The notes beneath the pieces were generated by a model. It saw only the letters and a list, made by a program, of their open reading frames with translations. It searched no databases and was not told the DNA's origin. From NCBI GenBank assembly GCA_009699315.1, contig WLOK01000003.1, forward strand, positions 1-53,995: 53,995 bases of DNA. The letters are read 5' to 3'. Position 1 is the stretch's first letter, and each line of letters starts with the position of its first letter. This document shows positions 1 through 53,995 of this stretch, one piece after another. The DNA comes from Actinomycetota bacterium (lineage in GTDB: Bacteria; Actinomycetota; Actinomycetes; S36-B12). Made by a program: the position numbers and the translations under genes.

Positions 1-297
1 CCGATTCAAGCGCGCTTCCATCTGGCGAGTGGCCCGATCAAGGACACCTACGAACTGGATTACACCTGGCAGGGAGATGCCTCTGTACGGTGGATTCTGA
101 CCAAAGGCGACATGCTCACCATGATGGACGGGTCATATACGTTAGTCGACAATGGAGACGAGTCGACAAAGGTCGAGTATCGCCTCGCTGTTGACGTGAA
201 AATTCCGATGATCGGGATGCTGAAGCGCAAGGCGGAAAAGGTCATCGTGGATACAGCTCTGAAGGGACTGCGCAAGCGAGTGGAGTCTTTGGCCTAA
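1..297 (+). CDS. SRPBCC/polyketide cyclase family protein, 5'-truncated by the window edge
   Basis: Frame 1 is open from base 1 (PIQARFHLASGPIKDTYELDYTW...VEYRLAVDVKIPMIGMLKRKAEKVIVDTALKGLRKRVE). This family usually sits just upstream of glk in actinobacteria. Confidence 0.8.
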   Translation, partial: PIQARFHLASGPIKDTYELDYTWQGDASVRWILTKGDMLTMMDGSYTLVDNGDESTKVEYRLAVDVKIPMIGMLKRKAEKVIVDTALKGLRKRVESLA

Positions 298-1247
298 TGG
301 CTCTCACGCTCGGTGTTGATGTTGGTGGCACCAAGATCTTGGCCGGTGTGGTTGACGAGCAAGGTCAGATTCTGCGAACCGAGCGTCGCCCAACCCTGCG
401 TTCCGATGTGGATGCCCTTGTGCACTCCATCAGCGAATGTGTGCGTTCACTCGATCCTGAGGGTGAATGTCGCTCGTTGGGAGTCAGTATCGCTGCCCTC
501 CTTGACGCCCCCAGAGATCGAATCCTCTTGGCGCCCAACGGAGGGTGGACGCAAGAGCCACTCGACTTTCTACTCGAGCGGGAGACGCGCCTTACGACGG
601 TGTTGGAGAACGACGGCAATGCCGCGGCTTGGGGCGAGTACCGCTTTGGAGCGGGACGAACTGCGAAAGACATGGTGATGATCACCGTGGGAACGGGCAT
701 CGGTGGTGGTGTAGTCCTTAACGGACAAATACGTACCGGCGCTCATGGCGTGGCTGGCGAGATAGGCCACATTACGATGGTCGCTAATGGGCTGCCGTGT
801 GGTTGCGGACGCACCGGGTGTTGGGAGCAGTACGCCAGTGGCTCGGCTCTCGTTCGCGAGACACGAGCCTTGGCCACCGAACGTAGATCTGATGCCACGT
901 TTCTGCTGACGCTCGGAGACGGGACTCCTGAAGGGGTTCAAGGCGTACACGTCACCGAAGCCGCTCATGCGGGAGACACAGTTGCCCTGACCGCCTTCGC
1001 TCGCGTCGCGGAATGGCTTGGCAGGGGCATGGCCGATTTAGCCGCAGTGATTGATCCAGAGCTGTTCATTTTTGGGGGCGGTGTCAGCGAAGCCGGTGAC
1101 GTGCTGCTCGTGCCACTCAAGGCTTCGTTTAGCCGCCAGTTGATGGGATTCGGCCGTCTGACGGGTGCGGAGGTGGCAGTCGCCGAGCTGGGTAATCACG
1201 CCGGACTCATCGGTGCTGCTGATTTGGCTCGGCTACGCGCCGGCTAA
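297..1247 (+). CDS. glk: ROK-family glucokinase
   Basis: GVDVGGTK ATP motif, ENDGNAAA, GTGIGGG, GEIGH and the CGCGRTGCWE zinc motif. Confidence 0.92.
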   Translation: MALTLGVDVGGTKILAGVVDEQGQILRTERRPTLRSDVDALVHSISECVRSLDPEGECRSLGVSIAALLDAPRDRILLAPNGGWTQEPLDFLLERETRLTTVLENDGNAAAWGEYRFGAGRTAKDMVMITVGTGIGGGVVLNGQIRTGAHGVAGEIGHITMVANGLPCGCGRTGCWEQYASGSALVRETRALATERRSDATFLLTLGDGTPEGVQGVHVTEAAHAGDTVALTAFARVAEWLGRGMADLAAVIDPELFIFGGGVSEAGDVLLVPLKASFSRQLMGFGRLTGAEVAVAELGNHAGLIGAADLARLRAG

Positions 1248-1261
1248 TCACGCCAGAGTGG

Positions 1262-1681
1262 TCAGACAACGGCACCGTCAGGTGGCCCATCGCGGTCGCC
1301 GTCCTTCTTTCGGGCGATCAATGTTGCGAAGCCCCCAGCGAATGCAAAACCCCCGAGGGCCGCGATCCAGGTCGGTAGCGAGACGAAAAAGGCGATAAGC
1401 ACGAGGATCGGGCCACCTAGTGCGCCCGCCCAGGCGAAACGATCGACAGCGTGGTGTGGGCGCGGGATCGGTGGGGGTTCGGGCGGTTCGAAGGTAGAGG
1501 TGTCCTCGGCGAGAGGATCCCAGTCACTCGACGCAGGAGTGAGTTGCGCACCGGGGACGTCATCATTGGCTGCGGGCATTCGCGGCGCCTCACCGAAGCC
1601 AGCAACGATTGCCTGCCACTCGGCGTCGACTTTTTCCTGGGGGAGACCTTCGTTCTCTTCGGGCATGGGTTCGCTCGTCAC
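1262..1681 (-). CDS. Conserved actinobacterial membrane protein
   Basis: Acidic/Pro-rich N-terminus (FEPPEPPPIP), two hydrophobic segments, C-terminal DGAVV. Overlaps the esterase stop codon. Confidence 0.75.
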   Translation of the reverse strand: MTSEPMPEENEGLPQEKVDAEWQAIVAGFGEAPRMPAANDDVPGAQLTPASSDWDPLAEDTSTFEPPEPPPIPRPHHAVDRFAWAGALGGPILVLIAFFVSLPTWIAALGGFAFAGGFATLIARKKDGDRDGPPDGAVV

Positions 1682-2427
1682 TGGCCCGAGACACGCCTGA
1701 TGAAAGCAATGCTGGCGTCTTCGATTGTCATGGCATCGTTGTCGAGTGTTGCCACGTGATAGGAGTCGGGGAGTACTACAAGTGTCTTATCGGTGGATCG
1801 CACATGAGACATGATCCACTCCGCGTTACTGGCTTCTACGACGTGGTCCACTGCACTGCGAAATACGAGTGCCGGCTGATTTACCTTGTCGATGTCCTGA
1901 CGCACCGTGGTCCACAACTTGGACAAGGAATAGGCGGCCTTAAGCGGGATCTTGCTATATGCGCCCTCATCTTGCCCAGGCTTCTTGATGTCATTGCTGA
2001 TACCTGGGAATGAGGGGACAACGGCTTGCAGCAGGGGCAAGAGATGTCGGTCCTTGCGTTCGCTATGTACGGCGGCGTTGACAAGGACTATTCCAGAGAC
2101 CGCGCCGCCTTTCTCCTCCGCAAGTCGTAGTGTGAGTGAACCGCCCATGCTTAGGCCTAGTACAAACACGCGGTCGCATCGCTCGGCGAGTTCTCGGAAT
2201 GCTCGATCAACCTCGGCGTACCAATCCTCCCAACGCGTGAGATTCATGTCTTGCCAGCGGGTTCCATGACCGGGAAGTCTCGGAAGTCGTACTGTCATGC
2301 CCTCTTTGGCGAGTCGCTGTGCGAGCGGGAGCATTGACTTGGGAGATCCCGTGAAACCATGGATAACCAGCGCTCCAGTGGAGCTGCCGTCCGCGGCAAA
2401 TGGTTCGGCTCCGGGCATGAGGGTCAT
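1678..2427 (-). CDS. Alpha/beta hydrolase (carboxylesterase/monoacylglycerol lipase type)
   Basis: HGFTG oxyanion motif, GLSMGG nucleophile elbow, DHVV, SYHVAT catalytic His. Confidence 0.9.
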   Translation of the reverse strand: MTLMPGAEPFAADGSSTGALVIHGFTGSPKSMLPLAQRLAKEGMTVRLPRLPGHGTRWQDMNLTRWEDWYAEVDRAFRELAERCDRVFVLGLSMGGSLTLRLAEEKGGAVSGIVLVNAAVHSERKDRHLLPLLQAVVPSFPGISNDIKKPGQDEGAYSKIPLKAAYSLSKLWTTVRQDIDKVNQPALVFRSAVDHVVEASNAEWIMSHVRSTDKTLVVLPDSYHVATLDNDAMTIEDASIAFIRRVSGQ

Positions 2428-2479
2428 CTTTTCCGCTCCTTGATCGAGGACGTCCGCACCCTCAGCGTAGGGTTCGCAT

Positions 2480-3172
2480 GTGTTCTATTGGGTGCTGAAG
2501 CACATTCTCGTCGGGCCGTGGCTGCGCATACTCTGGCGCCCCTGGACCGAGGGTGTCGAAAACGCGCCGACACAGGGGGCCGCCATCATCGTCAGCAACC
2601 ACCTGTCGTTCAGCGATTCCTTCTTCATGCCCCTCATGGTCAGCCGCAAGGTGACGTTCCTTGCCAAGAGCGATTACTTCACGGGTCGAGGGATAAAGGG
2701 TCTCTTCACGAAGATGTTTTTTGCTGGCGCCGGACAGGTCCCGGTGGATAGATCAGGTGGCCGCGCTTCCGAAGCGGCTTTGAATACGGCACTGCGCATC
2801 CTTAGCCAAGGCAATCTCCTGGGCATCTACCCAGAAGGCACGAGATCTGGGGATGGGCGCCTCTACCGCGGCCGTACCGGTGTCGCTCGAATGGCCCTTG
2901 AAGCGGGGGTACCCGTGATTCCAGTCGCGATGATCGGTACCTATGAGATCCAGCCTCCCGGACAGGTCAAACCGCGTGTGCGTCGAGTCGGTATGCGCTT
3001 TGGGACGCCCCTAGATTTCACCCGCTACGAAGGACTCGGTGGCGATCGATTCATTCTCCGATCAGTAACCGACGAAATTATCTACGCCCTGATGGATCTC
3101 TCTCGGCAGGAATACGTCGACATGTACGCGACGAAGGCGAAAGAAATGGCTAAGAAAGTCACGACGGACTAG
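2480..3172 (+). CDS. plsC: 1-acyl-sn-glycerol-3-phosphate (lysophospholipid) acyltransferase
   Basis: NHLSFSD (HX4D) and YPEGTRS motifs. Leaderless -10 TAGGGT at 2468-2473. Confidence 0.9.
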   Translation: MFYWVLKHILVGPWLRILWRPWTEGVENAPTQGAAIIVSNHLSFSDSFFMPLMVSRKVTFLAKSDYFTGRGIKGLFTKMFFAGAGQVPVDRSGGRASEAALNTALRILSQGNLLGIYPEGTRSGDGRLYRGRTGVARMALEAGVPVIPVAMIGTYEIQPPGQVKPRVRRVGMRFGTPLDFTRYEGLGGDRFILRSVTDEIIYALMDLSRQEYVDMYATKAKEMAKKVTTD

Positions 3173-4653
3173 TCCGCGGACCAACCCGCTGTCCGGTTTA
3201 CCGCGCTATGCCAGCGCTGAAATCCGCGCGGGTCGACGTTCTGCGGCTGGAAAGTTCGCTCAATGCTTCGGGCCTCTTTGATGACGGCCATTGACGACCA
3301 GAGGCCAAAGCCAAGACCGGCAAGAAATGCCGCTCCGAGCCCAGTGGATTGCAATTCGAGGGGTCGCTCCACTGGCGTCTGCAGTTCGTTCGCCTGCAAC
3401 TGGCACAGCAGAGAGTTCGCAGCGGCACCTCCATCGACGGCAAGTCGCGGGAGGTGAATGCCGCCCTCATTCCGCATGAGGTCAACGAGATCGTGCACGC
3501 TGTAGGCAATCGCGTCAAGAGTCGCTCGAGCCAGGTGAGCTCGTGTGGTGCCACGGGTGATGCCCAAAATTGCACCGCGCGCATACGGATCCCAGTAGGG
3601 CGCACCCAGACCCGTCAGCGCGGGCACGAACACCACGCCGTCGGAGTCCGACACGGAATTGGCGAGGGCTTCGGTCTCCTCGGCATTCGCAATAATCCCC
3701 AGACCATCTCGCAACCACTGAACCGCCGCACCGGTGACAAACACAGACCCTTCAAGGGCGTATGTCAAGGAGCCGTCCGGGTTGCCCAGAGCGACTGTGG
3801 TCAGTAGTCCGCCCGTAGAAAACACCGGGTTGGTTCCGGTGTTAGCAAGAAGAAAGGATCCGGTTCCGTAAGTGCATTTTGCGTCACCCACGTCGAACCC
3901 TGCCTGCCCCACAAGGGCCGCTTGTTGATCGCCGGCCACACCAGTAATGGGGATGTTGAGCCCAAGAAACACGGATGGATCTGTTCTACCTAGTTCGCCG
4001 AAAGAGGGCACGATTTCGGGAAGCGCGCCCATCGGCACACCGAACAGGCCACATAGTTCTGCACTCCACTCTCCTCGGTGGATATCGAATAGCAAAGTGC
4101 GTGAGGCATTAGTTGCGTCAGTGGTGTGCACCATGCCTCGTGACATGCGCGCCATCAGGTAGGAGTCCACAGTGCCGATCGCGACTCGACCGGAGATGAC
4201 CTGGCCCCAGACTCGTGGGTCGTTTTCGCAGATCCACTGAAGTTTGGTCGCGCTGAAATACGGATCTAGTCTCAAGCCAGTGAGATGCCTGACTCGCGCA
4301 TCGTGGACGGGCCGAAGTCGGTCGCAGAGGGACGCGGTTCTGCGGTCTTGCCACACAATGGCCTTGCGAGCAGCCCCGAGTGTTTCTCGATCCCACAAAC
4401 AGACCGTCTCGCGCTGGTTGGTGATTCCTACGGCCGTTGGTGCTAGATCCGCGTGTCCGTCGACAACATCCAGCACTTGGCGCACGGATGTCAGAGTGGC
4501 CTGCCAGATTTCACCGAGATCATGCTCGACCCAGCCCTCATGCGGGAAATGCTGAGGGAAGGCTGAGTACCCACGAGCTACGACACGCGCACGCTCGTCG
4601 ACCAGCAAAGCCGTGACGCCGGTTGTGCCTGCGTCGACTGAAAGAACTGTCAT
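3169..4653 (-). CDS. glpK: Glycerol kinase
   Basis: DAGTTG, GITNQRET, WQDRRT, DPYFSATK, NASRT, GDQQAAL, KCTYGTG, VDGG. Confidence 0.93.
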   Translation of the reverse strand: MTVLSVDAGTTGVTALLVDERARVVARGYSAFPQHFPHEGWVEHDLGEIWQATLTSVRQVLDVVDGHADLAPTAVGITNQRETVCLWDRETLGAARKAIVWQDRRTASLCDRLRPVHDARVRHLTGLRLDPYFSATKLQWICENDPRVWGQVISGRVAIGTVDSYLMARMSRGMVHTTDATNASRTLLFDIHRGEWSAELCGLFGVPMGALPEIVPSFGELGRTDPSVFLGLNIPITGVAGDQQAALVGQAGFDVGDAKCTYGTGSFLLANTGTNPVFSTGGLLTTVALGNPDGSLTYALEGSVFVTGAAVQWLRDGLGIIANAEETEALANSVSDSDGVVFVPALTGLGAPYWDPYARGAILGITRGTTRAHLARATLDAIAYSVHDLVDLMRNEGGIHLPRLAVDGGAAANSLLCQLQANELQTPVERPLELQSTGLGAAFLAGLGFGLWSSMAVIKEARSIERTFQPQNVDPRGFQRWHSAVNRTAGWSAD

Positions 4654-4713
4654 ATGGGCACTGTAGTTACAGAAACACCAACTCGCTAACGTGTTGTGGG
4701 AAGGGAGATCGTC

Positions 4714-5739
4714 ATGCGAGTAGGTGTCCTCACTGGTGGTGGAGATTGCCCCGGCCTCAATGCGGTGATCCGCGCTGTTGTCCGCAAAGGTGTTTCTGAG
4801 TACGGATTCGACTTCGTTGGGTTCCGCGATGGATGGAAGGGTCCCCTTGAGGGAGTCACTATGGCCCTTGATGTGGCGGCAGTACGTGGGATCTTGCCGC
4901 GCGGAGGCACGATCCTCGGCTCGTCGCGCACAAACCCAATCACAATCGAGGGTGGCGTCGAACGAATCGAGAAGAATCTCAAGGGACTCGGCGTTGACGC
5001 CCTCATCGCCATTGGCGGAGAAGACACTTTAGGTGTTGCCACGGCGCTTCATGAGTTGGGATTCCACGTCGTAGGCGTGCCCAAAACCATCGACAACGAC
5101 CTCAATGCAACTGATTACACCTTCGGTTTCGACACTGCGGTGGGGATCGCAACCGAAGCGATAGATCGGCTTCACACAACTGCTGAATCGCACCATCGCG
5201 TTCTCGTCATTGAGGTCATGGGTCGTCACGCGGGCTGGATCGCGCTTCATTCGGGGATGGCTGGCGGCGCTAATGTGATTTTGATTCCTGAAGTGCCCTT
5301 CGACATGGATCAGGTGTGCGCTTGGGTGGATTCACGTTTCGATCAGAGTTTTGCGCCGATTATCTGCGTTGCAGAGGGAGCTCTTCCCTCTGACGGTGAT
5401 CTCATGACTAAGGATGCAACGGTCGACGCTTTTGGTCACGTTCGACTCAGCGGCATAGGCGATTGGCTCGCCAGTGAAATTGAACGTCGTACCGGCAAGG
5501 AGTCGCGTGCCGCCGTGCTCGGTCATATCCAGCGTGGCGGCACCCCGTCGTCCTTCGATCGCGTGTTGGCCACGCGTTTTGGGCTCAACGCGATTGATAC
5601 CGTCAAGGATGGCGACTGGGGCAAGATGGTGGCCCTTCGAGGAACTGACATCGTCCGGGTACCGCTGACTGAAGCGACCAAAACTCTGAAGACGGTGCCG
5701 TTGGCTCGTTACGAGGAGGCCATGGTCCTGTTCGGGTAA
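4714..5739 (+). CDS. pfkA: 6-phosphofructokinase, group III type
   Basis: GGGDCPGLN, GGEDT, PKTIDND, EVMGRHAG, LGHIQRGG. Start moved to ATG 4714, which follows GGGAG. Confidence 0.93.
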   Translation: MRVGVLTGGGDCPGLNAVIRAVVRKGVSEYGFDFVGFRDGWKGPLEGVTMALDVAAVRGILPRGGTILGSSRTNPITIEGGVERIEKNLKGLGVDALIAIGGEDTLGVATALHELGFHVVGVPKTIDNDLNATDYTFGFDTAVGIATEAIDRLHTTAESHHRVLVIEVMGRHAGWIALHSGMAGGANVILIPEVPFDMDQVCAWVDSRFDQSFAPIICVAEGALPSDGDLMTKDATVDAFGHVRLSGIGDWLASEIERRTGKESRAAVLGHIQRGGTPSSFDRVLATRFGLNAIDTVKDGDWGKMVALRGTDIVRVPLTEATKTLKTVPLARYEEAMVLFG

Positions 5740-5760
5740 GCGAGCGACTACCCTTTTAGC

Positions 5761-7083
5761 GTGTCTCTTACCTGGCCGGATCTCCCCGCCGCACAGCAGC
5801 CTGTGTGGCCGGATGAGGTTGCCCTCGCCGACGCACTTGCTGAGTTGCGCCGTCAGCCGCCGCTCGTGTTTGCGGGGGAGTGCGATGCACTCACCGAGCG
5901 TCTCGCTGCTGCCACGCGCGGCGAAGCTTTTGTGTTGACCGGTGGGGACTGCGCCGAGACATTTGCCGCCAATACGGCCGACTCGATTCGAGCCAGGCTC
6001 AAGACAGTGCTGCAGATGTCGATGGTGTTGACCTATGCGGCGTCGCTTCCGGTGGTCAAGTTGGGACGAGTTGCCGGGCAGTACTTCAAGCCGCGGTCGA
6101 CGCCGACTGAGACTCGTGATGGGGTTGAACTGCCGTCCTACTTTGGTGATGCGGTCAACGCAATCGAATTCGATGCCGTCTCGCGCCGTCCTGATCCCCA
6201 GCGCCTTCTGCGGACTTACAACGCGTCTGCCGCGGCCCTCAATCTCATTCGCGCTTTCACTCAAGGCGGATACGCGGACGTTCGACAGGTGCATGCGTGG
6301 AACCAAGATTTCGTCCGCGACTCTCCGGCCGGTCAGCGCTACGAGAAGATGGCTCAAGACATTGAGCGCGCATTGGCGTTCATGCAGGCATGTGGCGCCG
6401 ACCCCGAGGAGTTCCAGCGTGCGGATTTCTACGCGGCGCACGAAGCGCTGTGCCTCGACTACGAGAAGGCGCTGACTCGCATCGATTCCCGCACGGGGAC
6501 GCCTTATGACGTATCGGGACACTTCCTGTGGATCGGAGAGCGCACGCGTCAGGCCGACGGGGCGCACCTACATTTCGCCTCTGTGATTCGAAACCCCATC
6601 GGCGTCAAGGTGGGTCCAACAGCAACGCCGGAAGACGTAGTCAGTCTCGCCGAGCGGCTTAACCCCGAGCGGATTCCCGGACGATTGACATTGATCACCC
6701 GGATGGGAGCCGGCAAGATTCGGGCGACTCTGCCAAAGATTGTCGAGTCGGTCCAGGCCAGCGGGCACCCAGTGGTGTGGGTCTGCGACCCCATGCACGG
6801 CAATACCCGTCAGGCGGCCTCCGGCCACAAAACGCGTTCATTCGATGACGTTCTCGATGAAGTTCAAGGATTCTTCGATGTGCACGCCACGATCGGTTCG
6901 TTCCCGGGCGGCATCCACGTCGAACTCACCGGTGACGACGTCACAGAGTGTGTCGGCGGCACTGGTGGAGTGGCTGAAGATGGTCTGGGTGAGCGTTATG
7001 AAACAGCTTGCGATCCTCGGCTCAATCGCCAGCAAGCCCTAGAGCTCGCTTTCGTCGTCTCGGACATGCTCCTAAAGTGCTGA
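5761..7083 (+). CDS. aroH: Class II DAHP synthase
   Basis: GGDCAETF, GRVAGQYFKPRS, WIGERTR, CDPMHGNT, CDPRLN. Confidence 0.93.
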   Translation: MSLTWPDLPAAQQPVWPDEVALADALAELRRQPPLVFAGECDALTERLAAATRGEAFVLTGGDCAETFAANTADSIRARLKTVLQMSMVLTYAASLPVVKLGRVAGQYFKPRSTPTETRDGVELPSYFGDAVNAIEFDAVSRRPDPQRLLRTYNASAAALNLIRAFTQGGYADVRQVHAWNQDFVRDSPAGQRYEKMAQDIERALAFMQACGADPEEFQRADFYAAHEALCLDYEKALTRIDSRTGTPYDVSGHFLWIGERTRQADGAHLHFASVIRNPIGVKVGPTATPEDVVSLAERLNPERIPGRLTLITRMGAGKIRATLPKIVESVQASGHPVVWVCDPMHGNTRQAASGHKTRSFDDVLDEVQGFFDVHATIGSFPGGIHVELTGDDVTECVGGTGGVAEDGLGERYETACDPRLNRQQALELAFVVSDMLLKC

Positions 7084-7085
7084 CC

Positions 7086-7562
7086 ATGCTCGCGGTCACG
7101 AGGATCAAGACGCCTTGGTCCCCACTGACGATCATTGCCGACAATGACTGTGTCGTGTCGTCGTGGTTCGGTGAGCAGTCCCATCACCCGGTTGCTTGTG
7201 ATGAACCGATTCGCAAGACTCGCAGCATCGATGGCGTAACCGAGGCAGTTGGCGCGTGGCTCGACGGTGATCTGTCCAGCCTTGACCAAGTGAAAGTACG
7301 TCAGAGTGGTGGGCCGTTCTTTGAGCAGGTATGGACCGTCATGCGAGAGGTGTCTGCGGGAGAGACGGTCAGTTACGGAGAGCTTGCGATGCTTGCTGGT
7401 CGCCCTCGAGCAGCCCGTGCTGTGGGAACTGCGTGTGCAACTAACTCCGTCGCGCCATTTGTCCCCTGCCATCGAGTGGTCACCGCTACGGGCCGCATCG
7501 GCGCGTATGGATACGGAGTTGACTTGAAAGTCGCACTGTTACGACACGAAGGTGCTATCTGA
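7086..7562 (+). CDS. ogt: Methylated-DNA-protein-cysteine methyltransferase
   Basis: SYGELA, RAVGTAC and the PCHRV active site. Start reassigned to ATG 7086. Confidence 0.9.
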   Translation: MLAVTRIKTPWSPLTIIADNDCVVSSWFGEQSHHPVACDEPIRKTRSIDGVTEAVGAWLDGDLSSLDQVKVRQSGGPFFEQVWTVMREVSAGETVSYGELAMLAGRPRAARAVGTACATNSVAPFVPCHRVVTATGRIGAYGYGVDLKVALLRHEGAI

Positions 7563-7566
7563 TCCC

Positions 7567-7612
7567 AAAGAAGTAAACGGCCGCGGTACCGAATTCTCGG
7601 GAGCCGCGGCCG
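7567..7612 (-). terminator. Intrinsic terminator-like hairpin with a U-rich tail on the minus strand
   Basis: 9-bp GC stem CGGCCGCGG (7578-7586) / CCGCGGCCG (7604-7612) with an inner CCGA/TCGG stem, followed on the minus strand by TTTACTTCTTT. Confidence 0.7.
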
Positions 7613-7656
7613 CTGGTGACGCCTTGCCGAAGACGGCGCCACGTGCCTATTCAACC
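7567..7656 (-). ncRNA. Candidate ~90-nt LexA-controlled small RNA
   Basis: -10 TAGGGT (7663-7668, minus strand) directly next to an SOS box. It is followed by a hairpin containing cUUCGg and a G-U pair that only forms on the minus strand, then the terminator. Confidence 0.45.
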
Positions 7657-7668
7657 CCCTCGACCCTA

Positions 7669-7684
7669 TCGAACGCAAGTACGA
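7669..7684. promoter_or_regulatory. LexA (SOS) box
   Basis: TCGAAC-GCAA-GTACGA, one mismatch to the actinobacterial consensus TCGAAC-N4-GTTCGA. Intergenic. Confidence 0.7.
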
Positions 7685-7717
7685 TTAGGACGTGTTGCGG
7701 ATCTATGAGGGATGGAG

Positions 7718-8008
7718 CTACTTGACCAGGCTCAGGAGACCGGCCAGGACCGCAGAGATGGCCGCACACCACAGCATGATGACTCCGATAGCGGCGATGC
7801 GCAGGGGAGCCCGGGTGTCGGAGAACGCGATGGAGAACGCTCGTTTGGCGACACCTGAGAATGGGGTGGCTTCGTGGGCGGGGTCGCCATGGGGATCGCG
7901 CTGGAACCAGTAGGCACGCTCACTCGACATGCCCAACCAGACAAAGGCGAGGCCGAAGAGCGCAAGGGCTACAGCGATGATCAGGAAGACGAGGACGGCG
8001 ATGCTCAC
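7718..8008 (-). CDS. Small two-TM membrane protein of unknown function
   Basis: Two strongly hydrophobic segments around a polar loop. TAGGGT-N6-GTG leaderless start. Confidence 0.7.
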   Translation of the reverse strand: MSIAVLVFLIIAVALALFGLAFVWLGMSSERAYWFQRDPHGDPAHEATPFSGVAKRAFSIAFSDTRAPLRIAAIGVIMLWCAAISAVLAGLLSLVK

Positions 8009-8038
8009 AGTGAAACCCTACATGGCATGCTTCGCACA

Positions 8039-9826
8039 GTGGCACGCAACTACATCAACCTCGAGCATGTGCAAGTGGCCTTCTCGCACAAGGCCGTTCT
8101 TGACGACGTTTCCCTCGGGCTCAACGAAGCCGACCGCATCGGCATTGTCGGGCGAAATGGTGGAGGCAAGTCGACCCTGCTCCGCGTGCTCAGCGGGGCC
8201 TCGGTTGACTCCGGCCGCGTCACTCATGCTGGGGGATTGCGCGTAGGAATGCTCGCTCAGGTGGGCGATCCAGCGCCCGGAGTGACTATCCGTATGCGAG
8301 TTATCGGCGACCGACTCGATCACGAATGGGCAGCCGATGGCAAAACCCGCGATGTTCTTACGGGACTTCTTGGTGGGTTCGAAGATGCAGTGCTCGATCG
8401 CGAACTCACCAGCCTTTCCGGTGGAGAACTGCGACGTGTGGAGTTGGCTCACCTGCTCATTGATGGATGCGACGTACTCCTTCTCGACGAGCCCACAAAC
8501 CACCTTGACCTTGAGGCGGTTGCTTGGCTAGCCCGCCACCTCAAAGGGCTGCGCAACACGGCCCTAGCCGTGGTCACCCATGACCGCTGGTTCTTGGACG
8601 AAGTGACTGACCGCACCTGGGAAGTCATCCGCGGACAGATTGAGGAGTACGACGGCGGTTACTCGGCCTATGTTCTGGCGAAAGCAGAGCGCTCGCGGCA
8701 GGACGCAACGATGGAGGCACGACGAGCAAACCTCCTCCGCAAGGAACTCGCGTGGCTTCGTCGCGGTCCGCCCGCGAGGACCACTAAGCCGAAATTTCGT
8801 ATTGACGCAGCAAATACCTTGATCGCCACCGAACCTCCTGCACGCAACGACGTGGAGCTGGTCAATTTCGCTTCTGCCCGGCTGGGGCGCACTGTCATGG
8901 ATGCTCAAGACGTATCCGTGACGCTGGGGGAGCGTGAACTCATCCACCGACTTACCTGGAGCGTCGGTCCCGGCGATCGGGTCGGGATTCTCGGACCTAA
9001 CGGTGCGGGCAAGACCACTCTCATCCGCATGTTGCTCGGGGACCAACGCGTGGACTCTGGCAAGCTTGTGATCGGGAAGACCGTCAAGCCGGCCTATCTC
9101 TCGCAGCACCTAGATGAACTCAATCCCAATCTTCGAGTTCTTGAAGCAGTTCAGGAGATCGCTGAGTTCGTAGATCTGGGCAAGGGACGGGAGATGTCGG
9201 CCTCGACCTTGTGCGAGCGGCTCGGCTTCGATGCCGGGTCGCAGTGGACGCCTGTGGGCGACCTGTCGGGCGGTGAACGCCGACGTCTGCAGCTCACGCG
9301 ATTGCTCATGGCTGGGCCTAATGTCTTGATCCTCGACGAACCTACGAATGACTTCGACGTGGAGACTTTGGCCGCCCTAGAGGACCTTTTGGATGGATTT
9401 GCCGGGACGATTCTGATCGTGTCCCATGACCGGTATTTCATTGAGCGGGTGTGCGAGACCTATCGGGCCGTACTCGGGGATGGGGACGTCCGCGATCTAC
9501 CCGGTGGCGTCGATGAATACCTCGCCCTACGAAGTGCAGCGCTCTCTGGCGGACGTGGAACTCCCACCAAGGCCCAGGCGCCTGAAGAGTTCAAAGTTCC
9601 CGCGCTCTCCGCCGCGGAACGTCGAGAGGTTAATAAGCAGGTGGCTTCACTTGAGCGCAAGATGAATACCGCCCAGGAGAAGGTCGCAGCGATTCACCAA
9701 CTCATGCATGAACACGCCACGGATCATGATGCACTGCGGGCGGATGGTGCTGCGCTACGTAAGGCAGAAGCGAAGCTCGCCGAGATCGAGATGGAGTGGT
9801 ACGCCGCACTCGAATTGCTCAACTGA
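8039..9826 (+). CDS. ABC-F family ATPase (Uup-like)
   Basis: Two ABC domains (GRNGGGKS/LSGGE/LDEPTN and GPNGAGKT/LSGGE/LDEPTN), no TM segments, C-terminal coiled coil. Start reassigned to GTG 8039. Confidence 0.9.
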   Translation: MARNYINLEHVQVAFSHKAVLDDVSLGLNEADRIGIVGRNGGGKSTLLRVLSGASVDSGRVTHAGGLRVGMLAQVGDPAPGVTIRMRVIGDRLDHEWAADGKTRDVLTGLLGGFEDAVLDRELTSLSGGELRRVELAHLLIDGCDVLLLDEPTNHLDLEAVAWLARHLKGLRNTALAVVTHDRWFLDEVTDRTWEVIRGQIEEYDGGYSAYVLAKAERSRQDATMEARRANLLRKELAWLRRGPPARTTKPKFRIDAANTLIATEPPARNDVELVNFASARLGRTVMDAQDVSVTLGERELIHRLTWSVGPGDRVGILGPNGAGKTTLIRMLLGDQRVDSGKLVIGKTVKPAYLSQHLDELNPNLRVLEAVQEIAEFVDLGKGREMSASTLCERLGFDAGSQWTPVGDLSGGERRRLQLTRLLMAGPNVLILDEPTNDFDVETLAALEDLLDGFAGTILIVSHDRYFIERVCETYRAVLGDGDVRDLPGGVDEYLALRSAALSGGRGTPTKAQAPEEFKVPALSAAERREVNKQVASLERKMNTAQEKVAAIHQLMHEHATDHDALRADGAALRKAEAKLAEIEMEWYAALELLN

Positions 9827-9837
9827 TCTGCGTGGGT

Positions 9838-10344
9838 TCAGAAGTCGTCGGCACTGCGGCGGAGAATTTCGAGAACGCTGATTAGTTGGGTCGTTTCTCC
9901 GGCAGAAATCCCGACCGAAGTAAAGACATGCTCATTGAGGGCCTCGGTTGCAGACAACGCAATCGCTCTACCAGTCTCGGTGATCGTGGCGAGAACCTTG
10001 CGACGATCCTCTGCATCTGGTTCTCGACTGACGAAACCTTGACCCTCAAGTCGCTCCACCGCGCTGGTGACACTTGCCGGGTGCACCTGAAGCCTCGACC
10101 CCAAACGTGACATGGGCATCGAACCTCGGCTACTAAAGGTGAGAACCATCAAGATCTCGTAACGCGCGAAACTGAGGGCAAAAGGCTTGAGAGTGGCATC
10201 TATGCGCCCAAACAGAATCTGTTGCGCCCGCACAATCGACGTTACGGCCGCCATCCCGTCAGCAGCTGCCGCCCAATCATGGGCGACCCATTGCTTGTGG
10301 GCTTCGGCGATGGGATCGAAGGGGAGTTTGCCGGTCACGGTCAC
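9838..10344 (-). CDS. MarR-family transcriptional regulator
   Basis: wHTH features (LSFARYEIL, VHPASVTSAVERLE, DRRKVLATITETG). GTG start overlaps the icmF stop (GTGA). Confidence 0.88.
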   Translation of the reverse strand: MTVTGKLPFDPIAEAHKQWVAHDWAAAADGMAAVTSIVRAQQILFGRIDATLKPFALSFARYEILMVLTFSSRGSMPMSRLGSRLQVHPASVTSAVERLEGQGFVSREPDAEDRRKVLATITETGRAIALSATEALNEHVFTSVGISAGETTQLISVLEILRRSADDF

Positions 10345-13300
10345 ACTCCTCGACGGTACTTGCCGCCGACTTCGAAGAACGCCTCCGAGATTTGGCCGAG
10401 TGAACAATGCCGGACCGCATCCATCAGTACCTCGAACACGTTGCCTCCGGCACGCGCGGTTTCCTTAAGTCGCTGCAGTTGTCGCTGAGTTTCGAGCGGG
10501 TCCTGCCCCTGGAACCGAGCCAAGCGTGCCAGCTGGGATTCCTTCTCCTGCTCGGTGGCCCGAGCAAGCGCGATCGTTCCTTGCTCGTCTTCACCGGAGT
10601 GGGGATCAATAAAGGTGTTGACGCCGATGATCGGGAGTGATCCATCATGCTTGCGATGCTCATACAGCATCGACTCGTCTTGAATCCGGCCGCGTTGATA
10701 GCCCGTCTCCATGGCGCCGAGAACACCACCGCGCTCGGAGATGCGGTCGAACTCGGTCAGCACGGCTTCCTCAAGCGCGTCGGTGAGGTAGTCGACGATG
10801 TAGGAACCCTGCAGTGGATTCTCATTGCTGGAGAGACCCCACTCTTGGTCGATGATCATCTGGATAGCTAGAGCCCGGCGAACTGAAGCTGATGATGGCG
10901 TGGTGACGGCCTCGTCGTAGGCGTTGGTGTGCAGTGAATTCGCATTGTCATACAGCGCGCAGAGGGCTTGAAGCGTTGTGCGAATGTCGTTGAAGGCCAT
11001 CTCCTGCGCGTGCAAGGACCTGCCGGAGGTCTGAACGTGGTACTTCAGTCGCTGGGCGCGATCATCGGCGCCGTAGAGATCACGCATGGCGATGGCCCAG
11101 ATTCGGCGGGCCACGCGGCCAATCACGGTGTACTCCGGGTCCATGCCGTTGGAGAAGAAGAACGAAAAACTTGGTGCGAAATCGTTGACGTCCATACCTC
11201 GGGCCCGGTAGGCCTCTACGTAGGTGAACGCATTGGACAGAGTGAACGCCAACTGCGAAATGGGGTTCGCACCTGCTTCAGCGATGTGATAACCCGAAAT
11301 CGAAACCGAATAGAAGTTGCGGACACGGTTCGCAATGAACCACTCCTGCACATCTGACATGCACCGCAGGGCAAACTCCGTGGAGAAGATGCAGGTGTTT
11401 TGGCCCTGATCTTCCTTCAGGATGTCTGCCTGTACCGTGCCGCGAATTGTGGTGAAGACATGAGCGCGGATGTCCTGGGCCTCTTCGTCGCTAGGGGAGC
11501 GTCCCTCACGGGCAACGAAAAGATCCAGCTGTTGGTCGATGGCGGCATTGAGGTACATCGCGAGAATCGTCGGTGCGGGACCATTAATGGTCATCGACAC
11601 TGAGGTCTTTGGGTCACACAGATCAAATCCGGCGAATAGCCCGCGCATGTCGTCCAACGTCGCAATGCTGACACCGGAGGTGCCCACCTTGCCGTAGATG
11701 TCGGGGCGGAGGTCTGGATCGCGCCCGTAGAGCGTGACGGAGTCGAATGCAGTCGAAAGTCTTGTGGCGGGCTGACCTTCAGCGAGCAAATGGAATCGTC
11801 GATTAGTGCGGTCACAGTCACCTTCACCCGCGAACATACGAGCGGGCGCCTCGCCATCGCGCTTGAGCGGGAAAACGCCGGCAGTGAATGGGAAGCGGCC
11901 GGGGAGATTCTCTTTGCCAAAGTAGCGGACCAAATCGGCGTGAGAATCCGTCTGTGGCAGCGAGACTCGGGGGATCGCAGTCCCAGATAGAGAAGTCCGC
12001 TGCAAGGGTGCGCGGAGTTCACGGTCTCGTACTGTCGTCACAAGTTCGGCTGCCTCATACTCAGCCCGGACAGCAGGCCACGCAGTGAGTTGCTCGGCGT
12101 ATTCAGCGGCGAGACTGCCGCGGAGCGCATGTGCCTTAGAGGTGGCGTCTGTGGCGGCATCGAGTCCGAGTTCGTGAGCTGCCGACTCCAGATGTTGTAT
12201 GCGCGCAGCAATCGATGCTTGTTGCTCGGTCTGGGCGTGATGCCCGCGTACGGCCGTGGAAATCTCCGAGAGATAGCGCTCACGTGCCGGCGGAACAATT
12301 GTGCGGAGGTTGCTGGATGCCTTGGCACTGCCGGCCGGCCACGGCTGATCCGGCGATCGCATGCCACGCTCTACCAGCAGATCACGGAGACACACGTACA
12401 AGGCGGTGAGCCCATCGTCATTGAATCGCGCGGCAGACGTGCCAAAAACTGGCATGTCCTCCCAGGTGCTCGTGAATGCATGACGATTGCGTACCAACTG
12501 TCGCCCTACATCGCGTCGAGCATCTTCTGCCCCTCGGCGTTCGTACTTATTGATAGCAACGACGTCTGCGTAATCGAGCATGTCAATCTTCTCGAGTTGA
12601 GATGCGGCACCGTATTCGGGCGTCATGACATACAGCGATGCATTGACGAAGGGAATGATGCCTGCACTACCTTGACCAATGCCAGGAGTTTCGACGATTA
12701 CGAGGTCATAGCCAGCGGCCCGACAGGCTTCGACAATCTTCGCAAGATTGTGCGGGATTTCTGATTCAGAGTCACGAGTTGCCAATGACCTGAAGTAAAT
12801 CGAATCGAAGTCGACAGAGTTCATGCGGATCCGGTCACCCAGAAGTGCCCCGCCTACTCGGCGTCGAGTGGGGTCGATCGCGATCACGGCGACGCGCAGC
12901 TTGCCCTCGTATTCCTGGCGGATTCGAAGCAGCAGTTCATCGGTCAAACTGGATTTACCTGAACCCCCTGTGCCAGTGATGCCCAGCACCGGGGCAACCG
13001 AATGTGCTGCCGCTGACGCCATACCGGAAAGGACGTCGCTGCTGGCTTGATCGTTTTCCAACATGGTGATCGTCCGGGCAAGTGCAGGGACATCGCCAGA
13101 GATCAAGGCCTCAAGGTGGGCGGGCTTCGCACCGAGATCTGCGCGTGCGGCGCTGATCATCTCGGCGATCATGCCGTCTAGACCTAGACGCTGGCCGTCC
13201 TCGGGGGAGAAGATGCGAATGCCGCGCTGCGCGAGTAGCGAGATCTCCTCAGGCACAATGACGCCACCGCCACCGCCAAAGATCTTGATGTGACTCGCGC

Positions 13301-13562
13301 CCTGCTCTGCCAGTTGGTCCGCGAGGTAGGTGAAGTACTCGACGTGCCCACCCTGATAGGAAGACACCGCGACGGCGTGCGCGTCCTCGCTAATCGCGGC
13401 GCGAACAATCTGTTCGACACTGCGGTCGTGACCGAGGTGGATGACCTCCGCGCCTTGCGCCTGCAAGATCCGGCGCATGATGTTGACGGCCGCATCGTGG
13501 CCATCAAACAGGCTCGCGGCAGTGACAAATCGGACCGGGGACGCCCCCGCGCTGATACCCAT
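10341..13562 (-). CDS. icmF: Fused isobutyryl-CoA mutase/GTPase chaperone
   Basis: N-terminal B12-binding DGHD motif, MeaB-like GTPase (GTGGSGKS, ETPG, NKYE), mutase barrel (RMFAGEG, RLSTAFD, GTVQADILKEDQ, YHVQTSGRSL). Start at ATG 13562, 6 nt after TATTAT. Confidence 0.93.
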   Translation of the reverse strand: MGISAGASPVRFVTAASLFDGHDAAVNIMRRILQAQGAEVIHLGHDRSVEQIVRAAISEDAHAVAVSSYQGGHVEYFTYLADQLAEQGASHIKIFGGGGGVIVPEEISLLAQRGIRIFSPEDGQRLGLDGMIAEMISAARADLGAKPAHLEALISGDVPALARTITMLENDQASSDVLSGMASAAAHSVAPVLGITGTGGSGKSSLTDELLLRIRQEYEGKLRVAVIAIDPTRRRVGGALLGDRIRMNSVDFDSIYFRSLATRDSESEIPHNLAKIVEACRAAGYDLVIVETPGIGQGSAGIIPFVNASLYVMTPEYGAASQLEKIDMLDYADVVAINKYERRGAEDARRDVGRQLVRNRHAFTSTWEDMPVFGTSAARFNDDGLTALYVCLRDLLVERGMRSPDQPWPAGSAKASSNLRTIVPPARERYLSEISTAVRGHHAQTEQQASIAARIQHLESAAHELGLDAATDATSKAHALRGSLAAEYAEQLTAWPAVRAEYEAAELVTTVRDRELRAPLQRTSLSGTAIPRVSLPQTDSHADLVRYFGKENLPGRFPFTAGVFPLKRDGEAPARMFAGEGDCDRTNRRFHLLAEGQPATRLSTAFDSVTLYGRDPDLRPDIYGKVGTSGVSIATLDDMRGLFAGFDLCDPKTSVSMTINGPAPTILAMYLNAAIDQQLDLFVAREGRSPSDEEAQDIRAHVFTTIRGTVQADILKEDQGQNTCIFSTEFALRCMSDVQEWFIANRVRNFYSVSISGYHIAEAGANPISQLAFTLSNAFTYVEAYRARGMDVNDFAPSFSFFFSNGMDPEYTVIGRVARRIWAIAMRDLYGADDRAQRLKYHVQTSGRSLHAQEMAFNDIRTTLQALCALYDNANSLHTNAYDEAVTTPSSASVRRALAIQMIIDQEWGLSSNENPLQGSYIVDYLTDALEEAVLTEFDRISERGGVLGAMETGYQRGRIQDESMLYEHRKHDGSLPIIGVNTFIDPHSGEDEQGTIALARATEQEKESQLARLARFQGQDPLETQRQLQRLKETARAGGNVFEVLMDAVRHCSLGQISEAFFEVGGKYRRGV

Positions 13563-13568
13563 GACCAC

Positions 13569-13607
13569 ATAATACCGTGGACATCAAACTATTTGACTTC
13601 TTATTAA
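13569..13607 (-). promoter_or_regulatory. Leaderless icmF promoter with a possible MarR operator
   Basis: -10 TATTAT at 13569-13574. AT-rich patch with inverted repeat TCAAA-cta-TTTGA at 13584-13596. Confidence 0.45.
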
Positions 13608-13636
13608 TGCCTTTTCCACCTTGGCGATCCTCTGGG

Positions 13637-13709
13637 TGGGCGATACAGGAATCGAACCTGTGACCTCTTCCATGTCAAGGAAGCGCGCTAACCCCTGCGC
13701 CAATCGCCC
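13637..13709 (-). tRNA. tRNA-Val(GAC)
   Basis: GGGCGAT acceptor stem, CTTCC-TTGACAT-GGAAG anticodon arm, GGTTCGATTCC T-arm. No encoded CCA. Confidence 0.95.
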
Positions 13710-13838
13710 ATGCCGCTCATCGCAGCCCCCCAAGAGTACACGGGCACGACGCGATGCAATCGTGGGCGTCAGGGAGCCCGACTGGGGACCTGCACGCGGT
13801 TAGGGTGGGCCGAAGCGGCATCGGACGAGAGGGATTGC

Positions 13839-15965
13839 GTGGCCACGGCTGTTGCGGGAAATTCGGTAGAGCCGATGGTTCAGGTTGGTCATGGTTTCCG
13901 CCCCGATATCGAGGGCATGCGTGCCCTGACGCTTGCAATCATCATCCTGTACCACGCGAGGGCGCCATTCGTCTCTGGTGGATTTATCAGCGTGGACGTG
14001 TTTTTCATGCTCTCTGGATTCCTGATTACTGGGCTCGTTGTTCGCGAAATCCGAAAGACCGGTCGCGTCGCCCTCGGCCAGTTCTGGGGCCGCCGTGCAA
14101 GACGATTGCTCCCGGCCGCTGGGCTTGTGCTCCTGGTCACGGGCATTGCCAGCTTCTTCATCTTGCCTTCAGTCGAGCACAAGGATGCAGGGCTAGATAT
14201 CAGCGCCGCGGCGGTCTACGTGGCCAATCTGTTGTTCATCAGGACTAGCACCGACTATTTCGCTGCCACCCAGATCCCAAGTCCGGTCTTGCACTTTTGG
14301 ACTCTGGGCGTGGAGGAACAGTTCTATCTCGTCTGGCCATTGCTCCTATTTGCGATCGCGTTCTTCTTGTATCGCCGGGCAACGAAGCGCGGTCGCGAGC
14401 ACACCAACGCGCTCATCATCCCTGTCACGTTGGTCGTGATGGGTGTTGTTTTCGTGCTGTCCTTCATTCTCAACGTGTGGCTGACCAACGTGTCAGAGCC
14501 GGTCGCGTTCTTCCTGATGCCCACGCGCGCCTGGGAATTTGCGGCGGGAGCCATGGTCGGGGTGGGCGTCGTACAAATCGCGCGCATCCCGCAGTGGTTG
14601 CGCAGCACGATGGGCTGGGTCGGCCTCGCCTTTTTGCTCTGGGGAGTTCTCTTCCTGAAGAAGACCATGCCGTTCCCCGGCTGGACAGCCATGATCCCGG
14701 TCATCGCGACCGTGCTGATGTTGATCGCCGGCACAGGTGGCATCGGTTGGGGCCCAGGTGTGTTGTTCCGGCTGCGACCCATGCAAGCGATGGGCCGCAT
14801 GTCCTATTCGTGGTACCTCTGGCACTGGCCGGTGCTGATTCTCGGCAGCGTCGCGTTAGATATCGCCTGGACCTCCGACAACTGGCTCAAGCTCATCTGG
14901 TTGCCGCTGCTGGCCTTTATCCCTGCCTACCTGGCCTATCGCTACGTCGAGACTCCACTGCGCATGGTGCCGGCCATTGCTAAGTCGACGAAGGTGTCGC
15001 TACTGGTCGGACTCGTCGCATCGTTGGTGGGACTCGTTGGGGGCCTATTCATCTACTTCATGCCAGTGCACGTGAAGGTCAACGTGGATATTCCGCAAGG
15101 GCAGTTGGTGCCCGGCGCCATCCAGCCTGTGCCCGGTCCTGCAGGGCGGCTCACCCCGTCCATCGAGCAGGTGCGCAACGACCGGCCGCCTTCGTACGGA
15201 AAGTGTCATCTACCGGTCCCCGAGACCGATATCCCTCAGTGCATTTTCGGTGATCCCAACGGTTCGATCACGGTGGCGTTATGGGGTGACTCCCATGCTG
15301 GTCAGTGGATCTCTGCGCTCGATCTGATTGGAAAAGAGAACGGCTGGAAGGTCGTGTCCTACACGAAGACCGGCTGTCCCGCGCCGAACGTGACTCCGTA
15401 TCTCACCTCGTATAAGCGCGGATACACGGAGTGCGATATTTGGCGCGAGAACGTCCTGGCTGACATGCGAGATAGCTCGAAGCCGGACGCTGTCATCGTC
15501 GACTCGATCAAGCCGCCGTCGGTCATGGATTCGAATGGTCAGGTGGTGTCGGGTGATCTGGAGACTCCACTGTGGGATCAGGGTTGGCGTGATGCGGCGA
15601 CGGCCGTGACTTCGATGGGTGCGCGATTTATCGTCATCCATGACACGCCATCGCTCCTGACTGACCCCGTCCTTTGTGTAGACCGGAACGCTGACAACCC
15701 AGCTGTGTGCGACGAACCTGCCGATCAGGTCGTTCCGCCGCTGAGCGTCGATGTTGACGTGGTCAAGGGGATGCCCGGTGTGGACACGGTCGACTTCAAC
15801 GGCGGCATTTGCTACGTCGGCACGTGCCCGATGGTGCGCGCCAATCTCATGGTCTTCCGCGATCAGGATCACCTGACGGCTACCTATGCCAACGCTTTGG
15901 CTCCCGGGATGTCCTTGAGCTTGGTGCCGATAGTGGTCGCAGCTGCGGAGAACACAGCTCCCTAG
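13839..15965 (+). CDS. Acyltransferase-3 + SGNH fusion O-acyltransferase (OafA/OatA-like)
   Basis: RPDIEGMRA, VDVFFMLSGFLI, HFWTLGVEEQFY, multiple TM helices, then GDSHA and DQDH SGNH catalytic motifs. Start uncertain (13839 or 13875). Confidence 0.88.
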   Translation: MATAVAGNSVEPMVQVGHGFRPDIEGMRALTLAIIILYHARAPFVSGGFISVDVFFMLSGFLITGLVVREIRKTGRVALGQFWGRRARRLLPAAGLVLLVTGIASFFILPSVEHKDAGLDISAAAVYVANLLFIRTSTDYFAATQIPSPVLHFWTLGVEEQFYLVWPLLLFAIAFFLYRRATKRGREHTNALIIPVTLVVMGVVFVLSFILNVWLTNVSEPVAFFLMPTRAWEFAAGAMVGVGVVQIARIPQWLRSTMGWVGLAFLLWGVLFLKKTMPFPGWTAMIPVIATVLMLIAGTGGIGWGPGVLFRLRPMQAMGRMSYSWYLWHWPVLILGSVALDIAWTSDNWLKLIWLPLLAFIPAYLAYRYVETPLRMVPAIAKSTKVSLLVGLVASLVGLVGGLFIYFMPVHVKVNVDIPQGQLVPGAIQPVPGPAGRLTPSIEQVRNDRPPSYGKCHLPVPETDIPQCIFGDPNGSITVALWGDSHAGQWISALDLIGKENGWKVVSYTKTGCPAPNVTPYLTSYKRGYTECDIWRENVLADMRDSSKPDAVIVDSIKPPSVMDSNGQVVSGDLETPLWDQGWRDAATAVTSMGARFIVIHDTPSLLTDPVLCVDRNADNPAVCDEPADQVVPPLSVDVDVVKGMPGVDTVDFNGGICYVGTCPMVRANLMVFRDQDHLTATYANALAPGMSLSLVPIVVAAAENTAP

Positions 15966-15978
15966 GAACCCAAAAGAG

Positions 15979-16049
15979 AGGTGGAGACGGGATTTGAACC
16001 CGTGTACACGGCTTTGCAGGCCGTTGCCTCGCCTCTCGGCCACTCCACC
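15979..16049 (-). tRNA. tRNA-Cys(GCA)
   Basis: GGTGGAG acceptor stem, ACGGC-CTGCAAA-GCCGT anticodon arm, GGTTCAAATCC T-arm. Confidence 0.95.
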
Positions 16050-16083
16050 AGGCGGTAGACCGCCAAGAAACAGCGATCCTGCG

Positions 16084-16156
16084 AGCGGACGACGGGACTC
16101 GAACCCGCGACCCTCACCTTGGCAAGGTGATGCGCTACCAACTGCGCTACGTCCGC
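16084..16156 (-). tRNA. tRNA-Gly(GCC)
   Basis: GCGGACG acceptor stem, TCACC-TTGCCAA-GGTGA anticodon arm, GGTTCGAGTCC T-arm. Confidence 0.95.
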
Positions 16157-16232
16157 ATGACGGTCAGACCGTCAAGGAGGGACTTTAGCCGAAGCAGGCA
16201 CTGGTCACCAATGCGGGGGCAGGACCGGCAGA

Positions 16233-17258
16233 ATGCGTAACGTGCAGGCAGCCGCGCGTTTAGGAGGTCTCGTCGCCTCAGGCTTGAGCGACGTCACTTC
16301 GGATCTGGCCGCCTTGGACTCAGCGGGGCGATGGGCGGTCGTGATCCCCTACAGGGGCGTCCCTGTTCTCGCTCGATTTGAGCATTGGGTGCCGGCATCA
16401 GCGGCATCGGTCGGCGGAGTCTGGACCGGATCTCAACCTTCGGCGTGGAAATCCTCAGAGAATGAAGAGTCCTATATATCTGCAGTGCAACGCGTGCGCG
16501 CGCTCATTGAGTCTGGCGATGTCTATCAGGCAAATGTCTGCCGAGTTCTCTCTGCACAGCTTTCTGATCTGAGCGCGTGCGATGTGGGCGGCCTTCATGC
16601 ATTACTCGACGCAGGCAACCCGTCTCCATACGGCGGGTTTGTGCGCGTTCCTGGTGCGCACGTTGCCACCGCATCGCCAGAGCTGTTCCTGAGGCGTACT
16701 GGCCGGCATATCGAATCTGGGCCGATCAAGGGCACCGGTCGCGTTGAAGCAGACCTGACACAGAAGGATCGCGCGGAGAACATCATGATCGTTGACCTCG
16801 TGCGCAACGATCTCTCAGCAATTTGCGAAACCGGCTCAGTCAATGTGCCGGAACTACTCAGGGTGGAAAAACATCCCGGACTCGTTCACCTTGTGTCTCG
16901 CGTGTCGGGGGAGTTGCGCAATACCGCAACGTGGCCGAAAATCCTCGCCAGCACCTTTCCACCCGGCTCGGTCACCGGCGCCCCCAAATCGAGTGCTCTG
17001 CGCATTATCGACGAGGTCGAAAGCGTCTCGCGTGATGTCTACTGCGGTGCTATCGGTTGGGTGGACGCGGACACCGGAGAAGCGGAGTTGGCCGTTGCCA
17101 TCAGAACCTTCTGGGTGGAGGGGGATCAAGTGCACTTTGGCACCGGAGCCGGGATCACGTGGGGCTCAGATCCCACTCGCGAATGGCAAGAAACGCAACT
17201 CAAAGCAGCGCATCTGATCGACGTAGCCAGCGGCGTATGGCAAGGTGCCATCTCATGA
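16233..17258 (+). CDS. Chorismate-binding enzyme (PabB/TrpE-like, aminodeoxychorismate synthase component I type)
   Basis: GDVYQANV, SPELFL, PIKGT, AENIMIVDLVRNDL, PPGSVTGAPK, GAGIT. Start may be GTG 16242. Confidence 0.88.
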   Translation: MRNVQAAARLGGLVASGLSDVTSDLAALDSAGRWAVVIPYRGVPVLARFEHWVPASAASVGGVWTGSQPSAWKSSENEESYISAVQRVRALIESGDVYQANVCRVLSAQLSDLSACDVGGLHALLDAGNPSPYGGFVRVPGAHVATASPELFLRRTGRHIESGPIKGTGRVEADLTQKDRAENIMIVDLVRNDLSAICETGSVNVPELLRVEKHPGLVHLVSRVSGELRNTATWPKILASTFPPGSVTGAPKSSALRIIDEVESVSRDVYCGAIGWVDADTGEAELAVAIRTFWVEGDQVHFGTGAGITWGSDPTREWQETQLKAAHLIDVASGVWQGAIS

Positions 17259-18088
17259 GTCTGGTCTGGATGGGGTCCTACGACGGCGGCACACTCATGC
17301 CTGCCGAAGAGGCTCGAGTCTCGCCATTCGATCACGGGTTCACGGTTGCTGATGGTGTCTTCGAGACCCTGAAGGTGGTCAACGGACGACCGTTTGCGCT
17401 GACACGTCATTTGGCTCGACTTGGCACCTCGTCTGCTGGACTTGGCCTCCCGCATCCCAACCACGGAATCATTCGCGAGGCAGTTGACGCGGTGCTCTCA
17501 TCGAGTGATCGAGTGCCACTAGCGCGTCTCCGGATCACAGTGACCGGAGGAGACGGTCCGCTCGGCAGTGATCGCGGGACGGCTCCAGCGACAGTGTTCG
17601 TCGCAGCTTCGCCAATTTCACCGTGGCCAGCTACGACAACCGTGATCACTGTGCCTTGGCCCCGCAATGAGCGGAGTGCACTAGCTGGGGTGAAGTCAAC
17701 GTCGTACGCAGAAAATGTGCACGCCCTCGCGCACGCGCATGGCCTCGGGGCTTCTGAGGCGATCTTTGGCAACACCGTGGGTCAACTCTGTGAAGGAACC
17801 GGCACAAACATTTTCGTCGTGATTGATGGTGAGGTAATCACGCCAACGCTGAGCAGTGGTTGCCTTCCCGGCATCACTCGGGCGCTGATTTGCGAGTGGG
17901 CTGACGTGCGCGAAGCCGATCTGCCGCTGGAGGTGCTCTCCACAGCGGATGAGATCTTCCTGGCCTCCTCGACGCGCGATGTGCACCCGGTGACTCGGGT
18001 AGATGATCGAACACTTCCGAGTGGGCGCATCACGGAAAGAGTCGCCAGCACATTCGCTAGGGAGTCAACGGCCAACATCGACCCGTGA
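17255..18088 (+). CDS. Class IV aminotransferase (PabC/IlvE-like)
   Basis: DGVFETL, HLARL, KSTSY (PLP Lys), EGTGTNIF, LPGITR. ATGA coupling with the upstream gene. Confidence 0.88.
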   Translation: MSLVWMGSYDGGTLMPAEEARVSPFDHGFTVADGVFETLKVVNGRPFALTRHLARLGTSSAGLGLPHPNHGIIREAVDAVLSSSDRVPLARLRITVTGGDGPLGSDRGTAPATVFVAASPISPWPATTTVITVPWPRNERSALAGVKSTSYAENVHALAHAHGLGASEAIFGNTVGQLCEGTGTNIFVVIDGEVITPTLSSGCLPGITRALICEWADVREADLPLEVLSTADEIFLASSTRDVHPVTRVDDRTLPSGRITERVASTFARESTANIDP

Positions 18089-18116
18089 AATGGGCTGGTA
18101 GTCTTGGGCACCTGAC

Positions 18117-18188
<72 letters not shown>

Positions 18189-18228
18189 CCGTCTAGCCTA
18201 GAACTCCGAGTTGGTTAAGGAGTCTTCA

Positions 18229-20226
18229 ATGAGTGTGAGCGTCACCGTCGTCAGCCCCGAACCTGTGGTTCGCGAGGTCGAGACGGGCACGACGGCCATG
18301 GACGTTGTGGGCCAGGACCGAAGTGTCCTCGTGGCGCGGGTCAATGGGACGCTCAAGGACCTCGACTATGTGCTCGAGCCCGGAGACGTCGTCGAACCCG
18401 TCACGGCAGCGGACCCCGAAGGACTCGCAGTACTGCGGCACTCGTGCGCGCACGTGCTGGCCCAAGCCGTTCAGCAGGAATTCCCCGAGGCCAAGCTGGG
18501 CATTGGCCCTCCGATCAAGGACGGGTTCTACTACGACTTCGCAGTCGGTCGGCCCTTCACTCCAGAAGACCTTCAGGCACTTGAAAAGCGCATGCAAGTG
18601 ATCCTCAAGGCAGGACAGCGCTTCACTCGGCGCGTCGTCACAGAAGACCAGGCCCGGCACGAACTCAAGCACGAGCCCTTCAAGATGCGTCTCATCGGCA
18701 GCGAGGGTGGTGCCGATGTCATGGAGGTCGGCGGTGCCGAGTTGACTATCTACGACAACGTCGACGCAAAGTCAGGCGAGCGATGCTGGGGCGACCTATG
18801 TCGCGGGCCGCACGTTCCCACAACTCGTTACATAGCTCCCAACGCGATCAAACTGATGCGTAGCGCCGCTGCATATTGGCTAGGCAATCAGGACAACGAG
18901 TCCCTTCAGCGCATTTATGGCACGGCGTGGGCGAGCAAGGACGAACTCCAGGGCTACCTCACATTCCTTCAGGAGGCCGAACGCCGCGACCATCGCCGTC
19001 TCGGCGCTGAGCTCGATCTGTTCTCATTCCCCGAGGAAATCGGGTCTGGCCTCGCGGTGTTTCACCCCAAGGGCGGCGTGATCCGCCGTGTCATGGAGGA
19101 CTACTCGCGCAGTCGACACGAAGCAGCGGGCTATGAGTTCGTTAACACCCCGCACCTGACCAAGGCCCAACTTTTCGAGACCTCTGGTCACCTTGATTGG
19201 TACTCCGAGGGCATGTACCCGCCCATGGAACTCGATGCCGAATACACCGAGGACGGTCAACTGCGCCGTGCGCCGCAGAAGTACTACCTCAAACCAATGA
19301 ACTGCCCTATGCACAACTTGATCTATCGCTCTCGCGGACGCTCTTATCGAGAATTGCCATTGCGACTTTTTGAGTTCGGCACCGTCTATCGCTATGAGAA
19401 GTCCGGAGTTGTTCAGGGACTCACTCGCGCGCGCGGCTTCACTCAAGATGATGCGCACATCTACTGCACAAAAGAACAGATGCCGGGCGAGCTCGATACC
19501 CTGCTGACCTTCGTCCTTGATCTGCTGCGCGACTACGGCTTGACCGACTTCTACCTCGAGTTGTCCACGCGCGATCCAAAGAAGAGCGTAGGCACCGACG
19601 AGGAATGGGCAGAGGCTACCGAAGCGCTGCGTGTCGCTGCAGAGAAGCAGGGCTTGACTCTGGTGCTCGACGAAGGTGGCGCTGCGTTCTACGGACCTAA
19701 GGTCTCCGTGCAGGCCAAGGATGCCATCGGTCGCACCTGGCAAATGTCGACAATTCAGGTCGACTTCCAATTGCCCCAGCGCTTCGATCTGGAGTTCCAA
19801 AGCGCGGACGGCACTCGTCAGCAACCGATCATGATCCACCGCGCGCTCTTTGGCTCGATCGAGCGTTTCTTCGGCGTTCTCCTAGAGCACTATGCCGGTG
19901 CGTTCCCCCCGTGGCTCGCACCCGTGCAGGTCGTGGGCATTCCAGTCACCGACTCTCATGTGGATTACCTTGTTCAGGTCGCTGCTTCACTTCGCGCCGA
20001 AGGCGTACGTGTCGAGGTTGACTCGTCTGATGACCGTATGCAGAAGAAGATTCGCAGTGCCCAAAAGCTGAAGATCCCCTACATGCTTATCGCTGGTGAC
20101 GAGGATGTCGCGGCCGGAGCCGTGTCCTTCCGTTATCGCGACGGCACGCAGCGCAACGGCATCCCAGTGTCTGAGGCCATTGCCGAGATTGTCGACGCCG
20201 TACGCAACCGGCTACAGATCGCATGA
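18229..20226 (+). CDS. thrS: Threonine-tRNA ligase
   Basis: TGS domain, HSCAH and DLCRGPH editing motifs, [27 protein letters not shown] ribosome-binding site before ATG 18229. Confidence 0.96.
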
Positions 20227-20732
20227 GTGACGCGTGGGATCGGCTCTGGACCCCGCACCGCATGGTGTACATCAACGGGGAGGGTCGCCCCACGCATACC
20301 GAGGCCGGTGATGAATGTCCGTTCTGTCGCATCCCCACGCTGGGTGATGTGGATGGTCTAACTGTGGCTCGGGGCGAGTTGGTCTTTGCTGTCTTGAACT
20401 TGTATCCCTACAACTCCGGTCACCTCATGGTGTGTCCCTACCGACATGTGCCTGAATACTCCGATCTCACTGCCGAAGAGGTTGCTGAGTTTGGGCTTTT
20501 TACTCAATTAGCGATGCGCGCGTTACGCCGAGCTTCGAGTGCTCAGGGCTTCAACATCGGAATGAATCAAGGTGCCGTCGCCGGTGCAGGCATTGCGGGC
20601 CATCTACACCAGCATGTCGTGCCGCGATGGGCCGGCGACACCAACTTCATGCCTGTCATTTCCAGTGTTAAAACTATGCCGCAACTTCTTGAGGACACGC
20701 GTGAACTGATAGTCGCCGAATGGGGACTCTAA
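20223..20732 (+). CDS. HIT-family nucleotide hydrolase/Ap4A phosphorylase-like protein
   Basis: [18 protein letters not shown] histidine triad. Conserved position after thrS. Confidence 0.9.
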
Positions 20733-20736
20733 GACC

Positions 20737-21720
20737 TTAGGAACGCTGGTAGATCCCGCTCTCTGGGTATCCGCTTGCCGGCGTCGACACATCATCGAGA
20801 GCCTGTGCGATTTCTTCGGGAAGTTCGAGTTCTTCGGTCGCAAGTGCCGCGTGTAGTTGATCGAGAGTCCGAGCGCCCACGATGGGTGACACCACACCTG
20901 GCCGATCACGCACCCACGCCAAGGCCACCTCAGCCGGAGAGACGCCTAATCCATCGGCGGCCATCGCAACACCGTCGACTACCCGCCGATTGCGCTCGTG
21001 CAGGTATGCCTGCACGAATGGACCAAACGCCTCCGAACTCGCGCGGGAGTCAATGGGCGCACTGTGACGGTATTTGGCGGTGAGCACACCACGGCCAAGA
21101 GGCGACCACGGCAGAATGCCGACACCCATTGCTTGAGCGGCCGGAAGCACCTCGCGTTCGATGCCGCGCTGTAGAAGTGAGTACTCCATCTGTGTGGAGA
21201 TGATGGGGGAGCGACCGGTGACTGCGCGCTGCCAGGTCACTGCCTGTGCAAGTTGCCATCCAGAGTAGTTGGAAACGCCAATGTAATTGACTCGACCTGA
21301 TCGAACCGCGTCGTCCATTGCGGCGAGAGTTTCTTCAATCGGGGTGAACGCGTCCCAGACGTGCATCTGCCAGATGTCGACGTGATCAACACCGAGACGC
21401 TCGAGAGACCGGTCAAGAGCATGCAAAATGTGCTGGCGCGAGGCATCGAACCGGCGAGGCGTGCCAGGTCGCGACACTGCTTTGGTGGCGATGATCGATC
21501 TCGATCGCACGCTGGGATCTTCGAGTATCGAACCGAGAATGCGCTCAGACATGCCGTCGGCGTAGACGTCAGCGGTATCGATGAGATTGCCACCCGCATC
21601 CAAGAATGCATGGACCTGCGCACGAGCGGTCTCCTCGTCGGTACCCCGGTCCCACGTCATGGTGCCCAGTGCGAGACGGCTGACCTGCAGGCCCGTAGTG
21701 CCCAGTAGTCGCTGCTCCAT
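20737..21720 (-). CDS. Aldo/keto reductase
   Basis: LGTMTW, IDTADVY, SLERLGVDHVD, YIGVSNY, WSPLGRGVL, PIVGART. Confidence 0.92.
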   Translation of the reverse strand: MEQRLLGTTGLQVSRLALGTMTWDRGTDEETARAQVHAFLDAGGNLIDTADVYADGMSERILGSILEDPSVRSRSIIATKAVSRPGTPRRFDASRQHILHALDRSLERLGVDHVDIWQMHVWDAFTPIEETLAAMDDAVRSGRVNYIGVSNYSGWQLAQAVTWQRAVTGRSPIISTQMEYSLLQRGIEREVLPAAQAMGVGILPWSPLGRGVLTAKYRHSAPIDSRASSEAFGPFVQAYLHERNRRVVDGVAMAADGLGVSPAEVALAWVRDRPGVVSPIVGARTLDQLHAALATEELELPEEIAQALDDVSTPASGYPESGIYQRS

Positions 21721-21726
21721 GCACCG

Positions 21727-21748
21727 AACCTACCTCCCAGATCTGACA
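21727..21748 (-). promoter_or_regulatory. PafBC-type (RecA-NDp) promoter, leaderless, upstream of the aldo/keto reductase
   Basis: Minus strand reads TGTCAG-ATCTGGGAGG-TAGGTT-N6-ATG, matching TGTCRG-N10-TANNNT. Confidence 0.55.
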
Positions 21749-21789
21749 TTCATGGGGAGGTAGGCTGCATGAAACGGTATGGAGGGCGC

Positions 21790-22839
21790 GTGAAGCTCGG
21801 ACTCAATCTTGGCTACTGGGGCGGCGGCAACGACGCCGACAATCTGACTCTCGCGCAAGAGGCTGATCGTCTCGGCTATAGCGTCGTCTGGGCTGCAGAG
21901 GCGTACGGCTCTGATGCTGCGACCGTCCTGGCTTGGGTCGCTGCTCAGACCACACGGGTCGATGTGGGCTCGGCCATCTTCCAGATCCCCGGTCGCACTC
22001 CCGCCAATACGGCCATGACGGCCGCGACGCTCGACACACTTTCAGGTGGGCGATTTCGCCTTGGGTTGGGCGTGTCCGGCCCGCAAGTGTCTGAAGGTTG
22101 GCACGGTGTCAGGTTCGATAAGCCGCTGAAACGCACTCGCGAATACGTCGAGATTGTCCGTAAGGCCCTGGCGCGCGAACGATTGACCTACGACGGCGAG
22201 TTCTTCACGCTTCCACTCCCTAATGGGCCCGGAAAGGCGCTGACACTCACTGTGCATCCGGTGCGCGACAGCATTCCGATCTATCTTGCCGCGGTGGGGC
22301 CAAAGAATCTCGAACTCGCCGGTGAGATTGCCGATGGCTGGCTGGCCATCTTCTACGTGCCCGAGACGAGTGGTGAATTGCTCGCCAATGTCATGTCCGG
22401 ACGCACAAAGGTCGGCAAGACGCTCGAAGGATTCGACATTGTGCCGACTGTTCCCGTTGTGATCGGCGACAACGTCGAGGACTGTGCTGGGCCGCTACGA
22501 GGGTACTCAGCGCTCTATATCGGCGGCATGGGCAGCAAGGAACAGAATTTCTACAACGCGCTCGCAACTCGGCTGGGTTACGGCGAAGCTGCTGCGGCCA
22601 TCCAAGAGGCCTACCTCGCCAAGGATTACTTCGGTGCCGCCCGCGCTGTTCCCGTTGAATTTATCGACCGCACCTCATTGATTGGGCCTCGCGAGCGCGT
22701 CCGCGATCGTCTAGCCGCTTACGCCGAATCAGGCGTCACTACGCTTACTCTCGCGGTATCCATTGGCTCGATCGATCAAAGGATTTCCACCTTGCGCACC
22801 ATGGCCGAAGTTCTCGACGAATCTGGATTGGCGGACTAG
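21790..22839 (+). CDS. LLM-class F420-dependent oxidoreductase
   Basis: AEAYGSDA, TLDTLSGGRFRLGLGVSGPQVSEGWHG, GPKNLELAGEIADGW. GGAGG before GTG 21790. Confidence 0.88.
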   Translation: MKLGLNLGYWGGGNDADNLTLAQEADRLGYSVVWAAEAYGSDAATVLAWVAAQTTRVDVGSAIFQIPGRTPANTAMTAATLDTLSGGRFRLGLGVSGPQVSEGWHGVRFDKPLKRTREYVEIVRKALARERLTYDGEFFTLPLPNGPGKALTLTVHPVRDSIPIYLAAVGPKNLELAGEIADGWLAIFYVPETSGELLANVMSGRTKVGKTLEGFDIVPTVPVVIGDNVEDCAGPLRGYSALYIGGMGSKEQNFYNALATRLGYGEAAAAIQEAYLAKDYFGAARAVPVEFIDRTSLIGPRERVRDRLAAYAESGVTTLTLAVSIGSIDQRISTLRTMAEVLDESGLAD

Positions 22840-23657
22840 TGGGCTGGTTTGAGGCAATTGTTCTCGGAATCATTCAAGGACTAACGGAGTTCTTGCCGAT
22901 CTCCTCGAGCGCGCACATCTTGATTGCTTCTCAAATCTTCCATTGGGACGACCCAGGGGCCGCTTTCACAGCTGTCACACAGATCGGCACCGAAGCCGCG
23001 GTTCTCATCTACTTCCGCAAGGACATTGGGCGCATCATCTCCACGTGGTTTCGATCCTTGCGCGATCCCTCGCTCCGCAGCGATCCGGACGCGCGCATGG
23101 GATGGCTCGTCATCATCGGCACTATCCCTATCTCGGTCCTAGGAATCGCGTTTTCGCATCAGATCGAGACCGTCGCTCGCAATCTTTGGCTAGTGGCCGC
23201 GATGTTGGCGATCTTTGGCTTAGTACTAGGTGCATCTGACGCACTCGGCTCGCGCGTGCGAACTTCACAACAGATGACCTGGCGCGACGGCATACTCATT
23301 GGTCTTGCGCAGGCACTCGCGCTTATTCCAGGAGTCTCCAGATCTGGTGCGACCATCTCTGGCGGACTTTTCCTTGGCTATACCCGTGAGGCAGCAGCCC
23401 GCTTCGCCTTTCTTTTGGCCGTCCCGGCGGTGTTGCTATCCGGGTTTTATGAAGCCTCCAAAATCGGCAAAGACGGCGCGCCGACGTCTTGGGGGCCCAC
23501 GATTCTGGCCACCGTGATCGCGTTCGCCGTGGGATACACAGTGATCCGGTGGTTGATGAGGTACCTCATGACGGGCAGTTTCCGACCATTCGTGTTCTAT
23601 CGGCTTGGCCTAGCGGCTGTTCTGGTCGTTCTACTTGTGACAGGGGTTGTCTCCTAG
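22839..23657 (+). CDS. uppP: Undecaprenyl-diphosphate phosphatase
   Basis: QGLTEFLPISSSAH and PGVSRSGAT motifs, multiple TM segments. Confidence 0.94.
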   Translation: MGWFEAIVLGIIQGLTEFLPISSSAHILIASQIFHWDDPGAAFTAVTQIGTEAAVLIYFRKDIGRIISTWFRSLRDPSLRSDPDARMGWLVIIGTIPISVLGIAFSHQIETVARNLWLVAAMLAIFGLVLGASDALGSRVRTSQQMTWRDGILIGLAQALALIPGVSRSGATISGGLFLGYTREAAARFAFLLAVPAVLLSGFYEASKIGKDGAPTSWGPTILATVIAFAVGYTVIRWLMRYLMTGSFRPFVFYRLGLAAVLVVLLVTGVVS

Positions 23658-24649
23658 AGCCAGCCAGACTTCTTGAAAGCGCGCCAAAGCAGCGTGCAAC
23701 TCGTTGCCATGACGAGCAATATCGCTGGATAGCCGAACTGCCAGTGCAGTTCTGGCATGGTGTCAAAGTTCATCCCATAAATGGCTGCGATAGCGGTCGG
23801 CACAGCGGCAATGGCAACCCACGCCGAAATCTTGCGCACGTCTCGGTTTTGTTGCAGGTCTTGGAGTGCAGTGCTCGCCATGAGCATCGACAACAGAATG
23901 TTGTTGAAGCCGTCTACGGCGTCAGCGACGCGCAGGAGGTGGTCGCCCACATCGGCGAACTGGTTGCGCAGCCCGGCGGGAATGGCGTGAAGCGAACGTT
24001 GCGATAACTCATGCGCCAGAGGTACTAGTGGATGCACCGCACGACGGAAGTCCAGATTCTGTCTATTCAGGCTATAAATACGCGCCGTCGAGTCCTGCTT
24101 GTTTGGATTGAACAGCCCGGTTTCAACGTCTTCAACCGCCGTCTGAATGACATCTGTCAGCACTACGTAGTGATCAACCACTAGGTCCATGACGACATAC
24201 AGCACAGAACCGGGACCTTCAGCCGCAATATTGGGGTGCGATTGCAACTGACCTAAAGCAGAGGCGATTTCGGTCGAACCTTCATCGAGGAAAACGATGG
24301 CGAATCCGTGTCCAGTAATGACTGAGATTTGGGAGAGCGTGATCTCCTTCGCTTCTTTGTCCCAAGCCACGGACTTAAGCAAACACAACACGTGCTTATC
24401 CCCGATTTCCACCTTGGCTCGCTGCCGTAGGTTGGCGACATCCTCCATCTGAAGTGGCTCGAGCTCGAATGCAGCAAGCAGAGCGCTGCGCTCGAGACTC
24501 GTTGCCGAATCCACGACCAGCACGCCGAAATCGCCTGAATCTGCTGACTTTGCCCACTGAGCAGCCGCCGCGAGGTCGGCAGAGGATTCCCACGGGTTGC
24601 CCGCAGGGGTGAAGACTCCTCCTATGTAGGCGCCGTGCGCGGTGATCAT
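23654..24649 (-). CDS. corA: CorA-family Mg2+/Co2+ transporter
   Basis: QRAKVE, YGMNF signature, MPELHW and two C-terminal TM helices. Start at 24649 or 24667. Confidence 0.9.
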   Translation of the reverse strand: MITAHGAYIGGVFTPAGNPWESSADLAAAAQWAKSADSGDFGVLVVDSATSLERSALLAAFELEPLQMEDVANLRQRAKVEIGDKHVLCLLKSVAWDKEAKEITLSQISVITGHGFAIVFLDEGSTEIASALGQLQSHPNIAAEGPGSVLYVVMDLVVDHYVVLTDVIQTAVEDVETGLFNPNKQDSTARIYSLNRQNLDFRRAVHPLVPLAHELSQRSLHAIPAGLRNQFADVGDHLLRVADAVDGFNNILLSMLMASTALQDLQQNRDVRKISAWVAIAAVPTAIAAIYGMNFDTMPELHWQFGYPAILLVMATSCTLLWRAFKKSGWL

Positions 24650-24687
24650 GTTCTTAGTCTCGTGCATGGGTGGCCTAGGCTGCGGGA

Positions 24688-25368
24688 ATGACCACGGTGC
24701 TTCTCGTCCGGCATGGGCGTACGACCGCTAATGCCACCGGACTCTTAGCTGGACGCACGCCGGGAGTCCAACTCGACGAGAGGGGCCGGGAGCAAGTCGA
24801 ACGCCTCGGGCTTGGTTTGGCCGCCCTGCCGATAGACGCTGTTATCAGCAGCCCACTCGAGCGGACCATGGAGACTGCAGCAGCGCTCCTCCCCGGGTCC
24901 AAGGGCATTCGTCCGTTGCACGAGGAGGACGGCTTGATCGAGTGCGGCTATGGCGATTGGACGGGGCGCGAACTTAAGGTTCTCGCGAAAGATCCGCTGT
25001 GGAAGATTGTTCAGTCGCAGCCAAGTGCCGTGAAGTTCCCGGGTGACGATGGTGAGCCGATGCTCACGATGCAACATCGTGCCGTCACGGCGATCCGGCG
25101 TTGGAACGTGACCCTTGGACCTCGCAGCATGTATGTCGCGGTGAGCCATGGCGATGTGATCAAGGCAATTCTGGCTGACGCGTTGGGCATGCACCTTGAT
25201 CTATTTCAGCGTTTGCATGTCGATCCTGCTTCTGTGTCGGTCATTAACTACTCAGATAGTGGCACATCCGTTTTGCGCATGAATGATTCATCCGCAGACC
25301 TAAGCGCCCTTGTGCGACCAAGCCGACGCAAGTCCAAGTCTGCGACCGTGGGAGGTGGAGCCGGGTGA
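24688..25368 (+). CDS. Histidine phosphatase (MSMEG_4193-type phosphomutase)
   Basis: LVRHG, SSPLERT, SHGDVIK, C-terminal VGGGAG. Confidence 0.88.
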   Translation: MTTVLLVRHGRTTANATGLLAGRTPGVQLDERGREQVERLGLGLAALPIDAVISSPLERTMETAAALLPGSKGIRPLHEEDGLIECGYGDWTGRELKVLAKDPLWKIVQSQPSAVKFPGDDGEPMLTMQHRAVTAIRRWNVTLGPRSMYVAVSHGDVIKAILADALGMHLDLFQRLHVDPASVSVINYSDSGTSVLRMNDSSADLSALVRPSRRKSKSATVGGGAG

Positions 25369-25871
25369 CGCAGTTTGAATTCGATCGGCCGCAGCGCTTC
25401 GTCGCAGGCACAGTGGGCCAACCCGGCGAGCGGGAGTTCTATCTCCAGGCGCGCAATGACGTGGAGATCGTCAGCGTGGCCTTGGACAAGGAGCAAGTGC
25501 GTGTTCTGGCCGAACGTGTTGATGCCCTGCTTAACCACGTCCTCGAAGCAACGGGTGCATCTGCGGCGATCCCGGCGATGCATCTGGGATCTGATGACCT
25601 TGGCCCATTGGAAGTGCCCATCGAATCTGCCTTTCAGGTTCAGATGCTTTCTATCACCTGGGACAGCGCCAAAGAGTGCGTCACGATTGAGGCCTCTAGC
25701 GAAGAAGAGGGCTCTCTCACTGTGCATCTAAGCGGCTTCCAGGCGCGCGCATTTGCACACCGGGCCGTGGCAGTTGTGTCTGCGGGCCGTAAGCCGTGTC
25801 CCATTTGTAGCCAGCCGCTAGATCCACGTGGCCATCTATGCCCGCGAGCAAACGGGTATCGAAGAAGGTGA
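25365..25871 (+). CDS. DUF3090-family protein
   Basis: RFVAGTVGQPGEREFYLQA N-terminus and C-terminal CPIC...GHLCPRANG. Conserved position upstream of mshC. Confidence 0.85.
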   Translation: MTQFEFDRPQRFVAGTVGQPGEREFYLQARNDVEIVSVALDKEQVRVLAERVDALLNHVLEATGASAAIPAMHLGSDDLGPLEVPIESAFQVQMLSITWDSAKECVTIEASSEEEGSLTVHLSGFQARAFAHRAVAVVSAGRKPCPICSQPLDPRGHLCPRANGYRRR

Positions 25872-26647
25872 AGCCCGTAGGCATCGTGGAGGTCCTCACC
25901 AACGGTGAGATCGAGATTGAGGGCCGCCTAGTCGAAGCTTCCAACACGACTCTGCGAGGAGTGGCGACTCTCAATGGCGTATCTCTCATGTGCGTGTACA
26001 AGCCACGGCAGGGCGAGCGCCCCTTGTGGGACTTCGCGGAGGGCACTTTGGGGTTTCGCGAAATAGCGACCTACCGCATCGCGGAGGCACTGAGTTGGAA
26101 CTGTGTCCCCACGACGGTGTGGCGAGAGTCTGGGCCACTGGGCGAGGGAATGTGCCAGTTGTGGATTGATCCCACCCCTGAGTCGGTCGTCGACATCGTT
26201 CCTCGAGACGAGGTCCCGGTGGGGTGGCGGCACATTGTGGACGCAGAAGATCAGGCGGGTCGACCGGTATCGCTAATCCATGCGGACACTCCAGAACTTC
26301 AACGTCTCGCGATTCTCGATGCGATCACGAACAACACAGATCGCAAGGGAGGACACATCTTGGTCGACGCCTTGGGCGGCATCTTCGGCATCGACCATGG
26401 CGTGTGTTTCCACCACGAAGACAAATTGCGGACGGTCCTGTGGGGCTGGATCGGTGAGCCCATCCCGGCAGACATCGTGACGGCCCTGCACTCGATCAGG
26501 AGTCAGATTGTGGATGGGCTCCTCGATGTCTGGCTGACGGTGACGGAGATCGACGCCACCACCGCTCGCATCGACCGCTTGCTGGAGTCCGGGACCTTCC
26601 CGAGCCCGACTGGCGCGTGGCCACCGTTGCCATGGCCCGCCTTCTAG
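25868..26647 (+). CDS. SCO1664-family PI3/4-kinase-like protein
   Basis: VYKP...[29 protein letters not shown]. Confidence 0.85.
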
Positions 26648-26669
26648 CAGGTCGCGCTACGCTCACGCC

Positions 26670-27893
26670 GTGGAGTCATGGCGCAGCCCAAACCTGCCCG
26701 CCCTGCCAGGCACTGGCCCGGCGGTGCGGCTTTTCGACACTTCTTCACAGTCGGTAGTGACCACAAAGCCCGAGACGACCGCGCGGATGTACGTGTGTGG
26801 AATCACGCCCTACGACGCCACCCACATTGGTCATGCGGCGACCTACATCGCTTTTGATTTGCTCAACCGCGCCTGGGGAGATGCTGGTCATGCAGTGCAC
26901 TACACCCAAAATGTGACAGATATTGACGATCCACTCCTTGAGCGTGCTGCTGCAACGGGTCAAGATTGGCGTGATGTAGCGATGCGTGAGACGGAACTCT
27001 TCCGCACCGACATGGCAGCCTTGAATGTGATTCCACCTACTGACTACATCGGTGCGGTTGAAGCTATCCCCGAAGTTGTGCGGCGCATTGAGGATTTGCA
27101 GGCACTTGGTCTCGTGTATCGAGTAGACGACGACTTCTATCTCGATATCTCCGCTGATGAGCGCTTTGGTTCGGTGGCCAATCTGCCTCGCGAGGAGATG
27201 ATTGCGATCTTCGCTGAGCGTGGGGGAGATCCGCATCGACCAGGCAAGCGCGATGCGCTGGACCCACTCCTATGGATGGCGGCACGACCCGGAGAACCGC
27301 ATTGGCCCGCCAGCTTAGGAGCAGGGCGGCCCGGCTGGCACATAGAATGCGTAGCGATCGGCCTTGAACATCTCGGCTTCAGCTTCGACGTGCAAGGCGG
27401 TGGATCAGATCTGGCCTTTCCCCATCACGAAATGGGAGCAAGCCAAGGACAATTGCTGTGCCAGGACTGGCCATTTGCCAAGGCGTACGTTCACGCGGGC
27501 ATGGTGCATCTCGACGGGCACAAAATGAGTAAGTCTCGCGGCAACCTTGTCTTCGTTTCGAAGTTGCGCGAATCCGGTGAAGATCCAGCGGCGATTCGTT
27601 TAGCCATACTCGCGCATCATTACCGAAATGATTGGGAGTGGACCCAAGAGTGTTTGGTGGCTGCACGCCATCGACTTAAGTTGTGGCGGCACGCTTTTGA
27701 CGCCCAAGCAGGTGCATCCGGACACGATGTTTTGATACAGATCCGCACTCATCTCAGCAACGACCTCGATGCGCCCGCGGCATTAGCGGCGGTAGATGCG
27801 TGGGTCGCGCAGTCGGCCACTGACAAGTCGGACGAATCCGCCGGCTCACTTACCCGTAACGCCGTGATGGCCTTACTGGGAGTGCACGCTTAA
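26670..27893 (+). CDS. mshC: Mycothiol cysteine ligase
   Basis: [46 protein letters not shown]. No anticodon-binding domain. Confidence 0.94.
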
Positions 27894-28735
27894 CCTTCTG
27901 ATCCGTGCCTGCGTAAATAGCGTTCGAATTCACGCGCGATCGTATCGCCGCTCACGTCTGCCATGTCGTCGTCGCGGGCTTCTTCAAGATCGCGTACGTG
28001 ACCGGCGAAGTCTTCATCCTCTTGCACCATCTCGTCGATGCCCGCCGCCCAGGCACGTGAGTCATCGGTGAGATCTCCCATTGGCACCGGCATATCCAGA
28101 ACGTCCTCGACATGCTGGAGGAGTGCCATCGTTGCCTTGGGCGATGGCGGGGCGGCGGCGTAGTGCGGAACCGCAGCCCAGAATGACACGGCGGGAATAC
28201 CCGCACGATGACAGGCTTCCTGAATCACGCCAACGATGCCAGTCGGACCCTCGTAACGTGATGGTTCGAGCCCTAGTCGGGTCGAGACCTCGTCGTCGGT
28301 AGACGTTCCGGTGACGGGGACCGGGCGAGTGTGGGGACTGTCGGAGAGCAGCGCACCCAAAGTCACCACCATCTCAACCCCGAGGGATTGCGCAAGCGTG
28401 ACGATTTCTGCGGTGAACTGCTTCCATCGCATGTTTGGCTCAACGCCTTGGACCAAGATCACGTCGCGGCTAGCCAAGGGCAGACGAGCGACATGGAAAC
28501 TAGTGGTGGGCCAGGTCAGGGTACGCGCACCATTTTCATCAAAGGCAACATTGGGTCGGTTGACCTGATAGTCGTAGTACTCCTCGGGATCGATCTCGGC
28601 AAGATCGGTCGCGTCCCAGACTTCGCATAGATGCGCGATGGCGCCGCTGGCGGCCTCGCCCGCGTCGTTCCAGCCCTCGAAGGCAGCCAGCATGATCGGG
28701 TTGACCAGCGACGGACGGGACTCTGACTCGATCAA
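27890..28735 (-). CDS. PAC2-family (proteasome assembly chaperone-like) protein
   Basis: [51 protein letters not shown] before TTG 28735. Confidence 0.88.
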
Positions 28736-28812
28736 GACTGCACCTCCTTGCCCCAACCCTACGGCCCTACGGGCGAATTTGGGTCGGGGTGGCCCATGGT
28801 TACCCTTGCGGG

Positions 28813-29481
28813 GTGCAGCCGGCCGCCATTCTCTTCGATATGGACGGCACTCTCGTGGATACCGAGCACGTGTGGCTCGAGGGCGAGATCCTCACGATGT
28901 CCACGCTGGGGGGCACGTGGTCGGCGGCAGATCAGGCTGTCTGCCTCGGTGGCCCGCTCGAGCGAGTGGCTGACTACATGGTGGCTAAGTCAGGGACGCA
29001 GACCCCTAGCAACGTGGTGGGAAGCCGCCTCATCGCCACCATGGAGACCCTCTTCCGTCGCGAGGATCCGACTTGGCAGCCAGGAGCCCGTGAATTGTTA
29101 ACAGCGGCTCACAGCGTGGGTATCCCCACCGCACTTGTCTCTGCCTCATGGCGCACTTTGATGAACGCTGTGACAGAGGCTGTTACGCGAGAGTTTGGAT
29201 TCAACCCGTTCACGGTCACCGTCGCGGGAGACGAAGTCTCCGACACCAAACCGCACCCCAGGCCCTATTGGCAAGCCGCTGCTGCACTCGGCGTAGACAT
29301 CGACAAGTGCGTCGTGATCGAGGATTCGCCTACCGGAGTCGCGTCCGGGCAAGCATCAGGAGCCTTTGTCATCGCAGTGCCGCACATCGCGCCAGTGGGG
29401 GCCGACCCACGAACCGCTGTCGTGTCGAGCCTCACCGAGGTGACGTTAGACCGAATCAACGTATGGATCACGCCGAACTAG
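28813..29481 (+). CDS. HAD-family phosphatase
   Basis: FDMDGTL, KPHP, IEDSPTG. TACCCT-N6-GTG gives start 28813. Confidence 0.9.
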   Translation: MQPAAILFDMDGTLVDTEHVWLEGEILTMSTLGGTWSAADQAVCLGGPLERVADYMVAKSGTQTPSNVVGSRLIATMETLFRREDPTWQPGARELLTAAHSVGIPTALVSASWRTLMNAVTEAVTREFGFNPFTVTVAGDEVSDTKPHPRPYWQAAAALGVDIDKCVVIEDSPTGVASGQASGAFVIAVPHIAPVGADPRTAVVSSLTEVTLDRINVWITPN

Positions 29482-29491
29482 ACCCCAACAG

Positions 29492-30271
29492 CTACTTGGA
29501 GAACGCCGGACAGATTGCCTTGTGTGCGCACCAATCGCACAACCGGCTGGTCTTTGTGGGCCATTCATCAAGCTCGATGGCTCGTTCGATCGCCTCGTGT
29601 AGCGCCATGATTGTGCGCTCGATGGCGAGAAGATCCTCTTCGGTCGGCTCGTAGCGCACGATCTCGCCACTGCCCAGATAGAGCAGTTGCAGCATTTTCG
29701 GGATCTCCCCACGGATTCGCCACACGACCAGCGCGTAAAAACGCATCTGGAACAGCGCCTTGCCCTCGTAGGCAGGCTTAGGCGCCTTTCCGGTCTTGTA
29801 ATCGACGATGCGTATCGCGCCATCGGGCGCGATGTCGAGTCGATCCACATAGCCGCGCAAGACGAGACCTGACGCAGTCTCGGTGCGTACCTCAACTTCG
29901 CGCCCCTCTGGTTCGAGGCGTCGCGGATCCTCGAGTCGGAAATAGGCGTGAATCAGCGGTCGCGCTTCGTTGAGCCACGCTAAGACATTGGCCGAGGATG
30001 CGTCACCCCCGGGAACTGCGACGTCAAGAAGTGCCGGATCGTCAGCGAGCAAAGCGTCCCAAGCTTCTTCGATGAGTTCCACAACATTGTCCGGTGTGCG
30101 GTCGGGTGCCGGAAGGTCGAACATGCGCTCAAGGACCTCATGCACGAGGGTGCCCTTAAGAGCTGCGGCGCTGGGTGGCTCGGGAAGCCGGTCTATCGCG
30201 CGGTACTTGAACAATTGCGGGCACTGCATGAAGTCCTGGGCCCGAGACGGCGACAAAGAAGTGATCGACAT
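29492..30271 (-). CDS. RecB-family PD-(D/E)XK exonuclease with a Cas4-like Cys pattern
   Basis: LSPSR..DF.QCP, GTLVHEVLE, RGYVDRLD, IVDYKTG, Q..FY, LCDWC...ICP. Confidence 0.9.
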   Translation of the reverse strand: MSITSLSPSRAQDFMQCPQLFKYRAIDRLPEPPSAAALKGTLVHEVLERMFDLPAPDRTPDNVVELIEEAWDALLADDPALLDVAVPGGDASSANVLAWLNEARPLIHAYFRLEDPRRLEPEGREVEVRTETASGLVLRGYVDRLDIAPDGAIRIVDYKTGKAPKPAYEGKALFQMRFYALVVWRIRGEIPKMLQLLYLGSGEIVRYEPTEEDLLAIERTIMALHEAIERAIELDEWPTKTSRLCDWCAHKAICPAFSK

Positions 30272-30277
30272 GCGGGC

Positions 30278-30299
30278 AGGCTACGACCAAGGGCTGACA
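30278..30299 (-). promoter_or_regulatory. PafBC-type (RecA-NDp) promoter, leaderless, upstream of the RecB-family nuclease
   Basis: Minus strand reads TGTCAG-CCCTTGGTCG-TAGCCT-N6-ATG. Confidence 0.7.
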
Positions 30300-30327
30300 T
30301 ATGTGGGACCCCGGTAGCCTGTCGCGT

Positions 30328-31227
30328 GTGAGTAATGACGTGACCCCATTGAATCGACCGCGCGGCCCTTTCATGGAAGGTGACCTCGTGCAGTTGACTG
30401 ATCCCAAGGGGCGGATCCGGACAATCACGCTCAAGCCCGGCAAGACGTGGCACTCGCATAAAGGCGGCATCGAGCACGACAGTCTCATCGGACAGCCCGA
30501 GGGAATCGTGGTGACCACCGTCGGCGGAATTTCCTACCTCGCACAGCGCCCGCAACTACTCGACTTCGTGCTATCCATGCCACGTGGGGCGACAGTGGTC
30601 TACCCGAAGGATGCTGCTCGAATAGTGTCGCTCGCCGATCTTGAGCCTGGTGGCCGCGCACTTGAAGCAGGCGCTGGTTCAGGTGCACTGACGTGTTCCC
30701 TACTGCGCTCGGTGGGGTCGACCGGTTCAGTTTTGTCCTACGAGAGACGTGATGACTTCGCCGAAGTTGCTCGGAAAAACGTTGCCACATGGTTTGGAGC
30801 CGCGCCCACTCAGTGGGAACTACGTGTGGGAGATCTCCAAGAGGCCGAAATTGAGGCTGGGTCATTCGACGCCGTTGTGCTAGACATGCTGGCGCCATGG
30901 GAATGCCTCGACATAGCGGCGCGGGCGCTCCGCCCGGGTGGGGCATTCGTGGTCTACGTAGCCACAGCGACACAGCTCTCCCGCGTTGCTGAGGCCCTTC
31001 GGGCATCGGGGGAGTGGGCGGAGCCTCGGGCCGAGGAGTCACTAATCCGGACCTGGCACCTCGAGGGCCTCTCGGTTCGACCGGACCATCGCATGATTGC
31101 CCACACGGGCTTCTTAGTCGTGTCTCGCCGTTTGGCGCCCGGCACAGTTCTGCCGCTTCGGCGCACTCGGCCAGCCAAGGGCGCCTATGGAGAAGATTGG
31201 GAGCAAGCCGCGACCGAATTTTCGTGA
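30328..31227 (+). CDS. trmI: tRNA (adenine58-N1)-methyltransferase
   Basis: [33 protein letters not shown]. Confidence 0.93.
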
Positions 31228-31282
31228 TTGTGGCTCGCTGCGGCGTAGGGTCGAAGCAGATATGGTCGCAGCGGAGGTATTC

Positions 31283-32938
31283 ATGACTACGTCAGACGGC
31301 AATCCGTCGGGATTGAATCTTGAGGGCCGCTTGGCCGCCCTTCAGCGCGAGTATGTCGCCGAGAAGGAGCGCAACTCCCGGCTCGTGGAGACCTTGCGTG
31401 ACGCGCGCGATCAGATCGTCATCATGCGCGAGGAGATCGAACGCCTTGCTGAGCCTCCAGCTACCTACGGCGTTTTTTTGCAGTCGCATGGTGACTCCAT
31501 CGACATCAGCACGTCTGGGCGCAAGATGCGCGTCGGTGTAGCGCCCAATGTCGATATCTCCCTCTTGCTGCCCGGCCAAGAGGTCATGTTGAACGAGGCC
31601 TTCACCGTTGTAGAGGCGCTCTCCTTCGAACGCCATGGCGATGTCATGATGGTCAAAGAGATTCTCGAAGATGGCGACCGTGCTCTTGTGATCACCCACA
31701 GTGACGAAGAACGCATCGTTCGCCTAGCAGAGCCGCTCCGCGCAAAACTGCCGCGAGCTGGTGATTCGCTACTGACCGATAACCGCTCGGGTTACGCGTT
31801 TGAGATCATCCCAAAGTCCGAAGTAGAAGAGTTGGTGCTGGAAGAAGTTCCCGACATTGACTACACCGACATTGGCGGACTCGGGCGGCAGATCGAAATG
31901 ATCCGGGATGCCGTGGAACTGCCGTTCCTGCACCCGGAGCTATTTGCCGAGCACAAGCTCGCTGCGCCCAAGGGCATCTTGCTCTACGGTCCGCCCGGCT
32001 GCGGAAAGACGCTCATCGCTAAGGCCGTAGCCAATGGTCTAGCCAAGCATGTTGCGGCGAAGACAGGTCGCCCTGAAGGTCGGTCCTACTTCCTCAACAT
32101 CAAGGGCCCCGAACTCCTCAACAAATATGTCGGCGAGACCGAGCGGCATATTCGACTCATTTTCCAACGGGCGCGCGAGAAGGCATCGGAGGGCATGCCG
32201 GTCATCGTCTTCTTCGATGAGATGGACTCTTTGTTCCGCACCCGCGGGTCTGGCGTCTCCTCGGATGTCGAAAACACGATCGTGCCGCAGCTCCTCAGTG
32301 AGCTAGATGGCGTTGAGGCTCTCGAAAACGTGATTGTCATCGGAGCATCTAACCGCGAGGACATGATTGACCCGGCCATTCTTCGACCGGGTCGGCTCGA
32401 TGTGAAGATCAAGATCGAACGTCCCGATGCCGAGTCGGCGCGAGAGATCATGATGAAGTACCTCACACCCGACCTTCCGCTTCACAGTGACGATCTGCAG
32501 GAGCATGGCGGCAGCCCGGAGGCAACGTGTGTGTCGATGGTGCAGCGCACCATCGAGCGGATGTATTCCGATGGCGAAGAAAACCACTTCCTCGAAGTCA
32601 CGTATGCAGATGGCGATAAGGAAATTCTGTACTTCCGTGACTTCAATAGTGGTGCGATGATCGAGAACATCGTCGCTCGTGCAAAAAAGCTCGCCATCAA
32701 GGATTTCCTTGACTCTGGACAGCGTGGCATCCGGGTCAGTCATCTTCTCTCGTCCGCTGTTGATGAGTTCCGCGAAAACGAGGATCTGCCCAACACCACA
32801 AATCCCGATGACTGGGCGCGTATCTCTGGCAAGAAGGGCCAGCGCATTGTCTTCATCCGGACCCTGATTCACGGCAAGCAGGGCACCGAGGCGGGTCGAT
32901 CCATTGACTCCGTGACCAACACAGGTCAGTACTTGTAG
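31283..32938 (+). CDS. arc: Proteasome AAA ATPase
   Basis: N-terminal coiled coil, [21 protein letters not shown]-terminal GQYL. GGAGG before ATG 31283. Confidence 0.96.
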
Positions 32939-32940
32939 CA

Positions 32941-34455
32941 ATGAGCGTCCATCGGGTTATGGGCATCGAGACGGAGTACGGCATCTCCGTACCCGGGCAC
33001 CCTCACATCAACTCGATGCTGACGTCGTCGCAGGTGGTCAATGCGTACGCAGGTTTGACCGGGCTAGACAGAGCCGCCAAGGCAAGTTGGGTCTACGCGG
33101 ACGAATCACCGCTGCGTGACGCGCGTGGTTTTGACCTCAGCCGTTCCGATGCCGATCCCTCGCAACTGACCGATGACGATCATGGGCTGGCGAATCTCAT
33201 TCTGACGAATGGTGCGCGCTTCTACGTGGATCACGCACACCCCGAATACAGCACGCCAGAAGTCACTAATCCGCGCGATGCAGTTCTCTGGGACCGCGCT
33301 GGCATGGTCATCATGCAACGGTCCGCAACAGCAGCCTCCGCTCAACCGGGCGCATTGCCGATTCAGTTGTACAAGAACAACACCGACAACAAGGGTTCGT
33401 CTTATGGCTGTCATGAAAATTACCTCATGCAGCGGCGCACGTCGTTCGCTGAGATTGTGCGCACTCTCACTCCGTTCTTCATCACCCGGCAGATCATGTC
33501 TGGGTCCGGACGTGTTGGGCTCGGCCAAGAAGGGCGAAAGCATGGCTATCAGCTGAGCCAACGGGCCGACTTCTTCGAGGTGGAGGTGGGTCTTGAGACC
33601 ACGCTGAAGCGCCCGATCATCAACACCCGAGACGAGCCACATGCAGACCCTGAGCTATACCGACGATTACACGTCATCGTGGGAGATGCGAATCTCAGTG
33701 AATTCGCCACTTTCCTCAAGATGGGCACAACCGCATTGGTGCTAACGCTGATCGAAGATGGCATCGTCTTGCCGGACATCACACCGGAGAAGCCTGTTGC
33801 AACGATGCATGCTGTCTCGCACGATGTTTCACTGTCGAAGCCGTTCACCTTGCAGTCCGGCCGCCGTGTCACCGCTGTACAACTTCAATGGGAGTTCTTC
33901 GAGGCTGCAACCAAGCATTGCCAAGACAAGTACGGCACCACAATGGACGATCAAACCCGTGAAGTTCTCGACGCATGGGAGACCTTATTGAACGATCTCG
34001 AACGGGATCCGTTCAGCGCCGCTGATCGCGTCGACTGGGTCGCCAAACTCTCCCTGATGGAGGGTTACCGACGCCGTGACAATCTCGAGTGGAACTCACC
34101 GAGACTGCAATTAGTTGACCTGCAGTATTCGGACATTCGCCCAGATCGCGGTCTCGCTCAACTGCTCGAGGACCGGGGATCCTTGCGTCGACTCACCACC
34201 GCCAGCGACGTTGAGCAGGCGGTGAGCAGGCCACCTGAGGATACGCGCGCGTTTTTCCGCGGTGAGTGCATGCGACGGTTCACTGACTCGATCGCGGCCG
34301 CATCATGGGACTCGGTGATTTTTGATGTAGCGGGCCAGGATTCTCTAAAGCGCGTCCCCACCTTGGATCCGCTCAAAGGCACGCGGGCGCATGTCGGTCA
34401 CCTCCTTGATGAGGCCCAGTCGGCCGAGGATTTAATTCGACTTCTTCGCGACTGA
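32941..34455 (+). CDS. dop: Pup deamidase/depupylase
   Basis: [36 protein letters not shown]. Located between arc and pup. Confidence 0.94.
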   Translation: MSVHRVMGIETEYGISVPGHPHINSMLTSSQVVNAYAGLTGLDRAAKASWVYADESPLRDARGFDLSRSDADPSQLTDDDHGLANLILTNGARFYVDHAHPEYSTPEVTNPRDAVLWDRAGMVIMQRSATAASAQPGALPIQLYKNNTDNKGSSYGCHENYLMQRRTSFAEIVRTLTPFFITRQIMSGSGRVGLGQEGRKHGYQLSQRADFFEVEVGLETTLKRPIINTRDEPHADPELYRRLHVIVGDANLSEFATFLKMGTTALVLTLIEDGIVLPDITPEKPVATMHAVSHDVSLSKPFTLQSGRRVTAVQLQWEFFEAATKHCQDKYGTTMDDQTREVLDAWETLLNDLERDPFSAADRVDWVAKLSLMEGYRRRDNLEWNSPRLQLVDLQYSDIRPDRGLAQLLEDRGSLRRLTTASDVEQAVSRPPEDTRAFFRGECMRRFTDSIAAASWDSVIFDVAGQDSLKRVPTLDPLKGTRAHVGHLLDEAQSAEDLIRLLRD

Positions 34456-34505
34456 CAAGGGGCACTCCCGCGGTTGGCGATATAGGCTGAAGAAAAGGAG
34501 GAACC

Positions 34506-34688
34506 ATGAGCCAGGAACGCCAGCAGCGCGCGTCGACCCCCAGCCAGGTGGACGAGGACGCTACCGCCGCCCCCGTGCGCAATGATTTGTCTGCCGACGT
34601 CGACTCCATCCTCGATGAGATTGATGACGTGCTCGAGGAGAACGCCGAGGAGTTCGTCAAGTCCTTCGTGCAAAAGGGTGGCCAGTGA
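34506..34688 (+). CDS. pup: Prokaryotic ubiquitin-like protein Pup (GGQ type)
   Basis: [32 protein letters not shown] ribosome-binding site. Confidence 0.96.
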
Positions 34689-35503
34689 CCGACCTTTCCT
34701 CGTTCTCCGATTACCTGTCCCAAGCCGCGCCGCACCTACTGCCTGGGGCGCGTCTGACGGCAGATGATTCTGCGCGGATGGATGTCCCGCACGGCACCAC
34801 AATCGTCGCGCTTACGTGTGCAGGTGGCATCGTCATGGCCGGCGATCGACGGGCGACCATGGGCAATGTCATCGCACAACGCGACATCGAAAAGGTCTTC
34901 CGGGCTGATAGCCACTCAGTAGTCGGCATTGCCGGAGCGGCAGGCATCGCGATCGAACTCGTGCGCCTCTTCCAAGTGGAGCTTGAGCATTACGAAAAGA
35001 TCGAAGGCGTCCCGCTGAGCCTCGATGGCAAAGCAAATCGACTGGCCACCCTGTTACGAGCCAATCTTCCGCTCGCGATGCAGGGGCTGGCGGTTGTGCC
35101 TTTGTACGGTGGCTTCGACCAGATGCGTGGGCTCGGCCGCATCTTCTCCTACGACGTCACCGGCGGGCGCTACGAGGAACGCGATCACCATGCGGTCGGA
35201 TCTGGATCGCTGTTCGCGCGTGGGTCGTTGAAGAAATTGTTCAGTCCCAATCTCGACCGACACGACGCCATCCAGGTCGCGATAGAGGCGCTCTTCGACG
35301 CCGCCGATGACGACTCGGCGACGGGCGGCCCGGACCTCGCACGTCAGATCTACCCGGTTGTCGCCTTAGCCGATCGCGAAGGTGTGCACATCATTGGCGA
35401 TGACGAGCTCGTCCCTGTCATTCAATCCGTCGTTGATGCTCGACAAACGCGCCCCGATGGCCCCATCGCCCGAATTGGTCGCGCCAAGGGAGTTGACGCG
35501 TGA
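34685..35503 (+). CDS. prcB: 20S proteasome beta subunit
   Basis: Propeptide followed by HG/TTIVA catalytic Thr, [19 protein letters not shown]. Confidence 0.95.
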
Positions 35504-36198
35504 TGAGTAGCCCGTACTACGTGTCCCCAGAGCAATTCATGAAAGACCGCGCTGACTACGCGCGCAAAGGCATTGCTCGCGGACGTAGTGTCGTGGTGGT
35601 GCAGTACGAAGGTGGCATCCTTTTCGTGGCCGAGAATCCGTCGCGAGCGTTGCACAAAGTCTCAGAGATCTACGACCGCATCGCGTTCGCCGCGGTGGGC
35701 AAGTACAACGAGTTTGAGAGTCTGCGTGTTGCTGGCGTCCGACTCGCGGACATGCGTGGTTACGCCTACGCCCGCTCTGACGTGACTGTACGCAGTCTTG
35801 CTAACGCATATGCGCAGTCGTTGGGAGCAATCTTCACGGAAGGCCAAAAGCCACTCGAAGTCGAAATTGTGGTTGCAGAGGTTGGTGCGACCCCCGATCT
35901 GGACCAGATGTACCGGCTCACTTTTGACGGTTCTGTTGCGGACGAACAGCACTATGTCAGCATGGGTGGCTCATCTGAGTCAGTTAACAACTCCTTGCAA
36001 AGTTCCTGGCAGCCCCGCATGGATTTCGATGCGGCTCTACGTCTGGCCGTACAAGCACTCAGTTCCGAAGACAGTGAATCGACCTCGCGGACTCTCGTGC
36101 CCAGTCAGCTTGAGGTGGCCTATCTCGATCGCACCAAGCCCGGCCGTGCCTTTCAGCGCGTGAGCAGTGAAAGTCTCGCCGGGATAATCGCCGAATAG
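35503..36198 (+). CDS. prcA: 20S proteasome alpha subunit
   Basis: [36 protein letters not shown]. Confidence 0.95.
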
Positions 36199-36205
36199 GC
36201 GCGAT

Positions 36206-37576
36206 ATGCAACGCCGCATTTTTGGGATTGAGACCGAGTATGGCGTCACGTGCACTTTTCGTGGCCAACGTCGTCTCAGCCCCGACGAGGTTGCCCGCTA
36301 CCTCTTCCGACGTGTGGTGTCGTGGGGTCGCAGCAGCAACGTGTTCCTCGGCAATGGTTCACGCCTTTACCTCGACGTAGGCAGTCACCCCGAATATGCG
36401 ACGGCCGAGTGTGATGACGTCGCCTCGCTCATTGCACATGACCGCGCGGGCGAACGTATTCTCGAAGGTCTCTTGCTGGATGCCGAGAGTCGGTTACATG
36501 AAGAGGGCATCGAAGGCGATATCTACCTTTTCAAGAACAACACCGACAGCGCAGGCAACTCCTATGGCTGCCACGAGAACTATCTCGTGGGTAGGCAGGG
36601 CGACTTCAGCAAACTTGCCGACACGCTGATCCCGTTTCTCATCTCGCGTCAGATCACGACCGGCGCAGGAAAGGTGCTGCAGACGCCCAGGGGAGCCGTG
36701 TATTGCGTGAGTCAGCGCGCGGACCATATCTGGGAAGGCGTGTCCTCGGCAACGACTCGTTCACGCCCCATCATCAATACGCGCGATGAACCCCATGCCG
36801 ACGCCGAGCTCTACCGTCGTCTTCACGTCATTGTGGGCGACTCCAATATGAGCGAAACCACCAACATGTTGAAGGTCGGATCAACTGACATCGTGTTGCG
36901 CATGTGCGAAGCAAATATCGTGATGCGGGATCTCACCCTTGCCAATCCCATTCGCGCTATCAGGGAGATTAGCCACGACATCACCGGTCAACAGACTGTG
37001 CTGCTGGCCAATGGGCGTGAACTTTCCGCGCTTCAGATGCAAAAGGAATACCTTGAGCGGGCGCTTGATTTTGCAGACCGCACGGATTTGCGCAGTGAAC
37101 CCGATTCCGTCCACGCTCGCGTGCTGGACCTGTGGGAGCGAACCCTCAACGCAATCGAGTCGGGCGACCTGAGCCCGGTCGAGCGCGAAATCGACTGGGT
37201 CATCAAGATGCGACTCCTAGACCGTTATCGCGAGCGGCACAATCTCGCTCTCGGCGACGCTCGGGTCGCGCAGATTGACATGGCGTACCACGATATTTCT
37301 CGGGATCGTGGGCTGTACTACCTGCTCGAACGCAAAGGCGCGGTCGTTCGCGTAGTCAATGACATGCGAATTTTGGAAGCCAAGTCGCTCGCTCCCCAGA
37401 CGACGCGGGCCCGACTGCGCGGGGAGTTCATCAAACGGGCACAGGAGAAGCACCGGGATTTCACGGTGGACTGGGTCCACCTCAAGCTCAATGACCAGGC
37501 CCAGCGAACGGTTCTTTGCAAGGACCCGTTCAAGGCCGTCGACGAACGTGTCGAAAGACTCATAGCCAGCATGTAG
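36206..37576 (+). CDS. pafA: Pup-protein ligase
   Basis: [52 protein letters not shown]. Confidence 0.95.
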
Positions 37577-37610
37577 CTGCTTCGGCCCGCACCTGCTCTA
37601 GGCTGTCGGC

Positions 37611-38237
37611 GTGCGCACACCTCTTCTGCTAGCTGTCCCAGTCGTCTTCGCCCTCAGCCTCGCTGCTTGTGGGAGTTCTTCATCGCCCGCAAGCTCGAGC
37701 GCCCCCACCTCGTCGTCGCCATCACCGACCAGCACCGTTGCAGCCAAGTGGATGACGACGGACTGCGCGGTAGGCGAGCCGGTACCCAGCGAAACGAGCG
37801 AGCTGTCGGAAACAGCGGGCGCCACAGGCATTCGAGTGAAGACAATCATCGACGCCTCCGTGGGAGGCGTCTTGCCCCCCGTGGTCGCCATCGAATCCGA
37901 CCTGGCTCCTGCCACAGATCTCATATCCATAGATTTGATCGTGGGTGCTGGTGACCCGGTCAAGCCGGGCGCGGCGGTGATGGTCAACTACTGCGGTCTT
38001 GGCCAGACAACCCGCACGATGTTCGATGCCTCGTGGATTCGCGGCGAGCCTCTGAGCTTTGGCCTCAATCAGGTAATTGCGGGCTGGACTGAAGGAATAC
38101 CAGGCATGAAGCCCGGTGGCCGTCGACTCTTGATTATCCCCGGTGCGCTCGCCTATGGTCCGAATCCGCCCACGAGCGCGATCCTGCCGAACGAGACTTT
38201 GATTTTTGTTGTTGACTTAATTTCTTCGGCCAAGTGA
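37611..38237 (+). CDS. FKBP-type peptidyl-prolyl isomerase, lipoprotein
   Basis: Lipobox LAAC, Ser/Pro linker, FKBP core (FDASW, VIAGWTEG, LAYG). Confidence 0.9.
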   Translation: MRTPLLLAVPVVFALSLAACGSSSSPASSSAPTSSSPSPTSTVAAKWMTTDCAVGEPVPSETSELSETAGATGIRVKTIIDASVGGVLPPVVAIESDLAPATDLISIDLIVGAGDPVKPGAAVMVNYCGLGQTTRTMFDASWIRGEPLSFGLNQVIAGWTEGIPGMKPGGRRLLIIPGALAYGPNPPTSAILPNETLIFVVDLISSAK

Positions 38238-38244
38238 GGTGAAC

Positions 38245-38601
38245 ATGGATAAGCCAGAGATTGAATTCATTGAAGGACCGGCTCCCACGGAGTTGCAGAT
38301 GATCGATCTTGTCATCGGAGACGGGCCGGAGTGCCCCGTAGGCGCCACGGTCGATGTGCACTATCTCGGCGTGGACTTTGCGACGGGGGAGGAGTTCGAC
38401 TCCTCGTGGAGTCGAGGCGAGTCCATCAACTTCCCGCTACCGCGTCTCATCGCGGGTTGGCAAGAAGGCATCCCCGGCATGAAGGTCGGGGGCCGTCGCC
38501 AGTTGGTCTGCCCGCCTGAATTGGCGTACGGCACCTCTGGTGGCCATCGTCTCTCCGGCTGCACACTCGTATTCGTGATTGACCTCCTCGGCGTCAGTTA
38601 G
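38245..38601 (+). CDS. FKBP-type peptidyl-prolyl isomerase, cytoplasmic
   Basis: VHYLGV, FDSSW, LIAGWQEG, MKVGGRR. Confidence 0.92.
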   Translation: MDKPEIEFIEGPAPTELQMIDLVIGDGPECPVGATVDVHYLGVDFATGEEFDSSWSRGESINFPLPRLIAGWQEGIPGMKVGGRRQLVCPPELAYGTSGGHRLSGCTLVFVIDLLGVS

Positions 38602-38609
38602 GCATCCGC

Positions 38610-39554
38610 GTGGCTGTCGATCGCACGGAGCGGCTACTCAATCTGGTGTTCTGCCTGATGGCCTCTCGCCGTGCGGTTCCTCGGTCGTTTATCCGCGCAA
38701 ACGTCACTGGTTATGGCGGCAGCGCCTCAGATGACGCCTTTGAGCGCATGTTCGAACGCGATAAAGACGAGTTGCGGGCGATGGGTATTCCGATCGAGAC
38801 AGTCATGTCCGGCGCTGAGGTCGAGGGCTACCGCATCACGCACGAGGACTATGCACTTGACGATCTTCGTTTCTCGCCGTCTGAGTTGAGTGTTTTGGCC
38901 GTAGCCGCACAGGTGTGGGAAACAGCCGCTCGACAACCAGCGGCCGCGACTGCGCTGCGCAAAATTGAAGCTCTCGACGGCAATGAGGGCGCAGGCAGTC
39001 TGCTGATCGGAGTCACGGGCGCCTCCGCAACATCCATGCCGGCCATCGTTCCGTTGTTGCGTGCCATTCGCCGCCGACAACGCGTGCGTTTCGACTACCG
39101 CAAACCCGATGCATCTGCGGCGGAGGCCCGCAAAGTGGAACCGTGGGCCTTGGTGGCCTGGCGTGGTGCGTGGTATCTCGTCGGTCTCGATGTGGATCGC
39201 ACATCACAAAGAGTCTTCCGCCTCTCGCGTATTGACGGCACAGTCACGGCATTTGGTGCAGATGACTCGTTCAGCATTCCGCGGGATACCGACCCGCGTT
39301 CGGCAGTAGGCGACTGGATCGGCGACTCACCCAATCGCACTGTCCAAGTTCAGGTGAGTCCAGGTGCTGGAGCATCCTTGCGATTGCGTGGATCCCTTGC
39401 TGGCGATGTTGTGTCAGTGACCTGCGCAGACGGACTTGACGTGGTGCCCGAGATTCTCTCTGCAGGTCCCGACGCGGTAGTGCTCGAACCTCGCGATGTG
39501 CGCGAGGTCGTCGTGCAACGCTTGCAGAACCTAATTGCGGAGCACACGCGATGA
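38610..39554 (+). CDS. pafB: HTH-WYL transcriptional activator PafB
   Basis: ERLLNL, FERMFERDKDELR, WYLVG, RVFRLSRI. Confidence 0.9.
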   Translation: MAVDRTERLLNLVFCLMASRRAVPRSFIRANVTGYGGSASDDAFERMFERDKDELRAMGIPIETVMSGAEVEGYRITHEDYALDDLRFSPSELSVLAVAAQVWETAARQPAAATALRKIEALDGNEGAGSLLIGVTGASATSMPAIVPLLRAIRRRQRVRFDYRKPDASAAEARKVEPWALVAWRGAWYLVGLDVDRTSQRVFRLSRIDGTVTAFGADDSFSIPRDTDPRSAVGDWIGDSPNRTVQVQVSPGAGASLRLRGSLAGDVVSVTCADGLDVVPEILSAGPDAVVLEPRDVREVVVQRLQNLIAEHTR

Positions 39555-40507
39555 CGCGCCCAGTGGCCGCACCCGAACGGCTGTCGCGCCTGCTGGCGCT
39601 GGTGCCCTGGCTCTCGGCACACGACGGCGTAACTGTGTCTGAGGCGGCCAGCCACTTTGGGGTCACGACCGAGGAATTGGTCGATGACCTCAATCTCTTG
39701 ATTTGCAGTGGCTTGCCCGGCTATGGCCCAGAACACCTCGTCGACATTCAGTTCTGGGACGAAGACGAGGAGATTCACGTACTCGATCCGCAAACCTTGA
39801 CCGCGCCCATGCGGCTCACGCCTGATGAAGTCACCGCGCTGCTTGTGGGGCTGCGGGTTCTCGCGCAGGTGCCTGGTGACCACGACCGTGACGCGCTGGT
39901 CACTGCCACCGCGAAACTCGAAAGAGCGGGTGGCGGGGCACTTGCCGCGGACTTGGTGGATATGCGCATCGCCAGCAGTGATCAAGCAGCTGCCGTTCTC
40001 GACGAGGCTATTGCTCAAGGTCTGAGCGTCCACATGACCTACGCGGGCATCACTCGCGAAGATGTCACCGAGCGCACCATCACGCCCATGCGGGTGCTGG
40101 TGGGTCAGGGCTATACCTACGTCGAAGCATGGTGTGACTTGGCGGAGGCCGTACGCACCTTCCGGCTCGACCGGATTCTCACCTGTTCGCTCGGCAGTCC
40201 ATCGGTCCCGCCCTCGGTGGAGACGCTCCACGACGAGCCCTCGGCCCAGACGAAGGTCGAGTTGGCCCTGCAGCCATCGGCTTCGTGGTTGGTCGAAGCT
40301 CACGGCGCGAGGTTGCTGGGTGAATCCGATGGAGTGCGCTCGGTCGAACTTATGGTCTCCGATCTGGAGTGGGCAGCCCGACTCGTCCTTAGCCTCGGGG
40401 GACAGGCGCGGGCTGTCTCCCCGGCCACCCTCGTGGATCGCGTTCTTGCGCTCGCGCGGGAGTCCCTGTCGGGCTACGGCGCATCCGCCACCGCTTGGGC
40501 CCCCTGA
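39551..40507 (+). CDS. pafC: HTH-WYL transcriptional activator PafC
   Basis: RLLALVPWL, GLPGYGPEHLVDI, YVEAWC, RTFRLDRI. Confidence 0.9.
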   Translation: MTRPVAAPERLSRLLALVPWLSAHDGVTVSEAASHFGVTTEELVDDLNLLICSGLPGYGPEHLVDIQFWDEDEEIHVLDPQTLTAPMRLTPDEVTALLVGLRVLAQVPGDHDRDALVTATAKLERAGGGALAADLVDMRIASSDQAAAVLDEAIAQGLSVHMTYAGITREDVTERTITPMRVLVGQGYTYVEAWCDLAEAVRTFRLDRILTCSLGSPSVPPSVETLHDEPSAQTKVELALQPSASWLVEAHGARLLGESDGVRSVELMVSDLEWAARLVLSLGGQARAVSPATLVDRVLALARESLSGYGASATAWAP

Positions 40508-40547
40508 GGGCGTAGGCTGACCCCACAACTCTTCGAGGAGGTAGGCA

Positions 40548-40823
40548 ATGCCAAAGCTCGGTGGCTGGGAATGGGTGATCCTGATCGCTCTCGTCCTGCT
40601 TCTGTTTGGCGCCAAGCGCCTTCCCGACGCAGCACGTGGACTAGGTCGCTCGCTACGTATCTTCAAGTCAGAGACCAAAGGCCTCATCGACGACGCGAAG
40701 TCTGAAGCAGCCGAACCAACGACACCTGCAGCGCCCCCTGCTGCTGTCGAGGCCCCCGCTCCTGTCGCAACCGAGGCAGCAGCGCCTCAAGCGGCAGCAG
40801 CACCGGAGCGCACTGAGTCCTGA
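40548..40823 (+). CDS. tatA: Twin-arginine translocase TatA
   Basis: [26 protein letters not shown]. Confidence 0.95.
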
Positions 40824-40825
40824 GC

Positions 40826-41695
40826 GTGGTCGCGACACCGGAGGCCCCCGCCCCAGACTCGGGGAGTAGGAAACGCAAGAAGCGGTCCGCGGCGGATGGC
40901 ATGCCGCTGACTGCCCATCTTCGCGAGCTGCGCAACCGTCTGTTCAAGAGCGGCATCGCACTTGCCGCGGGCATGGTCGTCGGATGGATCTACTACACAC
41001 CGATCTTCACGTGGCTGTCTCAGCCTTTCACCACCGTCATCGAGCAAGCACGCGCTGACGGCCGGCAGGTCATTCTCGCGCTTACAGGTGTTGCAGATCC
41101 GTTTGTGTTGCAGGTGCAAGTTGCGGCCGTCGCCGGGCTCCTGATTTCTTCACCGGTGTGGCTCTACCAGTTGTGGCGATTTATCACTCCGGGCTTGCAC
41201 CGCCACGAGCGTCGCTGGGCGATAGGGTTTGTGTCGGTCGCGGTGCCGCTTTTTGCCGCCGGCGTAGCGCTGGCCTATTACGTATTGCCCTTTGGCCTGC
41301 AGATTCTCTTCGGGTTCACGCCGGAGAATGTGGAAAACATTGTGTCGGTCGACAAGTACCTTGCGTTCTTTATTCGCATGGTGCTGATCTTCGGTATCGG
41401 CTTCTTGCTCCCGTTGGTGCTTGTGCTGCTGAACTTCACTGGCATCCTCACTGGCAAGCGTCTGCTGTCGTGGTGGCGTTGGATCATTTTCAGCGTGTTC
41501 ATCTTTGGTGCCGTGGCCACTCCTACTGGTGATCCGATCAACATGATGCTGCTGGCGGGCCCCATGCTCATCCTGGTCGGCATTGCCATCATCATTTGCC
41601 TCCTGAACGATCGTCGTCGCGCGCGCAAACGAGGGCCGGATTCCGACTACGACCAATGGGGCGATGACGAGACTTCGCCTCTCGAACCTGCATGA
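40826..41695 (+). CDS. tatC: Twin-arginine translocase TatC
   Basis: MPLTAHLRELRNRL, YQLWRFITPGL, TPTGDP, six TM segments. Confidence 0.95.
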   Translation: MVATPEAPAPDSGSRKRKKRSAADGMPLTAHLRELRNRLFKSGIALAAGMVVGWIYYTPIFTWLSQPFTTVIEQARADGRQVILALTGVADPFVLQVQVAAVAGLLISSPVWLYQLWRFITPGLHRHERRWAIGFVSVAVPLFAAGVALAYYVLPFGLQILFGFTPENVENIVSVDKYLAFFIRMVLIFGIGFLLPLVLVLLNFTGILTGKRLLSWWRWIIFSVFIFGAVATPTGDPINMMLLAGPMLILVGIAIIICLLNDRRRARKRGPDSDYDQWGDDETSPLEPA

Positions 41696-42582
41696 CCTCC
41701 GCCGCCCTGATCGTCAATCCACGAGCGGGGAAAGGCCGGGCTGCCGATCAGGCGGCCGTGTGTGCGCGTGTACTTAGTGATCGCGGGTGGCACACGCGGG
41801 TGACCCTGTGTCATTCCGTGAGTGAAACCATTGAGTCTGCTCGTGCGGCCGCTGAGTTCGCTGACGTAGTGATCGCCTGTGGCGGCGATGGCACTGTGAA
41901 TACGGTCCTTCAGGGCGTAGTAGGCACATCGTCGGCCTTGGGGGTGCTTCCGTGCGGCACCGGCAACGACATCGCGAGCACCTTGGGCATGCCAAAGGGC
42001 AACGCTGAACTCATCGCGGCGACCTTAGCTTCCTCACCCATAGTCGCTGTCGATGTTGCGAGGGTGACCACCGCAGACGGCACGTCCCGTTGGTTCCTGG
42101 GTGTGCTCTCCAGCGGTTTCGATTCCAATGTGAACGAGAGAGCCAATTCCATCCGCTGGCCCCGGGGCACGGCGCGGTACATCACGGCAATGCTTGCCGA
42201 ACTTCGTACGTTCACCGCCCGGCCGTACTCGATCATCATTGACGGCGACGTCCACGAGGGGCCAGGGATCTTGGTGTCCGTGGGCAATGGTCCTCGATAC
42301 GGCGGTGGGATGCGGATCTGTCCTTCGGCGGATATTCGAGATGGACAACTCGATCTCACCTGGTTAGGCGACGTCAGCAAGGCAACGTTGCTCAAGGTCT
42401 TCCCGCGGGTCTACGCCGGCACCCACGTGACCCATTCGCGCGTGTCGACGCTTCGCGGCAAGCAGATCCAGATGGCTGCGCCGGGCCAGATCGCCTATGC
42501 AGATGGGGAAAGAGTTGGTCCGTTACCGATATCCATCGAGGTTCATCCTGCGGCGCTCAAGGTCACGGCCGCACTGGCATAG
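41692..42582 (+). CDS. YegS/DAGK-family lipid kinase
   Basis: NPRAGKG, GGDGT, PCGTGND, GNGPRYGGG, ADGE. Confidence 0.9.
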   Translation: MTSAALIVNPRAGKGRAADQAAVCARVLSDRGWHTRVTLCHSVSETIESARAAAEFADVVIACGGDGTVNTVLQGVVGTSSALGVLPCGTGNDIASTLGMPKGNAELIAATLASSPIVAVDVARVTTADGTSRWFLGVLSSGFDSNVNERANSIRWPRGTARYITAMLAELRTFTARPYSIIIDGDVHEGPGILVSVGNGPRYGGGMRICPSADIRDGQLDLTWLGDVSKATLLKVFPRVYAGTHVTHSRVSTLRGKQIQMAAPGQIAYADGERVGPLPISIEVHPAALKVTAALA

Positions 42583-42591
42583 CCTTACGGG

Positions 42592-45291
42592 GTGCCCACC
42601 CCCGCAGAGCGCTTCGCAGCAGCCAAGGCCCGCCAGCGCTTCCAAGGGCCGGTCCAGCGCTTCGCTGAGACCTACGACTTCCCCCTTGACGACTTCCAAC
42701 TACGTGCCTGCGCCTCGATCGCGGAGGGCCGCGGTGTCCTCGTCGCGGCTCCGACTGGCTCGGGCAAGACGGTCGTGGGGGAGTTCGCGGCACAAGAAGC
42801 CTTGGATGCTGGGCTGAAGTGTTTTTACACCACCCCCATCAAGGCGTTGTCTAACCAGAAGTTTCACGACCTCGTCGAACGTCACGGGGCAAAGAACGTC
42901 GGACTGCTCACCGGTGACACCGCAATCAACAGCGAAGCCCCGATCGTGGTCATGACGACTGAGGTGCTGCGCAACATGCTCTACACCGATTCACCCACCC
43001 TGCACACCCTTGGCTATGTCGTCATGGATGAGGTTCACTATCTCGCCGATCGCTCACGTGGTGCCGTGTGGGAAGAGGTCATCATTCACCTGCCACAACG
43101 CATCACGGTGATTGCGCTGTCCGCCACGGTCAGCAACGCCGAGGAGTTCGGCGAGTGGCTCGAAACAGTACGCGGGGCGACCGATGTGCTGGTCGAGGAG
43201 CATCGTCCGGTGCCGCTGTGGCAACACGTGTTGGTGCGCACACATCTGCTCGATCTCTTCATCGACGACGATCAGCAGCAGGTCAATCCCGAACTTGTGC
43301 GTATCTCGTCGAGTGAGGGGCGCCGCCAGCCAGACACTCGACCCCAGCGAGGCGGCAAGCGCCCACGTGATGACCGCACGCCCATGCGCAGCGAGGTGAT
43401 CCAGCGTCTTGCTCGGGCAGATCTGCTGCCCGCCATCACGTTTATCTTTAGCCGGGCCGGTTGTGAAGCCGCCGTGCGCCAATGCACCACCATGGGACTG
43501 CGCCTGACAACGCCGGGGGAGCGTGATCAGATTCGGGCATACGTGGAGAACGCGGTGTCGGATCTGCCCGGTGAGGATCTTGCAGTTCTCGGCTACGGCG
43601 AATGGATCGATGCGCTTGAACGCGGGTTCGCCGCTCATCACGCGGGTTTGCTCCCACGGTTCAAGGAGGTTGTCGAAGCGCTCTTCCAGCAAGGGCTGGT
43701 GCGTGCAGTCTTCGCGACCGAAACTCTCGCCTTGGGCATCAACATGCCCGCACGTTCTGTCGTGCTCGAGCGCCTCGTCAAATGGAACGGCGACGCACAC
43801 GTCGACATAACGCCGGGGGAATACACGCAGTTGACCGGGCGCGCTGGGCGACGTGGGATCGACGTTGAGGGCCATGGCGTGATCGTGTGGCACAACGAAC
43901 TTGATCCGCGGGCGCTAGCGGGGCTGGCATCGGCGCGTACCTATCCGCTGCGCTCATCCTTTCGACCCTCCTACAACATGGCGGTCAATCTGGTCGGCCA
44001 GATGGGGCGCGAGCAAGCGCGCGAGGTATTGGAGACCTCATTCGCCCAGTTTCAAGCCGATCGAGCCGTCGTCTCATTGGCAGCACAAGCTCGTCGTGAC
44101 GAAGAGGCGCTCACTGAATACCGACGTTCCATGCAATGTCATCTTGGCGATTTCGAGGAATACGCCGGCATCCGGCAACGCATCAACCAACGCGAACGCG
44201 ACGCAGTACGTGAGGGCGTGAGTAAACGACGTGCCGACACGGTCGATGCGCTCGAGAAGCTCAGCGAAGGCGACGTGGTGTTCGTGTCTACGGGCCGGCG
44301 TTCGGGTGCGGCTGTCGTGATCGATCCGGGTCTATCGCCGCATGATGATCCGCGGCCCACGGTGATGCTTCTCGATAAGCAGGTGCGCCGGCTTTCCATT
44401 GTCGACTTTCCACAGGCGCCCGCGGTCGTTGCTCAGGTGCGCCTCCCGAAGGGTTTCGCACCTCGATCGGCACACGGCCGCAAGGAGTTGGTGCTTCGAC
44501 TGAAGGAAGCGGTGCGCGGCATCACCCCGCCAAGTCGGCCACGCGCCGGGGGAGTGGATGAGGAGATCACCCGTCTGCGGGCGCAGATGCGATCACACCC
44601 TTGTCATGGCTGTTCTGACCGCGAAACGCACGCTCGCTGGGCGGAGAAGGCATGGCGCATGCAGTCTGAACTCGGATCTCTTCATTCACGCATCGATAGC
44701 CGCACCAACACCATTGCACGCCAGTTCGACCGCGTATGCGAAATCTTGACCGAGCTCGACTATCTGCGCGAGGTCGACGGCACAATGGTTGCCACTAAAG
44801 CCGGCGACACTCTCAAGCGCATCTACTCCGAGACGGATCTACTTACTGCAGAATGTCTGCGTAAAGGAATTTGGTCCGGGCTCGATGCACCTGCGCTTGC
44901 GGCCGCGGTCTCGATTCTCGTCTACGAGTCTCGTCAGCGTGAAGATATGCCGGTGCGCATCCCCGGCGGTGTCGTGCGCGATGCCATCGACGAAACCCAT
45001 CGCATTTGGGCTGAGTTAGAGGCAATCGAGAAGGCACATCGTGTGGCGTTCCTGCGCGAGCCAGATCCTGGTTTCGCAATGGTCATCCAGCGTTGGACTA
45101 AGGGTGCGACACTTAGCGCGGTGTTGAGTGGCTCAGACATGCCACCTGGTGACTTCGTGCGCTGGGCCAAGCAGGTTGTAGACGCCTTGGGCCAAATCGC
45201 CAGCGCGTCACCAGACCCCGACCTCTCGGCTGTCGCATCTTCCGCGATCGCATCGATTCAACGCGGAGTTGTCTCCTACGCGACTGCTTAG
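42592..45291 (+). CDS. helY: Ski2-like DExH RNA helicase
   Basis: APTGSGKT, PIKALSNQK, DEVH, LSAT, TETLALGINMPA, GRAGRRG, C-terminal GDFVRW. Confidence 0.93.
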   Translation: MPTPAERFAAAKARQRFQGPVQRFAETYDFPLDDFQLRACASIAEGRGVLVAAPTGSGKTVVGEFAAQEALDAGLKCFYTTPIKALSNQKFHDLVERHGAKNVGLLTGDTAINSEAPIVVMTTEVLRNMLYTDSPTLHTLGYVVMDEVHYLADRSRGAVWEEVIIHLPQRITVIALSATVSNAEEFGEWLETVRGATDVLVEEHRPVPLWQHVLVRTHLLDLFIDDDQQQVNPELVRISSSEGRRQPDTRPQRGGKRPRDDRTPMRSEVIQRLARADLLPAITFIFSRAGCEAAVRQCTTMGLRLTTPGERDQIRAYVENAVSDLPGEDLAVLGYGEWIDALERGFAAHHAGLLPRFKEVVEALFQQGLVRAVFATETLALGINMPARSVVLERLVKWNGDAHVDITPGEYTQLTGRAGRRGIDVEGHGVIVWHNELDPRALAGLASARTYPLRSSFRPSYNMAVNLVGQMGREQAREVLETSFAQFQADRAVVSLAAQARRDEEALTEYRRSMQCHLGDFEEYAGIRQRINQRERDAVREGVSKRRADTVDALEKLSEGDVVFVSTGRRSGAAVVIDPGLSPHDDPRPTVMLLDKQVRRLSIVDFPQAPAVVAQVRLPKGFAPRSAHGRKELVLRLKEAVRGITPPSRPRAGGVDEEITRLRAQMRSHPCHGCSDRETHARWAEKAWRMQSELGSLHSRIDSRTNTIARQFDRVCEILTELDYLREVDGTMVATKAGDTLKRIYSETDLLTAECLRKGIWSGLDAPALAAAVSILVYESRQREDMPVRIPGGVVRDAIDETHRIWAELEAIEKAHRVAFLREPDPGFAMVIQRWTKGATLSAVLSGSDMPPGDFVRWAKQVVDALGQIASASPDPDLSAVASSAIASIQRGVVSYATA

Positions 45292-45295
45292 TCGG

Positions 45296-46195
45296 CTACT
45301 TGGCGAGTGCGGCTTGAAGTCTTTTCACCGATGCGGCTAAGCCCCATCGCTCGGTGAGTGTGCTGAGCCCTTCAGCATCTGGTGAAGTCGAGGATCGGCG
45401 CACGTCTACCTCCACCGCTAGATCGCGCACGACGGTCACCACGCGAACAGCGCGCTCGATGTAGTCAGCCGAGTCAATGATCGAACCGCGGATCTTCGGT
45501 GTGATCTTGGATGCGGGGTCTGCCGCAGCTTGCTGGATTCCGGGGAGGTCACCGTGTTCGGCGAGCAACTTGGCTGCCGTCTTTTCACCCACTCCGGGCA
45601 CGCCGGGGAGTCCGTCGGATGGGTCACCCTTCATCACTGCGTAGTCCACATACTGATCGGCTCGGACACGGAAGCGGGCGAAGACTGCCGCTGGGTCGTA
45701 GGGGTCGATTTTGCCCGGAGCGCCGGTGTAGAGCAGGGTCACGCGATCGTTGACGAGCTGCATGAGGTCGCGGTCGCCGGATACGACTGCCACAGGGCCG
45801 TCGTACTGGGTGGCCAGCGAGCCGATCACGTCATCTGCTTCGAAGCCCTCAACGCCCGCCACGGCGACTCCCAGAGCCCGCAGGACGGCCTCGAGCACCG
45901 GGACCTGTGGAGACAGGGTGTCTGGGGTTTCTTCGCCTGAGCCGTCGCCCTCCTGCGCTAGGCGATGGGTCTTGTAGGAGGGCATCAGTTCCACGCGCCA
46001 CTGCGGGCGCCAATCGAGGTCCCAGCAGCAGGCGATGGCGTCGGGGGAGCGGTCGTCGATCAACCGAGCGAGGGTGTCGAGAAATCCCCGAACCGCGTTG
46101 ACCGGCTCACCTTGAGGAGACGTCATGGACTCAGGGAGGGCATAAAAGGCGCGGTAGTACAGCGACGCGCTGTCGAGAACTAGGAGACCGGGCAC
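45296..46195 (-). CDS. Stand-alone 5'-3' exonuclease/flap endonuclease
   Basis: LDSASLYYRAF, YKTHR, EADDVI, SGDRDL, GDPSDGLPGVPGVGEKTA. Start reassigned to GTG 46195. Confidence 0.92.
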   Translation of the reverse strand: MPGLLVLDSASLYYRAFYALPESMTSPQGEPVNAVRGFLDTLARLIDDRSPDAIACCWDLDWRPQWRVELMPSYKTHRLAQEGDGSGEETPDTLSPQVPVLEAVLRALGVAVAGVEGFEADDVIGSLATQYDGPVAVVSGDRDLMQLVNDRVTLLYTGAPGKIDPYDPAAVFARFRVRADQYVDYAVMKGDPSDGLPGVPGVGEKTAAKLLAEHGDLPGIQQAAADPASKITPKIRGSIIDSADYIERAVRVVTVVRDLAVEVDVRRSSTSPDAEGLSTLTERWGLAASVKRLQAALAK

Positions 46196-46232
46196 CGCGA
46201 CATCCTGCCGCATCCGGCGATACCGTGGCGGC

Positions 46233-47336
46233 ATGCAGCCCCAAGACATCCAACTCCGCCTCGACCGCGCCCAGCAGGGCCTGCGGTCCCGTGGCCTCGA
46301 TGCTCTCTTGGTCACCCCAGGGCCCGACCTGCGCTACCTCGTGGGCTACGACGCGGTGCCCTTGGAGCGCCTGACCTGTCTGGTCATCCCGGCACAGGGG
46401 CAGATCCGCATGGTCGTACCGCGCCTTGAGGAACCAGCCGCCCGCGCGAGCCACGCTGGAGGCGCAGACATCGAGATTCACACCTGGGGCGAGCTTGACG
46501 ATCCCTTCGCGCTTACCGCCCGACTGGTGGGATCTGTCTCTCGCATTGCCGTCGATGACCGCATGTGGGCGGAAAAGGTGTTGAACCTCCGTGGCGCTAT
46601 GCACGGGGTGGAACAGGTCGCCGGTGGGCTTGTGATGCGCGAACTTCGTCAGCGCAAAGGCCCCGACGAGATCGCGCACCTACTAGAAGCCGGAGCTGCG
46701 ATTGATCGAGTGCACGCGCAGGTGCCAGCCCTGTTGCGCGTGGGCCGCACGGAGCACGAAGTCGCCCGGGACATTGCTGAATTGATCATCGCTGAAGGGC
46801 ATGTCAGCGTCGACTTCGTGATAGTGGCTGCAGGTCCTAACGGCGCAAGCCCACACCACGAGGCAAGTGATCGGGTGTTGGTCGCGGGGGAGCCGATTGT
46901 CATCGACATCGGTGGCACCATGCCGAGTGGTTACACATCTGACGAAACGCGGATGTATTGCATCGGCGAGCCACCTGCGGATTTCGCTACCTACTACGAG
47001 GTGCTGTTCGCCGCACAGGCTGCCGCTGTTGCTCATGTGCGTCCTGGCGTCACCTGCGAAAGCATTGACGCGGTGGCTCGGGAAGTGATTACGGATGCCG
47101 GATACGGCGACTACTTCGTACATCGCACTGGTCACGGCATCGGCATGGAGACACACGAGCATCCCTACATCGTCGCGGGTAACACACTCGCGCTAGAGCC
47201 AGGCATGGCGTTCAGCATCGAGCCGGGCATCTACCTGCCCGGCCGCCACGGAGCACGCATTGAAGACATCATCATCTGCGGCGAAGAAGGTGCGGTCGTA
47301 GTCAACCATCGCCCACGCGAACTCGTGATCGCTTAA
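46233..47336 (+). CDS. Xaa-Pro peptidase (M24 family)
   Basis: PHH, DIGG, SDETR, HRTGHGIG...HEHP, EPGIY, RIEDI. Confidence 0.92.
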   Translation: MQPQDIQLRLDRAQQGLRSRGLDALLVTPGPDLRYLVGYDAVPLERLTCLVIPAQGQIRMVVPRLEEPAARASHAGGADIEIHTWGELDDPFALTARLVGSVSRIAVDDRMWAEKVLNLRGAMHGVEQVAGGLVMRELRQRKGPDEIAHLLEAGAAIDRVHAQVPALLRVGRTEHEVARDIAELIIAEGHVSVDFVIVAAGPNGASPHHEASDRVLVAGEPIVIDIGGTMPSGYTSDETRMYCIGEPPADFATYYEVLFAAQAAAVAHVRPGVTCESIDAVAREVITDAGYGDYFVHRTGHGIGMETHEHPYIVAGNTLALEPGMAFSIEPGIYLPGRHGARIEDIIICGEEGAVVVNHRPRELVIA

Positions 47337-47338
47337 GC

Positions 47339-48913
47339 ATGCTCACTGCGCCACTCTCCCCGCGTCTGCATGCGGTGATTCGAATTGCACTGGCGGTTGT
47401 GGGTGGCTTGTCGCTGCTCTATGCATTTCCGCCATACGGTCAGTGGTGGATCGCCCCATTCAGCGTCGCGGCCAACATCGTCGCGGTTCGAGGCACGCGA
47501 TGGTGGGTGGCGTTTCTGCTTGGTCTGGTCCAGGGCCTGGCGTTTTTCATCCCGCTACTGAAATTCGTCGAAGTGGCCGGCACGGATGGCTGGTTCATTC
47601 TTGCTGCCTGGTGCTCGCTGTGGATCGGCCTAATGTCGATAGTGGTGATGCTGGTCCAGCGATTGCCGTTGTGGCCGTTGTGGATTGCGTGCGCATGGAT
47701 TTTGCAGGAGATGCTGCGCAGTCGAGTGCCGTTCGGCGGCTTTAGCTGGGGGCGACTTGCGTTTGGTGCCAGCGATGCACCGGTCACTTCTCTCGCCTCA
47801 CTGGGAGGTGCCCCACTTCTGACGTTTCTGCTCGCGCTGATGGGCGCGCTACTTGTGTGGGTCGTAATTCGTGCTCGCAAGTGCGATTTCGTTCGCGCGG
47901 GGATCGGCGTTGCTGGAGCGGCTGCGATCGTGGTTATCGGCATTGTGCTTCCGCTTCCCACTGCCGCGGAGGATGGTTCGCCCTACATCGCCGTGATTCA
48001 AGGCAACACCGCCGACATCGGAATGTCCGCCTTTGATCAGGCGCGTGCAGTTCTAGATAACCACGTCAAGGAAACCAAGCGGCTTGCGGAACAGGTTGCT
48101 GCAGGTGAGGCTCAGCAACCGCAATTGGTGCTGTGGCCCGAGAACGCCTCTGACATGGATCCGTATGCGAATCCGAGCGTCTACACAGAGATTTCATCAG
48201 CCGCACAGGCGATTGGGGTTCCGATCATCATCGGTGCAGTCATTGGCTATCCCGGCGATCCCACGCGTGTTGCCAACGCCGGGATTGTTTGGGATCCCGT
48301 CACTGGGCCGGGGGAGTTCTACATCAAGCGGCATCCGGTGCCGTTCGGAGAATTCGTACCGTTCCGCGACATTCTGGCCAAGTTGATCTCTCGGTTTGAG
48401 CGAGTACCGCGCGATTTTGGAGCGGGCACATGGCCTGGTGTGCTCACAGCTGGGGGAGTGACTATCGGCGATGTCATTTGTTATGAGGTGGCCTACGACG
48501 ACATCGTGCATGACGCGATCATTGGCGGCGGTCAGGTGCTGGTCGTGCAAACGAACAACGCGACCTACATGGGCACACACCAACCCGATCAACAGTGGGC
48601 CATCACGCGTCTTCGTGCCGTAGAGCATGGGCGGTCGACGCTGGTTGCTGCCACCACGGGCATTAGCGGATGGATTACTCCTGATGGTGCAGTCGTACAG
48701 GAATTGCCCTTGATGCAGTCAGACCATTTCGTCGGCGCAATTCCATTGCGCGACACCTTGACCCTCTCGGATCGGTTGTCGTATTGGCCAGAATATCTTG
48801 CGAGCCTCGCAGCCCTGATTGCGGCGATTTGGGCCGTCGTGACTCGCCGTCGTTTACGTCGTGACGCGGCATTAGACTCACGTGAGAATCCTGAGGAGGA
48901 ACCAATCGCATGA
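47339..48913 (+). CDS. lnt: Apolipoprotein N-acyltransferase
   Basis: TM N-terminus and nitrilase triad [17 protein letters not shown], plus QTNNA. Confidence 0.93.
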
Positions 48914-49662
48914 GCGATGAGCGCGTACTAGTGATTGTGCCGACCTACAACGAGAAAGAAAACCTCCCGTTGATCGTCGGACGCATCCGTGCGGCGACTC
49001 CCGAGGTGCATATTCTTGTCGCTGACGACAACTCTCCTGACGGCACTGGAAAGATCGCAGACGAGCTCGTTGCGGCTGATGACCACGTACATGTGATGCA
49101 TCGCAAGGGCAAGGAAGGCCTCGGGGCGGCCTATCTGGCCGGCTTCGCTTGGGCGTTGGAGAACAACTACGACGTAGTTGTTGAAATGGACGCCGACGGC
49201 TCACATCAACCTGAAGAACTCCATCGATTGCTCAGTGGTTTAGAAGACGCCGATCTCGTATTGGGATCGCGGTATGTGCCCGGGGGACAGGTGCGCAACT
49301 GGCCGAAGTCGCGCGAAATTCTCTCGCGTGGCGGCAACACGTACACCCGCATCATGCTGGGGATCCCGTTGCGTGATGCCACCGGCGGTTATCGCGCGTT
49401 CCGCGCTTCGGCTTTGCGCGCGTTGCAGCTCGATCAGGTTGCTTCGCAGGGGTACTGCTTCCAGGTCGATCTTGCGTGGCGTGCTTCTCAGATTGGTTTG
49501 CGAGTCAAAGAGGTACCTATCACGTTCGTCGAACGCGAGATCGGCGCGAGCAAGATGAGCCGCCACATCGTGGTTGAAGCACTTTGGCGCGTGACGCAGT
49601 GGGGAGCTAGATCGCGCTACGAGAAGATCAAAACGCGGGTGGGGTCGCGTTCCTCGCGATGA
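48910..49662 (+). CDS. ppm1: Polyprenol monophosphomannose synthase
   Basis: [33 protein letters not shown]. Confidence 0.92.
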
Positions 49663-50075
49663 AAGGTTTTTGGCGGGGGATCGCGCTACTGGTCTTTGTT
49701 ATCTATCCGCTGGCTGAGTTGTTCGTGGCGATATGGATCGCGTCCATCATCGGCTGGACGTGGGTCATCCTGATCTTCTGCATCGGTTTCGTTTCGGGCA
49801 TCACGCTTCTTAGACGTAATGTCGTCAGTGGGATGCTCATCGCTGTGCCGGGATTCGTTACGGACATCATCGGATTAGTTCTGCTCATCACGCCGATTCG
49901 CAAAGTGATCGGTGCGGGCATCGTGGCGAGCATCGCTCATCGAGTCGGAATCCCACGCGGTATGTCCTGGCCAACTTCGCAGCCAGCGGCCGAGGGTTAT
50001 CTGCCGCCCGACCCAGAGCACCCGGTGGTGCAGGGCGAGGTCATCGACCCCGACGTTGGGCCGGGCAGCAGATAG
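49659..50075 (+). CDS. fxsA: FxsA-family membrane protein, short variant
   Basis: [15 protein letters not shown]-terminal VVQGEVID. Conserved position between ppm1 and rbpA. Confidence 0.8.
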
Positions 50076-50078
50076 TTG

Positions 50079-50438
50079 CTAAGCGGTCTTGCGGGCTCGT
50101 TGCGGCGTGCGCTTGGCCGCAATTAGGTCGAGGCGCTCGGAGAGCAGGTCCTCGAGGTCGTTGATGGTGCGGCGTTCCAAGAGCATGTCCCAGTGCGTGC
50201 GGCCAATTTTGGCCGCCTTTGCCTCTGGGGCCTCGATATCAGTCCGATGGGCATTCGCGCCGCAGCGGCACTCCCACTCGTACGGGATCTCCTCGGCCTC
50301 AGCCGAGTAAGGGATCGTGGTCTCGTGGCCCTTGGGGCAGCTATAGGCCACAAACACACGGTCGACCATTACGACACGTGAGTCGTTCTCGTAGCTCGTG
50401 GCGCCAAGGCGGGTGCCGCGTAGAGATGTGTTAGCCAT
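50079..50438 (-). CDS. rbpA: RNA polymerase-binding protein RbpA
   Basis: LRGTRLGATSYE, CPKGH...WECRCG, RTHWDMLLERR, LLSERL. Confidence 0.95.
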   Translation of the reverse strand: MANTSLRGTRLGATSYENDSRVVMVDRVFVAYSCPKGHETTIPYSAEAEEIPYEWECRCGANAHRTDIEAPEAKAAKIGRTHWDMLLERRTINDLEDLLSERLDLIAAKRTPQRARKTA

Positions 50439-50466
50439 GTCGATCCTCCTTGTGTACGTCCTCTAT

Positions 50467-50492
50467 AACAGTGAAGACGACCTAGGTGTTCC
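50467..50492 (-). promoter_or_regulatory. SigR/SigH-type ECF promoter of rbpA
   Basis: GGAAC-N18-GTT on the minus strand. rbpA is a known SigR target in Streptomyces. Confidence 0.7.
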
Positions 50493-50582
50493 CTTGGTTC
50501 CGTGGATCGGTCAAAATTGGGGATAACGGCGCTCATTCACATGGAATTCACAGGTTCGGCCCTACCTGAGGAATACTGGGAT

Positions 50583-50610
50583 AGAGCCGATAATGTACAT
50601 TATGTCAGAT
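50583..50610 (+). other. dif: Chromosomal dif site (XerC/XerD recombination site)
   Basis: AGAGCCGATAA-TGTACA-TTATGTCAGAT has the 11-6-11 architecture of E. coli dif (GGTGCGCATAA-TGTATA-TTATGTTAAAT), with the CCGATAA and TTATGTCA arms typical of actinobacteria. Intergenic. Confidence 0.85.
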
Positions 50611-50623
50611 TACAAACAACGGC

Positions 50624-51019
50624 CTAGGAGCACATGGGCGGAATGTAATCCGGCGCCTGGACGAAATGTGCAACCAGCACCCCACTCGTGAAGGAAGCCG
50701 TGCCATCCTGCGCAACGCTCATAACGCCGGTTTGCATCGGGTTCCCCCAGCCCTTCGGTGGATTGCCGTTGCCATCGCTCAGGTACGGGGTTGCGCGAAA
50801 CATCTTTCCGCGAACCAGCGCATGATCGATACCGCAGTGCGTGAGCAGCTCAACCGTCACCAGAACCGCTTCAGAGTCAGTGGCTGAGGTCTGACTTGGG
50901 TAGAGGGAGGACAAGTTGGGCTCGCTCGTCGAACTTGCACACGCCACTAGACCCGATCCAGTTATCAGAACCAACATCCCGGTAAGGAATGTCCGAGCAC
51001 ATCGGCAAGCTGCTTTCAT
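50624..51019 (-). CDS. Small putative lipoprotein of unknown function
   Basis: GGGGGAG before ATG 51019, hydrophobic stretch plus LVAC lipobox, LLTHCGI and GNPPKGWGNP motifs, terminal PMCS. Confidence 0.65.
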   Translation of the reverse strand: MKAACRCARTFLTGMLVLITGSGLVACASSTSEPNLSSLYPSQTSATDSEAVLVTVELLTHCGIDHALVRGKMFRATPYLSDGNGNPPKGWGNPMQTGVMSVAQDGTASFTSGVLVAHFVQAPDYIPPMCS

Positions 51020-51098
51020 GGCCCTAACTCCCCCTGTGGCGAAACTGTCGTCACACCCTCTAGACGGCGCCAGCGCGCTGATGCGTTGCGTCAAACAA

Positions 51099-52253
51099 CT
51101 AGGACGAGAAGGCTGACCACGACAGCGCCTGCACTGAACCGAAGCTCGTGACCGAGCGGTTGTTCACCGGATCGCCGCTCCATTGGTACAGCTCATAACT
51201 TCCCGATGGCATTGGCTCTTGAAAAATGAATGTGGCTTCGTAGGTGCCGTCGTAGATGTCCCCTGAAATCAACGTTCCCAGACCAATGGGGAAGGCCTGC
51301 CCCGCATTGAGGTTGATCAGGTACAGGTACGTGAACCCAACGCCTGAAGGGTCCGATGCCTGCCACGTAACGGTCCACTCTTCCCCAACTTCGACCTCCC
51401 GGTCAGCTGAGATGAGACTGACCGTGGGAGCCTCCAAGTCGTCGCTTCCGCCAACGACAACGAAGTCACCAATCTCCTCCAGGAATAAGGCATTGCCAAG
51501 CATGTCGACTGCGTTGACAAACACACTGAAGGTGTCATTGATGACCGACTCAGACACAGTGCAAATTGCGGAGTACACACCGTCAAATCGATCTCCGGAG
51601 TCAAGCACGCCCTCTTCGCCTACGCACCATGAAGACCACCCCTGGCGGCCGCCCACCCACATCCACGTACTCGAGACACCGGCCGGGTCGCTCACGCGCC
51701 AGCTGACCCTAAAATCCACCCCGGGCTGAACATTCACCGGCACACTCACGAGCGTTGCTTCGGGGCCCGAGGTGTCAGAAACGCAGCCTGATGTCACCGA
51801 ATCAGCAGGATCCATGACGCAACCATTTGTGCCTGCACCGCCGCGCATGGTGTCGGTGCCGTGTCCGCCATCAAGCTGGTCTGCGCCTCTGCCGCCATCA
51901 AGAACGTCGCTACCGTTGCCGCCCTTGATGACGTCATCTCCCCTCCCACCAAGGATTCGGTCGCGTCCGCTGCCGCCGACAATTTCGTCGTCGCCTCCCC
52001 CACCGAGAATTACGTCATTGCCACCGCGACCGCAGATCACATCGTCACCCGTCGTGCCGACCAAGCGATCAGCACCTGGTGTGCCGGTGATGGTGCAGTC
52101 AACCGGTGGAAGCACAGGTGTCTCGGGGACCTCCGCTGCCGCAATTGGCGCTTCGGGTCGCTCATCCGAAGTCGCTGCTAGTGCCGGCGTTGCCAAAAAG
52201 GACAGCGCCACGACGGACGCGAGAACGGCAACCCGGGCCCCCGAGATTCTCAT
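51099..52253 (-). CDS. Secreted protein with hemolysin-type Ca-binding (GGxGxD) repeats and two tandem Ig-like domains
   Basis: Signal peptide ending ALA, a run of GGxGxDxL/I nonapeptides, then two similar units (DTSGP...SDPAGV...SGDRFDGVY...DMLGN and DLEAP...SDPSGV...SGDIYDGTY...DPVNN). Confidence 0.8.
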   Translation of the reverse strand: MRISGARVAVLASVVALSFLATPALAATSDERPEAPIAAAEVPETPVLPPVDCTITGTPGADRLVGTTGDDVICGRGGNDVILGGGGDDEIVGGSGRDRILGGRGDDVIKGGNGSDVLDGGRGADQLDGGHGTDTMRGGAGTNGCVMDPADSVTSGCVSDTSGPEATLVSVPVNVQPGVDFRVSWRVSDPAGVSSTWMWVGGRQGWSSWCVGEEGVLDSGDRFDGVYSAICTVSESVINDTFSVFVNAVDMLGNALFLEEIGDFVVVGGSDDLEAPTVSLISADREVEVGEEWTVTWQASDPSGVGFTYLYLINLNAGQAFPIGLGTLISGDIYDGTYEATFIFQEPMPSGSYELYQWSGDPVNNRSVTSFGSVQALSWSAFSS

Positions 52254-52436
52254 GCCTCGAGGATATGCGGGGATCTGATATCCGCAAACTCAAATCCCCG
52301 TCTTTACCTGAATTTCATTTCCAAGATTTCAGGCATCGAGAGGGCTGGCGGATCGCGAGTGCCTCAGGTTCTGGGTCGAGGCACGCAGCCGAAGAGATCA
52401 CCCAAGAAATTTTTCAAAAAATCTGTGGATTTGGAC

Positions 52437-52465
52437 TTGACTTAGTACGTGTGTCTGATTAAAGT
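52437..52465 (+). promoter_or_regulatory. SigA-type promoter of the DUF222-HNH gene with a degenerate SOS-like box in the spacer
   Basis: TTGACT-N17-TAAAGT. The spacer contains TAGTAC-GTGT-GTCTGA, four mismatches to TCGAAC-N4-GTTCGA. Confidence 0.6.
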
Positions 52466-52556
52466 ATGGACATCATTTAGACCTTGCCTCAGGCAAGGAT
52501 CCTTCGCTTGGGAGCCCGGTGGGCTCAACCTCTCATTCGTCTACTGAGGGACTCCC

Positions 52557-53912
52557 ATGACCAGCACCGCAACTCCTGCGCTCGCACTGCGCGACGCGCA
52601 TGCCGACGCCGTTCGGGCGATCGGTGATTTGAGCGGGGCTGCCGGTGGCGAATCGCTAGCGATGGCGACCGACGAGGCCGTCGCGGAGTGCCTCGTGGAT
52701 CTGTTCGAGATGCGACGCCGAATCGAGGCGACGATCGCCGATGTGTCCGCACGATTCTCAGGTGGCACGACATGGTCCGCTGAAGGGTTCCGAACTGCCC
52801 GCGATTGGCTGCGTGCCCGTACGACTGACGGGCTGGGACCAGCCTCGCGGGCATTGGAAGGTGCTCACTGGGTGCGCGACTTCCCGGTGATCACCGATGC
52901 TTGGCGATCGGGTGCTGTGAGCCGTGCTCATGTGGAGGTGCTGGCAGACGCCCACGAGATGTTCCCTCGACTCAGCGAGGCGCTTGTTGGCATCGAGCCC
53001 GAACTCACCGCACACGCCTGTGGGGTCGATCCGGCGTCCTTCCGTCGCATTCTCTTTGCCCAGCTGCACCTCATCGATCCAGACGCCATTGACGAAGCTG
53101 ACGCCAAGAAGCGTCGCAACCACCTCGGCCTGCACGTGTCTCGCCTGACTGACGGCTTTGTACGGGTTGACGGACTGCTCGCGCCAGAGGTCGGTCAGCA
53201 CTTGCTCACGATGCTCGCTGCTGCACGCGACGCACTTCGAGCAAAGGACGCCTCCCCCACCGATGACCCGTTCAGTCCCGACTACGTCCCGAGACCCATC
53301 GCGGACGATCCGCAAATCCCACGGGAGAGCAAGTCGCGACTCTCGGCCCGCAATGCCGAAGCCCTGAGTCTCATCCTCGATGCGGCAGCCAGCGCCCTTG
53401 GGGACAATCGCCTTCCTGACACTGGTGGCGAGCGACCAGTCGTGCACATCACTGTCGATTCCGACAGTCTTATTGAGCACGGCTCACACGCGCCCGGGTG
53501 GATCACCGGACTCACGGGCACCCACGTCACCGCGATCACCGCACGTGGCGCACAGCGCCTCTCCTGCGATGCCGTGGCCGAATTGCTCGTAGTCGACAAG
53601 CGCGGACATCTTGATGCGATCAGCACACGCTGGCGCACCGCTCCCCCAGGCATGCGCCGCTACGTGCTGATGCGAGAGCACGGAAGGTGCAGATTCCCCG
53701 GGTGTCACACGCAGATCCGCGAAGTCCACCACATCATTCACTGGGCTAACGGTGGTCCCACTGAAACATCGAATCTTGTCGGATTGTGCTCACATCATCA
53801 TCATCTGGTTCACGAAGGTGGGTGGACTCTGTCCGGACACCCCGACCACACCTTGATCTTCACGGACCGGCTAAAACGTACGTGGCGATCCGATCCACCA
53901 TTACGCGAGTAA
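52557..53912 (+). CDS. DUF222 (13E12-like) domain HNH endonuclease
   Basis: Helical N-terminus, VRVDGLLAPEVG, RNAEAL, RPVVHITV, RLSCDA, C-terminal CRFPGC...HHIIHWANGGPT..SNLVGLCSHHH. Confidence 0.88.
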   Translation: MTSTATPALALRDAHADAVRAIGDLSGAAGGESLAMATDEAVAECLVDLFEMRRRIEATIADVSARFSGGTTWSAEGFRTARDWLRARTTDGLGPASRALEGAHWVRDFPVITDAWRSGAVSRAHVEVLADAHEMFPRLSEALVGIEPELTAHACGVDPASFRRILFAQLHLIDPDAIDEADAKKRRNHLGLHVSRLTDGFVRVDGLLAPEVGQHLLTMLAAARDALRAKDASPTDDPFSPDYVPRPIADDPQIPRESKSRLSARNAEALSLILDAAASALGDNRLPDTGGERPVVHITVDSDSLIEHGSHAPGWITGLTGTHVTAITARGAQRLSCDAVAELLVVDKRGHLDAISTRWRTAPPGMRRYVLMREHGRCRFPGCHTQIREVHHIIHWANGGPTETSNLVGLCSHHHHLVHEGGWTLSGHPDHTLIFTDRLKRTWRSDPPLRE

Positions 53913-53921
53913 CCTGACCAG

Positions 53922-53995
53922 GTGGCAATTGCAATCTTTGATATTGATGGAGTTCTCGCCGACGTGCGCCACCGAGTGCATTGGGTGGAGCGGCG
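53922..53995 (+). CDS. HAD-superfamily phosphatase, 3'-truncated by the window edge
   Basis: MAIAIFDIDGVLADVRHRVHWVER contains the DxDG motif. TAACCT-N6-GTG start. Not in the ORF track. Confidence 0.75.
   Translation, partial: MAIAIFDIDGVLADVRHRVHWVER

Follow-up and report, generated by a model that had tools for sequence, protein, structure and literature searches.

A candidate LexA-repressed small RNA gene with a putatively promoter-occluding SOS box in one genus of freshwater Candidatus Nanopelagicales

In actinobacteria, the LexA operator has the consensus TCGAAC-N4-GTTCGA, which is found at recA, lexA and ruvC. To our knowledge, small RNAs under direct LexA control are scarce, and stand-alone, base-pairing RNAs that are directly repressed by LexA are very rare in any bacterium. 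We also know of no Hfq in the phylum Actinobacteria.

Few described RNAs come close to the locus reported here. Members of the 6C family have at least six conserved cytosines in each of two loops, and in C. glutamicum the LexA operator of 6C was shown by EMSA; it is located some 50 bp ahead of the start, close to the -35 region, and gives only partial repression (PMC5014011, available sections). The M. tuberculosis small RNAs MTS1082 and MTS2823 have LexA ChIP-seq peaks, although, according to the accessible part of the source, neither was induced by mitomycin C; the LexA site of MTS1082 lies inside the sRNA, and no SOS box was identifiable for MTS2823 (PMC3381160). The known actinobacterial links between the SOS response and small RNAs are partial (6C) or uninduced (MTS1082). 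In Klebsiella pneumoniae, DinR is described as a small RNA that acts by base pairing and is made under direct LexA control (PMC10907235, in the portion available). The main text of a paper on the S. venezuelae LexA regulon (PMC9380542), as far as it was available, makes no mention of small or noncoding RNAs or of intergenic sites.

In the present study, a 53,995-nt stretch of actinobacterial DNA (the window) was analysed. The locus of interest lies, as the first-pass annotation had noted, in a gap between two 3' ends, those of an ogt-type gene (stop at 7560-7562, plus strand) and of a 96-aa membrane ORF (stop at 7718-7720, minus strand). The favoured reading, which we hold with slightly better than even confidence, is that this gap carries a stand-alone small RNA gene on the minus strand, about 85-91 nt long (~7657 to ~7567), restricted to one genus and repressed by LexA. 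The quality and conservation of the SOS box, the -10 hexamer, the conserved hairpins, the strand-specific G-U pairs and the lack of a conserved ORF are read directly from the sequences. The features of the region are as follows.

7086..7562, plus strand: ogt-type gene (6-O-methylguanine-DNA methyltransferase; PF01035, E 8.9e-31)
7577-7567, minus strand: U-rich tail UUUACUUCUUU, weak and poorly conserved
7578..7612, minus strand: hairpin 2, terminator-like, with a 9-bp GC outer stem and a 4-bp inner stem (from folds)
7613..7615, minus strand: linker between the hairpins (read from the sequence)
7616..7642, minus strand: hairpin 1, with an 8-bp stem GUGGCGCC/GGCGUCAC and the loop GUCUUCGGCAA (from folds)
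7643..7657, minus strand: single-stranded 5' tail GGGUUGAAUAGGCAC, 15 nt, unpaired in the MFE and centroid folds
7655..7657, minus strand: predicted transcription start, a G, 6-8 nt past the -10 hexamer (placed by spacing alone)
7663..7668, minus strand: -10 hexamer TAGGGT (TANNNT type; ACCCTA on the plus strand), directly abutting the box
7669..7684, unstranded: LexA operator (SOS box), TCGAAC-GCAA-GTACGA on the plus strand and TCGTAC-TTGC-GTTCGA on the minus strand (read from the sequence)
7699..7712, unstranded: conserved 14-nt block, TCCCTCATAGATCC on the minus strand, between the stop of the membrane gene and the box
7718..8008, minus strand: 96-aa membrane ORF, upstream of the candidate RNA and on the same strand

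By every available sequence test, the SOS box at 7669-7684 is genuine. The near-perfect LexA box of the first-pass annotation was found in its place, and proved to be one of three perfect TCGWAC-N4-GTWCGA sites in the 2.13-Mb genome, against 0.53 expected under an analytical first-order Markov model (Poisson P(>=3) = 0.017). In the window it was the sole site for TCGAACNNNNGTTCGA at up to one mismatch; at up to two mismatches there were eight sites, against 3.4 expected. It shares the palindrome of the canonical TCGAAC-N4-GTTCGA and differs from it by one mismatch, an A/T swap in one half-site, which was also found at recA, lexA and the DUF6504 operon of the same genome. Both recA (C120) and lexA (C176) are encoded there, and boxes matching the motif lie upstream of recA, lexA, ruvC, the DUF6504/HEPN pair and a DUF222-HNH gene. 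The second perfect box precedes the DUF6504 and HEPN_SAV_6107 gene pair, and the one-mismatch boxes precede recA, ruvC, lexA and one DUF222-HNH gene.

Five sequences from one genus of Candidatus Nanopelagicales carry the unit, namely three genomes (G000, G002, G003) and two metagenome contigs (L027, L028). The box is identical at 16 of 16 positions in the four relatives (G002, G003, L027, L028), and this identity is independent of retrieval, since the box lies outside the retrieval pattern. Because a 20-mer spanning the -10 hexamer and 5' tail served to retrieve the two contigs, their identity over these bases is imposed by the search.

On the minus strand, the region reads TCGTAC-N4-GTTCGA followed at 0 nt by a TANNNT hexamer, and the earlier claim that the box directly abuts a minus-strand TAGGGT was borne out, both elements being read at these positions. 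The hexamer is the same in G002 and G003 and, by retrieval, in L027 and L028. Two other genes of this genome show the same order of box and TANNNT hexamer, in the same orientation to the gene as at the candidate: recA has TCGTAC-ACGC-GTTCGG, 2 nt and TAGTGT, and the DUF222-HNH gene has TAGTAC-GCCC-GTTCGA, 1 nt and TAATCT. The candidate promoter has no -35 hexamer, and a scan of 7000-8200 with E. coli-type consensus models gave no sigma-70 promoters and no canonical terminators.

A second TANNNT hexamer, TACGAT (7680-7685), lies on the plus strand within the box, with a GTG 6 nt downstream. The LexA site might therefore serve the plus strand, TACGAT firing a transcript from ~7692 that would cross the membrane gene in antisense and/or provide a ~335-nt leader for an ABC-F gene (start 8027); both hairpins would then be mere shared terminators of the convergent genes. 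The perfect box of DUF6504 has this same TCGAAC-N4-GTACGA orientation to its gene, and the conserved block at 7699-7712 lies on this side. The pattern of conservation points the other way. The plus-strand side of the box (7685-7698, with 7686-7698 being the bases just downstream of the hexamer) varies among relatives, whereas the minus-strand side is invariant over 20-39 nt, reaching 39 nt in the comparison of the two sides. In G002 and G003, a 4-nt indel throws the ORF that starts at 7692 out of frame. A plus-strand transcript would also leave unexplained why hairpin 1 and its loop hardly vary, and why there are G-U pairs that form only in a minus-strand RNA. We consider it improbable, and place it below the alternatives of an orphan site and of an effect on ogt that are discussed below.

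The predicted transcript, from 7657 to 7567 on the minus strand, is 91 nt long and folds into two hairpins at -41.8 kcal/mol (z = -2.99), an energy that none of 200 shuffled sequences equalled; a wider 98-nt piece reached a z of only -1.77. In the alignment of the five sequences, the first 9 nt of the 5' tail (GGGUUGAAU) do not vary, in contrast to the last 6. All eight pairs of hairpin 1 are standard in all five sequences, one G-U pair being invariant, and its loop GUCUUCGGCAA is the same in four of the five. Its closing pair is G-U in three sequences, A-U in one and G-C in one. Folding of the plus strand broke up hairpin 1, and a minus-strand RNA is favoured because the G-U pairs of hairpin 1 become A-C mismatches on the plus strand. 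The first-pass annotation had used one such pair to argue for the minus strand, and the argument was strengthened by the invariant G-U and by the G-C, G-U and A-U forms of the closing pair. Hairpin 2 contributes one point in the opposite direction, as a single A-C mismatch on the minus strand of G002 corresponds to a G-U pair on the plus strand.

The loop of hairpin 2 is CUCCCGAGAAUUCGGUA in G000 and differs in sequence and length among relatives, and one interior pair is U-A in three sequences and A-U in two (RNAalifold). Both hairpins lie where they had been placed before and both are conserved, but the CUCCC that had been described as anti-SD-like is present in only three of the five sequences, the other two having GAUCC. 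Hairpin 2 falls outside the consensus terminator scan because the scan model assumes a 3-8-nt loop. It is directly followed by UUUACUUC, with five U in the first 8 nt. Among relatives, the stretch 7563-7577 is 0.40-0.80 identical, near the neutral level, and termination may be leaky, since the U tail is short and conserved only at that level.

The unit (7578-7684) is 0.88-0.95 identical across the four relatives. Third codon positions of ogt, DAHP synthase, ABC-F and membrane genes are 0.55-0.72 identical (with one value of 0.86), and neutral sites differ by 30-45%, whereas the box, the -10 hexamer, the 5' tail and hairpin 1 are conserved at least as well as first and second codon positions. 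The unit is non-coding sequence conserved above the neutral level. The first-pass annotation had allowed that homologues might keep only the terminator hairpin; the opposite was observed, with conservation higher in the promoter, 5' tail and hairpin 1 than in the loop and tail of the terminator. Covariation had no statistical support because the stems are nearly invariant: with 99% of cells paired, 19 of 21 pairs are the same in every sequence, and 405 of 500 shuffles scored at least as high as the real alignment. Among the 21 pairs in the five sequences, no two-sided change against the commonest pair was found.

Beyond these sequences, the unit was not detected in the genomes searched. Searched by BLAST against 41 genomes, 7450-7800 was matched over its full length in G002 and G003 only, the other three matches being to ogt coding sequence or short stretches. 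A covariance model run on 151 genomes of the family and 151 of the order recovered the unit in G000, G002 and G003 alone (151-161 bits); five marginal matches (20-22 bits) were rejected as not homologous, having no box on inspection. The fourth genome of the genus (G001) has no match to the membrane gene, and its ogt homologue is 47% identical and lies in another context. Homologues of the membrane ORF, which has no Pfam family, were found at 10 loci (55-89% identity). At eight more distant membrane-gene loci, another co-directional ORF lies directly downstream and no box (up to two mismatches) occurs within 1.5 kb downstream. Likewise, no box was found downstream of ogt homologues in two other genera.

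The location of the unit, where gene order departs from that of other genera, would also suit an orphan or relic LexA site that has no transcript of its own, for instance what a rearrangement has left of an SOS promoter at its breakpoint, or a site that LexA binds to no regulatory effect, the hairpins being kept as a bidirectional terminator only. The third perfect box of the genome lies within an aminotransferase gene, and in M. tuberculosis LexA ChIP-seq sites without apparent regulation are described in the accessible part of the report (PMC3381160). A relic, however, would be expected to decay, yet the box, the -10 hexamer, the 5' tail and hairpin 1 match or exceed first and second codon positions in conservation. 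Terminators, moreover, usually keep their structure and not their loop sequence, whereas the loop of hairpin 1 is the same in four of five sequences. This explanation is unlikely, and ranks just ahead of the plus-strand transcript.

The SOS promoter might instead drive a small protein akin to the SOS-induced type I toxins, encoded by a leaderless or short-leader ORF whose UUG or GUG start would lie within the 5' tail or hairpin 1. The region is spanned by an open frame of 101 codons (7678-7373, minus strand), and a change in the first stem base of L027 makes an ATG. There is no Shine-Dalgarno sequence, however; substitutions in the 5' tail alter amino acids, and the ORF runs antisense through ogt, where GC-rich DNA would be expected to leave frames open. 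A 2-nt indel in loop 2 separates G002, G003 and L028 from G000 and L027; it shifts the one minus-strand frame with a start codon, putting the first three off the frame of the other two after ~20 codons. Together with the 4-nt indel in the plus-strand ORF, it rules out a conserved ORF on either strand, and the small protein is very improbable.

The 14-nt block at 7699-7712 is the same in four of the five sequences, with one change in L027. As a repeated motif it was rejected, being unique in the genome at up to two mismatches besides chance-like matches, and as a structured element it was also rejected (fold z = -0.36).

The ogt gene is convergent with the candidate RNA, its stop lying 5 nt from the end of the RNA tail, and no minus-strand gene was found downstream of the RNA. 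Any 3' UTR of ogt would be fully complementary to the RNA, and the unit is confined to loci with a convergent ogt, which is present at 4 of 4 congeneric loci and at none of 8 more distant ones. Hence the promoter could be real and minus-facing while the RNA acts mainly in cis on ogt, as an SOS-induced antisense RNA or by transcriptional interference, either through pairing of its 3' half with the overlapping 3' end of ogt or through read-through past a weak terminator. The weak U tail (identity 0.40-0.80) and the absence of a scored canonical terminator are consistent with read-through. Against this, hairpin 2 has a strong 9-bp GC stem followed by five U in the first 8 nt, and the invariant 5' tail and the hairpin 1 loop, which lie outside the overlap with ogt coding sequence, would not be needed by a pure cis antisense RNA. 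An action mainly on ogt is unlikely, and is nevertheless the foremost of the alternatives.

Neither seed scans nor duplex scans gave a convincing mRNA target with a conserved pairing site. For 2,116 start regions, which were defined by a crude ORF heuristic and not by a gene caller, duplex energies had a minimum of -18.4 and a mean of -10.7 with the 5' tail, and a minimum of -22.4 and a mean of -12.1 with loop 1, no region standing out in either case. The complement of loop 1 had 219 matches in a k-mer scan, being a common coding word. The best match to loop 2, a perfect 14-nt match at the junction of two ABC permease genes, is lost in G002 and G003.

Taking the stand-alone minus-strand RNA as the preferred reading, we propose a mechanism in which the binding of LexA, transcription, both transcript ends and any target are postulated. 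In undamaged cells, a LexA dimer would sit on 7669-7684 and keep RNA polymerase off, as the box takes up the promoter spacer as far as TAGGGT. Upon DNA damage, RecA-stimulated self-cleavage of LexA would free the promoter. The resulting transcript would consist of a free 15-nt 5' tail with its invariant start, the invariant 8-bp hairpin and its loop, the GC-rich hairpin and a short U-rich tail. Hairpin 2 may also terminate the transcript of the upstream membrane gene. The RNA would base-pair with mRNAs through its 5' tail and/or loop 1; since its 3' part is antisense to the 3' end of ogt, it could also act in cis on that gene, and the adjacency of ogt suggests that it could connect the SOS response with alkylation repair.

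No Rfam family matched the candidate RNA when the check suggested by the first-pass annotation, cmscan with particular attention to 6C, was carried out. In the whole window only four tRNAs passed the gathering thresholds, and at E <= 10 the region 7300-8000 gave only an unrelated rox1 match (7810-7859). The idea of a highly diverged member of the 6C family draws on the two hairpins, the length of ~80-90 nt and the LexA operator near the -35 region of C. glutamicum 6C in the available text (PMC5014011). It could also appeal to the lack of any other 6C RNA in the genome, where a search with RF01066 (gathering score 47 bits) gave no matches, a result of limited sensitivity as the C. glutamicum control itself fell below the cut-off. 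The region 7300-8000, however, did not match RF01066 even at E <= 10, and 300 other family and order genomes held no intermediate sequences. Loop 1 has three C and loop 2 has five C in G000, the latter being variable among relatives. The suggestion of a diverged 6C analogue found no support, there being no match to the 6C model and no C-rich loops; we regard it as no more credible than the small protein.

No literature on sRNAs in Nanopelagicales was found. We give about an even chance to the broader proposal that the locus represents a previously undescribed small RNA family, in one genus of uncultured freshwater Candidatus Nanopelagicales, whose promoter is blocked completely by a perfect LexA operator and which would form a dedicated non-coding arm of the actinobacterial SOS response through a stand-alone, directly LexA-repressed, base-pairing RNA. 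Its impact is limited by its restriction to one genus of an uncultured lineage. If the proposal is true, a ~90-nt RNA with a promoter-occluding SOS box would offer a clean model of how the SOS response is coupled to post-transcriptional control without Hfq.

Compared with the actinobacterial LexA operators at recA, lexA and ruvC, the box at 7669-7684 is not followed by a protein-coding gene. With 6C (RF01066) the candidate, which is known from sequence alone, shares an actinobacterial host, a length of ~80-90 nt, two hairpins and a link, predicted in its case, to the SOS response. Unlike 6C, it has no loops with at least six C, its box occupies the spacer up to the -10 hexamer instead of lying near -35, and it was found in one genus only, whereas 6C is widespread. 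It differs from DinR, as far as the available account of that RNA goes, in having its own predicted promoter, in being actinobacterial and in the type of its box. LexA sites at sRNA genes are already known in the phylum from MTS1082 and MTS2823, according to the accessible part of that work; in contrast to these, the box of the candidate is perfect and is predicted to occlude the promoter.

The unit under study fills the gap between two convergent genes on contig C115 of a 2.13 Mb genome (191 contigs, 90.6% complete, 60% G+C), and the outer neighbors of this gene pair encode a class II DAHP synthase and an ABC-F ATPase. The first-pass annotation had proposed a small RNA of ~90 nt with two hairpins, driven by an SOS box; when positions 6800–8300 were read, each element it listed was present at its place. 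The features are as follows.

7086–7562, plus strand, ogt-type gene (PF01035, E 8.9e-31)
8008–7718, minus strand, 96-aa membrane ORF, no Pfam family
7669–7684, SOS box, TCGAAC-GCAA-GTACGA
7663–7668, minus strand, -10 hexamer TAGGGT (ACCCTA on the plus strand), directly abutting the box
between the -10 hexamer and hairpin 1, minus strand, CGAGGGG and then GUUGAAUAGGCAC
7642–7616, minus strand, hairpin 1, GUGGCGCC / GUCUUCGGCAA / GGCGUCAC
between the two hairpins, linker CAG
7612–7578, minus strand, hairpin 2, CGGCCGCGG / CUCCCGAGAAUUCGGUA / CCGCGGCCG, with an inner CCGA/UCGG stem
7577–7567, minus strand, tail UUUACUUCUUU

The membrane gene (start at 8008, minus strand) and the ABC-F gene (likely ATG at 8027, plus strand) are divergent. 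Only ~18 nt separate their starts, so each promoter has to extend into the other gene unless the mRNAs are leaderless.

The genome encodes recA (C120) and lexA (C176), which are preceded by TCGTAC-ACGC-GTTCGG and TCGTAC-TCAT-GTTCTA, respectively. The A/T swap in these boxes indicates that the local operator tolerates A or T at half-site position 4. A whole-genome scan with TCGWAC-N4-GTWCGA detected 28 sites with one mismatch and three perfect sites, compared with 0.53 perfect sites expected under a first-order Markov model (P(≥3) = 0.017). The perfect sites, and one-mismatch sites lying before genes, are given below.

C115:7669, perfect, the box of the unit, between convergent genes
C29:1278 (L030:1278–1293), perfect, 36 nt upstream of a DUF6504 gene (E 8.2e-20) with a HEPN_SAV_6107 gene (E 1.2e-33) after it
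C140:8965 (L029:1966–1981), perfect, inside a class I/II aminotransferase gene (PF00155)
C120, one mismatch, before recA
C176, one mismatch, before lexA
C1:50804, one mismatch, before ruvC (PF02075, E 6.9e-49)
C79:13273, one mismatch, before a DUF222-HNH gene

The box is separated from the -10 hexamer by 2 nt at recA (TAGTGT), 1 nt at the DUF222-HNH gene (TAATCT) and 0 nt in the unit on the minus strand (TAGGGT), and all three have the GTTCGA-type half proximal to the hexamer and the TCGTAC-type half distal. As judged from sequence, the layout of the unit's box fits a genuine LexA site. Only the C140 site is fully canonical in this genome (TCGAAC-N4-GTTCGA); it could be either a chance occurrence or an intragenic LexA site. 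It was also found that the window carries a 25-nt inverted repeat (30117–30141 and 38731–38755, 88% complementary, arms 8.6 kb apart) with a degenerate SOS-box-like word in both arms.

A BLAST search of 41 genomes with positions 7450–7800 recovered the whole stretch only in G002 (82%) and G003 (81%), both congeneric, and a metagenome scan with a 20-mer spanning the -10 hexamer and 5' tail added two contigs, L027 and L028. The loci of the closest relatives belong to metagenome-assembled genomes of Candidatus Nanopelagicales bacterium. All four relatives share the gene order ABC-F, membrane gene, unit, ogt. In G001, a fourth congeneric genome (90% complete), the membrane gene had no match, and the ogt homolog is 47% identical and lies in a different context. 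A covariance model of the box, hairpins and tail was run against 150 further genomes from the family and 150 from the order, and gave no credible hit in either set. Eight loci in other genera (L019–L026) hold a homolog of the membrane gene (55–65% identity) and no box; the ORF directly after it, on the same strand, encodes another membrane protein, with stop and start overlapping in some, and neither ogt nor ABC-F adjoins it. These differing neighbors mark the gene arrangement that surrounds the unit as specific to the genus, to which the unit itself is limited as far as searched.

Identity of the four relatives to the source genome at third codon positions was 0.56–0.62 for ogt, 0.55–0.57 for DAHP synthase, 0.65–0.71 for ABC-F and 0.70–0.86 for the membrane gene, and at first and second codon positions 0.90–0.95. 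The whole unit (7578–7684) gave 0.88–0.95, the SOS box was identical at 16/16 positions in all four, and the stretch from the -10 hexamer through to the start was identical at 11/11, which is independent evidence for G002 and G003 only. Among 20-nt windows, identity peaked at 7660–7679 (1.00) and 7620–7639 (0.98). By these values, selection holds hairpin 1, the 5' tail and the promoter as tightly as protein-coding positions, and more tightly than the loop and tail of the terminator (tail plus spacer, 7563–7577: 0.40–0.80). Homologs keeping the terminator only had been named in advance as an outcome that would refute the small-RNA proposal, and the opposite was seen. An orphan LexA site beside a conserved bidirectional terminator is rather unlikely. 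A 14-nt block at 7699–7712 (minus strand TCCCTCATAGATCC), between the membrane-gene stop and the SOS box and ~30 nt upstream of the -10 hexamer, is identical in four of the five sequences and unique in the genome; no significant fold was computed for it, and a second regulator may bind there.

The predicted 91-nt transcript folds into a free 15-nt tail and two hairpins (-41.8 kcal/mol, z = -2.99, 0/200 shuffles as good). Standard pairs fill 99% of 105 pair cells in the five-sequence alignment. Since 19 of the 21 pairs are the same throughout, the shuffle control, in which 405/500 shuffles reached the observed covariation score, lends no support to the structure. The closing pair of hairpin 1 is G-C in the source genome, G-U in G002, G003 and L028, and A-U in L027. 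Hairpin 1 also contains an invariant G-U that would be A-C on the plus strand, which bears out the earlier argument for a minus-strand RNA. Hairpin 2 has one U-A / A-U switch, compatible with either strand, and in G002 one A-C mismatch that would be G-U on the plus strand. Folding the plus strand kept hairpin 2 and broke up hairpin 1. On this evidence hairpin 1 is part of a minus-strand RNA, and hairpin 2 is workable on both strands. A plus-strand promoter using TACGAT inside the box is quite unlikely.

A small protein gene is highly improbable. On the minus strand, just one frame has a start codon (101 codons, 7678–7373); in 3/5 sequences a 2-nt indel in loop 2 throws it out of register, and substitutions in the tail alter its amino acids. 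A plus-strand ORF from GTG 7692 loses its frame in G002 and G003 to a 4-nt indel. Rfam gave four tRNAs only at gathering thresholds in the whole window, and at E ≤ 10 the region itself matched nothing. The suggestion of a diverged 6C RNA fares no better and can be given very little credence, as the loops lack the defining six or more cytosines. The RF01066 (6C) model had no match in the genome; a C. glutamicum control also fell under the cut-off, so this genome-wide miss says little about absence. The anti-SD-like CUCCC noted earlier was present in only 3/5 sequences.

At the sequence level the unit is real and under selection, with the RNA as a candidate product. With slightly more than even confidence, we favor a LexA-repressed minus-strand RNA of ~90 nt that is freed by DNA damage. 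LexA bound at 7669–7684 would block the -10 hexamer; its removal upon damage would let the RNA accumulate from a G at 7655–7657 to the end of hairpin 2, which would also serve the upstream membrane gene. An action in cis on ogt, whose stop lies only 5 nt from the weak tail, is unlikely. For the favored RNA, the candidate pairing surfaces are the GGGUUGAAU tail, which does not vary, and loop 1, which is identical in four of the five sequences; among 2,116 heuristic start regions none stood out in duplex energy for either of them. Loop 2 has a 14-nt perfect complement at L038:1488–1501 (C123), covering the ribosome-binding region where two ABC permease genes (PF00528 each) join at a TGATG; in G002 and G003 loop and site both differ, without compensation, and the match is lost. 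No convincing target was found. Loop 1 with its flanks has a 13-nt complement inside two paralogous genes (C20:5588 and C185:6673), whose translation, by eye, looks like a principal sigma factor region.

A literature search found no paper joining "Nanopelagicales" with "sRNA". In Actinobacteria, one study places LexA sites at the sRNA genes MTS1082 and MTS2823, without damage induction (PMC3381160), and another catalogs mitomycin-induced ncRNAs of M. tuberculosis (PMC5057432). A report on C. glutamicum 6C describes a LexA operator near the -35 region with only partial repression, and defines 6C by six or more loop cytosines (PMC5014011). The clearest base-pairing sRNA under direct LexA control is Klebsiella DinR, whose authors remark on the lack of others (PMC10907235). 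If hairpin 2 is shared with the membrane gene, the layout of the unit would resemble that of an sRNA with its own promoter inside a 3' UTR.
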